A stretch of 64,000 nt of DNA, from NCBI RefSeq assembly GCF_006345805.1, contig NC_042998.1, positions 133,362,001 through 133,426,000 on the forward strand, given 5' to 3'. The translations under genes were made by a program, and so were the position numbers. Positions 1 to 64,000 of this stretch are shown here, piece by piece (within the stretch, counting starts at the first letter, position 1; each line of letters begins with the position of its first letter). Source of the DNA: Octopus sinensis (lineage: Eukaryota). The notes beneath the pieces were generated by a model. The model was not told the origin of the DNA. It worked only from the letters and a program-made list of their open reading frames with translations, and did not search any database.

Positions 1-127
<127 letters not shown>

Positions 128-298
128 GGGAGTATAACTCCAAGCTTACAAGGAAAAATTCAATTCAGTATTAAATCAAATTTCACAATATAAATATATA
201 ATATATAAATTAGAGAAAAAATACTACTATGCAATGAAAACTATGATTTGGTTTATGTCTATCATAATTTGATTTGCATAATAGTGTTTTTTTCTCTA

Positions 299-349
<51 letters not shown>

Positions 350-357
350 CATATACG

Positions 358-510
358 CTTCTTTCAGGTTCCGCTTACCAAAGCCATGTGAATGGATTTG
401 GTCGGCCCGAGGCTATAGTAGAAAACATTAGCGCAAGATAGCACGCAGTGGGACTGAACCTGGAATCTTGGTTGGGAAACAAGCTTCTTACCACACAGCC
501 ACGCGTGCGC
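358..510 (-). mobile_element. tRNA-derived CORE-type SINE (family B), 5' head
   Basis: Reverse complement matches the heads at 59037 and 51240 (GGCTGTGTGGTAAG...GGTTCAGTCCCACTGCG...CTACTATAGCCTCGGGCCGACC). Confidence 0.8.
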
Positions 511-2215
511 TTACAGATATTTTGCTATTTATGCCTTCAAAACCCTCGTCTTTGAATGTTTGGAGTTCTTTTTTATAAACTTTTGTAAATTTAAAGTGTA
601 ATCAAATACGGTGAAGCTTTTATATTTTCTATTTCATTGTTAGAAGCAAATCTAAATAAATGTTTAGATTAGGGAATTTTCTCGAGATATTTCAGCTTAT
701 TAAGTAATATGGTAGAATCATTAGTATGTCAGGGGTTATGAGAAAATATTAAATAGCTAAATATAAATATTAAAATTAAAAATCTAGTTATCTTTTAGAA
801 AAACAATGATGCAGCATAATGCAAAAAATGATATAATACTGGATATAATATTCTTTAATCAGAAACTATAAACAAATTGCATAAAAATATTCAGAAATAG
901 TATGGCGCTGGTGAAAATATATTTTAGATCTTTTTATTGTCTGAGATGAAATCCCAGCACAGTTGGCATTCTCTTTTATACACTCGGAATCGATAGAAAA
1001 AGTACCAATTGTTGTAATTTAACTCCAGGTCAGCTTTGATCAAACAATACTAGTAAAGTATAGGCATTTTTTAATCCTCACAAAAAAGATGTCATTATCT
1101 GAAATCAATGCAAAAGTATACGAAAAATAACTGCATTGTGTAGCTCTTTTATAGTTAAATTACCCCATCCCTTAAATATTTATAGAAAACTATATCTAAG
1201 TATTCCAATGCATTTGCCCATGAAAATATAGATTTATTTGCTTATTTCACACCCGTATAAAAGAAATATTAGAATAGGAAGTATGATTGTTTAAGTGAGT
1301 AGAGAGGATATGTGTTGGGATTTATCATGGATCAGATGGGAAAAATAAAAGCCTAAAATGTTTTTGGTGATGAACCGTGAGACGAAGTAGAGAATAAAGT
1401 TCCGGGTGTTCCGACTGTACACCATCATTAAACCCTCTGAAACAAAAATCTATATTATACTTTTGACTGTTCTTGGTCAATTGTACTCAATCTATCGAAT
1501 ACAATTACGAAAATTGGAAGCGACATGTAGTTATCGTTGGCATTATTCAATTCCATAACAAACGGAAGTGGAAATATGTTAATACGACATGAAAGGGAAA
1601 ATATGTAGCGTTTCTACATTTACCGTTTGATATATTTCTCTTTTCTGTTTATGCATTTTTTTCTTTCTTTCTCCTGAAAGGAATAATCTTTAACATCATC
1701 ACAAAGACACAAACGCCTTTTTCTTTTTCTTTTTCTTTTTTGTTAATTTTCTATTTCTATTTATTTATTTATTGGCGAGTGATGATGGTAATGGTGTAGA
1801 AATGTGGTTATAATCGATTAAGTTGAGTTGGCGATAAATGCTCTGAAATCATTAGTTGGGAGCAGCTTCACTATTAATGAGAGAGGAATACGAATCTCAC
1901 ACCCTCTTTCCAACTTAGCTTTTAGAGTGACTTCGTGCTTAGTTAAAAAGAAACTAATATCAAACTTTAAATTCTTCTGTAGATAATTTTGTCTTTTATG
2001 TTTCTAGAATCATTAAATTTTTTTTTCAGTAATGGAGTACATTCAATTCAACCAAATATGATTCTCTGCTAGTATATTTGCCTGGAGGCTGGTCAAACAA
2101 ACTCAGGTCATTGGGTAGTAGAAGCGGTAAAGCATTGGATAAAATGTAGGGTATGTCTAAAGGCATATGTGATCGTCTTTAGCGCATCTCTTACATAGTT
2201 TAGACTACTAAGTTT

Positions 2216-2217
<2 letters not shown>

Positions 2218-2282
<65 letters not shown>

Positions 2283-2297
2283 ACATCATCATCAACA
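2218..2297. repeat. (CAT)n microsatellite
   Basis: Read directly. Confidence 0.97.
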
Positions 2298-2771
2298 TTA
2301 TAATCATGGATGGTAATGAGACGTGACCAGTATTAAGATGGTAAAAGTGCGATGTACCATCTAAAAAGCACTGCAGTATATAATTAACGTTCTTTTAAAC
2401 TCTGAGTTCAACTCCTACTGTAGTGCGTTTTGCCTTTCATTTCTCCTGCGTGCAACACAATAAGTACATGATAGGTTATTTTCTTGTACACGTACCATAA
2501 ACTTTCTAAGGCTGAAATAGTAATGTTAATAATCAACTTCATAGTGAGTACAATTCATCGATTTCCAGTTGCTACATAAGGGGTTCCATATTTATAGAAG
2601 TAGGGTAACTAATATTTTATCATTTTTTAAAATTTCTGAATGAGATTCAACTGGGAAACGAACGCTCTTCAGCGGTAGGACATAAGTGGAAGTTTACAAC
2701 TCCACAATGGCTTCTTGTCATTAAAGAAAACCTATTTCCACTCTTCTAAATTCGTGTTCGCAATGCTAATA

Positions 2772-4043
2772 CAGGGTGGAGCAGAGAGGACAGACGTTTT
2801 TCAAATGGTTATTACTCTGCCCCAGGGAGAGGGACATATGTCCCAAAGGTACCATTCAGTCCATGGTATCTTAACATTTTTTCTTTTAAGTGAAGCATTG
2901 GTGCTGTGAACGATAGAACATCACATGTTTGCCTACGGCAGTTACGTGAAGTGTAACGAGTCTCTCACAGCAGTTCAGTGTGAGTCTTGGCGCTACTTCA
3001 ACATTCACCGAAATCAGGCTGTTCCCACCCGTAATACAATCTTACGTTGGGTGAATGCACTTCGTGGGGGCGCCACGAACGGTACAGATCCCGGAAAATG
3101 TGGAACGCATCATACAAGCTTATATACGGAAACCGAATTGCTCCGTTCGGAGGCATTTCACTAAACCTGGCATTGGTAATCGATCGGTAAGGCGTATTTT
3201 GCATGAAGACCTTAATTTCCATCCCTACAAATTGGTCATTGGGTAACAGTTGAAACAATAGCATGATGCACCGCGGCTTAACTTCGCACGTCAGGCAAAT
3301 GGCAACCTCATTTTGTTAATGAGTGATGAAGCTCATTTTCATCTAAATGGCATAGCGAACTCAGAGAACTGTCGTTATTGGGCTCTTGAAAATCCGAGAG
3401 AACTGCACGAAAGACCACTGCTCACCCCAAAAGTGACGGTCTGGTGTGCTGTTGGAAAAGCAGCCATCATTACTTTTTTGAAGACAATCATGGAAATTCT
3501 GTCACTGTGAACTCCAAGCATTACATCGAGATGATAAACAACTTCTTTGTGCCTGAATTACAACGAAAACGTATACCTATTCGACGTGTGAGGTTTCAGC
3601 AGGACAGCCCACACAGCCAGAGCATCAATGGACGTTCTTCACCCTCTCTTCGGTGACCGCCTCATCTCCAAATTTGCAGACATACCTTGAGCTACTAGCT
3701 CCTTCGATTTGTCCATGTATGATTATTTTTGTGAAGAAACTTCAAGGCACGGGGATATGCGTATAATACCCGTACATTGGACGATTTGAAGGAAGCTATT
3801 GATGTGGAAGTTGAGACCAAATCGATAGAGCAATGGTGGAGAAATTGAAAGCCAACATCCAAGGATGCCTTCAGAAATGCATCAATGAAAATGGACACCA
3901 CATGTTGGATATTGTTTTCCACTCATGCTTTTCACAAATGCTAATTCAATACGAACAAATTGACGTCAATAAAATTTGTTTGCAGCTAAAATTTATGATT
4001 TTGTGAACTTTTCAAAAATGTCCGTCCTCTCTGCCCCACCCTG
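2772..4043 (+). mobile_element. Full-length (1272 bp) decayed Tc1/mariner transposon, rosa/DD41D type
   Basis: 30-bp TIRs (2772-2801 CAGGGTGGAGCAGAGAGGACAGACGTTTTT and 4014-4043, 3 mismatches); TA target duplication at 2770-2771 and 4044-4045. Confidence 0.93.
2895..3925 (+). pseudogene. Frameshifted mariner-family DDD transposase
   Basis: Fragments VPTRNTILRWVNALR, MSDEAHFHLNG..N.ENCRYWALENP, KVTVWCAVG, FQQD..TAHTARASMDVL...DLSMYDYF; 41 residues between the 2nd and 3rd D once an inferred 8-nt deletion is restored. Confidence 0.88.
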
Positions 4044-4199
4044 TACAAAAGTAAAGAAAGAACTCTGAGCCTTCTTTCTTGTAACAAATCGAAAATCGAT
4101 CGACATCGTATTTGCACTTGTTCAGATTTACTCATCTCACACTCATTAATACAAAGACAGACACATAAACACACGCTCACACAAACTCACACATATGAA

Positions 4200-4252
<53 letters not shown>

Positions 4253-4454
4253 ATAATTAAAATCAAAATGAGGGTGAAAAAATTGTATATTAATTTGATA
4301 ACATCAATTTAACACCAGTGGTTTAGTGCATAAAAAACTGAGATTCAGTTAATATTATTAATACACATATGAGAGAGAATCCACTAAAGAGGACGCCCTT
4401 ACGCCAACCACTAAAAATTGTTCTCAAGAAAAACTTAGCACGCTATGAACGTAA

Positions 4455-5036
4455 TAATACACATAATAATAAAGGCGGTTGCAATCTGGGGAGTTAGGTG
4501 GTTAGATGTTAAGGGTTGTTTGGTCGCAAAAATTGTTTGACAGCTATGTATCGATCCTCCTGCTTGGGTGACTTGGTGCAGGGTCTTGTTTCCATACAGA
4601 GGATCTTCCAGCAGCTACTCTCTTGACCCAGGCCAGCACTACCTCCCCCAGGCACTTGATGTAGTGTTGAGTGTGAGTGTGAGGTCGTGCGGGAAGATGA
4701 ATGGAAGCATAAAGCCCTCATCACTAGTGATCACTCCAAATACCATGATGTTGACTGGATGTTTGATTTTTATCTCTCTCGATACATGCACGGTCCACAA
4801 ATTGACACCTCAAAACTCTGAAATGTTCATATTGGAGCTTCCGGCGCGAATGTCAAGCAGCACAGCTTATAGTTTCCAAAATTTTGGCTGAGTGAATTGT
4901 GTCGTGGTTCTTTTTTTTTAAAAGGTGGTACCCAACTGACCCCACTATACTGTGTAACCGACAAAATTAAAAACAAACAATGCGCATGCGTGAAATTAAG
5001 AGTATAAAATGGCGATAATTTACCCATCGCACTCTC
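4455..5036 (-). mobile_element. Internally deleted, 3'-truncated maT (DD37D) mariner-like element, copy 1
   Basis: Minus-strand fragments KHPVNIMVFGVITSD..MLPFIFPHDLTL and PPNSPDCN; 5' terminus shared with the copy at 40335-41170. Confidence 0.82.
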
Positions 5037-5042
5037 TATATG

Positions 5043-5043
<1 letters not shown>

Positions 5044-5094
<51 letters not shown>

Positions 5095-5150
5095 CATACA
5101 TACATACATACATACATACATACATACATACATGCATACATACATACATT
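5044..5150. repeat. (GATA)n(CATA)n microsatellite
   Basis: Read directly. Confidence 0.97.
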
Positions 5151-6416
5151 CATATGTGTATGTGGGCGTGTGTGTGTGAGTATGAATGTGTAGATATATG
5201 TGTACGAAAGGATTTTGAAACGTATGATACATTACTCAAATGACCTGACATACTTCATCTTTCACACCCATTATTCATCCTCAAGTGATATAAACTACAG
5301 TTCTCTTCTTCGCCCTACCCAGTGTCTGAGTATGTAATATCCTGTCATGTCACCTGGTTACTATCCACTTTACATCTAATTTCCTTCGTATAACCTCATG
5401 GCAGATATCTGGAAAGGCTCTGGAAACTAAGAGTAACTGCTCATTTCCAATTTACCATTCACAGAAGTGGGGTTTTTTTTTCGTTTGATTTTTTTTTTGT
5501 TTGTTTTTCAAGTCTGCATGGGTCTTGTGTTAATAATATAGAAATAACGCAAAAAGTATGTTTGGTTTGAACTCAGTGAAGTTCGAATTCTTCTTTGTTG
5601 CAAATAACCTTTCTTTTACCCAATATACTAGAGATGTCCTAACAAGGAAGAATTTTATGGTCATAAAATTTAACAACATAGAAGAAATATGTACTACAAA
5701 CACAATTGCACTGAGAGATCGACAAAGAGACATGGAATCATGTCTTATAGTGATAGTGTTTTCATTAGTTGATAGAAGTATCTCAGCTGGTCCCAACAAA
5801 GTGATTAGTATCATTCGAAGATTTTAAGATTTTACACATACAAGGTATTTCATTCCATGTCCGCAAACGTTTTATTGATGCTCTGGACAGCTGTGATTTG
5901 CTTTTACTTATTGATTACATTGTGTATATATGTTTGTATACACACACACATGCTCGCGCATGCACACACATGTATTTATGTCGTTATTCGGTTCTTTTGA
6001 AGATTTCTTACCAATAGAGAAAAAGCCGGTTTCTAATCTTCATCCAAGGCTCCTTCATTGGAATTTCAACATCAACAGAGTATTTTAGTATGTATGTATT
6101 TATGCATGTATGTATATATATATTATGTGTGTATGTATTATGTATGTATGTATGTATGTATGGATGTACGTATGTATGTATATTTGCATGTTTTTTTTAT
6201 TGTATTCTCATGCATATAGTTGCATACTTAGACATGCTTATAAAGACTTAAATGATAAACTTCTGGAAAGTCTTACAGATTATTACAGTTCCAGTAATGT
6301 ATGTTCGTCTCTTTCTCTAATTGAGAGTAAATTTTGACTGGCCATCGGCTTGGTAGCAAGGTTGTGAAGGAAAGCTTCTTGTTTCGTTCCTTATCCTTTT
6401 ATTTTAAGATCTTGCA

Positions 6417-6442
6417 GATGTATGTATGTATGTCTGTATATA

Positions 6443-6477
<35 letters not shown>

Positions 6478-6582
6478 ATGTATGTATGTATGTATGTATG
6501 TATGTATGTATGGGCGGGTGGGTGGGTGGATGGATGGATGGATGGATGGATGGATGGATGGACGGACGGACGGATGGATGGA
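6417..6582. repeat. Compound tetranucleotide microsatellite (TATG/TCTG/GGGT/GGAT/GGAC)
   Basis: Read directly. Confidence 0.95.
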
Positions 6583-7194
6583 TGTGTGATATGTGTCTGT
6601 TGCTGTTAATGTTGTATAGGTCAGCCCTGCCCGGGAGTGAAGTAACGAGAGTAATGATGCGCCTGCCTGTTTTTCGCATATCTTATATTCTATTTTCATT
6701 TCATTGTAGCGGAAAGATTATTGGATTCAAATTATGATAATGATAGGGTGAGTTGCAATGGTACTGGTTGTACGTAAGGTTACCGCCGTTGTCATCTACT
6801 TTTTATTTTCATCTCATATTATGCCGTGTGTATATATAGTTACTGTTATTGTCCGGGTAGCTGTATATATTAGTGATAGATATAGTTTGTAATCGTTTAC
6901 AACGGTATAAGTCGAAGTACATAATGCTACAAACGTTAGTCTGTGGAATGTTGGGCTAATAAAACAAACCTCTTGAAGTTTCCAAATTATTAAGACGTAA
7001 GTATTACATTTTGTGTTCAGAATGTATAATTCGTTAAATATATTATATACTGCTTTAATGACGAAATATATTGATAAATCAACTAACGAATACGTGGTCT
7101 ACAACCAATATGTTTGATTTGACTGGTAGAATGGGCCTCCCGAAATACAGTAATGTCTGTTTCAAAGCTGGCACAAACGCAAGCGCGCCGAACA

Positions 7195-7375
7195 AGTGCT
7201 TAGCTGCATTTCGTCCGTCTTTACGTTCCGAGTTCAAATTCCACTGAGACCAACTTTGCCTTACGTCTTTTTGGTGGTTGATAAAACAAGTACCAGCTGA
7301 GCACTGGGGGTCGATGTTATTGATTTAACCCTCCCCCGAAATTGCTGGCCTTGTGCCAAGATTTGAAAACAATAA
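7195..7375 (+). mobile_element. tRNA-derived SINE (family A), 5'-truncated
   Basis: B-box GAGTTCAAATTCC, body ...AAGTACCAGCTGAGCACTGGGGGTCGATG, tail GGCCTTGTGCCAAGATTTGAAA. Confidence 0.8.
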
Positions 7376-8153
7376 GAAGAAACTTCAGAAGAATATATCC
7401 AAGATACATGTACCATTTTATATGCTTCCGAAGTTTCTGATGTTAAATGATGTCTTGAAATATGTTTTACTGTATTTCGGGCAAGTAATTCTACCAATAT
7501 TCGCAATATAGCTAAAAGGTTAAGAAGTTCATTTTGTAGCCACGTGGTCACAATTTCGATCATTATGGGCGAATGCAATTACTTTAGTCTCGGGTCACCT
7601 GATGCACTGTAAGTGAAAAATCTTTAGATGAAAACTATATATATGTATTCATGGTCAGCAGAAGGATTCTACTTGTAATTAGGTGTGTAGTCAATGCAGT
7701 TGATCGAAAACCAAACGTTCGAAATCGATGACTCAATACATCAGTTAAACGGAAATGTGCAGAATGGTGAACACAAGAATTCTAATTCATTGAAATTTCT
7801 CTGTAGGCTGGAGAGAAATTAGAACACAGCACTCGCAAAGAGAAGGTATAATAGTTTTGAGAAATTAAGAATAATATAGCTAACCTTAATTTGTGGGATT
7901 AAGAAAAATAAGATAATCCAGTCTAACTGAAACTGTAGATCACTGAATACAGTTTTATGGTTGACAAAACAGTCAGGTACATTGTGACGAAGGATAATTT
8001 TCATGATTAGAAAGATGGAGAGGCAAGAGTAACAATTGAAGAGTCTATATCGCTTCAATTACCATCATTAAGTTTAAGGGGTAATATACAGGTTGCCGTG
8101 TGTCCAGATGGCACACTACATAAAATATATAAATATATTACGCGCGCGCACGC

Positions 8154-8193
<40 letters not shown>

Positions 8194-8224
8194 CACGTAT
8201 CGCTGTATCCACCAGGCTACTGGA

Positions 8225-8445
8225 TATAATACACAGGTCACAAAGTACTTCCTCGCATCGGCTTAGCTTTCGAGTGATGACCCACCAGATACCATCCTTC
8301 CAAACTAGCACTGACTTGACAGGTAGGCCAACATTTCCTCTGAAAGGAACACCGGCGTGTCGCAGGAATGCGCGTTTACTGATGAGTGAACTGGAGCAGC
8401 GTAAAATGAAGTCTTTTGCACCAGAACACAACAGACCACCGTTTT
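8225..8445 (-). mobile_element. SINE family C fragment
   Basis: CGTAAAATGAAGTCTTTTGCACCAGAACACAAC resembles the segment at 45628-45662. Confidence 0.5.
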
Positions 8446-8789
8446 ATGGATCGAAACCACTATCGAACGATCGTGAATGCGACACCCTCAAGACTATAAA
8501 TATTTCATGTGGTGATATTCTTGACGCAGTGCTCAATAAACTCTGAAGAGAAAAACAATATGCAGAGATATTTGTTAGCGATTCTCAATTATAGAATGAA
8601 TACAATACAATCTTAGAGTTATTACATCGACAGTTACCTTCGGGTTTCGCCAATATTGGCTCATTTATAATTACAATATACTTCATAAACCACAATCAGC
8701 AAAATATTTGACATGACTCATTTATTGAGTATTCCGTTTACTTAACCCTTATTGCTTACATTTATTAAAAACTATTTAATATACATAGA

Positions 8790-9480
8790 GAGAAGCACGA
8801 CTGAGCGCCCTCGCGTCGTTTCGTTTCGTTTCCTCCAAGTAAGTTTTTATATATAATTATGACGCGAAACACTATAACCCTTTGCTTGACCTTCCCTTCC
8901 TTCCTTGTCTTCCTCTATCTCTCTCTCAATCCTCATCTCTCTCACATCCGCTTGTCTTCCTCTATCTCTCTCTCTCTCTCACTCCTCCTCATCTCTCTCA
9001 CAGCTGGGCGACTACTTCCTTTCGCTTGCGGCCTCCTAACAGTGAACACGCTTTCTTCTTGCGCTCTTAAGAATCTTTCCTCGTCTAGGCCTAAAGGCCC
9101 TCAATGTTTGTTTTCTTTTTTGTTTTTATTTCTTGTACTGTATTTTTTTGTAATTGTATTTTTATTTTGTATTTTATTTTGTAATTTTATTTCTATCGTT
9201 TTTACGTCCTGTTTTTGTCACATTTTTTTCTTTCCTTGATTTTACCCCTCTGCGGGGGAATTTTATTTAATTCTTTCGCAAGAAGGGCTAGTTCGACGAG
9301 TCGTGTTCTGTCCTCACCTTCGAAACACGCATGGAGTCGTACTAGGGACAGCTGATGAAGGGGAATTGTTGTTTGTCTTGTACTCTGTTTTTTCGTTGTT
9401 AAAATTAAGGTCCGTTTCCATGTTTGTTTTTTACGTTTTCGTTTCTCGTTGAGTTCTACGTTCATTTGTGGTGTCCTGTA
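8790..9480 (+). mobile_element. Unclassified repeat-like segment resembling a Penelope pseudo-LTR or retrozyme-like non-autonomous element
   Basis: No ORF; pyrimidine-rich; donor-like CAA|GTAAGT near 8838; internal duplication of a ~45-bp CT-rich unit; contains the permuted hammerhead. Family assignment is inference. Confidence 0.35.
9288..9363 (+). ncRNA. Candidate non-circularly permuted (pseudoknotted) hammerhead ribozyme
   Basis: CUGAUGA 9352-9358; GAAA 9322-9325; GUU cleavage triplet 9305-9307; stem I 9308-9313/9346-9351; stem III 9302-9306/9325-9329; stem II 9318-9321/9360-9363; extension helix 9288-9297/9336-9345. Confidence 0.7.
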
Positions 9481-9539
9481 CTCACGTATATATATTTATA
9501 TAAGCATGTATATACACATGTAGATGTAGGTACGTACAT

Positions 9540-9578
9540 ATATGTATGTATGTATGTATGCATATATTTTATTTATTA

Positions 9579-9642
<64 letters not shown>

Positions 9643-9719
9643 CAGTATTCCTGCATGACCGCAGTCAGATGACTGAAACAAGTAACATAATAAAAGAATA
9701 TACATATATTCTTTTATAC

Positions 9720-9788
<69 letters not shown>

Positions 9789-9886
9789 CATGCATACATT
9801 GTCCGTATATTGGGAAACATGAATGAATGAAGGTGACCGTTTACGCTCGTAAACGCGCAAACGCACACACATACACGCATATACGC

Positions 9887-9918
<32 letters not shown>

Positions 9919-10339
9919 TACACATATATATGTGTATATATATATATATACATACAAATATATATATATACATACACACATACACACATATATATATATA
10001 TATATACATATATACGTACATATATACATCGAGACATCTGCATGCATGTTTTTATATGCACCCAATTATGTACACTCATATAAACATTGAGTGTTTACAC
10101 ACATAGATATGTTTATATAATGTGCATATACATATATGTATATTTTATATATAACTGAATGTCTCCTTATATACACAAACTTACGTAAATGTAGTTGCAC
10201 ACACACACAAGCATATACATACACACACGCATATATATATATACATATATACATACATATATATATAATATATATATATTATATATATATATATACATAT
10301 ATACATACATATATATATATATAATATAATATATATTAT

Positions 10340-10385
<46 letters not shown>

Positions 10386-10604
10386 ATATAATATATAATA
10401 TATATATATATATTATATATATATATATATATTATATAGATATATATGTATATATACACTCATACAAACGCTTAATTTGAAAAGGTTGTACAAATCTATA
10501 CATACCAGTTTTATGCACGTATAAAATCTTATTCGCACGTGATATGTTTTTATACATATATATATACATAAGCACATAGCCACATATATATTACACAAAC
10601 TATT

Positions 10605-10638
<34 letters not shown>

Positions 10639-10745
10639 TGTATGTATGTATGTATGCATACATGTATGTATGTATGTATGTATGTATGTATGTATGTATG
10701 TATGTATGTATGTATGAATGTGCGCACGTACGTATGTTCGTATGT
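9540..10745. repeat. Large low-complexity block of (TA)n, (TG)n, (CA)n and (TATG)n
   Basis: Read directly; source of many poly-YI/HT spurious ORFs. Confidence 0.95.
9641..9712 (+). mobile_element. SINE family B 3' tail
   Basis: GCATGACCGCAGTCAGATGACTGAAACAAGTAA matches the tails of full copies, e.g. the reverse complement of 58150-58210. Confidence 0.75.
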
Positions 10746-11407
10746 ATGTAAATAGACAATGATGTGGAGTGAAGAAAAAATTTAGAAAGAAATAATTAGA
10801 TTGAATATATTTAACAACCTTCAAAAGGCGTTGTATTTGTATGAAGGTTGTGGTGTCATTTGAATAAACTAGTGTGTTTTGATTAGATGAGATTTCATTT
10901 GGCGGTGTTTAGACCGTCGCCATGTTGTTTAAATAATTATCTTCATTAATGCGCTCACACTCGCAAACACCCTGACACCTACATTCGCACCTAAATACAT
11001 AAAAGTTTGCATAACATACACATACGAACAAAGCAAAAACACACAGATTTATGTGTATATGTATATATAAACACACACTCACACACACATGCGATCACAC
11101 ATATGTGCGTATTCATATATATATATATATGCATGTATGTGCGGATTAATAATGTTTCAGTGGAAGGATATCTGCTTTCTATGTGGCTCATTGGAGGACC
11201 AGGTTATGATCTTTCACAAATCTATTTACCACGCTAATGAACTTAGTATATTTAATGCATAAACACAGTGGTCTGTATATAAACACAGCTGACAACCTTG
11301 TTTATTTTTTTCCTTTTGCAAGTATGTGTGTGTGTGTCTGTGTGTGTGTGTGTGTTAGTGTAATTCTATTTCACACTTTCACTAATTCTGTAACTCTATA
11401 CCTCTAT

Positions 11408-11410
11408 ATG

Positions 11411-11495
<85 letters not shown>

Positions 11496-11499
11496 TTAC

Positions 11500-11563
<64 letters not shown>

Positions 11564-11567
11564 TTAC

Positions 11568-11639
<72 letters not shown>

Positions 11640-11695
11640 ATATCTATCTGTCTGTCTGTCTGTCTGTCTTCTCTATGTGTGTGTGTGAGTATGTC

Positions 11696-11740
<45 letters not shown>
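11408..11740. repeat. (TCTA)n/(TCTG)n/(TG)n/(AG)n compound microsatellite
   Basis: Read directly. Confidence 0.97.
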
Positions 11741-11744
<4 letters not shown>

Positions 11745-12259
11745 TATTATGATGTACATCACTTTGCGCCCTATTCGCGCTTATGTTTCTGAGCTTTCAG
11801 CTTGCAAATTATATATTCCTTGCTCACTCTCTTTCTCTCTCTCGTTTCCTCCCTTACTTCTCTCTCTTCTTCTGTACATATTTGCCTGCCTACCTACCTA
11901 CCTGACTGTCTGTCTACTTACCTACCTACCTACCTACCTACCTACCTACCTACCCACCCACTCATCTACCTACCTACCTTATACATTCATACATACCTTC
12001 ATACACACACATATGCACTCTCTCTCTCTCTCACACACACATATATGTACATGCATTTATAGTGTTTGTGTGTGTGCGTGTTTCATATACATGCGCAAGT
12101 TTGAGTATTCGCTCGATTACTTTTAATCAAGTGGTTCCTAAATAACAGCATTGCACCACTTTTTGAGAATTCCTATATCGTGTTGTTTAAACCCGTGTGA
12201 GTAAATATGGTAGATTGAATCTGTAAAGACATCCGTTAACTGTATATATATGTCTACCA

Positions 12260-12466
12260 ACTGGAAATGCTACCTGGACTAGAAAAATCAGCTTATCGAA
12301 TACCTTCGGAACTTTGATATGGGAAAAACTGACACACACCCAGCATCCTGGGGCAAGTGAAAGATAAAAGATGTTACAGTAGGCGAATTTTTGGCATCTA
12401 AGGTTACTTGTTGTAGCCCGGTGTTAGGAATTTTTCTTTTCCAACATTCTAATCTGTTGTATGCAT
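12260..12466 (+). mobile_element. Repeat X with (AAT)n tail, possibly the 3' end of an R4/Dong-like LINE
   Basis: Ends in (AAT)n; weak LEKSA..RI..L-like remnant at the 5' end; inverted copy at 13396-13543. Confidence 0.45.
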
Positions 12467-12479
12467 AATAATAATAATA

Positions 12480-12533
<54 letters not shown>

Positions 12534-12538
12534 AATAC

Positions 12539-12573
<35 letters not shown>

Positions 12574-12576
<3 letters not shown>

Positions 12577-13130
12577 GCTCTGATGCAGTACCAGGCAGTG
12601 GCTCTCATGGCTTCTGATCTTAACTGATTGGAAGTGTTATGTACAATGTTTTGTCTTGGTATAAAAGATGGGCTACAGCGAATATTCTGCTCAATACCAC
12701 AGATTTGCTTGTCAGCTGCTTGACCGTAACCTGTTGAGCATGTCCCTTAGTGGCTGACGATATGTGCCTTTCTGATCACGAGCAGAAGTAGTGGGGGAGC
12801 ATCATAGCCATGTGTTGAGAGGGATTCTTTGGGGTTTGAATAATTCACCTCTTTAAACAACATGGATGTTTCGTTTAACATCCTTAAACAACCCTTATTC
12901 AGGGACCTTTTGAGCGGGATGGGTTACTCGACCAGAAGAAAATTCTAACTGGGCCCCATTTGCAAGGTCATGTGCTGCTTATCTTGATATGAGGTCACTA
13001 TGTCGCACACATATGGTTGTGATGCATGTGCCTGGTGTACCCTTATCAGACGGGTAGTCATGATGGGTATATTGGGCTTCGTATATTTTACCCCAGTGTC
13101 ACTTTGATTACATGAACTGCTCTCACACTC
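12574..13130 (+). mobile_element. Non-coding interspersed repeat Y flanked on both sides by (AAT)n; orientation arbitrary
   Basis: Bounded by AAT arrays at 12466-12573 and 13131-13193; partial inverted copy at 13194-13389. Confidence 0.7.
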
Positions 13131-13193
<63 letters not shown>

Positions 13194-13194
<1 letters not shown>

Positions 13195-13543
13195 TGAGAG
13201 AGCAGCGCATGCCATCAAAGTGAACCTGGGGTAAAATATACGAAGCCCAGTATACCCATCATGACTACCCGTCTGATAAGGGTACACTAGACACATGCAT
13301 CACAATCATATGTGCGCGACATGGTGATCTCATATCAAGATAAACAGCACATGACCTTGCAGGCGGGGCCCAGTTAGAATTTTCTTCTAACTGCATATTA
13401 TTATTATGCACACAACAGATTAGAATGTTGGAAAGGAAAAATTCCTAACACCGGGCTACAACAAGTAACCTTAGATGCCAAGAATCTTCCTACTGTAACA
13501 TCTCTTATCTTTCACTTGCCCCGGGACGCTGGGTGTGTCTCAG
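13194..13543 (-). repeat. Inverted copy of the last ~195 bp of Y joined to an inverted copy of X
   Basis: Reverse complement aligns by eye to 12935-13128 (~90%) and 12327-12475 (~94%). Confidence 0.9.
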
Positions 13544-13933
13544 CAAGTGATTGTAAGAAACATGCAGATTAAAGCAAACAAAAACAACAACAACAACAAT
13601 AATAATAATAATGATAATAATGAGATTTGGAAGTGTTTCTGCCAATAAGCTGGTCTTATAACGTGTCTAACAAACTGCATCATCAGCTGGAAGTAAATAA
13701 CGGAGGTTTCGAATTCACGTAGTTTAAGTATCCTCGCGAAAATCAGAACAAAATATAAAAAACTTGGTAACCTGTATCGATATTTGAATCGTCTTTATTC
13801 AGTGGTACTTATCACAGCTGATACGTTTTTTTCTTTCGAGCTCTTTCGGAATGGGCTGTTACACTATATAATATACCTTTAAAACCTCACTGTTGTCGAG
13901 CATACTTGTAGTTCCATGCGTCGGAATTTATAT

Positions 13934-14386
13934 ATATTTCTTTACTACTCACAAGGGGCTAAACACAGAGGGGACAAACTAGGACAGACAAACGGATTAA
14001 GTCGATTACATCGACCCCCCAGTGCGTAACTGGTCCTTAATTTATCGACCCTGAAAGAATGAAAGGCAACGTCGACCTCGGCGGAATTTGAACCCAAAAC
14101 GTAACGGCAGACGAAATACGGCTACGCATTTCGCCCGGCGTGCTAACGTTTCTTATTTCTTTACTACCCACAAGGGGCTAAACACAGAGAAGTCAAACAA
14201 GGACAGACAAACGGATTAAGTCAATTATATCGACCCCAGTGCGTAACTGGTACTTATTTAATCGACCCCGAAAGGATGAAAGGCAAAGTCGACCTCGGCG
14301 GAATTTGAACCCAGAACGTAACGGCAAACGAAATACGGCTGCGCATTTCGCCCGGCGTGCTAACGTTTCTGCCAGCTCGCCGCCTT
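13934..14386 (-). mobile_element. Head-to-tail SINE family A dimer with one 14-bp TSD
   Basis: Two near-complete units; GTCGGAATTTATAT at 13920-13933 and 14387-14400; A-box TGGCAGAAACGTTAG and B-box GGGTTCAAATTCC. Confidence 0.92.
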
Positions 14387-14934
14387 GTCGGAATTTATAT
14401 AACAAGTGTTACAACAGCTTTCACCTGGTTTCTGGAAATGCCGTAATCTCGCCGCAAATTTACATATACCAAATGGAACATGGAGATGTTCTAGAAAAGT
14501 AGGTTTCGACAGTTCGGGGACTTTCTGACCGACAGCAATCTTCGCTTCCATAAAACTAGAAAAAATGGTATTTCAATTATTTCAGTAATCCTTTGGAACA
14601 AAGCGCAGCTTACGTAGAGATAAGATTCCCAGTGCGTGAATTTATTTCAGTTACAGACTATCTATAAGCAAACGTTCATCACTTTATGTATTTATTTTTG
14701 TCAAGATAGCTCCAATCTGTATATGAAAAGCGTATGGACAAACAAATATAAATTACTTTTTGCATTACTTGATCTGTGATATTATCCTTGGCAAATAAAT
14801 GTATTTTTGTCTGACTTTGGATAACCGATACGGAAAATTTGACTTAAGTTTAGAATTATTTTCATTCTAACTTGTATATTCCTCATACAGGAACAAACAA
14901 ACAGGAATAGTTAATTACGCTTTATATTGATACA

Positions 14935-14949
14935 TTTATTATTTTATTA

Positions 14950-15016
<67 letters not shown>

Positions 15017-15053
15017 GTTGTTGTTGTTGTTGGTGTCGTCGTCGTCGTTGTTG

Positions 15054-15108
<55 letters not shown>

Positions 15109-15155
15109 CATCATCATCATCATCATTATCATCATCCTTATTATTATTATTTCTC
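14935..15155. repeat. (ATT)n/(GTT)n/(ATC)n microsatellite, the tail of the adjacent LINE
   Basis: Read directly. Confidence 0.95.
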
Positions 15156-15159
15156 TTTA

Positions 15160-15745
15160 TCGCAGGCTTTATTGGAACTCCTGGAATCTTGCATCCGTAG
15201 TGAACGTGCTACCTACAGCTCTACGGTACCAAGCTATCCGTTCTTTTCAGCTATCTAATACTTTCCTGATAATTCTGGCCTTGCCAAAGAGGCAAAACTT
15301 TTGTAACAGTTCTACTGGGCACTCTGTTCAGATTTCCTTTATATTACCCTTGATGCATTCTGATACTGTTCTCAAGGACCCAACAATTATTGGCACTATC
15401 CTCACCTTTTTCATTTTCTACTGCCGGGATATTTCGTACTTAAGAGGGTTGTATTCATCTATCTATTCGCCTCCCTTCTTGAATATTCATGGGTCAAAGT
15501 GGCATGCAACATCAACTATATAACAAATGTGGTGCATCTTGTCGACCACCACTAGGTCCAGTTTGTTATGCTCTACTATTTGATCTGTTTGGATTGAAAA
15601 ATCCCAGAGGATTTTGCTAGTCTCAGACTCCGCCACTCCCTGCAGTTTCTGCTCATACCATATCTTGCCTCTCACTAGCCACACTTCTTGCACAGTTTCC
15701 AGTGTCGTACTTTCACGACAACATGTAATGGTTTGGGGAGAGTCT
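15160..15745 (-). mobile_element. 5'-truncated R4/Dong-like non-LTR retrotransposon (restriction-like endonuclease domain and 3' UTR)
   Basis: KILWDFSIQTDQIVEHNKLDLVVVDKMHHICYIVDVACHFDP...IVPIIVGSL...LLQKFCLFGKARIIRKVLDS*; (TAA)n on both sides. Confidence 0.88.
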
Positions 15746-16255
15746 AATAATGATAATAATAATAAGTGGATGTAAATACATGAACGAAATAAGAATAAAC
15801 AAAAACAAAAATAAATTACACGAACGTATGTAAACAGAAGATACAAATATTACACACACACACTAACTAAACATAGACACACATAGAGATATACGCATGC
15901 GCAAATGAAGACACTTAAAATAGAAATACAAAATGGCTGACGGTTAGTAAGGAGAGACACACAAATAAGAAAGAAGAAAGCAAAGGACCACTGATGCAAT
16001 CACAGGAGTGTGACGAAAGAACTCTGGCCGAAATAAGATTATGTTTAATGCAAAAAATAAATAACACCAAATATATAGTGCGTGTGTTTTTATTAGCTAA
16101 ACTGGCAAAATGACCATTCTGAAATACAACAATATCTGTTTCAACACATAAAAAATCTTGCACAACAAATATATAAACGTATATATATATATATATATAT
16201 ATTTATAAAAAAAGAAGTTTGAAAACGCCACTATATAAAATAAATTTTAATTTTC

Positions 16256-16314
16256 TTAGAAATTTTACATGTTTCGGTTCTTCTTGAAAAAACGAACCTT
16301 ATCAAAAATATTTT
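16256..16314 (-). ncRNA. Minimal type I hammerhead-like motif (U3-A8 variant) in the left pLTR
   Basis: UUGAUAA-GGUUC..GAACC-GAAA-CAUGUA; identical to the motif in the right arm. Confidence 0.6.
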
Positions 16315-16489
16315 AAATGTAACTGTAATAAAAAAGTTCATGATTGTTTCTTACTTGTCTCAACAAAATCCACGCGGTGGATTTTTTGTGGGGAGGAAGC
16401 ATACTAGCTGTCTTATGTGTTGAATAAATTAAGGAAATAGAAGGATTTGCACCATAATATCAGACACAAACACCCGACACACACGTCTC

Positions 16490-17183
16490 CATCCACAGCC
16501 CCTAATAGACAGTGCAATCCAACGAGCACTTAAATTAAGTATAGAAGACCTGGGGCAACCAAAACTAAAAAAGAAAGAAAAATTAAAAACCCTACCCTAC
16601 ATCTCTACACACAACCCACTTAACAATGAGGCCTTCATCACCATACTCCAAAGATGAACCGAATCCTCCAAACGTACACCATCATTAAAAGTAAACGGCA
16701 ACCAAAATCCTGAAAAAAGATTTTAACCCAAGCTAAACTGCACTCAACAACAACCAAAAATCAGCAGTTAGAAAATGTGGAAAGTCCAACCGCGGAATCT
16801 GTTTCATCTTAGTAGAAGGTTCAGAATACACATTAGAACAAGACCATCATTTTACCATCAGAACAAACTTCCCCTGTGCATCAGAAAACTTAATTTATGT
16901 GTTATCATGCGCAAGGTGCAATAGGCAATATATAGGCCATACAAAAAACAGCCTATGAAAAAGGATGGCAGTTCATAAATCCCAAATTAGGAATCCTGAA
17001 TACAGGAAAATACCTGTCAGCGGACACATAGATAGATGTGCTTCAAATAAAAATCCCAAATTCACATATTTACCACTTTACCAATTCAGTAACAACGTAA
17101 CGTTCACTCAACGTCAAAATAAAGAATTCTATTTTATTAGAAAATTCGGACCAAGTTTAAACACCCTAGGCCAGGAACATTAG
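16490..17183 (+). pseudogene. PLE C-terminal linker and GIY-YIG endonuclease, decayed
   Basis: TLPYISTHNP...KRQP...VRKCGKSNRGIC...FPCASENLIYVLSCARCNRQYIGHTKNSL*KRMAVHKSQIR...FIRKFGPSLN. Confidence 0.88.
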
Positions 17184-17537
17184 AACAATATATTGGTCTT
17201 CCGAAAAAGAAAATGGAATGCTATCACTACCACCACGATCACTAATTTTACTACTACTACAACCACCATGGTCACTACTATTACTACTACGATCAAGTCT
17301 TCCACTGCTGCTACTACTTCAGCCAATGAACCGCTGCAACTCCAACCACCACCACGGTTACTGCTACTACGACCAACAGTTACTGCTGCTACTGCTATTT
17401 CGGCCACTGGTCATTTCCTTAATTTATTCAACACGTAAAACAGCTATTATGCTTCCTCCCCACAAAAAACCATCACTTGGATTCTTTTGAGACCAGTAAG
17501 AAACAATTATGAACTTTTTTATTACACTTAACTTTTA

Positions 17538-17594
17538 AAAATATTTTTGATAAGGTTCGTTTTTTCAAGAAGAACCGAAACATGTAAAATTTCT
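17538..17594 (+). ncRNA. Minimal type I hammerhead-like motif (U3-A8 variant) in the right pLTR
   Basis: Core UUGAUAA 17547-17553; stem II 17554-17558/17572-17576; GAAA 17577-17580; palindromic ACAUGU stem III; GUA site; weak A-U stem I. Confidence 0.6.
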
Positions 17595-17678
17595 AAAATT
17601 AAAATTTATCTTACATAGTGGCGTTTTCAAACATCTTTTTTATAAATATATACCTACTCGTATACGACCTACACTTAT

Positions 17679-17724
<46 letters not shown>

Positions 17725-18159
17725 AAACTCAACTTATGTGTCTGTGTGTGTATCTGTGTGTGTGTGTGTCTGTGTGTTTAACTTCCCGGCACATCTCCTC
17801 CTAGCCAACAAATCGTAGAACCACCAAAAATGGGTCACTTAAAGTTTAGGCGAATGTAAATTGAACTGCGCTACTTCTGTTCCGAAATTCATCTCGCAAG
17901 TGCAAAAATCGATCATGTGTTTGTTTAGGCCTTATCCCATGCATTGAATAGTGAACTTTACACAGTCAGGTGTTTGACGTGAACTATGTTCACCACGCGC
18001 GCAAGCATGCGTAAATTGCATGAAAAATAAAAAAATCAAGATATATAAACGAATCGCCGTAAACATTGTAGACATTCGGCAAAGAAATGAATTTTCGGGA
18101 TGTAGCCTGGAGGGTTTTTTCGTATTAATCGTTTGAACTTTGTGAACACATACCAATTA

Positions 18160-18350
18160 TCTATATATATAAGTTGAAGTTGTCTGTGTATGGCAGGTTT
18201 GGTAGCTTTCAACTAACACTATCTCCTCCAAGACCCTGCGACGCAAGTTGGCCAAAATTGAGAGCATGATAGAAGAAGCCTTGCTCTTCCTTCCGTAGAA
18301 GAAAAAATTCAAATCGGACCATGTTAAGACCAAAAATTATTTACATCAAA
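18160..18350 (+). mobile_element. 5' part of a non-autonomous Helitron-like element, interrupted by the MITE
   Basis: Begins A|TCTATATATATAAGTTGAAGTTGT, similar to the 5' end of the complete element at 60148. Confidence 0.55.
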
Positions 18351-18351
18351 A

Positions 18352-18868
18352 AGGGCTAAAAACCACTAGGTGGTCAGCCGTATGCTAGAAGTAGATCCCC
18401 TACGATCAAACTACAAAGAAAAGAATGTTCTCTAGAAGAAAATTCAGCGGACACCAGAACAATATGCGGGCAAGACAGATGAAAATTATATAAAAACCAG
18501 TTTGTTTCCGGAATTTTAGCGCGCCAGAGCTCAGACGTTTGAAATTAACCCCAATGTAATCGGTGAAATTAAGCACATGTCTGTTTTTATACGGAAAACT
18601 GGTGGTTAGTTTTACAAATTATATTACCTGTGGAACGATCGCACTGACGAGCCTACGGACGAGGGATTACATAAGTGATTCATTCGTTAATAGGCGAAAC
18701 CGCCGGTCTGTGAGTAATTCTGTTTTTTATATAATTTTCATGTCTTGCCCGCATTTTGTTCTGGTGTCCGCTGAATTTTCCTCTAGAGAACATTCTTTTC
18801 TTTGTAGTTTGATCGTAGGGGATCTACTTCTAGCATACGGCTGACCACCTAATGGTTTTTTTAGCCCT
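18352..18868. mobile_element. MITE with ~150-bp near-perfect TIRs, Kolobok-like
   Basis: Termini AGGG...CCCT; TTAA on the right flank (18869-18872); left flank is AAAA (imperfect). Confidence 0.8.
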
Positions 18869-18899
18869 TTAAATATACACATGTATTAGAATATTCTCT

Positions 18900-19285
18900 G
18901 ATTTTTCAGATTTTTGTATGCTAGGTTTTAAATTGATATTAATTAAATTAATATTCAATTTATCTCCCTCATTATTTATATATATATATATATATTTACC
19001 TTTTGATATTTTAGTTTCATTTTCCGTTTTTCGCTTTCCATTTATTACTGTCTGCATTTTCTATATGGTGCCTTCTCAGCTTCATCGCGTTTCTTTTATT
19101 TATTCAGTTTTTTAGTTCGTTGTGATATGTTTTGCGCCTGAAGAATATGTTTGAGTCCTCTCAATATATGAAACTATCAGTAGCGCTTTAAAGCTTGTAT
19201 TGTGACCTTTAAATAATAATATTGATCTCTCACCAGATGAAGTACTTTTCTTGTTGAATTTTCTATCACGGATCTGTACAGTATA
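18900..19285 (+). mobile_element. Solitary PLE pseudo-LTR-like segment
   Basis: Pyrimidine-rich non-coding segment carrying a complete hammerhead; no RT or endonuclease frame adjacent. Confidence 0.4.
19134..19186 (+). ncRNA. Canonical type I hammerhead ribozyme
   Basis: GCGC-CUGAAGA-[AUAUG U UUGAG UCCU CUCAA UAUAU]-GAAA-CU AUC AG-UA^GCGC; all core nucleotides and three stems present. Confidence 0.85.
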
Positions 19286-19294
19286 AATATATAT

Positions 19295-19340
<46 letters not shown>

Positions 19341-19350
19341 TTTTATGTCT

Positions 19351-19404
<54 letters not shown>

Positions 19405-19944
19405 GTGTGTACATGTGTGTGTGTATGTGTGCCTGTTAAGGATTCTCTTGAGTGTATATGTAAATAAGAAGCCCTCAACAGCTTACATCAATATTAATGA
19501 CTATGACGTCTCCTCCGTCTATAGAACCATTAGAGCACTCATCACCGTAACTGACGTAGTTTCTTGCTGCATGATAGATTGATGCCGTAATTTCCCGAGA
19601 ATCTGTTATTGCACGCTCTATAATAATACACAAATTTCCAACACTTGCAACATTCTCGTCTTTCTGTCATGATTATAAATTGTGATCAATATTTATTTAA
19701 GTTCATGTGACATTGATAATTATGCCCTCTAGTTCCAATGTCCATAAATTTACCTACACTGTGGCATATCTGTAATTCTCTGATTTCATGCATTTAATAT
19801 GATTATAATTTTTGTCCAATCTAACCAGCACACGAAGTTAAGAACAGTATAAGCTCTCGATATTATGTCGTAATTTTAGTAACACATGTTGCTCTTCTAA
19901 ATTGAACTATTTGTTGGGTCGATGTATTACGTATCAGCAAAACA

Positions 19945-20120
19945 CTGAGCTGGCAGAATCGGCACTTCGTCCTTTTTGGCGTGCTGAGCTCAAACTCCAC
20001 ATAGATCGAATTTACCTTTTATCTTTTCGATAAAATAAGTACCAGTTGAACACTGGTGGCAATGTAATCGACTTACACCTCCTCTGAAATTGCCGACCTT
20101 GAGCCAAAATTTGAATCCGA
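19945..20120 (+). mobile_element. SINE family A, diverged
   Basis: GAGCTGGCAGAATCG head; GATAAAATAAGTACCAGTTGAACACTGG body. Confidence 0.75.
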
Positions 20121-20376
20121 GATATTGAGTATTAGTAAAGGTCATTGGATCGATGAAATTATTTAGGGTCCAGCTTGATGTCCAGCAGTATGTTATAGAT
20201 TTTTATGTTCTCTATTTAAGTTCTAGATAACAACGAAGAATTAATATCCTTTTATTAGGCAAAATCTATTTTATAAAATTTTGTCTGTGGTTCAAAAATG
20301 CAATTTAATGCGAAAGCTGAAATGGAACATAATCTTCGTAAATTTCAACTTTTAAACAGTAACTGTTACACATTTT

Positions 20377-21138
20377 GGATCATTACCTTTTGACCTACAG
20401 ATTTAAAAAATAAATTTTGTAACTAAACACTTTCAAATTTCGGACACTGGTAGAATGTGTCATATAAAACATCTACTCTTAGCGTATTTGAGAAAAGCTT
20501 ATATTTAGGAAGTTATTTCACGTTAAAGTTGTCGTATTTCGGTAATTTCAACTAATCAATGACGTATAATCAGTTGAATAAAATTACTGCCGACGTTTGT
20601 CAACAACAACAATCGGTGGTGTATTTTTCGTTTGTCACTGTTAATTGACATCGTTCGTGCGTTTGTACTCGTTTTAGATTTAAAGTTTTAGGGTTAGAGT
20701 TAGGGTTTTAGGGTTAGGGCTAGGGTTTTAGGGTTAGGGTGTTAGGGTTAGGATTTTAGGGTTAAGGTTAGGGTTTTAGGGTTAGGGTTAGGGTTAAGGT
20801 TTTAGGGTTAGGGTTAGGATTAAGGTTTTAGGCTTAGGGTTAGGGTTTTAGGGTTAAGGTTGTTATAAATAACACTGACAAATTAAATATACACCACCGG
20901 AGGTTTTTGTTGACAAACAACAGCAGTAATTTTATTCAGCTGAATACACGTCATTGATTGATTGAAATTACCGAAATACAACTTTAACGTGAAATAACTT
21001 CCTAAATATAAGCTTTTCTCAAAAACGTTAAGAGTAAAAGATGTTTTATATGACATAATCTACCAGTGTCCGAAGTTTAAAAGTGTATAGCTACAAAAAA
21101 TTATTTTTTTAAATCTGACGGTCAAAAAGTAAAGATCC
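20377..21138. mobile_element. MITE-like element with ~265-bp TIRs enclosing a telomere-like array
   Basis: 20377-20643 aligns to the reverse complement of 20870-21138. Confidence 0.85.
20686..20860 (+). repeat. Degenerate interstitial (TTAGGG)n array with TTTTAGGG-led higher-order units
   Basis: Read directly; units of 20-28 nt. Confidence 0.92.
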
Positions 21139-21473
21139 CACATTTTAACAAATCCTTTGTTTATTATTGACAACGGTAATAATGGCGATGGTGATGTCTT
21201 TGTTGCTGGCTGTGGCAGCATTAGTCTGTTTGTAGCAGGTACTCTTGGTAAAGACGTTGTATTCTGCTGCGTGTATGTTTTTAATAGTTAATATAATGAT
21301 TTTATAGTGAAGATGAACAACTTTTGTGACTCATGGAATTCTTACGCGTTCGAGTAGCAAACATAATTATGGCCCCTCAGAAATTAACTACATATGTACT
21401 ATCGAGTATTTATGCCTTATATGCATGATATTTATAAAATATGTATCACGAGTGATGTATAAAAATAAAAGAA

Positions 21474-21899
21474 CTACGTGATTTCATCAGAAACATTGTT
21501 TGTTAACTGATCGGTTTTATAAAAAAATTTCCTGAGAAATCTGGAACCCACTCTCGAAAAATGTAGAACTTTAGGCAATAAAAAGGTTCCCTCAGAAATA
21601 CTATAAAACGCTCTCACTGCATCTGAACTAAGTGAGCTAATAATCCAATACCTTATTCCATTCGGGTCTTGCATTTCTCCATCTTTTTTCATCCAGCGAT
21701 ATTTGGATGCCGGTACATATATAAGCGAGTCTGCATTTTGTGGTATACTTTTTTTGCCATATACTTTACACTGCATTATATGCATAATTTCAGAATTATC
21801 AAAATCGTTGTTTCTCACTGTTGTAAACGCATCTGTTAAAACCTTGATATTCAGAGCATGATTACTATGGGAATGTGTTGTGTTCAGGAACTTTATCAC
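21474..21899 (-). CDS. Candidate terminal exon of an unidentified host gene (141 codons)
   Basis: Non-repetitive open frame with protein-like composition; begins right after in-frame stops at a TCTAAT...TTGATAAG| acceptor-like site; no family recognised. Confidence 0.4.
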   Translation of the reverse strand: MIKFLNTTHSHSNHALNIKVLTDAFTTVRNNDFDNSEIMHIMQCKVYGKKSIPQNADSLIYVPASKYRWMKKDGEMQDPNGIRYWIISSLSSDAVRAFYSISEGTFLLPKVLHFSRVGSRFLRKFFYKTDQLTNNVSDEIT

Positions 21900-22589
21900 T
21901 TATCAAATTCGTATTAGAATACAATAGTATATATATGGATGTAGCTGCTGGATTTGGAACGTGTATGCCTAGTAACGAACAAGGTTGTGTAATCTGTAAA
22001 GTACCATCAAAATTTTATTTGCACGCTTATACTTTTATGAAAGAATAAATGTAAAAACATAATGCACGTTGTGATTCAATATCAGGATCTGTAATATCTA
22101 GAAAAGACTTAATAAAGATCATGAATAAATAAAGAAATAAGCAGCATAACGGCAATGAATGAAATACTTACTATAGGGAGTAGACCGCAGAATCAAAGAA
22201 GGATTTTCTGCAAGGTCGGTCACAATGTTAAGAACAGCTGCCGAATCTCACCCAAAATTTTAATATTTTCCTTTCTTCGCGATTATGTCGCAAACGATGC
22301 CTCATAATTTCTTTGACGAGCACTATGTGTTTATCATGAATAGTTCTGTGGGAAAATTCAAAGCTAGTTTCCTGTTGATTTCGGGTATTTCTTACATGAG
22401 ACTATTTGTCGGTTAAACAGAGTAGTCCCACCCGCGATCCCGTGACTGGACAACTAGACCATAAAGAAATGGAACAAATACTGCAGCGAATTATTTTTCA
22501 AGGTTCTTATAATTCCACCAATCCACAATCCTGGAATGATACTGTACATTGATTTCAAATTTTGATACAATATCAGCAGCTTTAGGGGA

Positions 22590-23095
22590 TGGTTACAACG
22601 ATTACATCGATCCCAGTTTTCAAGTGGCACTTATTTTATCGGCCTCGAAATGGAGAAAGGCAAAGTTGACCCCGGCTGAATTTGACCTCAGAACATAAAG
22701 ACACATGAATGCCGCCAAACATCCTGCGTGCTAACGATTCTGCTTACTCACCGCCTAATGATAATCTAAATCTATTATTGGTTTTAAATTTTGACACAAG
22801 GCCAGAGATTTTGAAGGGTGAGGGCTAAGTCGATTAGATTGACCCCCCAGTGCTTAACTGGTACTTATTTTATCGACCCGATAAGATGAACGACAAAATC
22901 GACCTCAGCGGAATTTAAACTCGGAACATAAAGACAGATGAAATCCCGCCAAGCATTTCGGCCGAAATGCTAACGAGTCTACCAGCTCATCGCCTTTCTT
23001 ATAACTGTATATTTTTGAAAGACAGAGTTTACCTCAACAGATTTTGAACTCGAACGTTCGAAACCGGAGCAAATAGTGCAAAGAACATTTCTGAT
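22590..23095 (-). mobile_element. Tandem cluster of 2-3 family A SINEs
   Basis: Units at ~22595-22760 and ~22790-22997 plus a degenerate third. Confidence 0.75.
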
Positions 23096-23274
23096 CATGA
23101 TAATTGTAGCAGTTTTATAATTTCGCTAACAGTGACTTTCGATACAATTTTTGAAGTCGCAATCAATAAAATTATAATAAATATTGAGCCCTTTATACAG
23201 TCAATATACTTTTTTTATATACATATGGGAATATTCATTCAAATTACGTTTATATGTGTATGTGTGTGTGTAGA

Positions 23275-23278
23275 TAGG

Positions 23279-23371
<93 letters not shown>

Positions 23372-23415
23372 GGATGGATGGATGGATGGATGGATGGATG
23401 GATGGATGGATGGAT
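23275..23415. repeat. (GATA)n(GATG)n microsatellite
   Basis: Read directly. Confidence 0.97.
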
Positions 23416-23924
23416 AGAGTTACACAAGCATATTTGATTATGTGGAAAAAACATTTCTGAAAAGCATAAACTATCGGAATGAAATGAAGTTGCAGCATCA
23501 AGTTACTAGCGTTGCAGAATTGCAGATTATGCTGCACTGTATCACTCACTACAGCAGAAAAAATATATTTGTGTATTTGAGCACGAGTCTCTCTAATTGT
23601 GTGTGTGTGTGTGTGTGTTTTTGTGTGCGTCTTGGGAAATGACATGCGTGGTTCGGTCTTCCTTTCGTAAGAAAATCTATTTGCTAAGTGGAAAAGAATC
23701 TTTAACTGGTTGTGTATTACTTGGATGGCGATTCTCGCCATATTTTACGTTAATGAAGGAGATGCTACGTGATTATTAGACATGCTAGAAACAACAGTCA
23801 GTTTTCCTTCAGATCACATGCACTTATTTAAAATAAAATGACACAAATGATAATGTAGGCCGAGATACACAATATCTGAATCAAAGGCTGCATAGCCATG
23901 TTGATCAAAATTCTTTACAGACAT

Positions 23925-24080
23925 TTATTCATGCTCTTTATGTTCTGAGTTCAAATTCCGGTGGAGTCAGTTTTCTCTTTTTTTTATTTTTAGGGGTTGA
24001 TAAAATAAAGTACGTATTAAGTACTGGATTTGATGGTATCGATTAACACATTTCCCTCATAAGTGCTGGCCTTAGAAACC
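23925..24080 (+). mobile_element. SINE family A, diverged and truncated
   Basis: TTCTGAGTTCAAATTCC B-box; GGGGTTGATAAAATAAAGTAC body. Confidence 0.7.
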
Positions 24081-25274
24081 ATTTTAGTTATTATTTCATG
24101 TCTATATCAAATATCTCCACATTTATTACTCAACCTTATGCTTTTTATTTTTCTTATTTATTTATTGTTTTCATTTATTGTTTTTTATTTCACAAATCAG
24201 CGATGTAGTGGGACTGTTCCTCGTTTACATAAAAAGTAACCATAGTGTCCCTATTTCACGTTTATGTCTAGCAATGGTGGAATATTTACCAACCTTTCTA
24301 TTACTATATACGGTTAGATCCTTTAGAAACATATACAGGAAGGCTTTGTGTTATGAAAAAAAATTCTCGATTTCACTCTTTGTGTTTGGTCTCCATTTAA
24401 TGTCTGCCTCTTATAAAACATATACTATTCTTCTTCTGTCCAAGCAACAGTTGATTCTATTCCAACTGATATGTAAATTTTTTAATACTAATGGGCGAGT
24501 GACAATCAGTTGTATACCAACATATACATGTGAGACTGATTACATTTGTAGGTGCGTTTGTGAGTTTGAATGGGCATATATGAATAAAATTATTCTTAGA
24601 CTTTATATTCGGCAAAATCTATTGTGTTCATAGAGGAAGATATAATACTGATACCTGTTTTATCGAAAGACAGATATGTTAAAGTTTCAGTCGACTTGAA
24701 CTCATAATGTAGATGGACGAAATTAAATAGCATAATATATTTAAATACCGATCTTGTTTCCACTTGCCTAATAATAAAAATATATATTAAATATGAACAC
24801 ATCAGCGAAACGAAAAGAGAAAAAGTGACTAATTAAATCACTATTATGACATAAGCTAATCGTGTAATGTGCGCCCTTAATAGGCATATCTACTTGACTG
24901 GTCGTTTCAGTAATTACTCTATGCGTGTTATGTCAGCTGTCCAAAGATTCCACAAGCACTTCATGTACATCTGCTCTACAGAGATAGACCCATCTGATCT
25001 GTAGCCAGACTTTGGCGGCATTTATATGTTTATCTTGTAAATTTTTTATTTCACGAAATTATTCATTTATTAGCGTCTTTTCTTTTTATCCCTCATTAAA
25101 AGCTGCTCCAATTTAAACAGATTACCTTCCAGAGTTGTGAAACTCCCAGGTGTTAAGTAAGGTGGGGTTGGTGCATAGACTGGCTGAGTCAGGTGTTAAG
25201 AGGGCATGTATTCTGTAAATAATAATATATTATTATAGACTTTTAGGCTTTTTAACGAACTATATGAAAGAGAT

Positions 25275-25347
25275 CTGGCAAATATTATATATATATCTTT
25301 TATTCTTTTATTTGTTTCAGTCATTTGACTGCGACCATACTGGAGCA

Positions 25348-25350
<3 letters not shown>
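25275..25350 (-). mobile_element. SINE family B 3' tail
   Basis: TTGTTTCAGTCATTTGACTGCGACCATACTGGAGCACC. Confidence 0.75.
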
Positions 25351-25400
<50 letters not shown>

Positions 25401-25405
<5 letters not shown>

Positions 25406-27504
25406 GATACAACTTTTTGCAACTCCATAGTCCTGTATCATATTCTCATGAGTTTTTGCTAGAAAACAATGAAAATCAATGTTTTTCTTTGTATTTGATC
25501 AAAAAAGTTCAACCCTGACTCACTTTCAAATTTTTATACTCGACTGCATTTGGGTAGATTTCCAAAGCTAGAATCATGGTTGAATAATAAAAAAATGAGG
25601 GAAACGATCCAAAAGATTCATAATTGTTAAAAAAAAACTGTATTCTGCATTCCAGAACAATAAAAAGAAGGTAAGTCATATAAAGTCAAATGAGTCAATA
25701 CTCAAGTTGCAGCAAGTCAGTAGAGAGAATGAAACGCAACGGCAAGAAGAGCTAAAATTGCTCGCGAATTCCATCTGGCATTACTGATGTTCGCAATCTT
25801 CTGAAACATGATGAAAGGTAGGTCTCCGTTTTCATGGAAGAACCTAAAGGTACGGGTTAAGCGGAACAGAAACTTCATATCATCTCTCAAGCCAGTTTGA
25901 TCTTCAATGATATGCGTTCTATTCTGGAAGGAACCTTGGAGTTCTTCATAACTTGTCATGAATTCTTTGACAAAAAAAAAAATTCGATGTCGGGTGAATT
26001 GTTTGCACATGCTAGCTCCTCATCCATAACAACGCGCAAGATTCTGTCGGCTTATCATAGCAAGAATTATAGCTTATCATAGCCTTTGCTCAAGAATATT
26101 CTTTTCAGTCTAACCACTACCCCACTCTTTCGTCTTGTATCCACACTCGTCGTATAAGCAATAATCATTGAAATTGCGGTTCACAAGTGAAATTCATCCA
26201 AGATGCTTTTCAATCCTTCTGCAATGGTCTCAGCCTTGCCACCACAGAGCTTCAAAACAGCCAGCTTGATTTCATCTCTTTCATTCTTGACGAAAACCGC
26301 AAAATATTCATTTCCTTCAATATGTTTACCACCGAAATGCAGGCTCTATATCTGATTGCGTAGTGTATCGATCAAGTGTTTCTTCATTTCACCTGATTTT
26401 TTGAAGAGTGCCTTGTAAATGCCGTGCTGACTAGAATCTGGGATATCAATGCCCATCTCTGACCACTGATTGCAGATTTTTGCAGCTTTGATGGTAGATA
26501 TGTTTGATTCTTTTACAAGTCGCGTACCAGTTGCAGATTTGTTGTGCCTTCTTGTGGAGAAATAAGTGTCATCACACTTCTTCTTCAGAGTTACTCTCAG
26601 TATCCAGGGCGGTTGGGTTTGATAAAGAATGGGAGGCTTCGGCATCTGAGCATCTTCTTCTTACGATGGAGAGTGTGCTTGCTTGCAGTTTTGCTTGTCG
26701 AATAACCCACTTTGTCTCTGCTTTGGAGTTGGATGGAGTACAGTTTTTATTCATCAGCATTGAGCCATTCATTACGGACTTTGGTGATATCGAACAGTTC
26801 TTCTAAGGGCTCGAATCTTCCCTTCTTGGCGCATTTTTCATACAAATGAAGCATATTTGCGAGCTTGGATCGTATTGCTCGATCGGAAATGATTGGAAAA
26901 TTCAGTTTCTCTCTTCACAGTAGTGTCACGTCTCTTGATAATTCCGCCACTCTCTCCTTTCTGCCTTCAATGGATTTCCCAAGAAACTGGAACCGATCAA
27001 CAATCGGCTACTTGAGTGGCTTTCGGTTTCTACTGACTGGTGAGGCTTCTTCTAGAGGGACATGCCCTCTAGATGAATGGGACTGGAACTGCACCAATTT
27101 TCTCCTCCATTTTCCTTGTTCTTCTGAACAACTTCAAAGATTATCTTGAATGACATACCGCTAGCAGTCATGCAGAACTCATATTCAACCCGAAACAACA
27201 AGGATGAAAGTGAAAGAAGAACTTAAATAATTTGCTTCACGACTAAGAATGATGACTCAGCAATACAACCTAATCATCACTGTAGTTTTATAAATGCTAA
27301 GAAATTATTGAAAGTCAAGGGTGCTATATGACCATGCCCATATTCAAACAAGTTTTGCTTAAGACTACAAACATGGATTCATGGGTGAACTGTTTTAAAG
27401 ATAGCTCAAAAGTGAATTCACTTTAGTTAATTATGCATAATAGCTCATCTAAATCTGATACAGGAAATTATTTCTGAGGAAAAAATTGAAAAGCTGTATC
27501 CCTA

Positions 27505-27505
<1 letters not shown>
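25401..27505 (-). mobile_element. Decayed ~2.1-kb cut-and-paste DNA transposon, hAT-like (possibly hATm type)
   Basis: Terminal IRs TAAGGGATACAACTTTT and TTAGGGATACAGCTTTT (15/17) plus subterminal CCTGTATCA..ATGAG; frameshifted transposase LHFGGKHIE..EIKLAVLKL..GKAETIAEGLKSILDEF..AYTTSVDT..GVV..DRIL; TA-rich flanks. Confidence 0.75.
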
Positions 27506-27509
<4 letters not shown>

Positions 27510-27539
<30 letters not shown>

Positions 27540-27675
27540 TGTATGTATGTATGTATGTATGTATGTATGTATGTATGTATGTTTGTATGTATGTATGCAT
27601 GCATGTATGTATGTATGTATGTATGTATGTATGTATGTATGTATGTATGTATGTATGTATGTATGTATGTATGAA
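27510..27675. repeat. (ATGT)n microsatellite
   Basis: Read directly. Confidence 0.97.
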
Positions 27676-29117
27676 TGCGAGTGTGCGTGTGTATGTGTGT
27701 TTCTATGTATACGTGTGCGTGTGTGTGTGTATGTATGTATGTTTATATATGCAATCTTTAATTCTTTTGCCTTCTTCAGTCATTGGACTGCAGCCTTGCT
27801 GAGACACCATATTTAAAGAGCTTATTTCATAGTGTATATATATACATAGAATATGATGAAACCACAATACAAAGAAAGTGTAAATATAGCAATTCAAAAC
27901 AATGTACAATTTGGAAAATAACAAAAAACAGTATTATACTCTAAATTATTAATAGATTATATAGAAATACATTTCTTCTGTAAAATATCATTACATAATT
28001 ATACATCCGTGATATTTTAGCAACAATCACAATGTAATACAACAGATATCTGAATTAGAGAATGACAAAAGACATCCAATGTAAAATATAAAATGAATAA
28101 CAAAGACAAACACCGAACTTGCGACGTCAATAAAAATCAAGTAAACAACAGCGTGGTTAGAAGACTAACAGGCATATCTGTCTTTATATAAATATTAACA
28201 CAAGTTACCGATAGTTAGTGATTGTTGCTACGGAAGATATATGATGACGGACATTGATTTCTAAGATAGAATATTTATCTGCTTCTATATGCAAATTATT
28301 TCCACAATTCTAAAACAATCTGTTAAGATCTAAAATATTTTTTTGAAATTTTACTAATCTATTCATATTATATTATATTATATTATAGTTATTTTTTCTT
28401 TCTAACATTTAACAATTATACCATATTAGGAAATTAATAGAAAGTTTTGATCATCTTTAGTCTGATAACCTACCTACTGTCAATGTTAAGTTATTTTCCT
28501 CGCACATAAAAACACATACACATACAACCAATTATGCATTGTTTATTTATGCATTTTTTCCAGGAAGTATCTACATTTTAGTGTAAGACAAAGTGTAATT
28601 TCAATTCCAGATAAAGGTCAATGTTAGGTTTTATTTTTATAAAAAGGAATTTTCCCACCATCTGTATAGATAGAAAGTTCATATCTTGTTGAAGTTAAAT
28701 GTTCTACAGTGTATTTTTATCTATCATCTGAATGCACAAATATCGATATCTTTATAGTTCATCAGAACAAGTCAGAGATATGTAGAGAGCTTAACTCTAT
28801 GTTTAAATTGCTAACGATACATATAGGCGTAGGTGTACAGGGAAAGTAAATGAAACAGAGTAGAAATTATGAAGGGTTTTCGTCCCAAATTTTAACTGCA
28901 AACTGCTTTTAATGGTTTGTAGATGAAGAGTTTGGGCTAGGAAGGAGAATTGCATTAATGTTCTGCAGACATCACTTTGATCATTACAAAGTAATGAGTA
29001 AATTTCGCCATGAAAATCATATTCATATGTGCATGCACACACACATATCACAAACACACACACACCACACACACACACACATATATATATATATTATATA
29101 TATATATTATATATATT

Positions 29118-29192
<75 letters not shown>

Positions 29193-29278
29193 GTATATAT
29201 GTATATATAAGCATTGGAAATACGCGCATATGGGAACAGACGCACAATGTATAGAAACATGTATATGTGTGTGTTAGC

Positions 29279-29333
<55 letters not shown>

Positions 29334-29912
29334 CGTGTGTGTGTGTTCGCGCGTGCGTGCGTGTGTAAGAACAGAAAAAATACTGAGGTTAAATACTTCG
29401 CTTAGTTGCATTGTTTGCATCTATTTCTATTTTACAACGCAGCAATTTTGAGAGTAACGATGGCATATATCTCAGAGAATGTTGGGCTTCAAGTTTTAGC
29501 CTTTAATCCAGCACAATTGTAAATTTTTTCAGTTATTTATTTCTCTAAATAAAACGATTCTATATCTTGAAAACAAAAATAATAGCATTTGTTTTTGAAA
29601 GCATGATTGTATTATAAGGCTGAAATTATCTCAAGCGTTTCCGAAGCCCTGAATATGATATACATATATTTTAAACAGTAAATTGTGATGATTGAAAACA
29701 TGAAGTTAAATTTACAGAATAAATATAAAACAGAGCATTAAAATAGATATAAATAGGAATACTTATGAAAAACAACGCTATAGGAAAAAGAAGCAGTTTC
29801 ATTTCTTTTGCTTGAAATGACTTATGTCCGGTAGGTATGTTGCAATAATTCTATTAGAATTTTTACAATTTCACGCTTACTAATCCTGGACGTAGGGGGT
29901 AGGTCGCAGAGT

Positions 29913-29953
<41 letters not shown>

Positions 29954-29955
29954 CA

Positions 29956-29986
<31 letters not shown>

Positions 29987-30365
29987 CATAACACACATTC
30001 AAGCTGACACTTGAGCATATATGTGTTTGCGTAGATGTGTGCGTGTATATGCTCGTGAAAGTGTGTTTATCGGTTTATGTGTGGAGATGTATGTATGTGA
30101 GTGTATGTCCGTGTGTTTGCAAATAGATAAGTTTCGATAAACAAACGAAGGAAGTAGACTTTATATGTAGTAAAGCCTTTTATTTATTCGGAGTTGATGA
30201 TTCACTCCAACTTAACGCGATTATTGCAAGGCCGCTATAAGCATAAATTTCTGCATGCCATCGTAAAGTGTCATGAACGTATACATACATGCATACATTA
30301 CATACACATGCACACACACATGTGCACTCATAAGAGTGTGTACACACACACACACACACACACAC

Positions 30366-30458
<93 letters not shown>

Positions 30459-30775
30459 GAGAGAGAGATATATATGGGAGAAGAAGTCAAGATAGAAAAT
30501 GCTAAAATAATTTTATAAAATAACATTTCAGTACCGGTTTCATTCGTGGAGACTTTTTCAAATGTAAGTATGGAAAACAATTAAATTTTGGAAAACTTAA
30601 AAGAAAAGTCTTTTTAAAGAATATTTGCATAGTGTTCAAATGCAAATGGCATTTTCCTTGTTTCTGCCTGTCTCTGTCTCTCTCCTTTACTCATGTGGAT
30701 TCGAGGTCGTTGTGTTTTAATGTTTTCGTTTCTCATTGTGTTCAGCGTTTTCTAATGTCCTGTACCCATATATGC

Positions 30776-30807
<32 letters not shown>

Positions 30808-30810
30808 TAT

Positions 30811-30844
<34 letters not shown>

Positions 30845-31454
30845 ATTATAGGCATGTACATATATGTATGTATATATATGCATATATCTATATATATATT
30901 GTATATATATATATATATATTATATATATATATTTTATATATATATATATATAGGCATGTACATATATGTATGTATATATATGCATATATCTATATATAT
31001 ATTGTATATATATATATTATATATATATATATATATTTGTGTGTGTGTGTGTGTGTGTGTATACATCCATGCATACATGCATGTATGCAGGCAGACAAGC
31101 AGGCACAGAAAGAGAGAGAAAAATTACGTTAAGTAAAGCTATATCACTTATTCCTACGTATCTTTCGACGTTGTGGTTGTAAGAAACCCTGAATTTTCCC
31201 CTATAACATGGCTCTTCTATAATGAACTATGTACATTTTAATCCCAGGAAAACGTCTTTTCCAGCTTTAACGACACTCAACCTGTGTCCGGTATATTGTG
31301 AGTAAGGGAGAGCGGATCACTCACCCTCCAACTTGACAAGACCAGCAGAAAAGCCATGATTTAGTGGCAAAAAAACGTTACCGTCTAGTATTGTTACTAC
31401 TTAAATCTCTTTTAGAGATTTTAAAACTCACTACTTTGCCCGTCATATATATTC

Positions 31455-31685
31455 TATTATTTTTATTCTTTTACTTGTTTCAGTCATTTGACTGCGGCCA
31501 TGCTGGAGGACCACCTTAATCGAAGAAATCAACTCCAGGACTTATTCTTTGTAAACCTAGTATTTAATCTATCGGACACTTTTGCCGGACCGTTAAGTCA
31601 CGGGGACATAAACTCGCCAAAATCGGTTGTCAAGCGATGGCGCGGGGAGGGGGACAAACACAGACACAAACATAAACACACACAC
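31455..31685 (-). mobile_element. SINE family B 3' half
   Basis: TTGTTTCAGTCATTTGACTGCGGCCATGCTGGAG...CGGTTGTCAAGCGATG. Confidence 0.8.
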
Positions 31686-31986
31686 ATATAAATTCAGTAA
31701 GGTAATTTGCATTTATCCCTTAGGTATCTTATTCATCTTGACCAATGTCTCTCACTATAGTGTTAAATTATCTGGGAAATCACTGAAGGATTTATGATAG
31801 AAACGCTTACAGCGTATTGCTAATTCCTGTCTACAGTTACTCTCTGACGTAAGTATTCCAAAGATAAGGAGCGATTATTAAAAAAGTTTGGGAGGCACTG
31901 CTCTAAATGAATCATTAGATTTGCGCAGCAGGACATGGACGATGTAATTTCCCAACACTTATGCCATTCAAAGTCATGACCTTTAC

Positions 31987-32023
<37 letters not shown>

Positions 32024-32065
32024 TATTATTATATTATTATTATATTATTATTATTATTATTATTT

Positions 32066-32154
<89 letters not shown>

Positions 32155-32249
32155 GTATGTATATATATCGCTGATCTAACAGATGCACATACTTTTGCAT
32201 GGAAATAACCACCGTATTTGAGACGGAAAAGCGGAAAATATATTACTAT

Positions 32250-32560
32250 TGTCCGGTAATTGGTATCTAAGTTTGACTTTTTAAAATTTAGTGCCGTCTA
32301 TAATATGGATAGTTGTTGTCATTCTGGACTGTTATTTCCAAAAAGACTATATTTTTCTGATATTTACCATTAACCAAGCATGGTGCATTGAAGGTATCTC
32401 TGTCATTTGGTTGCATACTTTTTTTATAAGCTTGAATTAATCTCGGCTGTGATTCTGGATTCGGTAGTTACCCATAATATTCTTAGCGAGTGGATTATAT
32501 TTTTTAATATGTTTTAAAAATGGGGTTAAACACTAGAGGGAACAAACATCTTAAACACCT
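32250..32560 (-). pseudogene. Possible highly decayed Penelope-clade GIY-YIG region
   Basis: Fragments HIKNIIHS and APCLVNGKYQKNIVFLEITVQND resemble the PLE pattern NIK.II..HN...C.L.G.C....VY.A.V; weak. Confidence 0.3.
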
Positions 32561-33816
32561 TTAAACTCATGTAGAAGAATATATTCATTGAATATCATCT
32601 GGTCTATCAATCACTATTAAATCTGGATACAAGACAGTCCATCTGTAATTTAATCCAATCTTGACTTCAAGAGAAAAACTGTCAACTTTTTCTTAAGCTT
32701 CCACACAGTTGTCATGAAGTCTTTATACTAAATCTAATCAATCAAAAACATCCTATAAAGGTGGGATATGACTAGTCTTTTACAATACTTACCTTTTTGT
32801 AGACCCTGTAATTATAAATGGTTTGAATCATTTCAGTTCAAAATTGTTCTTATTGAATAATTTAGTTTCTTCTAATTAGAATACAGATTGCAACAGCATT
32901 CTTAGGCTAAATAACCAATGTAATGGAGAAAACAATAAAATTTATCTTGTACTGTACGTCTATATTCGTAGCATTCCGTTTGTAGACTTTTCTTATGTTT
33001 CTTTTTTCCTGCCACATCTCATACAAAACTGATTCTCTATCATACATCTTCAAATGAAAAATATCAGCGAAACCTACAATCTTGATAAATAGATTGGATT
33101 GCCGGAAGTGAAACCGCTCCTACAAAATCCCACTTATGCAGCCTTATATGTCTTCTCGATTTAAGGTTCTCCAAGTTATTATCTGGTTTCTCAAGTTATT
33201 ATGTGGTATAAATTCCGAAAATTCTTCTACTGGAGACCAATGTAATCCTAGGCTTCAAATATAGAAATGTATTGATTTTCAGGAATCGCCACTGACAATT
33301 CTTGTTTATTAATAGTATCCAAGTATACTTTCTTATTTTCCCTTCTTTGAAGTATGCCCATTATTTGCTGAGTAGCTTGCAGTTCCCTTGCAATAGGTTT
33401 TTTTTTTGTCTTCTGTCTGTTTCTTGCCTTTCTTTGCTTGAATGGAATTTCACGAACCTTTCCTACATCGACTATTGTTATTTCCTCGGTCTTGTAATCT
33501 TACTCTTTGATATGGAGATAATAAGTTACAACATTTGACATCAACACTTTTCCTCACTATTATTATGACAATAAATATTTTGTAAACACCAATACACACA
33601 CACACACACATATGTACATATGTATGTATGTACGTATGTACATATATATGTATGTATAGATGCATATACATATGATGTATATGTATAAACATATTTGTAT
33701 CTATGTGTTTATGTGTGCATGTATGGTTTTACCTTTTCTTCTATCGGTTGTGAAGCAGTGGTAGGACACAAACACGAACACGGACGTGCGCGCATGTATA
33801 TATGTATAAATGTGTA

Positions 33817-33865
<49 letters not shown>

Positions 33866-33879
33866 GTGTGTGTGTGTGT

Positions 33880-33917
<38 letters not shown>

Positions 33918-34535
33918 TGTGTATACATACGTACGTGTCTGTTTGTGCGTATGTATGTATTATGGAGAATACATTGCGAATCAAAAGGGTTTGAATGATT
34001 TTAAATATTACAAACTTTTTTCATATTAGAAATATGAGTATGTAAACACATTCCTTCCGTGAATTGCATACGTAGAAAAATACGAAAATATCTTCTAACG
34101 GACGGTTTCCTGGTCTGCTGAGCACTCCTTGATATAGATCTGTCCATGAACAGCATGGATTATTCAGCTGCTCTATAAAACAGTCAGATCAATTTATACA
34201 CGTAGTAGTGAATTCAATTTGCGTATTTCTTGTTTTGACGGTTCTTCATTCATTAAACGTATATTTTATGCACAGAGCGACTGAAAGTAATTTGAATAGT
34301 AGAAATCCAAATACGTGTATGTACCTGCGCATGCGTGCGTGCGTGCGTGCGTGTGTGTGTGAGTGTGTGTGCGGCTGCTTATCTGTTTTCGAGTAAATCT
34401 CTGTACGTTATTTGAAAGGGTATCTGGTTTAGCAGAGATAAATTATATTCCCTATTACTTTTGTCTTGCTTTTTGCATAAATTGACCTGAAATGAGTTAG
34501 AGTCAATCTTTGTTTTTATTATTATTAATTTAATT

Positions 34536-34896
34536 CCTAGGACAGCGAGCTGGCAGAATCGTTAGCAGGCTGGACGAATTGCTTAGCGCTATTTCGTCTG
34601 CCGTTACGTTCTGAGTTCAAATTCCACCGAGGTCGACTTTGCCTTTCATCTTTTCGGGGTTGATTAGATAAGTACCAGTTACGCAGTGGGGTCGATATAA
34701 TCTACTTAATCCGTTTGTCTGTCCTTGTTTGTTCCTTCTGTGTTTAGCCCCTTGTGGGTAGTAAAGAAATAGGTATTTCGCCTGCCGCTACGTTCTGAGT
34801 TCAAATTCCGCCGAGGTCGACTTTGCCTTTCATCCTTTCGGGGTCGATAAATTAAGTGCCAGTTGAATAAAAGCTGCCCCTATGGCAAAATTCAAA
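34536..34896 (+). mobile_element. Head-to-tail SINE family A dimer
   Basis: Full unit followed by a 5'-truncated unit starting GGTATTTCG; ATTATTATTAATTTAATT at 34518-34535 and 34897-34914 as a probable TSD. Confidence 0.88.
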
Positions 34897-37269
34897 ATTA
34901 TTATTAATTTAATTGCTTCAATTCTTTTTGAGACTACTTAAAGCTTTTTGGTTCATATTTTGAACTATATTGAAAAATAGTCTTTAAAAAAAAATTCTGC
35001 TATACTCTACGTTTCTTAATGAAGGCAATATATAGGAGAGGGTGCTGAAACATTTTTGGTTTGGAGTAAAAGAAAATACAGGAGAATCAGTTAATTAAAA
35101 TACTATTCAACATATTCCCCTCTCAGAATTACATGCTTATTTCAGCAGTCCTTCGGTTTTTCTAGGCCCTGTAAGAGAACTCGAAAGGTAAGGCCTTCAA
35201 CTAGGCCTTTCACTATACCCTTAAAGTCACCAACTTTTCAGTGCCCCCTCGTATGCTAGGCTTTACCATTATGTTTCTACCTGAAGCATTTGCATGTTGC
35301 ATCTGATATGTTGATGTCTGTCTATATTTATTTTTAAAAAGATGTGTTTCTTCACGACCTAATTAAAAAATACGTTCAGTTTTTTTTTTATATTATTTCA
35401 TTATTGCACTCACAGTTGAACAAAAATTATAAGCTAAACTTTCTATGATTCCTTACAAATTTTTGCAAATATAGATTTGTTGCATATATTTGATCTGGAA
35501 TTCAGTCTTGATTTAATGATCTGCCAGAAATTTCCAAATAAGATTTAGATTTGGATTCTATCCAGGCCAAAACAAAGTCTTAATTTTATGCTAATGGGCT
35601 ATTTTTTTCGACTAATTTGGCAGAATGAGCAAGATCATAATTATCTTGGTGTATTGCCAGTCTGGTTTGAATTAAGCTTTCCTATAATGGGGCAGAAGTT
35701 GCTTTTGAAAATGTCTTAAATAACATGAGTAACACTTCCATTGCAAAAGTATGTATCATCCAACACCTTAACTTCTAGAACATACGTCATTTCAAATTGT
35801 CACGAGCTAAAAAATTTGCTTGTCTGTTGTATGCAATCTTTCTTGAAATTTTTTAATTAATCTTCTTAAAGATTCAACGGAGGCAATATATGGTAAGAAA
35901 TCGAAAGTAGTGTCTTTACAAAGTTAAAAATAACATACTGCCATCAATGTTTCTTCCGCATTTTCTCTTCGTTTTTGATATTTATAACTTGAGTTAAACT
36001 GTAAGTTGCAAATTCGTTTTGGCATTTTTAATGATGCGACAGGATATATTGATTTCGTCCCTTGTGAGAAAGTCTTTGAAAATAAAATATTTATCTGTTT
36101 TTGTCACGAAAGGCTAGTTGTTTTTGTTTTTGTGGGATGATATATTTTCTGGATATTAACTCTTCTTTCTTAGTTTTCATATGTAAGCTGGTTCATGGAA
36201 ATCTAATTTTATTTCATTTGCCTCGTTTTTGACGGCCCTGCAGCTACCGACATCATTATAAAATGATAGAATCATTCTTTTATTGGTATTACACAAATGT
36301 CTAATTCTTTTAGAAGGAGCCATCATGCATGAAATAAACAGAAATCTTGCACTGTGAAATTACCTAAAACTATTAAAGATATATACCAAACGTTAATGAA
36401 AAAGTAGTTTGCACTCAAATTTTAATTAAATCTAAAATAAAATAAAGAAACAAAATTGAAGCGAGCGAAGAAAAACTGAAATGATGGATTAAAAATAAGA
36501 AAATTCAAATTTAAAAGAAGTATCACATGACCAAAGTAATTAAATTATGACAAGAAAGCCAGATCCCTACTGTGAATTTTTGGTTTCTGCTAAAAGTAAT
36601 CAAGAAATATTTTATGCCACGCTGTGCACTCACACACACACATACACACACACAAACACACACGCATATATATGTATATATATATTTCTTTGTGCGGATA
36701 TATGTATGCACATGTACATATGTATGTATGTGTGTGTTTCTGATATGTACTTATATACATAAAATAATGTGTGTGTGTTTGCGTGTATGAGCGTAATATG
36801 TATATGTGTAAGCATTGGTTGTTGCTTGTAAACGTCAGCAATTATGGAAAAATGGCTTGAAGGAAAAATGGGACTGATCGCCCGAAGGAGTGAAGCAGAG
36901 AGAATTGAGGAAAAGCAATACTGAAAAAACTGAGTGTTGTAAAGGAGATTAACTAGAATAGGATTGTTAGTGTGAGGTACGGAAGTGCTATTAATGAGAG
37001 CGAACACACGCACCTCTCATACAAATTTCTACTCATCTGTCTTAAACCATTTCTCTTAGATGTACAGATAGCGTATTGGAACACAAGTCATTAGATATAT
37101 CATTTAGAAGTCAATATTTTCAAAATGCTATTTTGCAGTTTAAAATATTGCACAAAATTGATTATAATTAATTATTCCATTTTTTACGTGTCAGTTCGTT
37201 TCTATTTTAGTATTTGATTCGGACATACAGACATATAGAACCCATATTTACACACACATTTATGAATTT

Positions 37270-37329
<60 letters not shown>

Positions 37330-37333
<4 letters not shown>

Positions 37334-37795
37334 GTTCGCGGGAGAGTGAGGTCGCACGGACAGTCATCTCTATAACGGCCGTATAGTTCGAGAGTGGGAT
37401 CAGTGAATCGTGAGAAGATTTGGGCCTCAACATAGCCAACGAACAGGTTCGCATAGCTGAGGTCCATTCTCGTTCCCATGGCCACTCCCGAGAGTGTTGA
37501 TAAAAATCCCCCGCAAACAAGAAGTAGTTGAGAGAGAGAACACGTTCGGCAAGATGAAGAGGTGTGGAGGTGTTCGGTTGGGGAGTTGGTCGTAGGTCCA
37601 GAAAGTGTTAAAAAGTCGGAGAGCATGGTTAGTGTTGTGCTTGTGGGGGAAGCCATTAGGGGAGCAAAGGCGCGGTCAAGGTATTTAGAGATCAATTCCG
37701 TAGGGCAGTTATAGGCGGAGACGATGGGGCGGCCAGGATTGAGGGGCTGGTTGATTTAGGAAGGAAGTAAATGGGAAACGCGTGAAGTGCGATAC
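37330..37795 (-). pseudogene. Penelope-like reverse transcriptase fragment
   Basis: YFLPK...[26 protein letters not shown]...GVAMGTRMDLSYANLFVGYVEAQIF...YGRYRDDC; embedded between (TA)n arrays. Confidence 0.88.
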
Positions 37796-37830
37796 ATATA
37801 TTATATATATGAATATATATGTATATATAT

Positions 37831-37893
<63 letters not shown>

Positions 37894-37898
37894 TATAT

Positions 37899-37929
<31 letters not shown>

Positions 37930-37936
37930 ATATATA

Positions 37937-37975
<39 letters not shown>

Positions 37976-37988
37976 TATATAGGTATAT

Positions 37989-38037
<49 letters not shown>

Positions 38038-38499
38038 TATGTGTATATATATTATGTTTAGTATTTAAATAGATTATGTCAGCTGCTCATAGTCATAGAG
38101 GGTCTGCTGTGGCTACAGGGGCCCAAACGGGAGACAGATAGATAGATAGATAAATAGTAGAAATTATGATAAATGAAGTTCATGTATGAATTTCTAAATA
38201 CGTTTCAGCATTCCGGTTGCTTGGAATCCAGCATTGGGTCTCTCAATCATCCATAATTGTGAAACGTACGCATGAACTAAGAGTATTAACTTGTGTTTAT
38301 TAAAATTTCTCTTATATTTATTCTATATATATATATCGTATATATAGAGTAACATTAGTAAGTATAGTAGTTAATTAAGCACAATAGAAGAAGCAGACTG
38401 TGCTATGATAATGTACGAGTACCTCTAAGCATAGCAATAATTAAGTATATATTTTTTCATATACCATATTCTGATATATATGGCACACGATCAATTACA

Positions 38500-39150
38500 T
38501 ATGGTTTCAATATGTTTCGGGTCTTTCAACACGCATCCCAACTGGAGTTGTCTATCCTCATCGCGAGCTTTGTCTCCCGACAGCAATACTCCGTCCATGG
38601 CTTACACCTGATGATTTACAGCCGCTTTGAAGCAACGATTGCTGCCTCAGTAACCAACTTAATGGTTTTTGCGTGTTACATCTTGTTATGCGCATGACGT
38701 TGCAGGATCTGAAAAGAACTGGCTTGCGAACTGGTTTCACCCTGCTTTAATGAGATGTCCCTTTGTTTGACTACTGTTGTTGCCATCAACTCACGATATT
38801 TTGATATCATTCTCTAGTTTGTCTTGGATAACAGCATTGAGAAATGGAGAGGCCTAACAGAACCAACTACTTAGCTGCTTCAAATATCAATTGTGTGTGC
38901 TGAGAAGAATGTCTTAAGTTGCTTGAATCAGGGTTTCGATGGGGCTCCACTATCCTAAGCTCAGATCACGAGATGGTTGCTCCCATTTTAACCAGGCTTC
39001 CTGCCGCTGCATTCGAATACTACTGCTAGATCCCTCTGCCTCATTTTAATCAGGATCAGTAATTTCGCAGCCTTTCGCTGCTTCTCGGTATAGTAAAATG
39101 TTGTTCTGCTACCCTGGTCATTCCAACTGCGTGTCACTACACCCAACTAG
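38500..39150 (+). pseudogene. Possible decayed APE endonuclease of a LINE
   Basis: Weak WRGPN, QI.CVLR and SSDHEMV motifs in the expected order. Confidence 0.3.
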
Positions 39151-40334
39151 TACTGCTTTGATTGCTTTCTCTCGTAAGACAAATAATGCCTTTTCAAGGA
39201 TTGTATATTAATATGATACATCATATTAAGAATTATATTTAAGAATTATATAGAAGAATTATATTTAAACTGAAATCCACAAAGACAGACTGCTGTGAGA
39301 GAAGAGTTATCCAATAGATTATTTCTTGCTAAGAATTTTTTTCTACTATTGTCATTGTTTAGTCCCAAGATGACCCTGATTGAGATAATCTACTTGTGAT
39401 CAACTGTTTTTTTTTAAATCTAATTTGTCCTATGTTTTAAAATGGTAGAGTACCATTTGAGTGGGATTTAGCTAGAAGGATTTAGCAGAGTTGTAAGATG
39501 GGGCAAATGTAATCATGAAAATACTATACAGACCGACGAAGGGAATCGATCTTGAACTGGATCCGAAAAAGTTCCAAGATTATGCACTACATAGGAGATG
39601 ACTTTGGGGGCTCAACCCACATCTGCGTCTCACTGTCTCGAGACCTTTACCACTAGTGTCTTTTGTCTGTCAGTATCGCAACCCAGTGGTGGACTTGGAA
39701 GTAGTTCCTTTCAATATTGTTATCCTCGAACTAGACTGGATAGCTCTATTACCAAATGCTTAAACAGAGCAAGTTACACATTAAGAGAGCTGAAGACGAG
39801 GCTATTAAATTCAATACTTTTGTTAGAGTATATGGTAGGATTTAAGCATGTGCAGCCTGATTAAATTTCATATAAACAGAACACAAACATCAGTTACGCA
39901 ATGTAAATATATGTATGCACGTATATGCAGAAGCGTGCGCGTGTACGTGTGAGACAGAGTCTACATGTATCTATGTGCGTTCTACATTCACATATGAATG
40001 ACTGACAAATTTTCAAGCTAGAGATGCAGTCCAACTGGGAGCCATAAAACTAGCATAAGCCTATGTTGTGTAGTAATATCTCATTTCCATCTGATAGAAA
40101 AGAACACACAAACATACTCACACACACATATACACGCGCACGCACATGCTCTCACACACAAGCATGTATATGTGCATACCTATGGGCTAACATACATGCA
40201 TATGTACATACATACATTCACACACACATACATACATACATGCATACATACATACATACATACATACATACATACATACATACATACATACATGCATGCA
40301 TACATACATACATACATGCATACATGCATATATA

Positions 40335-41170
40335 GAGTTTGCGGTGAATAAACTGTCGTCTAAATTACATAAAAATGAAAATAACATTGACATCTCATTT
40401 TATAAGTTATATTTACCAAAATTACATTAAAATGTCTTGAAATACTAATGAGTAAATTTATTCAATAAAATCGCTATTGGCTTCAACCACGGCCTCCAGG
40501 CGACTTAAGAATCTCCTGCAACACTTCTGGACGGTTTCCTTCTTTCAGTTGGCGAATGCTGCCATAATCCTTACCTTCAGTTCAAAGAGTTTTTTTGGTG
40601 TCCCGCTCGACTGCGCCTCATACATAATAAAGAGGGCTGCAGTCTGAGAGTTAGGTGGCGAGATGATGGGGATGATGTAGTCGCAGAAATTGTCTAACAA
40701 CCATGCTGGGCTCTCCTGCTTGTGTGGCATGGTGCAGAGACCTGTTGCCAGATACAAGGTCTTCTAGCAGCCACCCTCTTGACCCAGGGCAGCACTATCA
40801 CCTCCAGGCACTTGATGTAGGCCTCTGTGTTGAGGCTGAGCCCGACTGGGAAGATGAAAGGAGGCATAACGTCACCATCACTAATGATTTTTATTTTTAT
40901 CACTCTCGGTACATGTCCTTACATTGCGCTGTACTCATATTGATACCCAAATACTCTGCAATGTTTGCATTTGAGCTTCCGGCGCGAATGTCAAGCAGTA
41001 CAACATGCCGTTTCCAAATTTCTGGATTTGCGTCATCATGCTGTTTTTTTTCCCTTGACTGTGTCTAACTGACCCTAGAATACAGTGTAGCCAACAAAAT
41101 CAAAAAGAAACAATGCACATGCGCGAAATAAAAAAATATACAATGGAGCCAATTTACCCATCGCATTGTG
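40335..41170 (-). mobile_element. Internally deleted maT (DD37D) mariner-like element, copy 2, with both imperfect TIRs
   Basis: SDGDVMPPFIFP.GL.LNTEAYIKCLE..VLPWVKRVAA.RP..WQQ.SAPCHTSRR...PPNS...ELKVRIMAAF...RLEAVVEANSDFIE*. Confidence 0.88.
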
Positions 41171-41189
41171 TGTGTGTGTGCGTGTGTGT

Positions 41190-41580
<391 letters not shown>

Positions 41581-41739
41581 CACATATTGTATTGAATATA
41601 TTACTGTGTTATACTTGTGTCTATTCTTTTCACAATTCTTTCATATTTTGATAAATATTCCTTACCTGTACTCCTGTCTGCTCCCATACTAATCGTTTCT
41701 TTTGTAAATGTAGTCATTTCACCCCTCCCATCAAATGCA

Positions 41740-43230
41740 TACTCTACATTAGTGCCTTTCCAATGCAACTCTAGTAACCTGATATAGACACGCCAATGTA
41801 ATTTTATCTAAATTGGGCATACCGGCTACCAACAGCTTCACGAAGCACTTCAGGGAAATCTAATATGGCAACGGGTCGTCATATGCTCGACATTTCCGCT
41901 CTGCCGATCATTCCACCAAAACTTTCTCGGGCTTTGGTGTATACATCATCGCCAGATTTCAACCTACTCGGCTCTAGAGAGAACAGGAGCTCATTTTCTT
42001 TCTCCAGTCTTATACGCCTTCGCTTTCAACCCTCCGCTTCAATTCTAACGTATATTTTCTCTCAACTTGCTCTGTCACTATATACTTCTCCCTTTGTTTC
42101 TCTTCTTCTCCCACGCTGATCCCATGCACCAACTCACACCCTGTCCTACTACACAAATCTTACTGCATATTTACCTCACACCAACGCACTCGTCCTCAAA
42201 ACACCAACATTGTTATGAGATACACACATCCCTCCCGGCCACCACCCTTCCCCATACACCTCTCGCACATATTCTTCTACAACTTTGTCTCTTTGCCGCA
42301 AGCACGTACTTCGTTTCATTTTACCAGATTCTCTTCTTTATGGATTATACTAATTCCTTCTCCTCCTTGGACACACCATGAGCCTAGTTCTGTGATTTCT
42401 TTAAAAAACTCTTCACATTTCTCCTCGTCGCATAGATAATACTTTTTAATATTTTACTTTTTACATTTTTTCCCGTATAAAATCGTTCCATACTTATACA
42501 CTTGCACACACATCTATCACCTTTGGACATTCCATCCAACGTCACCGGATTTACTATAATTTGTAGCTTTTGAATAACTTTTCTTTGACGTTTCTTCTCT
42601 CAGAGAATCCCTACGATTCCTTTCTAGCTTTTTTTAGTTCATACATTCCTTCCATAGAAAGCCGATTCATACTTATACTCGTGCAGACACACCTATTACA
42701 CATTTCACATTCCTGTTGCCTTCCCATTGGTCTTGTGCTTTCACGCACACCCATGCCATTCTATTCATTATCTCACCAAGCACACACTTAACAATTACAC
42801 ACATACTCACACGCAACCGATATATTAAATCCCTACTAACTTACACCACTATACATTTGCATTTGTACACTTCTAATCACACACACACACCCACGCACAA
42901 ACACACACACGCGCGCGCACACACGAAATATTACACACCACTATTTCTATGCTCACTTCCAAACTCGGGTATACTCCTATACATAAACATGCGCACCAGC
43001 ATCTTCCTCGCTTCTCAACTGGCCCCATAGGACCGTATTCCTACCTGGTTCCGACAATCTCGTCCCTTTTTCTCTTACGAATATTCCTCTTACTCATTCC
43101 TCCTGCGCATATCCTTTCTTTCTGATGAAGAACTAACGTCCGAAACGTTGATGCGTTTTCCTTTTCTTTTCGTTAAAGAGATATGCTAATATCATATTTC
43201 TTAAATCTTGTCCTTCCTTTCTTATCCTTT
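41740..43230 (+). mobile_element. Penelope-like element 3' remnant (GIY-YIG plus long 3' region)
   Basis: FQCNSSNLI...IGHTG...FNPPLQF across frameshifts, followed ~1.1 kb later by a hammerhead-like motif. Confidence 0.65.
43118..43152 (+). ncRNA. Partly decayed minimal hammerhead motif
   Basis: CUGAUGA-A-GAAC UAAC GUCC-GAAA-CGUU; one mismatch in stem II; stem I poor. Confidence 0.45.
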
Positions 43231-44061
43231 AATATTGTTCATTGGATTAGCAATGTGTGGGGGAGCGGAACATGTAAAATCCAGGCGAAATGTTTCCTAA
43301 CTATCTGATCCTCTGATGAAATAATTTGAATTTTTAAAGCATTGATACTTTGTGTAGCTAACCGTGAGCTACAAAATTTTTTATTACCTTATCGAACTTC
43401 GATATGGGAAAAAAATACAATCATCGATGTCAATAAATTATTATTGTTCCTGAACGTTGTTTTTTTAATTTTTTATACACACCAAGGACTGCTCAAAGCT
43501 TATAAATATTCTATGCTTAGATCCTTGGATCTTACAATTACATCGATAGATAGATAGATAATAACGATCTTTGAGAGAGAGTGTGAGTGCATATGCATAT
43601 ATATGTGTGTATGTATACGCACACGCACATACACTCACACACACGCACACATAGACGACAGTCATATCTACGTGTATGCATATACATATACGTACGCTCG
43701 TGCATCGCACATGCATTTATGCATATGTAATAGATTACCTGCATTATGATTGTGTGAGCTGCGTGTCTCTGTGAGAAGACAATACCCTGAAAGGGCTATA
43801 TAATTGCTTCCAAGAACAATTGATCTCTTTCCTTTCCTTTGTGATCCAGATATCCATCTACAACCCTTCCGTCCTCTCGCCACTCGTTCAACAATCCATC
43901 AACCTACCTGTTCACAACTCCACACATCTCCCTGTCCTTGCCCGTTTCCCTAGGCCACAGTCGGCAATCTACTCCACTTAAGACAATTAACGATTGTTGC
44001 GTTGCTCCTTTCACGCGCATTATCGATCCCTCTTCTTCTTCTTTTCTTCTTCTTCTTCTTC

Positions 44062-44094
<33 letters not shown>

Positions 44095-44096
44095 TA

Positions 44097-44130
<34 letters not shown>

Positions 44131-44324
44131 CTATTTATTTATTTATTTATATCTTTCTTTCTTACATCATCATCATCCTGTATTTACTTTCGTTTCCTTT
44201 TCATTCTTTGTATTCTTTTCCTTCGTTATCTTTCTTATCAGCTTCCTTTTGCTTTTTCTATCTCTTTATCTTAAATTATTAATAATGTTTTTATTATTAT
44301 CATTATTGTTGTTGTTTTAAAGAC

Positions 44325-44724
44325 AGATAACGTATTTAGCTGCATTTCGTCCGTTTTCACGTTCTTAGTTTAAATGACGCCGAAATGTTTTCTTTCATCC
44401 TTTCAGTGTCCCAATCAACTAATCCCTCCCACAAAATTTCAGTCCTTGTGCCTGTAGCAGAAAGGATTAAAATCAATATTTTTATTATTATAATTATTAT
44501 TGTTGCCGTAAAGGCGGTGCGCTGGCAGAATCGTTAGCACGCCGGGCAAAATGTCTAGCGGTATTTCGCCTGTCGCTATGCTCTGAGTTTAAATTCCGCC
44601 GTGGCCGACGTAACACTGGGGTCGATGTAATCAGCTATTCTCCTCCCACCAAATTTCAAGCCTTGTGCCTACAGAAGAATGGATTCTTCTTCTTCTTCTT
44701 CTTCTTCTTCTTCTTCTTCTTCTC

Positions 44725-44782
<58 letters not shown>

Positions 44783-45185
44783 CATTATTATTATTATTAT
44801 CATCATCATTGTATAGGCGGTAAGCTGGCAGAATCGTTAGCATACTGGACCGAATACTTAGCATTATTTCGCCCGTCGTCACGTTCCGAGTTCAAATTCC
44901 ACCGATGTCGACTTTACCTTTCATCCTTTCGGGGTCGATATATTAAGTACCAGTTTCCTCCTGCCCCCAAATTTCAGGCTTTGTACCTATAGTAGAACTG
45001 ATTATTATTAATATAAAGTCAGGGAGCTAGAAAAATGCTTAGCGGCATTTTGTCTGTTCTTGCGTTATGAGTTCAAATTCCGCCGGGATCGACTTTGTCT
45101 TTCATCATTTTGGGGTTAATTCAATTGACTAAGCCCTACCGCAAGTTTTCTGGCCCTGTGCCAAACTTTAGAAAAATTATTATCA
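44325..45185 (+). mobile_element. Array of four head-to-tail family A SINEs separated by (ATT)n/(CTT)n
   Basis: Units at ~44325, ~44512, ~44816 and ~45015. Confidence 0.82.
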
Positions 45186-45547
45186 TTGTTGTTGTGGTCT
45201 TCGTTGCCGTTATTTTTGCGTCTATTGTTGTTCCTAGAGTTGTTAACAATCCTGAACAGGATTTTAAGCGCGGTGATGATGATAGTGAAGAGAATAGTGA
45301 TGGTGCTGAGTTGAACAGCGTAGAGGGAAAAAGTAAATCATATTTGTCGTTTTGTTTTCTTATTTACTTACTCGCGTTATATATACGGTATATGTTTGTG
45401 TATGAGGATGAATTTGAAGGCGTCTGCATATGACGTGTATTTATCAGAGATGTGTAGGCGACTTGTGTATGTATGTCTATGTGTTGTTAGGTAAGTGTTT
45501 ACGTGCATCTTTTAAAGCATAGCCAGGCTCATGGGCCCAGTTTTCCA

Positions 45548-45742
45548 TTTTCTATGGCGTATGTGTTCCCCAGCTGGAGGGGACGCCAGCCCATCGCAGC
45601 GTTACTCATTTTTGCCTCCTGAATGCAACGTGAAATGAAGTGTTTTGCTCAAGAACACAACGCGTCGCTCGGTCCAGGAATCGAAACCACAATCTTATGA
45701 TCATGGTGCTGACACTCTAACCACTAAGCCACCCGGCTCCAC
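45548..45742 (-). mobile_element. CORE-type SINE family C
   Basis: Reverse complement begins GGTGGCTTAGTGGTTAGAGTG with B-box GGTTTCGATTCC and TGTGTTCTTGAGCAAAACAC. Confidence 0.75.
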
Positions 45743-45769
45743 TATATATAAATACATACATACATACAT

Positions 45770-46200
45770 TATGGCTGCACCCTCGTTATCGAGTATGGCC
45801 ATTGCACGAAGCTTAACTGTTACTGGTGCTGTGGTCGAATGTGACTTTTTAGCCTAGCTAAAGATCTACTATGTCTTATACAGAATTGGCAACTAAAACC
45901 TTTACCGGTAATAGCTGGCTGTAGTTGTAACTGGGCTTCATGTACCTTTGCATGTCGTTTAAGTCCTCCTGTTGAATTACACTCTCTTCCACATGCCCGC
46001 CAGATATGATTAGTATGGTGTGTTACACCACCACCAGTGGCCAGGTTGTCACTCATCTGTCTCGCTTTATGACTACGAAAATGACTCTTGAGTCCAGCTT
46101 TACTGAGGCAGGGTCAGCGTCATAGGATGACCCTTCCCATCTGGAAGTGTAACAGCGATGCCCTTCCTGACATCTCTTCTTACTTTCTCGTGTGCAACTC
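45770..46200 (-). mobile_element. 3' end of an RTE-like LINE with C-terminal C2H2 zinc-finger repeats
   Basis: RVAHEKVRRDVRKG...CLSKAGLKSHFRSH...RACGRECNSTGGLKRHAKVH...CQFCIRHSRSLARLKSHIRPQH; short 3' UTR ending CTCGATAACGAGGTGCAGCCATAATG. Confidence 0.7.
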
Positions 46201-46596
46201 GAGATTTCTCATACATACATACATACATACATACAAACATACATATATATGTGTGTGTATGTGTGTGTGTGCGTGCGTGCGCGCGCATGTTTGTGTAAGA
46301 CTGTATGTATGTTTTCTGTCTATTTTTGTGTTGAAGTATTGTGACAAAAATATATTAATATTTGCCTGTTTCTTTATGCATATTTTTTGAGTGAGTTATA
46401 GTACTAAATTTTGTAACTTGTACATACAGAACATCAATTGCCATGATCACAGCCTTTCTAACTCAGCTTATTTCTCCATGTACATAGACAACTAACTTTC
46501 TAGCAACATGTGGATATAAACTCTGTGTGTGTGTGTGTTTGTGTGTTTGTTTGTCTGTATGTATGATTATGTATATGATTATATATATGTATATAT

Positions 46597-46915
46597 AGTG
46601 AAGGTGCCTGGCTTAGTGGTTAGAGAGTCGGGCTCACAATCATAAGGTAGTGAGTTCGATTCTCGGCGCGGGTTGTGTGTTGTGTTCTTGAGCAAGACGA
46701 TTTATTTCATGTTGATTCAGTTCACTCGGTTGTAGAAATGAGTGGAAACATCACTGGTGTCAAGCTGTATCGGCTTTTACTTTTCTCTTGGATAACGTCA
46801 GTAGCATAGAAAGGGCAGGCTGGTGCTCACGAGTAATAGCTGGTCTTCCGCAAGCAACCTTACCCAGACCTGTGCCACGAAGAGGAACTTTCTAGGTCCA
46901 ATCCGATGGTCATTC
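46597..46915 (+). mobile_element. CORE-type SINE family C
   Basis: TGGCTTAGTGGTTAG A-box, GAGTTCGATTCT B-box, TGTGTTCTTGAGCAAGAC core. Confidence 0.78.
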
Positions 46916-47124
46916 ATGACCAAAGGAGTATTTACTCTTTGATATATATGTGTGTGTGTGTGTGTTTGTGTGTGTGTGTGGTGTGTGTGTTTGTGTGTGT
47001 ATGTATGTTTGTGTGTGTGTGTACTTATATACAGATTCACACACACACGGTGATATATGCAACTATATATTATATATACATGCATATAATAACGATAATA
47101 ATAATAATAATAACAATAATAAAA

Positions 47125-47325
47125 TATTCAGACAAATACACAACAAAAACACCAGGACTTACAAACACATATAACATACAGAAAATTGCACTACTAGGCA
47201 CTGCACACATCCTACGCAGAACACTTTCCATACAATAACCATCAGAGCATCACAACAAATCACAGCACATACCCAAGGCATACAGAGCTGCGCTCGGTAG
47301 TGATGTGAAAGCACGCTATAAGAAA

Positions 47326-47326
<1 letters not shown>
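47125..47326 (+). mobile_element. Short 3' end of a second R4/Dong-like LINE inside (TAA)n
   Basis: KYTTKTPGLTNTYNIQKIALLGTAHILRRTLSIQ*; AAT arrays on both flanks. Confidence 0.82.
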
Positions 47327-47386
<60 letters not shown>

Positions 47387-47759
47387 TTAATAATAATTAA
47401 AATAATAATAATTTTTAGCCAAAATAAATATTTAACCCTACCAGTTCTTTCGAGTTGCTAATTGTTTAGACTTAAGCAAACAATCATCGTTTCTATTATT
47501 GTTGTTGTTGTAGTTGTTGTTCTTATTGTTGCTATTGTTGTTGTTGCTGTATTTGTATACTTATATAAGTATTCCTCTATGTGCATGTGTAAATACGTAT
47601 TTGTTTATATGTTTGTAATTACGCATGTATATGTTTACTCATATTGTGCATTATCAGCACGCTCACAGCATGGATATATAAACACGGAGAAATTCCATCA
47701 AGCTATATCCGGATTAACCACAACAGCTAATTTCATCACCACAACACCAGAGTTGCCAA

Positions 47760-47799
47760 TACTACTACAACAACAACAACAACAACAGCAACAACAACA

Positions 47800-47831
<32 letters not shown>

Positions 47832-47838
47832 GACTACG

Positions 47839-47900
<62 letters not shown>

Positions 47901-48080
47901 CCAGTACTACAATCAGATTTGCTGCTGCTACTACCATCAGACCAGGTATCATCATCCTCATCATCACCATCACTGTCATCTTCGTCATTATTATCATCAC
48001 CAACAGCAACAGAGCAGGTACAGCTGCAGCAGTAGCAGGTACAGCTGCAGCAGTAGCAGTTGCAGCAACAGCAACAATAA
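47760..48080. repeat. (CAA)n/(CTA)n/(CAT)n/(GCA)n trinucleotide block
   Basis: Read directly. Confidence 0.9.
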
Positions 48081-48189
48081 CAGCACTGGGCTCAGTTCCC
48101 TTAAAATAGCTGGATTTATATCTTTGATTGCAATTCATTCGACTAATATAACTCTAAGTAACTTAGTCGAACGAATGAACCCCAGGATT

Positions 48190-48298
48190 TTCTTTACTTT
48201 TGAAGCCTCATACTTATTCTATTAATCTATTTCTGCCAGGCCGCCAGGTTACGGGACGGGGATATAAGCACACCAAAACCAATTGTCACATAGACACA

Positions 48299-48357
<59 letters not shown>

Positions 48358-48362
48358 CATAT

Positions 48363-48393
<31 letters not shown>

Positions 48394-48630
48394 ATTTCTA
48401 TTCCTGAGCGCCATACTAATACAATTGTTTGTTTGTCCTCCACCTGCCTTCGTCTTTTGTTTATTTTCGTAAACCCCCCCCCCATATATATATATATATA
48501 TATATATATTTCAGTTTCTGTCAACCAAATCCACTCACAAGGCGTTAGTCGGATCGAGGCCTAGAGTAGAAGATTCTTGCCCAAGGTGCCACGGAGTAAG
48601 TGTGAACTTGAAACTATGTGTCTTAACACA
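48190..48630 (-). mobile_element. SINE family B with internal (TA)/(CA) microsatellite, diverged
   Basis: Tail, microsatellite and head in minus-strand order. Confidence 0.75.
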
Positions 48631-48744
48631 CAGGCATGCCTGCACCTTCTTACTGTGTACTTCATCTCCCTGTAGTCGATAATATAAAGCACCAAGAGTT
48701 GTGGTTGAGGAAATCTATTAACCCAAACCATCTTGAATGTCTGT

Positions 48745-49194
48745 GGTAAGCTGGCAGAATCGTTAGCACGCCAGGGAAAAAGCTTAGCGGCATTTCGTCC
48801 ATCTGTATGTTTTTAGTTCAAATTTCGCGCAAAGGTGACTTTACCATCCTTTCGGGGTCGATAAAAGAAGTACCACTTGAGCACTGGGGTCGATGAAATT
48901 GATCATACCGCTTCCCCGAAATTTCTGGCCTTGTGCCAAAATTTGAAACCATTATTATCATTATTGTTGGTGATGTTGTTATCAATTCAGCGAGATAGCA
49001 GGATCACTAGCACACCGAGCCAAATGCTTAACAGCATTTCGTCCACCTTTGCGTTCTGACTTCAAATTCTGTCGAGATCGACTTTGCATTTAATCTTTTC
49101 CGTTTCGATGAAATAAGTACCATTTGAACACTGGAGTCGATGTAATCGACTAGTCTCCTCCTCCATAATTTCAGTTGTGCCTTTAGTAGAAAGG

Positions 49195-49274
<80 letters not shown>

Positions 49275-49485
49275 AGGCAGCGAGCTGACGAAATCTGAAG
49301 CATTCTGTACAAAATGCTTAGCGACATTTCTTCCGTTTTGACGTTCAAATCTCACCGAGGTCGACTTTACCTTTCATTCTTTTGAGGTCGATAAAATAAG
49401 TACCAGTGAAGCACTGGGGTCAATATAATCAACTTTTCATCCCCCAAAATTGCTGGCCTTGTGCCACAATTTGAAATCATTATTA
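48745..49485 (+). mobile_element. Array of three head-to-tail family A SINEs with (ATT)n spacers
   Basis: Units at ~48745, ~48985 and ~49273. Confidence 0.85.
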
Positions 49486-49789
49486 TTCGTCTTCGCTTTC
49501 TCCTTTCTTTTTCTTATTTATTTGGAATTATATATGCATACATGCGTCCAATGGACGGTGCTGAATCATAAAAGCAATCAGTGTTTTATTTTTATAAAAA
49601 AATAATTAAGCATGCCTTTATTTCAATAAAATTTTTGGTTTTGTTAAACAAGGTTAAGGCAAAAAAAAAATACTTCTTGAGAAACCAAATAGTCTTTCCT
49701 TCTTTCATGCCAAGTTTTAAGAAAATATCTCTTTTGCATCTTATTTTTTTGGTCTTTTAAATATTCTGTATTTTGTGGCATTATTTCAA

Positions 49790-50065
49790 GCCAGTCGGGT
49801 TTTTTTGCGCAAACTGCACGTGCATTTTCCTCGCGTACGCGTAGTATCAATCGCAATAGCTGATGCACTTGCGCCTACAAATGCACGTTCCCACGGCTTT
49901 ATCGATAGCATTCTCACCTGGAATCGATTTTTTAATTTTTTCAAGACTTATACACACCCTGATACCGTCGGTATCTACATATCACATTTGAGCGCAATCG
50001 GATGGAGGATGCCCGATATCCTAGAAGACACACAGACAGACAGAACGGATTTTAAATAATAGATA
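49790..50065 (-). mobile_element. Helitron/DINE-like non-autonomous element, 5' part
   Basis: Minus strand begins A|TCTATTATTTAAAATCCGTTCTGTCTGTCTG; 3' CTAG end not found. Confidence 0.4.
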
Positions 50066-50508
50066 TCCAATCTCCCCACACCTCTCTCCTCTTTCTTTCT
50101 ACCTCTGTGTTTAGCTCTCTGTCTGTCCGTCTGTCTTTCTCTCTCTCTCCCTTTCTGTGTATATGCGTGTAACTGAAAAAATGCAATACTCAACAAAGTA
50201 TACTGTGGTATTTCAATTCTATCACTTGCATTTACTGATCAAATTTTACTGATGTCTGTGTATGTCGCTCTACATTTGTCAATACAATAGGACGCAGTTA
50301 TGTATTGGTTTTTGTTCCATCCGTCAACTGTAGAAATACTTTAGAGAAATACTATAGAGACGCATTGATGTTCATTTTTGTGTTGTTTGAACTAGAAAGA
50401 AACTCAGTGACTGCAAACAATATAAGTTTTATAGACTGTAAAAATTAATGGAACTGATATTCAGCATGAACGGCTCAATGACTGAAAAACGAACCTGCTG
50501 CACACACA

Positions 50509-50558
<50 letters not shown>

Positions 50559-50908
50559 GAGGATTTTTATGACCCTTGTAGAGTAAAAAATAACACTTGC
50601 ATAATGAGAGCTCAGAACATAAAGAAGTGTTATTATATCCTTCGATTCGACACACCAGCATTTTGTTAAACATTCACGAAACGAAGAGGAGGATATTAAG
50701 ACACAAATTCAGAGACACCTACATACATAAACACAGATAGATACACACACACACACACACATGCTCGCACACAGATGCACTCACACACGCATGCATAGCT
50801 GCGTCGTCGAGGATATTGCTTCAGAAAGTGAAGTGTTTCTGGATCGCCATATCTCATAACTCGCTGTAGTGAGTAGAATTTGGATGACCGTAACCATTTT
50901 TAAGCCCA

Positions 50909-50996
<88 letters not shown>

Positions 50997-51239
50997 GTAG
51001 TTGAAGTATGTGGCTTGATTAGGGCGTTACATTCATGAACGCAGCATTGTGCTTTCAGTTTTGGGAGTAGATGTCGCATTGTGCTTTTGAATAAAACACC
51101 TAATTTCACGTTGTAACTGAGTAATCCTAAGACAGACCGGCGTCCCTCTCAAGGGAGGAATATATGTCACAGAATCCAGGAAACCAAACTTATAAGCCTA
51201 TGACTCGGGAAGATCCTTTGATATTTTTTGCTATATATA

Positions 51240-51403
51240 TAGGCACAGGAGTGGGTGTGTGGTAAGAAGCTTACTTACTAATCACATGGTTCCGGGTTCC
51301 GTCACACTGCGTGACACCTTGGGCAAGTGTCTTCTACTATAGCCTCGGACCGATCAAAGCCTTGTAATTGGATTTGGTAGACGGAAACTGAAACAATACC
51401 GTC

Positions 51404-51405
<2 letters not shown>
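51240..51405 (+). mobile_element. SINE family B head running into (TG)n
   Basis: AGGCACAGGAGTGGGTGTGTGGTAAG...ACACCTTGGGCAAGTGTCTTCTACTATAGCC. Confidence 0.85.
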
Positions 51406-51434
<29 letters not shown>

Positions 51435-51659
51435 TGTGTGTGTGTTGTATGTGCGTGGGTGTGCGTGCATGTGTGTACGCGTGTGTGTGTATGTGCACCA
51501 GTTAAAGCAGTGGTTTTTCAACCGTTGTTTGCCTATGGACCCAATTGATTCTTATCCATTTGATGTTTAGAAATCCTATTAAAAAAGTTTGAATTCAATA
51601 TTAGGAATTGTAGTTAAAATTTTAAAGATATTTTATGTATTATAAGTATAACCAATTTG

Positions 51660-52430
51660 GTCTGAATAAAACAACATGCAATTTAATACAGAAAAATCTC
51701 CAAATTCCGCTATCAGCTTCCTTATGCTAACATGCCGCAACGAAGACACTTTGGACCAAAAGGAGCAGCAATTACTGAGTCAAATACTGTACTTGATCTG
51801 GGGATTGCTATTATCAGCAACAACGTTTGTTTTTCATGTGTATATTCGAAGATGGTGCCATGTGCTGGCGAATAGCCAGATGGATTTTGAGAACTTTCAG
51901 AACAAGAAATATGAAATTATGCTGGCTCTATTTGAAGATTTCTATCACTGGAACAGCTAAGCTGCTGGAGAGGCTATAAGGGCTACGTGTCAATTCTCTG
52001 GAGCGAAGACAGGAGAGGTATGCAATGATATATACGTATGAAAGATCCTTTGATATCGAGAACTACATTGTTCTGAAGGTCAATGGACGTCAATACACCG
52101 TTTCAAATATCCATCGCTATTCCATCTAGTGTAATGAACATATACTGCATTAACTTGGAATTAAGAGCTCGCGGTTATTTAATACATTGCAAAACCATCT
52201 GAGAGCTCTACATGGAATGGGGTCGATATTTTCAAGAAACAACTTGACCTCCTGCTGTCCAAGGTCCCAGATAAACATATGTCACAGCAAGAATTCAAAG
52301 GCGTTCAATGATATCGAACTCATACATTCGTCAAAAGCCAATCACAAAAGAATGGCCATTGGTAAGGTGATAACTGCTGTGGTGCCCCAGCTTGTCCACA
52401 GCCTTTGGGCTGAAACGCATAAGTAAATAA
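51660..52430 (+). mobile_element. CR1/L2-group LINE 3' fragment, copy 1
   Basis: NNMQFN...DLGIAI...RIARWILRTF.TR...SLERRQERYA...SRLFNTL...VDIFKKQLDLLLSKVPD across frameshifts. Confidence 0.75.
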
Positions 52431-53584
52431 AACAATAAAAGAATTTATTGCATATAATTTTTTTTAACAACAACACATATGTTTAGATTATTTGTTTTCC
52501 CAATAAATTGCACTTCAAGTTTGAAGTTCTCTTGAAAGTGTAAGTTTAATCAGACACCTCAACTACGAGTCTACCACATCTTATTTTATAGTGCAAACAG
52601 CTGTAAGTTAATGAAGTTCATAAGATAATCATTTTATGCATTTCTCATCTTTTGTCGTATATATGTGTATATGTTGTATGTGTGTGCACGCGCGTGGGTG
52701 GTTGTTCGTCATGATGATAACAATAGCTATACTAATCTGAACAATACCTGAAAATTTCACTTATTAGATTTTTATTTCTTTACACAACAATAGTGTTAGT
52801 TATACATTTTCGATATTGCTGTTAGTTCTAAAATTCTGCATACCTGGACACATTTTGTGAAATATGCGTTCAATTAGTAATTAATTAATTACGTGAATAC
52901 TACGAGGCATTTTAGCATTATAAATTAGTATTCATTAGTTGTCATTCATTAATACCAGTGAACTAATGTTGCCTTCTACAGAATTTATATCCGAAAGCGA
53001 CTTCCCGCACATGCTTAAAGATATGTATATATTATATTATATAATATATATATATATAAATATATTATATATCTATATATATATATGTATGCATATATAT
53101 ATAATCTGTGTATGTTTGCACGTATGTAAATATGGCAGCCAGACAGACACAGGTATATATTATTATATTATGCACAAAGGGTGTAATTTCTAATCTGAAT
53201 AATTTATAAACTTCAATTGAAAAGTAATTAAATATGACAACATCTATACCTCTTCGTAAGCTGGAAATTAGTAGAACTAGTCAAAATGCTAACAAGCACA
53301 ATCTAAGTGTGTGTGAGAGCCTATGTATGCATATATATAATGTTGTGGTGTGTGTGTGTGTGTGTGTTGTAGGTGCGTGGGTGTGCGTGCATGTGTGTAC
53401 GCGTGTGTGTGTATGTGCACCAGTTAAAGCAGTGGTTTTTCAACCGTTGTTTGCCTATGGACCCAATTGATTCTTATCCATTTGATGTTTAGAAATCCTA
53501 TTAAAAAAGTTTGAATTCAAATATTAGGAATTGTAGTTAAAATTTTAAAGATATTTTATGTATTATAAGTATAACCAATTTGGT

Positions 53585-54360
53585 CTGAATAAAACAACAT
53601 GCAATTTAATACAGAAAAATCTCCAAATTCCGCTATCAGCTTCCTTATGCTAACATGCCGCAACGAAGACACTTTGGACCAAAAGGAGCAGCAATTACTG
53701 AGTCAAATACTGTACTTGATCTGGGGATTGCTATTATCAGCAACAACGTTTTGTTTCATGTGTATATTACGAAGATGGTGCCAATGTGCTGGCGAATAGC
53801 CAGATGGATTTTGAGAACTTTCAGAACAAGGAAATATGAAATTATGCTGGCTCTATTTGAAGATTTCTATCACTGGAACAGCTAAGCTGCTGGGAGAGGC
53901 TATAAGGGCTACGTGTCAATTCTCTGGAGCGAAGACAGGAGAGGTATGCAATGATATATACGTATGAAAGATCCTTTGATATCGAGAACTACATTGTTCT
54001 GAAGGTCAATGGACGTCAATACACCGTTTCAAATATCCATCGCTATTCCATCTAGTGTAATGAACATATACTGCATTAACTTGGAATTAAGAGCTCGCGG
54101 TTATTTAATACATTGCAAAACCATCTGAGAGCTCTACATGGAATAGGGGTCGATATTTTCAAGAAACAACTTGACCTCCTGCTGTCCAAGGTCCCAGATA
54201 AACATATGTCACAGCAAGAAATTCAAAGGCGTTCAATGATATCGAACTCATACATTCGTCAAAAGCCAATCACAAAAGAATGGCCATTGGTAAGGTGATA
54301 ACTGCTGTGGTGCCCCAGCTTGTCCACAGCCTTTGGGCTGAAACGCATAAGTAAATAAAA
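53585..54360 (+). mobile_element. CR1/L2-group LINE 3' fragment, copy 2 (in the duplication)
   Basis: Near-identical to 51660-52430. Confidence 0.75.
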
Positions 54361-54943
54361 CAATAAAAGAATTTATTGCATATAATTTTTTTTAACAACA
54401 ACATATGTTTAGATGTATTTGTTTTCCCAAATAAATTGCACTTCAAGTTTGAAGTTCTCTTGAAAGTGTAAGTTGTTAATCAGACATTCAACTACGAGTC
54501 TACCACATCTTATTTTATAGTGCAAACAGCTGTAAGTTAATGAAGTTCATAAGATAATCATTTTATGCATTCTCATCTTTTGTCGTATATATGTGTATAT
54601 GTTGTATGTGTGTGCACGCGCGTGGGGGTTGTTGTTCGATGATGATAACAATAGCTATACTAATCTGAACAATACCTGAAAATTTCACTTATTAGATTTT
54701 TATTTCTTTACACAACAATAGTGTAGTTATACATTTTCGATATTGCTGTTAGTTCTAAAATTTGCATACCTGGACACATTTTGTGAAATATGCGTTCAAT
54801 TAGTAATTAATTAATTACGTGAATACTACGAGGCATTTTAGCATTATAAATTAGTATTCATTAGTTGTCATTCATTATACCAGTGAACTATGTTGCCTTC
54901 TACAGCTTTTATCCGAAAGCGACTTCCCGCACATGCTTAAAGA

Positions 54944-55020
<77 letters not shown>

Positions 55021-55264
55021 TGCATATATATAATCTGTGTATGTTTGCACGTATGTAAATATGCAGCCAGACAGACACAGGTATATATTATTATATTATG
55101 CACAAAGGGGTGTATATTTGCTAATCTGAATAATTTATAAACTTCAAATTGAAAAGTAATTAAATATGACAACATCTATACCTCTTCGTAAGCTGGAAAT
55201 TAGTAGAACTAGTCAAAATGCTAACAAGCACAATCTAAGTGTGTGTGAGAGCCTATGTATGTGC

Positions 55265-55308
<44 letters not shown>

Positions 55309-56004
55309 ATATATGCATACATATATACACACATACACACACGCACACATACATAGATACATACACACACACACACCACACACACACACATATATGTATA
55401 TATATATATAGCGAGAGAGAGAGAGATATACACAAACGCAGACTTTAGTTGTTAAGTTGTACTTCTTACTACAACCTCTAAGATAGATAGAATTCAATAC
55501 CGGTTAATTATGGGTTAAATCATATTGAGTTAATTGGGCGATTCAATGTTTTACAGAGATGTAAGACGGTCAGTTGGCAGAGTTCTTAGAACGTCGAATA
55601 GATCACTTTGTGGTAACAGTTCCGGTCTCCGCTTTCAGAGTTCACATTTCACAGGGTGACCTTTGCCTTCATCATTTCAAGATCACTAAAGTACAGTCTT
55701 GTTCTGGGGGCAATTCTTGTCTTTATGCCAGTCTTTCTTTCAGTGGCTCTCTTTTTCCTTTGCTTATACGAATAAATGAGACCAACTACTGACACCTACC
55801 GCTTCCTCTGCCAACAACTCCCGCTTCCACTAAGCAGGAGCAACAACATCTGAACAGTTATAATCTGATCTAGATAAATTTTTTATCTTCTTTTCTTTCC
55901 ATTACTCTGTTCATCTCGCACATAAACATATAGGGACACACATAAGTACACACAAACACACACACACGCATATATATAAAAATATATATACCTTTTTCTT
56001 TTTC

Positions 56005-56402
56005 TTTTTTTCCATTTACTTGTTCCAGTCATTTGACTGCGGTCATGCTGGAGTTTCGCATTGAAGGGCTTTTTGGACGAACAAATCGACCAAAGGACTT
56101 ATTTCTTAAACCTAGTACTTATTCTATCGGTCTGTTTTTCCGAACCGCTAAGGTACGTGGACGTAAACAGACCGGCACCAGTTGTCAAGCGGTGATAGGG
56201 GTACAAACCCAAGCAAAAAGATAACACACACATATATGTATACTTGTGACAGGCTACTTCCAGTTTCCGTCTACCAAATCCACTCGCAAGACTTTGATTG
56301 GACCGAGTCTATAGGAGAAGACACTTGCCCAAGATGTCACGCAGTGGGAATGAGCCTAGAACCATGTGGTTGGGAAGCAAGCTTCTTATTATACAGCCAC
56401 GC
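56005..56402 (-). mobile_element. SINE family B, near full length
   Basis: Tail, internal CA/TA microsatellite and CORE-like head. Confidence 0.82.
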
Positions 56403-57618
56403 CCATATACATATATACATACTCACATACACACGCACATGCGCACACATATATGACATTTAACAGAAGTAAAGAAAATGGAAATAAGTTAATAATTGTT
56501 TATTATCAACAAATTGCTCATCTTCGATTCTTTACAGCCGTTTCAATTAATGCTCAAAAATCAAATTACAGATTTTTACTTTAAATTTACAGTTATGTGA
56601 CATGAGTATAATTTCATCAGAGACAAAAAAAATGTACCTTTGGATGTTAATTATTGTCTTAACAATTCATTTCAGCAGACTACTGAATTTTTAAGGGAAT
56701 TTCATTCCACCAAAATACTAGGTATTGAACAAGTATTTCCTGAGTTGCAACAATCCCTTGAAGGTTAACATATCCTCTACTTAAATATGTATGTATGCAT
56801 GTATGTATGTATGTATGTATGTATGTATGTATGTATGTATGTATGTATGTATGTATGTATGTATAAGGGGGCAGTGGAGAAACGAAAGAAAGTGGTACTC
56901 AACAGATTTCGTAAGAGTACGTCTACTGTTGAGAAGAATTTGCTTCGGCCGTATGCGGCTTAGAGATTCGCACGTTTCTGCATGAAGCCTACTTAACTTT
57001 AATTCGCATGGAGGCGAATCAAATTGTTTTAAATAATACATTATTTTTTCGTACACACACACACACACTGACACACACAGACACACACACACACACACAC
57101 ACATACAAACACAGATATATGTGTCTGTGTGTGTGTGTTTGTGTGTCTGAATGCATGTATGTCTATATATATAATATATATATATACGTGTATACGTACA
57201 TACATCTATACATATACACCACAAAATATATAAACTGTGTATATGCGATCGATAATGTTTACATTACCTAGAGCTGCCTTTAATTCGTAATTTTATTTAC
57301 TCTAGTTTGTGCTACGCCGCAACATATCAGCAATTAGTTTTCGTTCTCTTTGTATTTAAGTCATAGACCAGAGATTCAATTCGTTTCAGTTTGATCTGAG
57401 TGCGTGGTATTGATAAGCCGAAACAAACGCGAAATATCGGTATCCAGCACTCTCCGATTCAATTCGAAGTGAGTTGTTTCGTATCAGATGTTCTTCAACA
57501 CTCAGTGTTGTGTAGAGAGTTATCCCCGAGGCTACGCCGCCGCAAATTCGGTGTATAAACAAAACACACACACATACACTATATATGTATATATAATATA
57601 TGTGTGTGCGTGTGTGTG

Positions 57619-57650
<32 letters not shown>

Positions 57651-58149
57651 GTGTGTATGTATGTATATGTATATGTAAAGACAAGCAAGTTAGGCAAGTC
57701 GATATACAACAAATATGAATAACTTTTAATACAATAAATGTGTATATGTATACTTATAAAAAAAAAGTCCGACTTACGTAGGAAGGAAATGGTAACAGGA
57801 ATAAACAGGGGGTTGAGTAGAGTTTTACGAGTCCAACAGTCGTTTCTGGCGAGCTTGGTGGTCCCAAATAATGCTTGTAACTTGATTCCATCATCGGGTA
57901 CCACCATCCTCCATCTTCAGGTGCCTCGATAATGCATCCATTACAAATATTTACTTCTTACTCTTTGTGGTAAACTACTTTGCAATACTTTCCCAGTAAG
58001 AAATATTATTGATTGAGAGATGGTGACATTTTCTGAAGAAGAGTGTAGTTGCTGTAACATGATCACCGTATCAATGAACAAATTACTTCCGGTGACAATT
58101 AAGTCCACAATAATTTTCAAATCCATTGCAGTCTTTATTAATCTATTTA

Positions 58150-58562
58150 TATGCTCTTTACTCTTTTACTTGTTTCAGACATTTGACTGCGGCCATGCTG
58201 GAGCACCGCCTTTAGTCGAGCAAATCGACCCCGGGACTTATTCTTTTGTAAGCCCAGTACTTATTCTATCGGTCTCTTTTGCCGAACCGCTAAGTGACGG
58301 GGACGTAAACACACCAGCATCGGTTGTCAAGCAATGCTAGGGGGACAAACACAGACACACAAACATATACACACGCATACATATATATATACATATATAC
58401 GACAGGCTTCTTTCAGTTTCCGTCTACAAAATCCACTCACAAGGCATTGGTCGGCCGGGGCTATAGCAGAAGACACTTGCCCAAGATGCCATGCAGTGGG
58501 ACTGAACCCGGTACCATGGGGTTGGTAAGCAAGCTACTTACCATACAGCCACTCCTGCGCCT
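58150..58562 (-). mobile_element. SINE family B, full length and well preserved
   Basis: Head AGGCGCAGGAGTGGCTGTATGGTAAG, B-box GGTTCAGTCCC, CORE-like CTTGGGCAAGTGTCTT, tail ...CTGAAACAAGTAAAAGAG. Confidence 0.9.
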
Positions 58563-59036
58563 ATATTTATTTATCACTACTCATGCATTCTTCAGGTTGC
58601 AAAAGTCTAAAGACTCGGTAATTTTTATGGCAACACGATAAGCCACAATATTTAACAAAACAATTAAATATTTAATATCTGCGATGTCAATAAATACATT
58701 TGATAAATCATTTATCCATATGGGTATAGGCAAATGAAGTCAATGGTTGAAGCTGAAATTCTTCTCATGTACCCCTATACATTCACCCAAACACACACTC
58801 GCACGACGCACCCACATACAATACAACCATCCATCACATATAATGTGGGTATACACACATATATATGTGTTTGCATATATGTATATCTATGTATATATAT
58901 ATATATATATATTATAATATATATATAATTATATATATATATATATGTATGTATGTATGTATGTTATATATATATGTATGTATGTAATGTATATATATAT
59001 TATATATATATATATTATATATTATATATAATATAT

Positions 59037-59205
59037 AGGCGCAGGAGTGGCTGTGTGGTAAGTAGTTTGTTTACCAACCACATGGTTCCGGTTCAGTCCC
59101 ACTGCATGGCACCTTGGGCAGGTGTCTTCTACTATAGCCTCGGGCCGACCAAAGCCATGTGAATGGAAAGAGGCCCGGAAACTGAAACTGAAAGAAGCCC
59201 GTCGT
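59037..59205 (+). mobile_element. SINE family B head
   Basis: About 89% identical by eye to the reverse complement of 58425-58562. Confidence 0.88.
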
Positions 59206-59276
59206 ATATATGTATATATATATATATATATACATACATACATACATACATACATACATCTATATATACATACATA

Positions 59277-59312
<36 letters not shown>

Positions 59313-60147
59313 ATACAAACACCTGTACGATAATATGTGGTGTGTTAGGATAATATACACGGGCGAACCTTTTGTACAGACGCTGTAATGCTTGTCAACC
59401 TAAGTTTCTGTTAGCACCTCTGACAGTCTAGGCGCTAAATTTTTCTGTTATTTAATTATTTTGAGACAGGTTTTATTGCAAAGATATGTTTCCTAGGTGA
59501 TAAATATACCTTTGTAATTTAATAGGCGATGTATATATATAAATATACTCGGATGTGTGTGTGTGTGTGTGTGTGGGTGTTTGTGCATGTGTCTGTTTAT
59601 ATGCGTGTGCGTGTGTGAGTCGATATCAGAGAGAAACATACATAATAATAATGATGATAATATTAATAATAATAATCCTTTGTGCTATAGACACAAGGCC
59701 TGAAATTTTGAGCGTGGGGTGGGCTGATGAAAGGAATCCTAAAAAAGAGACCGAGAGCACGATATTAGAAGCGCAAGGCCAAGCTTGGCCGCGAACTGGG
59801 GAATCAACCTTCGGAATGTGCAAGAGTCTCCGCTGTGCTGCATCTATAATAGAGTAAATGAAACCATTGCCCATGTCACAAACGCATGCCATTATCATCA
59901 TCATCATGATGACCATGATGATAAGGATTTTAAAAAAATTAAAGATACCATATAGCACATAAATACAAACTAATTGGGTGAGTCACAAAGCATGGCAGAA
60001 GAACCGGTTACATAAAACGAGCGGAGGGTTAAAAGACGTTATACAATTGAATACAGGGACAAATTGTTTTTTTTTTAAATTGTGAAAAATATAAACGCAC
60101 AAAGATTACATAAACATACTCCTTAATTGAACAAAATATAATTTAAA

Positions 60148-60541
60148 TCTTTATATATAAAAGTGAAGTTGTGTGTCTGTCTCCTACGATTTAGATTCCT
60201 AACTACTCCCACATTTTGCGGTGCAGTGTAACCAAAAGCGGGTATCTTATAGTCGTGATTCATATCGAGCCCTTCTGGGTAATAGCGCGCGTCTACGATG
60301 AATCTACGATTAAAAAAAAATTCACCATGATTTTTTCCCATTTTTAATGCATTTTTGTGCTATTATATAAGGGAATTAACTCTCTAAAAATGTATTGCTA
60401 AATCTCAGAACGTAAAAAGCTACAGTAACACCCTCCTTTGTGGTTAGCCATATTGAGATGGCTATTATACTTTACATCTCTAAAAATGCTTATATAGTTA
60501 TTTCCCTTACAAACCCGAGCAACGCCGGGCGATACTGCTAG
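60148..60541 (+). mobile_element. Complete non-autonomous Helitron (394 bp)
   Basis: 5' TC; subterminal hairpin CCCG-AGCAACGC-CGGG 60514-60529; 3' CTAG; inserted between A (60147) and T (60542); no TSD. Confidence 0.88.
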
Positions 60542-60819
60542 TAAGCAATAAAATATGAAGGTTTCTTATGCATACAGAGTTTGAGAAATCAGTTGCTAAG
60601 CTAGACAAGAACTGCCTGCTTATCACCGCTCTTAGAGGAGCCTCCTCGTACACCCTAAAATGCTCGTTCATATTTTGTTTATGGGTTGATCAAGAAACAA
60701 TCTATATCTTCGCGATACCCCTGCTTTAACAGGTTACAATAAATTTCTGTTGTTTTGTCTTTGAAATGTCTCCTCTATTCCGAATCGACTTATCTTCCAA
60801 CTACCAGTATTCATGTAAG

Positions 60820-60945
60820 GTCGATGTCTGAGTTCAAATTCTCCTGAAGTCAACTTTACTTTTCATTCTTTTGTATTCGATGAAATAAATATCGGTTGAG
60901 CATTTGGGTACATGTAATCGATTTCCCCACTCACCTTTCTCTCTT
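60820..60945 (+). mobile_element. SINE family A, 5'-truncated
   Basis: TCTGAGTTCAAATTCTCC...GAGCATTTGGGTACATGTAATCG. Confidence 0.65.
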
Positions 60946-61037
60946 TATTACATTTTATTACATTATTTTTATGCTTAAAATGGTGTCGTCTTTCATACTG
61001 ACCAATCTTGCCACACTTACCCATTTTTTATTGAAGC

Positions 61038-61515
<478 letters not shown>

Positions 61516-62029
61516 GTATATGTATGTAGATGCGGATGTATACATCTAAGTTCCAAGTGTTCGCAACTGTTCTTTACTTACCCCTACCACAGAACAGCAG
61601 TTTAAGAAATTCATAAATGTGTTATGTGCCTCTTTGTCTCTAAAATGACTGTCTTTCGACATCCATTATTGCTCCTTTGCCAATAGCATCCGTCATCACA
61701 TCACTGTTCATATCGACAATATGTCGCCGTCACATTTCTTCGTGTTTGTTGAACTTTATATCAACGTTTCTTGCTTGTTGGATGTTTGTTGTTGTTTGTT
61801 GCTGTGTTAGCCGTTCTACGGATGTGGAATGACTGCGTACGATAACATAAATAAATATATTTCTACCCATGGGCTAATTTTGTGACGTGCCACAACCTAT
61901 CATATTTTCACTACTGATGTCTTCAGATAATGCGAATTATCATTCAGCATTGTAGCCTTTGGGACGCGGTTTCAAATTTCGATTTTTACATACCCTCTTT
62001 CTGTCTCCCTTTGTCTTCTATCCCCCCCT

Positions 62030-62106
62030 CCCCCTCTCTCTCTCTTTCTCTCTCTCTCTCTGTCTGTCTGTCTGTCTGTCTCTTTCTCTCTCTGTCTCTC
62101 TCTCTG

Positions 62107-62154
<48 letters not shown>

Positions 62155-62638
62155 CTCTTTCTCTCTCTCCACGCCTTATTACTGTTATTTCTCATCAGCA
62201 GTCATCCATATTCTTTCCTCTTCCGTATATCTTTTGTAAATTATTCCCGCAGTCACTCTCTATTTTTTTTCAATATCGCTCATTTTTTTTATTTCTTCTG
62301 TTTTTCATGTTGACATCACTTATTTCTTCAATGCTACCCTTTCCTTCATATTCCAGTATTACTTATTCTCATTCTCTTTCTCACTCCATCAAAAAATTTT
62401 CTGTACTCCAAAGTTCTTTATTTTCTTCATATCGTTCGTTCACCAAATCTCTGTTCCACTCACACGCTCACTCACTCACTCACTATCTCACTCACTCACT
62501 CACTCACTCTCTCACTCACTCACTCACTCACTCACTCACTCACTCACTCACTCACTCACTCACTCATGCACTCACTCACACACACACTCTTTCTCTCTCT
62601 CTCTCAATCTCTTTATCTATCTCTATCTCCCTCTCTAT

Positions 62639-62706
<68 letters not shown>

Positions 62707-62720
62707 TATCTCTCTATTTA
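62030..62720. repeat. (CT)n, (CTCA)n and (TCTA)n microsatellites
   Basis: Read directly. Confidence 0.92.
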
Positions 62721-62956
62721 TCTATCTGTCTGTGCACACACACATATATGTAAATAATTTGGACAAATAAGTATACGTCGATTTGTGTGTTTAAATGTTG
62801 AGTAGAGCACGCGCACAGTTTAGGCTACTTGTTGTCGTCCACGGTTGAATTTTTTCCATTTCTATAATACTGTTTGCTTTTATTCATTCCGTAACATAAT
62901 CGGCATACAACAAGCTCGCCGACACAAAAAATCTCTAGTGAGATATCTTTACCAAT

Positions 62957-63001
62957 GTACCTGAAGTGACTCAGACTGATGGGTCGAAACATATGTTGTA
63001 C
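62957..63001 (+). ncRNA. Minimal type I hammerhead motif with an A9U change
   Basis: GUAC-CUGAAGU-GACUCA GACUGA UGGGUC-GAAA-CAUAUG-UU^GUAC. Confidence 0.65.
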
Positions 63002-63047
63002 CTAATAAAGGTCTAATACGAAATCCATTTCCTATTATTTCATAGTC

Positions 63048-63144
<97 letters not shown>

Positions 63145-64000
63145 ACAGACAGACAGTCAGACAGATCCGAATAAGATCCGAAAAGATCTTGTTATAAGTA
63201 GTTACTGAGTATCAAGAATATACTCAGTCTCTATAGATGAAATAAAGCAGGTGATGCTCTATTAACAAGATTTATTCATCACCATATGGTATATATCTAG
63301 TCTTATATCAGATTTGATGGGAATTTCTATTAGATATCTGTCACTATACAACCCACTGTTTAACAAAGAAGACTGTTAATTGTGCAGCTATATATTAAAG
63401 GGTGTAGGGAAATTGAAGGTAAATACAAGCTACATACGTTTCCAAGACAATCTGAACATGTCTTACGCATCTCAAATTTGTAGCATTTACATATGCAGTT
63501 TAGCATTTCTTCAAGTTGGATTAGCTTCGGTTAATACTGTCGCAAGCAGAGATGTGAAAAATTTACTGGTTTCGACCACAGCAGAATGGCAAGTGAAAAC
63601 AGCTAGGTCAAATAACCTATAAGATTCATTATCAAATTCATTATAACATTTGAGAGAAAAAATTATAATAGAAAGAATATAGGCATTGGAGGAAGTGCGC
63701 GGAGAGGACAAAGGATGCAAGATCTATCAAAATAAGGTGATAAAACTGGAATTACGGCACCAGATTTGTAGCAGTAGATATAAAGCATAAAGTAACACAT
63801 ACTCAAGTAAGATAGATATCTTACAAGCTCAAAATTACCGAAGCCGTAAGTACTAGCACGTATAGAAAAATGGTGGATATATAAAAAAATTAATCAATAG
63901 ATAATTAAACCAAAGAAGATATAAATACATACGTATACAGAAGAATCATGCGAAGAATATAAAGAAATGCATAAACATATATATTGGGTTGGCAACTAAG

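What the first reader, a model, noticed from the sequence alone, without database searches (positions are those of the whole stretch)
9288..9363. Hammerhead ribozyme with scrambled (non-circularly permuted) strand order forming a pseudoknot
Seen in sequence: every catalytic element is present. Core CUGAUGA is at 9352-9358, GAAA at 9322-9325 and the GUU cleavage triplet at 9305-9307. Stem I is CUGUCC 9308-9313 with GGACAG 9346-9351 (6 bp). Stem III is CGUGU 9302-9306 with ACACG 9325-9329 (5 bp). Stem II is CUUC 9318-9321 with GGGG 9360-9363, after one extra A. The three junction strands run in the order [III'-UH-I] > [II'-GAAA-III] > [I'-CUGAUGA-II]. Established knowledge: types I, II and III are the three circular rotations of the opposite order, so ordinary hammerhead searches would miss this arrangement. 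From memory, natural non-circular permutations have been reported only recently and rarely; I cannot tell whether this family is among them. Inference: the RNA folds as a long hairpin whose loop is invaded twice by the 3' tail. The 3-4-nt linker from stem I to stem II fits, because the distal ends of these stems are adjacent in the folded hammerhead.
Basis: partly seen in the sequence, partly recalled or inferred. Interest (0 to 1): 0.93.

Follow-up and report, generated by a model that had tools for sequence, protein, structure and literature searches.

The report
Probable chance match to permuted hammerhead
A 62-base stretch of what looks like octopus DNA carries every core element of a hammerhead self-cleaving RNA in the rare "type SGC" scrambled order published in 2023, but it is a single unsupported copy with a very weak stem II, and matches this good are expected by chance many times per genome, so it is most likely fortuitous.

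Summary
The block order, cleavage site > GAAA > CUGAUGA, is a true non-circular permutation.

The arrangement is not new. It is the "type SGC" hammerhead of Eckert et al., NAR 2023 (PMC10085705). That type has the same short stem I-to-stem II linker, and the published sequences read here also carry one extra base after CUGAUGA.

Evidence that this copy is a working ribozyme is poor:
- Stem II (GGGG/CUUC) has about 0 kcal/mol. A competing register (GAAGG/CCUUC, -4.6 kcal/mol) buries core bases G8 and A9.
- The fourth helix, seen in every published sequence I could read and needed for cleavage in SGC-3, is absent.
- There is no other copy in the window, no Rfam hit, no hit from a model built on published sequences, and no match in any searchable collection.
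- An equally good match turns up in about 0.6% of shuffled 64-kb windows in any order. The rate is 0.1% for the SGC order and about 0.01% with the published spacing. That implies a few to hundreds per 2-3 Gb genome.

Conservation in other cephalopods could not be tested. I judge it a fortuitous match (about 0.85). Weak cleavage in vitro remains possible.

The parts
9302..9306 (+). Stem III 3' strand, CGUGU. U9306 is U16.1 and pairs with A9325.
   Evidence: Sequence; descriptor hit; duplex energy with 9325-9329 is -4.3 kcal/mol.
9307..9307 (+). N17 = U (GUU triplet). Predicted cleavage lies between U9307 and C9308.
   Evidence: Sequence. U17 also appears to occur in published HRIMA-1 rows (my parsing of machine-read alignment rows).
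9308..9314 (+). Stem I 3' strand, CUGUCC(U).
   Evidence: Pairs with 9345-9351: 6 Watson-Crick pairs plus 1 G-U, -9.6 kcal/mol.
9315..9317 (+). Linker of 3-4 nt from stem I to stem II (CAC, or UCAC if U9314 is unpaired).
   Evidence: Sequence. The published type SGC typically has a 3-nt linker. In the alignment it is collinear with SGC-1, -2 and -3.
9318..9321 (+). Stem II 3' strand, CUUC.
   Evidence: Pairs with GGGG 9360-9363 as G-C, G-U, G-U, G-C. Duplex energy is 0.0 kcal/mol.
9322..9325 (+). Conserved GAAA (G12, A13, A14, A15.1).
   Evidence: Sequence.
9326..9329 (+). Stem III 5' strand, CACG.
   Evidence: Four Watson-Crick pairs with 9302-9305.
9330..9344 (+). Spacer between block G and block C. 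[quoted passage not shown]
   Evidence: The best duplex with 9364-9400 is -6.3 kcal/mol. It is not adjacent to the stems, and 55% of shuffles do as well.
9345..9351 (+). Stem I 5' strand, (G)GGACAG.
9352..9358 (+). Conserved CUGAUGA (C3 to A9).
   Evidence: Sequence. It is one of 26 CUGANGA sites in the window; 23.5 are expected.
9359..9359 (+). Extra A between A9 and G10.1.
   Evidence: Sequence. In the published SGC sequences read here this position is filled (U in nearly all rows).
9360..9363 (+). Stem II 5' strand, GGGG.
9357..9361 (+). Competing pairing of GAAGG with CCUUC 9317-9321. It sequesters G8 and A9.
   Evidence: -4.6 kcal/mol against 0.0 for the active stem II register.
9288..9345 (+). 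Nested alternative fold. CUAGU 9288-92 pairs with ACUAG 9341-45, CGAC 9294-97 with GUCG 9336-39, and CGUGUU 9302-07 with AACACG 9324-29. The last helix pairs N17 with A14.
   Evidence: RNAfold minimum-free-energy structure, -27.4 kcal/mol, z = -0.36, no better than shuffles.

Best explanation
The site is a fortuitous, unselected match to the hammerhead core in the SGC block order. It lies in low-complexity, repeat-rich, non-coding DNA that is probably from an octopus. The sequence could in principle fold into the doubly pseudoknotted type-SGC hammerhead and might show slow Mg2+-dependent cleavage after U9307 in vitro. It most likely has no biological ribozyme function. Shown here: the elements are present, the chance rates, the helix energies, and the absence of copies or detectable relatives. 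Inferred: lack of function.
For: Chance rate:
- Matches of equal stringency occur in 0.63% of shuffled windows in any order, 0.11% as SGC, and 0.0125% as SGC with the published spacing (600-shuffle pilot).
- Permuted-core decoys on the real window hit at about 0.7% per descriptor.

Structure:
- Stem II has 0.0 kcal/mol. The competing register scores -4.6 kcal/mol and buries G8 and A9.
- No helix joins stems I and II. The best candidate is no better than shuffles. That helix is in every published row I could read, and disrupting it abolished cleavage in SGC-3.
- Folding energy is no better than shuffles.

Relatives:
- No second copy in the window.
- No Rfam match.
- A covariance model built from published HRIMA-1 sequences does not find it at E <= 10 with filters off.
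- No matches in the viral, metagenome or prokaryotic genome collections.

Literature: Eckert et al. searched RefSeq with SGC descriptors and found no supported example in any known organism. They expected false positives and rejected candidates that lacked covariation.
Against: - For this single window the match is improbable (p about 0.006 down to 0.0001, depending on how narrowly the hypothesis is framed).
- Several details agree with validated type-SGC ribozymes beyond the bare core: a 3-4 nt linker, one extra nucleotide after A9, and stem I / linker / stem II lengths of 6-7 / 3-4 / 4, almost the same as SGC-3's 6 / 3 / 4.
- Stems I and III are solid.
- Conservation in related cephalopod genomes, the decisive test, could not be run.
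Confidence: 0.85

Rival explanations
1. It is a genuine, selected, genome-encoded type-SGC hammerhead ribozyme. A transcript through 9290-9365 folds into stems I, II and III as a double pseudoknot and cleaves after U9307. Possible roles are processing of an intronic or non-coding RNA, or of a mobile-element transcript.
For: - The core is complete and correctly spaced.
- The architecture is collinear with validated SGC ribozymes, including the short linker and the extra nucleotide after A9.
- The chance rate for that specific architecture is about 1.25e-4 per window.
- Hammerhead-bearing retroelements do exist in invertebrate genomes, and the window holds Penelope-like element remnants.
Against: - Stem II is very weak and a stronger inactive register competes with it.
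- The site is a single copy with no detectable relatives.
- No type-SGC ribozyme was found in any known organism's genome when RefSeq was searched.
- The prior is far below the chance rate.
Confidence: 0.05
2. It is a decayed relic of a once-active permuted hammerhead carried by a mobile element or an integrated circular-RNA-like sequence. It has lost its fourth helix and part of stem II.
For: - It is a GC-richer island (about 9250-9365) between T-rich repeats and microsatellites.
- Penelope-like elements are reported to insert preferentially into microsatellites.
- Remnants of such elements are in the window.
Against: - The flanks show no similarity to any other part of the window, including the element remnants.
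- No coding remnant lies nearby.
- The canonical hammerhead motifs of Penelope-like elements are, from memory (Cervera & de la Pena 2014, cited), type I, and published type-SGC ribozymes come only from environmental samples, mostly metatranscriptomes.
Confidence: 0.06
3. The functional unit, if there is one, is the ordinary long hairpin at 9288-9345 or some other non-ribozyme element, and the hammerhead-like core is incidental.
For: The minimum-free-energy fold of 9288-9390 is a nested hairpin built from CUAGU/ACUAG, CGAC/GUCG and CGUGUU/AACACG.
Against: The fold is no more stable than shuffled sequence (z = -0.36). There is no Rfam or tRNA match.
Confidence: 0.04

Closest known systems
[quoted passage not shown]
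   Same: - The block order is identical: cleavage site, then GAAA, then CUGAnGA.
- All invariant core nucleotides are present.
- Stems I, II and III cross one another as pseudoknots.
- The stem I-to-stem II linker is 3-4 nt.
- There is one inserted nucleotide between A9 and G10.1.
- Stem lengths are close to those of the validated SGC-3.
   Different: [quoted passage not shown]
- Stem II is 4 bp with two G-U pairs, against 5 GC-rich pairs in HRIMA-1.
- The stem I sequence is unrelated to the invariant AUGUU/AACAU of HRIMA-1.
- The inserted base is A, not U.
- It is not detected by an HRIMA-1-derived covariance model.
- It lies in animal genomic DNA, whereas published examples come only from environmental samples (mostly metatranscriptomes), none from the genome of a known organism.
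- It is a single sequence with no covariation data.
GCS-1, the lone type-GCS hammerhead candidate in Caballeronia peredens (same paper)
   Same: It is a single genomic sequence that fits a non-circular permutation descriptor and has no covariation support. This shows that a lone descriptor match can cleave in vitro and still be of unclear biological meaning.
   Different: The block order differs (GCS against SGC). GCS-1 has a strong GACC/GGUC stem II and no inserted nucleotide.
Classical type I, II and III hammerheads (Rfam RF00163, RF02276, RF00008)
   Same: The catalytic core and the three-stem logic are the same.
   Different: The strand order is not a circular rotation of the classical one. 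Rfam models give no match even at E <= 10.

Membership tests
Hammerhead ribozyme (any topology) | Conserved core: CUGAnGA, GAAA, U16.1 paired to A15.1, and H17 (not G). | tested here: met
   CUGAUGA 9352-58, GAAA 9322-25, U9306-A9325 and U9307.
Hammerhead ribozyme (any topology) | Three helices (I, II, III) flank the core, with a G10.1-C11.1 closing pair and a stable stem II. | tested here: inconclusive
   Stem I (7 bp, -9.6 kcal/mol) and stem III (5 bp, -4.3) are sound, and G9360-C9321 is present. Stem II scores 0.0 kcal/mol and is out-competed by a -4.6 kcal/mol register that pairs G8 and A9.
Hammerhead ribozyme (any topology) | Site-specific, Mg2+-dependent self-cleavage 3' of N17. | not testable with these tools
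   Needs in vitro transcription and a cleavage assay.
Type-SGC hammerhead (Eckert et al. 2023) | Block order S > G > C, with a short (typically 3-nt) linker from stem I to stem II. | tested here: met
   The order is SGC. The linker is 3-4 nt. The site aligns collinearly with SGC-1, -2 and -3.
Type-SGC hammerhead (Eckert et al. 2023) | One inserted nucleotide between CUGAnGA and stem II. This is my observation from the published sequences; the authors do not state it as a criterion. | tested here: met
   A9359 is the inserted base. The published sequences carry U at this position.
Type-SGC hammerhead (Eckert et al. 2023) | A fourth helix joins the outer ends of stems I and II. It starts directly 5' of the stem I strand and 1-3 nt 3' of the stem II strand, and it is required for cleavage in SGC-3. 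| tested here: not met
   No adjacent helix exists. The best duplex between 9330-9345 and 9364-9400 is -6.3 kcal/mol, lies 16-18 nt away, and is matched by 55% of shuffles.
Type-SGC hammerhead (Eckert et al. 2023) | Covariation support from homologues (the authors' acceptance criterion). | not testable with these tools
   No homologue could be retrieved. No cephalopod genome is searchable here.
HRIMA-1 lineage (homology) | Sequence and structure profile match, including the invariant stem I AUGUU/AACAU. | tested here: not met
   Model R1 was built from 20 published sequences. It does not report 9296-9366 at E <= 10 with filters off. Stem I here is CUGUCC/GGACAG.

The most novel reading that the evidence does not exclude
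This is the first non-circularly permuted (type-SGC) hammerhead ribozyme encoded in the genome of an animal, or of any known organism. It would act on an octopus transcript, and would show that the permutation is not confined to environmental circular-RNA-like agents.
Probability: 0.04. Interest if true: 0.75.

Novelty: not a real feature. Interest (0 to 1): 0.2.

Why it matters
If it were real, it would extend non-circular RNA permutation to animal genomic DNA. So far that permutation is known only from about 580 environmental RNA sequences, plus two type-CSG sequences from environmental samples and one doubtful bacterial (type-GCS) case. It would also imply that standard hammerhead annotation misses a class of ribozymes in eukaryotic genomes.

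As things stand, its main value is as a caution. A complete hammerhead core in any of six block orders is a low-information pattern, with about 0.6% of random 64-kb windows matching. Single hits therefore need covariation or cleavage data before they count. The published type-SGC work used the same criterion.

Tried and rejected
- **Rfam.** The gathering scan of the whole window gave 0 hits. The E <= 10 scan of 9000-9700 found no hammerhead, only low-complexity "miRNA" matches on microsatellites at 9480-9650.
- **A hidden classical hammerhead.** There is no GAAA downstream of CUGAUGA within reach, and tandem classical units cannot produce the order S-G-C. Rejected.
- **Copies in the window.** Mismatch searches, a sensitive blastn and the repeat finder (which reported only microsatellite families) found none.
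- **Relatives elsewhere.**
  - I used the antisense 87-aa ORF that covers the site as a proxy query against 5.8 billion proteins. It found nothing.
  - Exact-product look-ups of neighbouring ORFs and of the Octopus hit found nothing on record.
  - DNA patterns found nothing in the viral, metagenome (two scans) and prokaryotic genome collections.
  - No cephalopod genome is reachable with these tools.
- **tRNA or SINE origin** (a GTTCGA box-B-like word at 9291-9296). ARAGORN found nothing, and I did not pursue it further.
- **Thermodynamic signal.** None.
- **Homology to HRIMA-1.** A covariance model did not detect the site. The model could hold only one of the crossing stems, and some training rows were read by machine from a PDF, so this is an approximate test.
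- **Link to the Penelope-like element remnants in the window.** No sequence similarity, and 7 kb of separation. Rejected.

Full report
**What is in the sequence.**
- CGUGU 9302-9306 and the GUU triplet 9305-9307
- CUGUCC 9308-9313
- CUUC 9318-9321
- GAAA 9322-9325 and ACACG 9325-9329
- GGACAG 9346-9351
- CUGAUGA 9352-9358, one extra A at 9359, and GGGG 9360-9363

In hammerhead numbering:
- Stem III is the A15.1(9325)-U16.1(9306) pair plus four Watson-Crick pairs.
- Stem I is six Watson-Crick pairs plus a possible U9314-G9345 wobble.
- Stem II is G-C, G-U, G-U, G-C.
- The predicted scissile bond lies between U9307 and C9308.

The three junction strands run site > GAAA > CUGAUGA. This is not a rotation of the classical order, so the three stems cross one another.

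**It is a known arrangement.** A literature search led to Eckert et al., Nucleic Acids Res 2023 (PMC10085705).
- The paper divides the hammerhead into blocks S, G and C. It names the classical types CGS, GSC and SCG, and reports a natural, validated "type SGC".
- 583 sequences were found, all in environmental samples (mostly metatranscriptomes). [quoted passage not shown]
- Type SGC has a typically 3-nt linker from stem I to stem II. It also has a fourth helix that ties the other ends of stems I and II together. Disrupting any of the four helices abolished cleavage in SGC-3.
- I reconstructed SGC-1, -2 and -3 from the oligonucleotide tables and read the HRIMA-1 alignment rows. Nearly all of these sequences carry one inserted nucleotide (U) between CUGAnGA and stem II.

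The candidate's 3-4 nt linker, its extra A9359 and its stem lengths (6-7 / 3-4 / 4, against 6 / 3 / 4 in SGC-3) therefore fit the published architecture. It aligns collinearly with those sequences. I found no later paper that extends this type to eukaryotic genomes.

**Is it more than chance?** I wrote a descriptor that accepts all six block orders. It requires CUGANGA, GAAA, UH, stem I >=5 bp, stem II >=4 bp with a Watson-Crick closing pair, stem III >=4 bp plus the A-U pair, 0-1 inserted nt and a span <=150 nt.
- In the real window it finds only this site, on either strand.
- It recovers SGC-1, -2 and -3 as a positive control.

Rates per 64-kb window in 16000 dinucleotide-preserving shuffles (600-shuffle pilot):

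| Class of match | Rate per window |
|---|---|
| Any block order | 0.0063 |
| SGC order | 0.0011 |
| SGC with linker <=6 nt and one inserted nt | 0.000125 |

A second control keeps the real sequence and permutes the core words instead. Of 720 such descriptors, 6 gave a hit, including the true one, so the rate is about 0.007.

The site is therefore unusual for one window. That implies a few hundred chance matches in any order, some tens in the SGC order, and a handful with the published spacing. Eckert et al. expected exactly such false positives and accepted only candidates with covariation. Their lone GCS-1 sequence cleaved in vitro and was still judged biologically unclear.

**Structural quality.** Duplex energies:

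| Helix | Energy (kcal/mol) |
|---|---|
| Stem I | -9.6 |
| Stem III | -4.3 |
| Stem II, GGGG/CUUC | 0.0 |
| Competing register, GAAGG 9357-61 / CCUUC 9317-21 | -4.6 |

- The competing register pairs the essential G8 and A9, so the inactive fold is favoured by about 4.6 kcal/mol.
- Validated SGC ribozymes have stem II at -7.1 kcal/mol (SGC-1 and SGC-2) or -2.1 (SGC-3).
- There is no fourth helix next to block C. The best duplex between 9330-9345 and 9364-9400 is -6.3 kcal/mol, lies 16-18 nt from stem II, and is equalled by 55% of shuffles.
- The minimum-free-energy nested fold of 9288-9390 is an ordinary hairpin that also pairs N17 with A14. It is no more stable than shuffles (z = -0.36). The 71-nt core scores z = +1.37.

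**Context and relatives.**
- The window is about 35% GC and dense with microsatellites and transposon debris.
- A GIY-YIG endonuclease remnant at 16737-17180 (Pfam PF01541) has as its only named hit an Octopus bimaculoides protein, at 77% identity.
- The candidate sits in a GC-richer island between T-rich tandem repeats (9111-9196) and TA/TG microsatellites (9497 onward).
- There is no convincing coding sequence, tRNA or Rfam family nearby.
- No other copy exists in the window.
- The antisense ORF that covers the site has no relative among 5.8 billion proteins. Nearby ORFs are not on record.
- Relaxed DNA patterns are absent from the viral, metagenome and prokaryotic genome collections.
- A covariance model built from 20 published HRIMA-1 sequences does not report the site at E <= 10 with filters off. 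The site is therefore not a relative of that lineage; at most it is a convergent instance of the same architecture.
- Cephalopod genomes could not be searched with the tools available. The decisive conservation test remains open.

**Verdict.**
- The kind was already published in 2023.
- This instance fails one feature that was shown to be required in SGC-3 (the fourth helix) and has a very weak stem II with a stronger inactive competitor.
- It has no copies or detectable relatives, and it is within what chance gives at genome scale.
- No type-SGC hammerhead has been found in the genome of any known organism. The prior for a real one in a given window is therefore well below even the narrowest chance rate.
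- I put about 0.85 on a fortuitous match, which might still cleave slowly in vitro.
- I put about 0.05 on a genuine functional ribozyme, about 0.06 on a decayed relic, and about 0.04 on some other element.

**Seen in passing.** The window also holds a classical type I hammerhead-like motif at 18638-18714. It has a 3-bp stem III and a 1-nt loop, which I recall as the architecture of Penelope-like-element hammerheads. It lies between 138-nt inverted repeats and 1.5 kb downstream of the GIY-YIG remnant. It passes only the loose descriptor and scores E = 7.9 in Rfam, so it is plausible but unproven.

Noticed in passing
window 18638-18714 (+): A classical type I (CGS) hammerhead-like motif: CUGACGA 18644-50, stem II GCCUA/UAGGC with a 35-nt insert, GAAA 18696-99, stem III CCG/CGG with a 1-nt loop, U18707-C18708, and a 5-bp stem I. 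The very short stem III is, from memory, the architecture of Penelope-like-element hammerheads. It passes only my loose descriptor (chance rate about 0.12 per window), and Rfam gives only E = 7.9.
   Followed up: partly
window 18358-18495 and 18723-18860: A 138-nt inverted repeat, 92% complementary, flanks the 227-nt spacer that holds the type I hammerhead-like motif. Inverted truncated copies are described for Penelope-like elements (PMC8557442).
   Followed up: partly
window 16737-17180 (+): A GIY-YIG endonuclease remnant (Pfam PF01541, E = 3e-6). Its only named hit is an Octopus bimaculoides uncharacterised protein at 77% identity. This points to a Penelope-like retroelement remnant and to an octopod source genome.
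   Followed up: partly
window 37210-37755 (-): A stop-free 182-codon stretch carries a motif that looks like reverse transcriptase by eye (GVAMGTRMDLSYANLFVGYVE). There is no Pfam hit at E <= 0.01.
   Followed up: partly
window ~2900-3900 (+): Frameshifted ORF pieces look like a mariner/Tc1-type transposase remnant (DEAHFHLNG...). The one fragment tested gave no Pfam hit at E <= 0.01.
   Followed up: partly
window 7150-7375, with copies at 48736-48954, 22775-22958, 14213-14377, 34548-34712 and 49312-49482: A dispersed repeat of about 200 nt at 73-77% identity, present in both orientations. It is probably a SINE-like family.
   Followed up: no
window 51670-51957 and 53593-53882 (also 52154-52423 and 54080-54295): Two stretches about 1.9 kb apart give near-identical translations (NNMQFNTEKSPNSAISFLMLTCRNEDTLDQ...). 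This suggests a local tandem segmental duplication.
   Followed up: no
window 9480-9650: Rfam matches to mir-297, mir-3149 and mir-1277 (E down to 3e-5, far below gathering scores) fall on TA / TATG microsatellite. They are low-complexity artefacts.
   Followed up: yes
window 59702-59830 (+): A loose-descriptor match in GCS order (stem II 3 bp, span 136 nt). It is at the level expected by chance.
   Followed up: no
window 11314-11669 and 61047-61402: Long 'inverted repeats' of up to 356 nt are TCTA/TAGA-type microsatellite arrays in opposite orientation, not a structured element.
   Followed up: no
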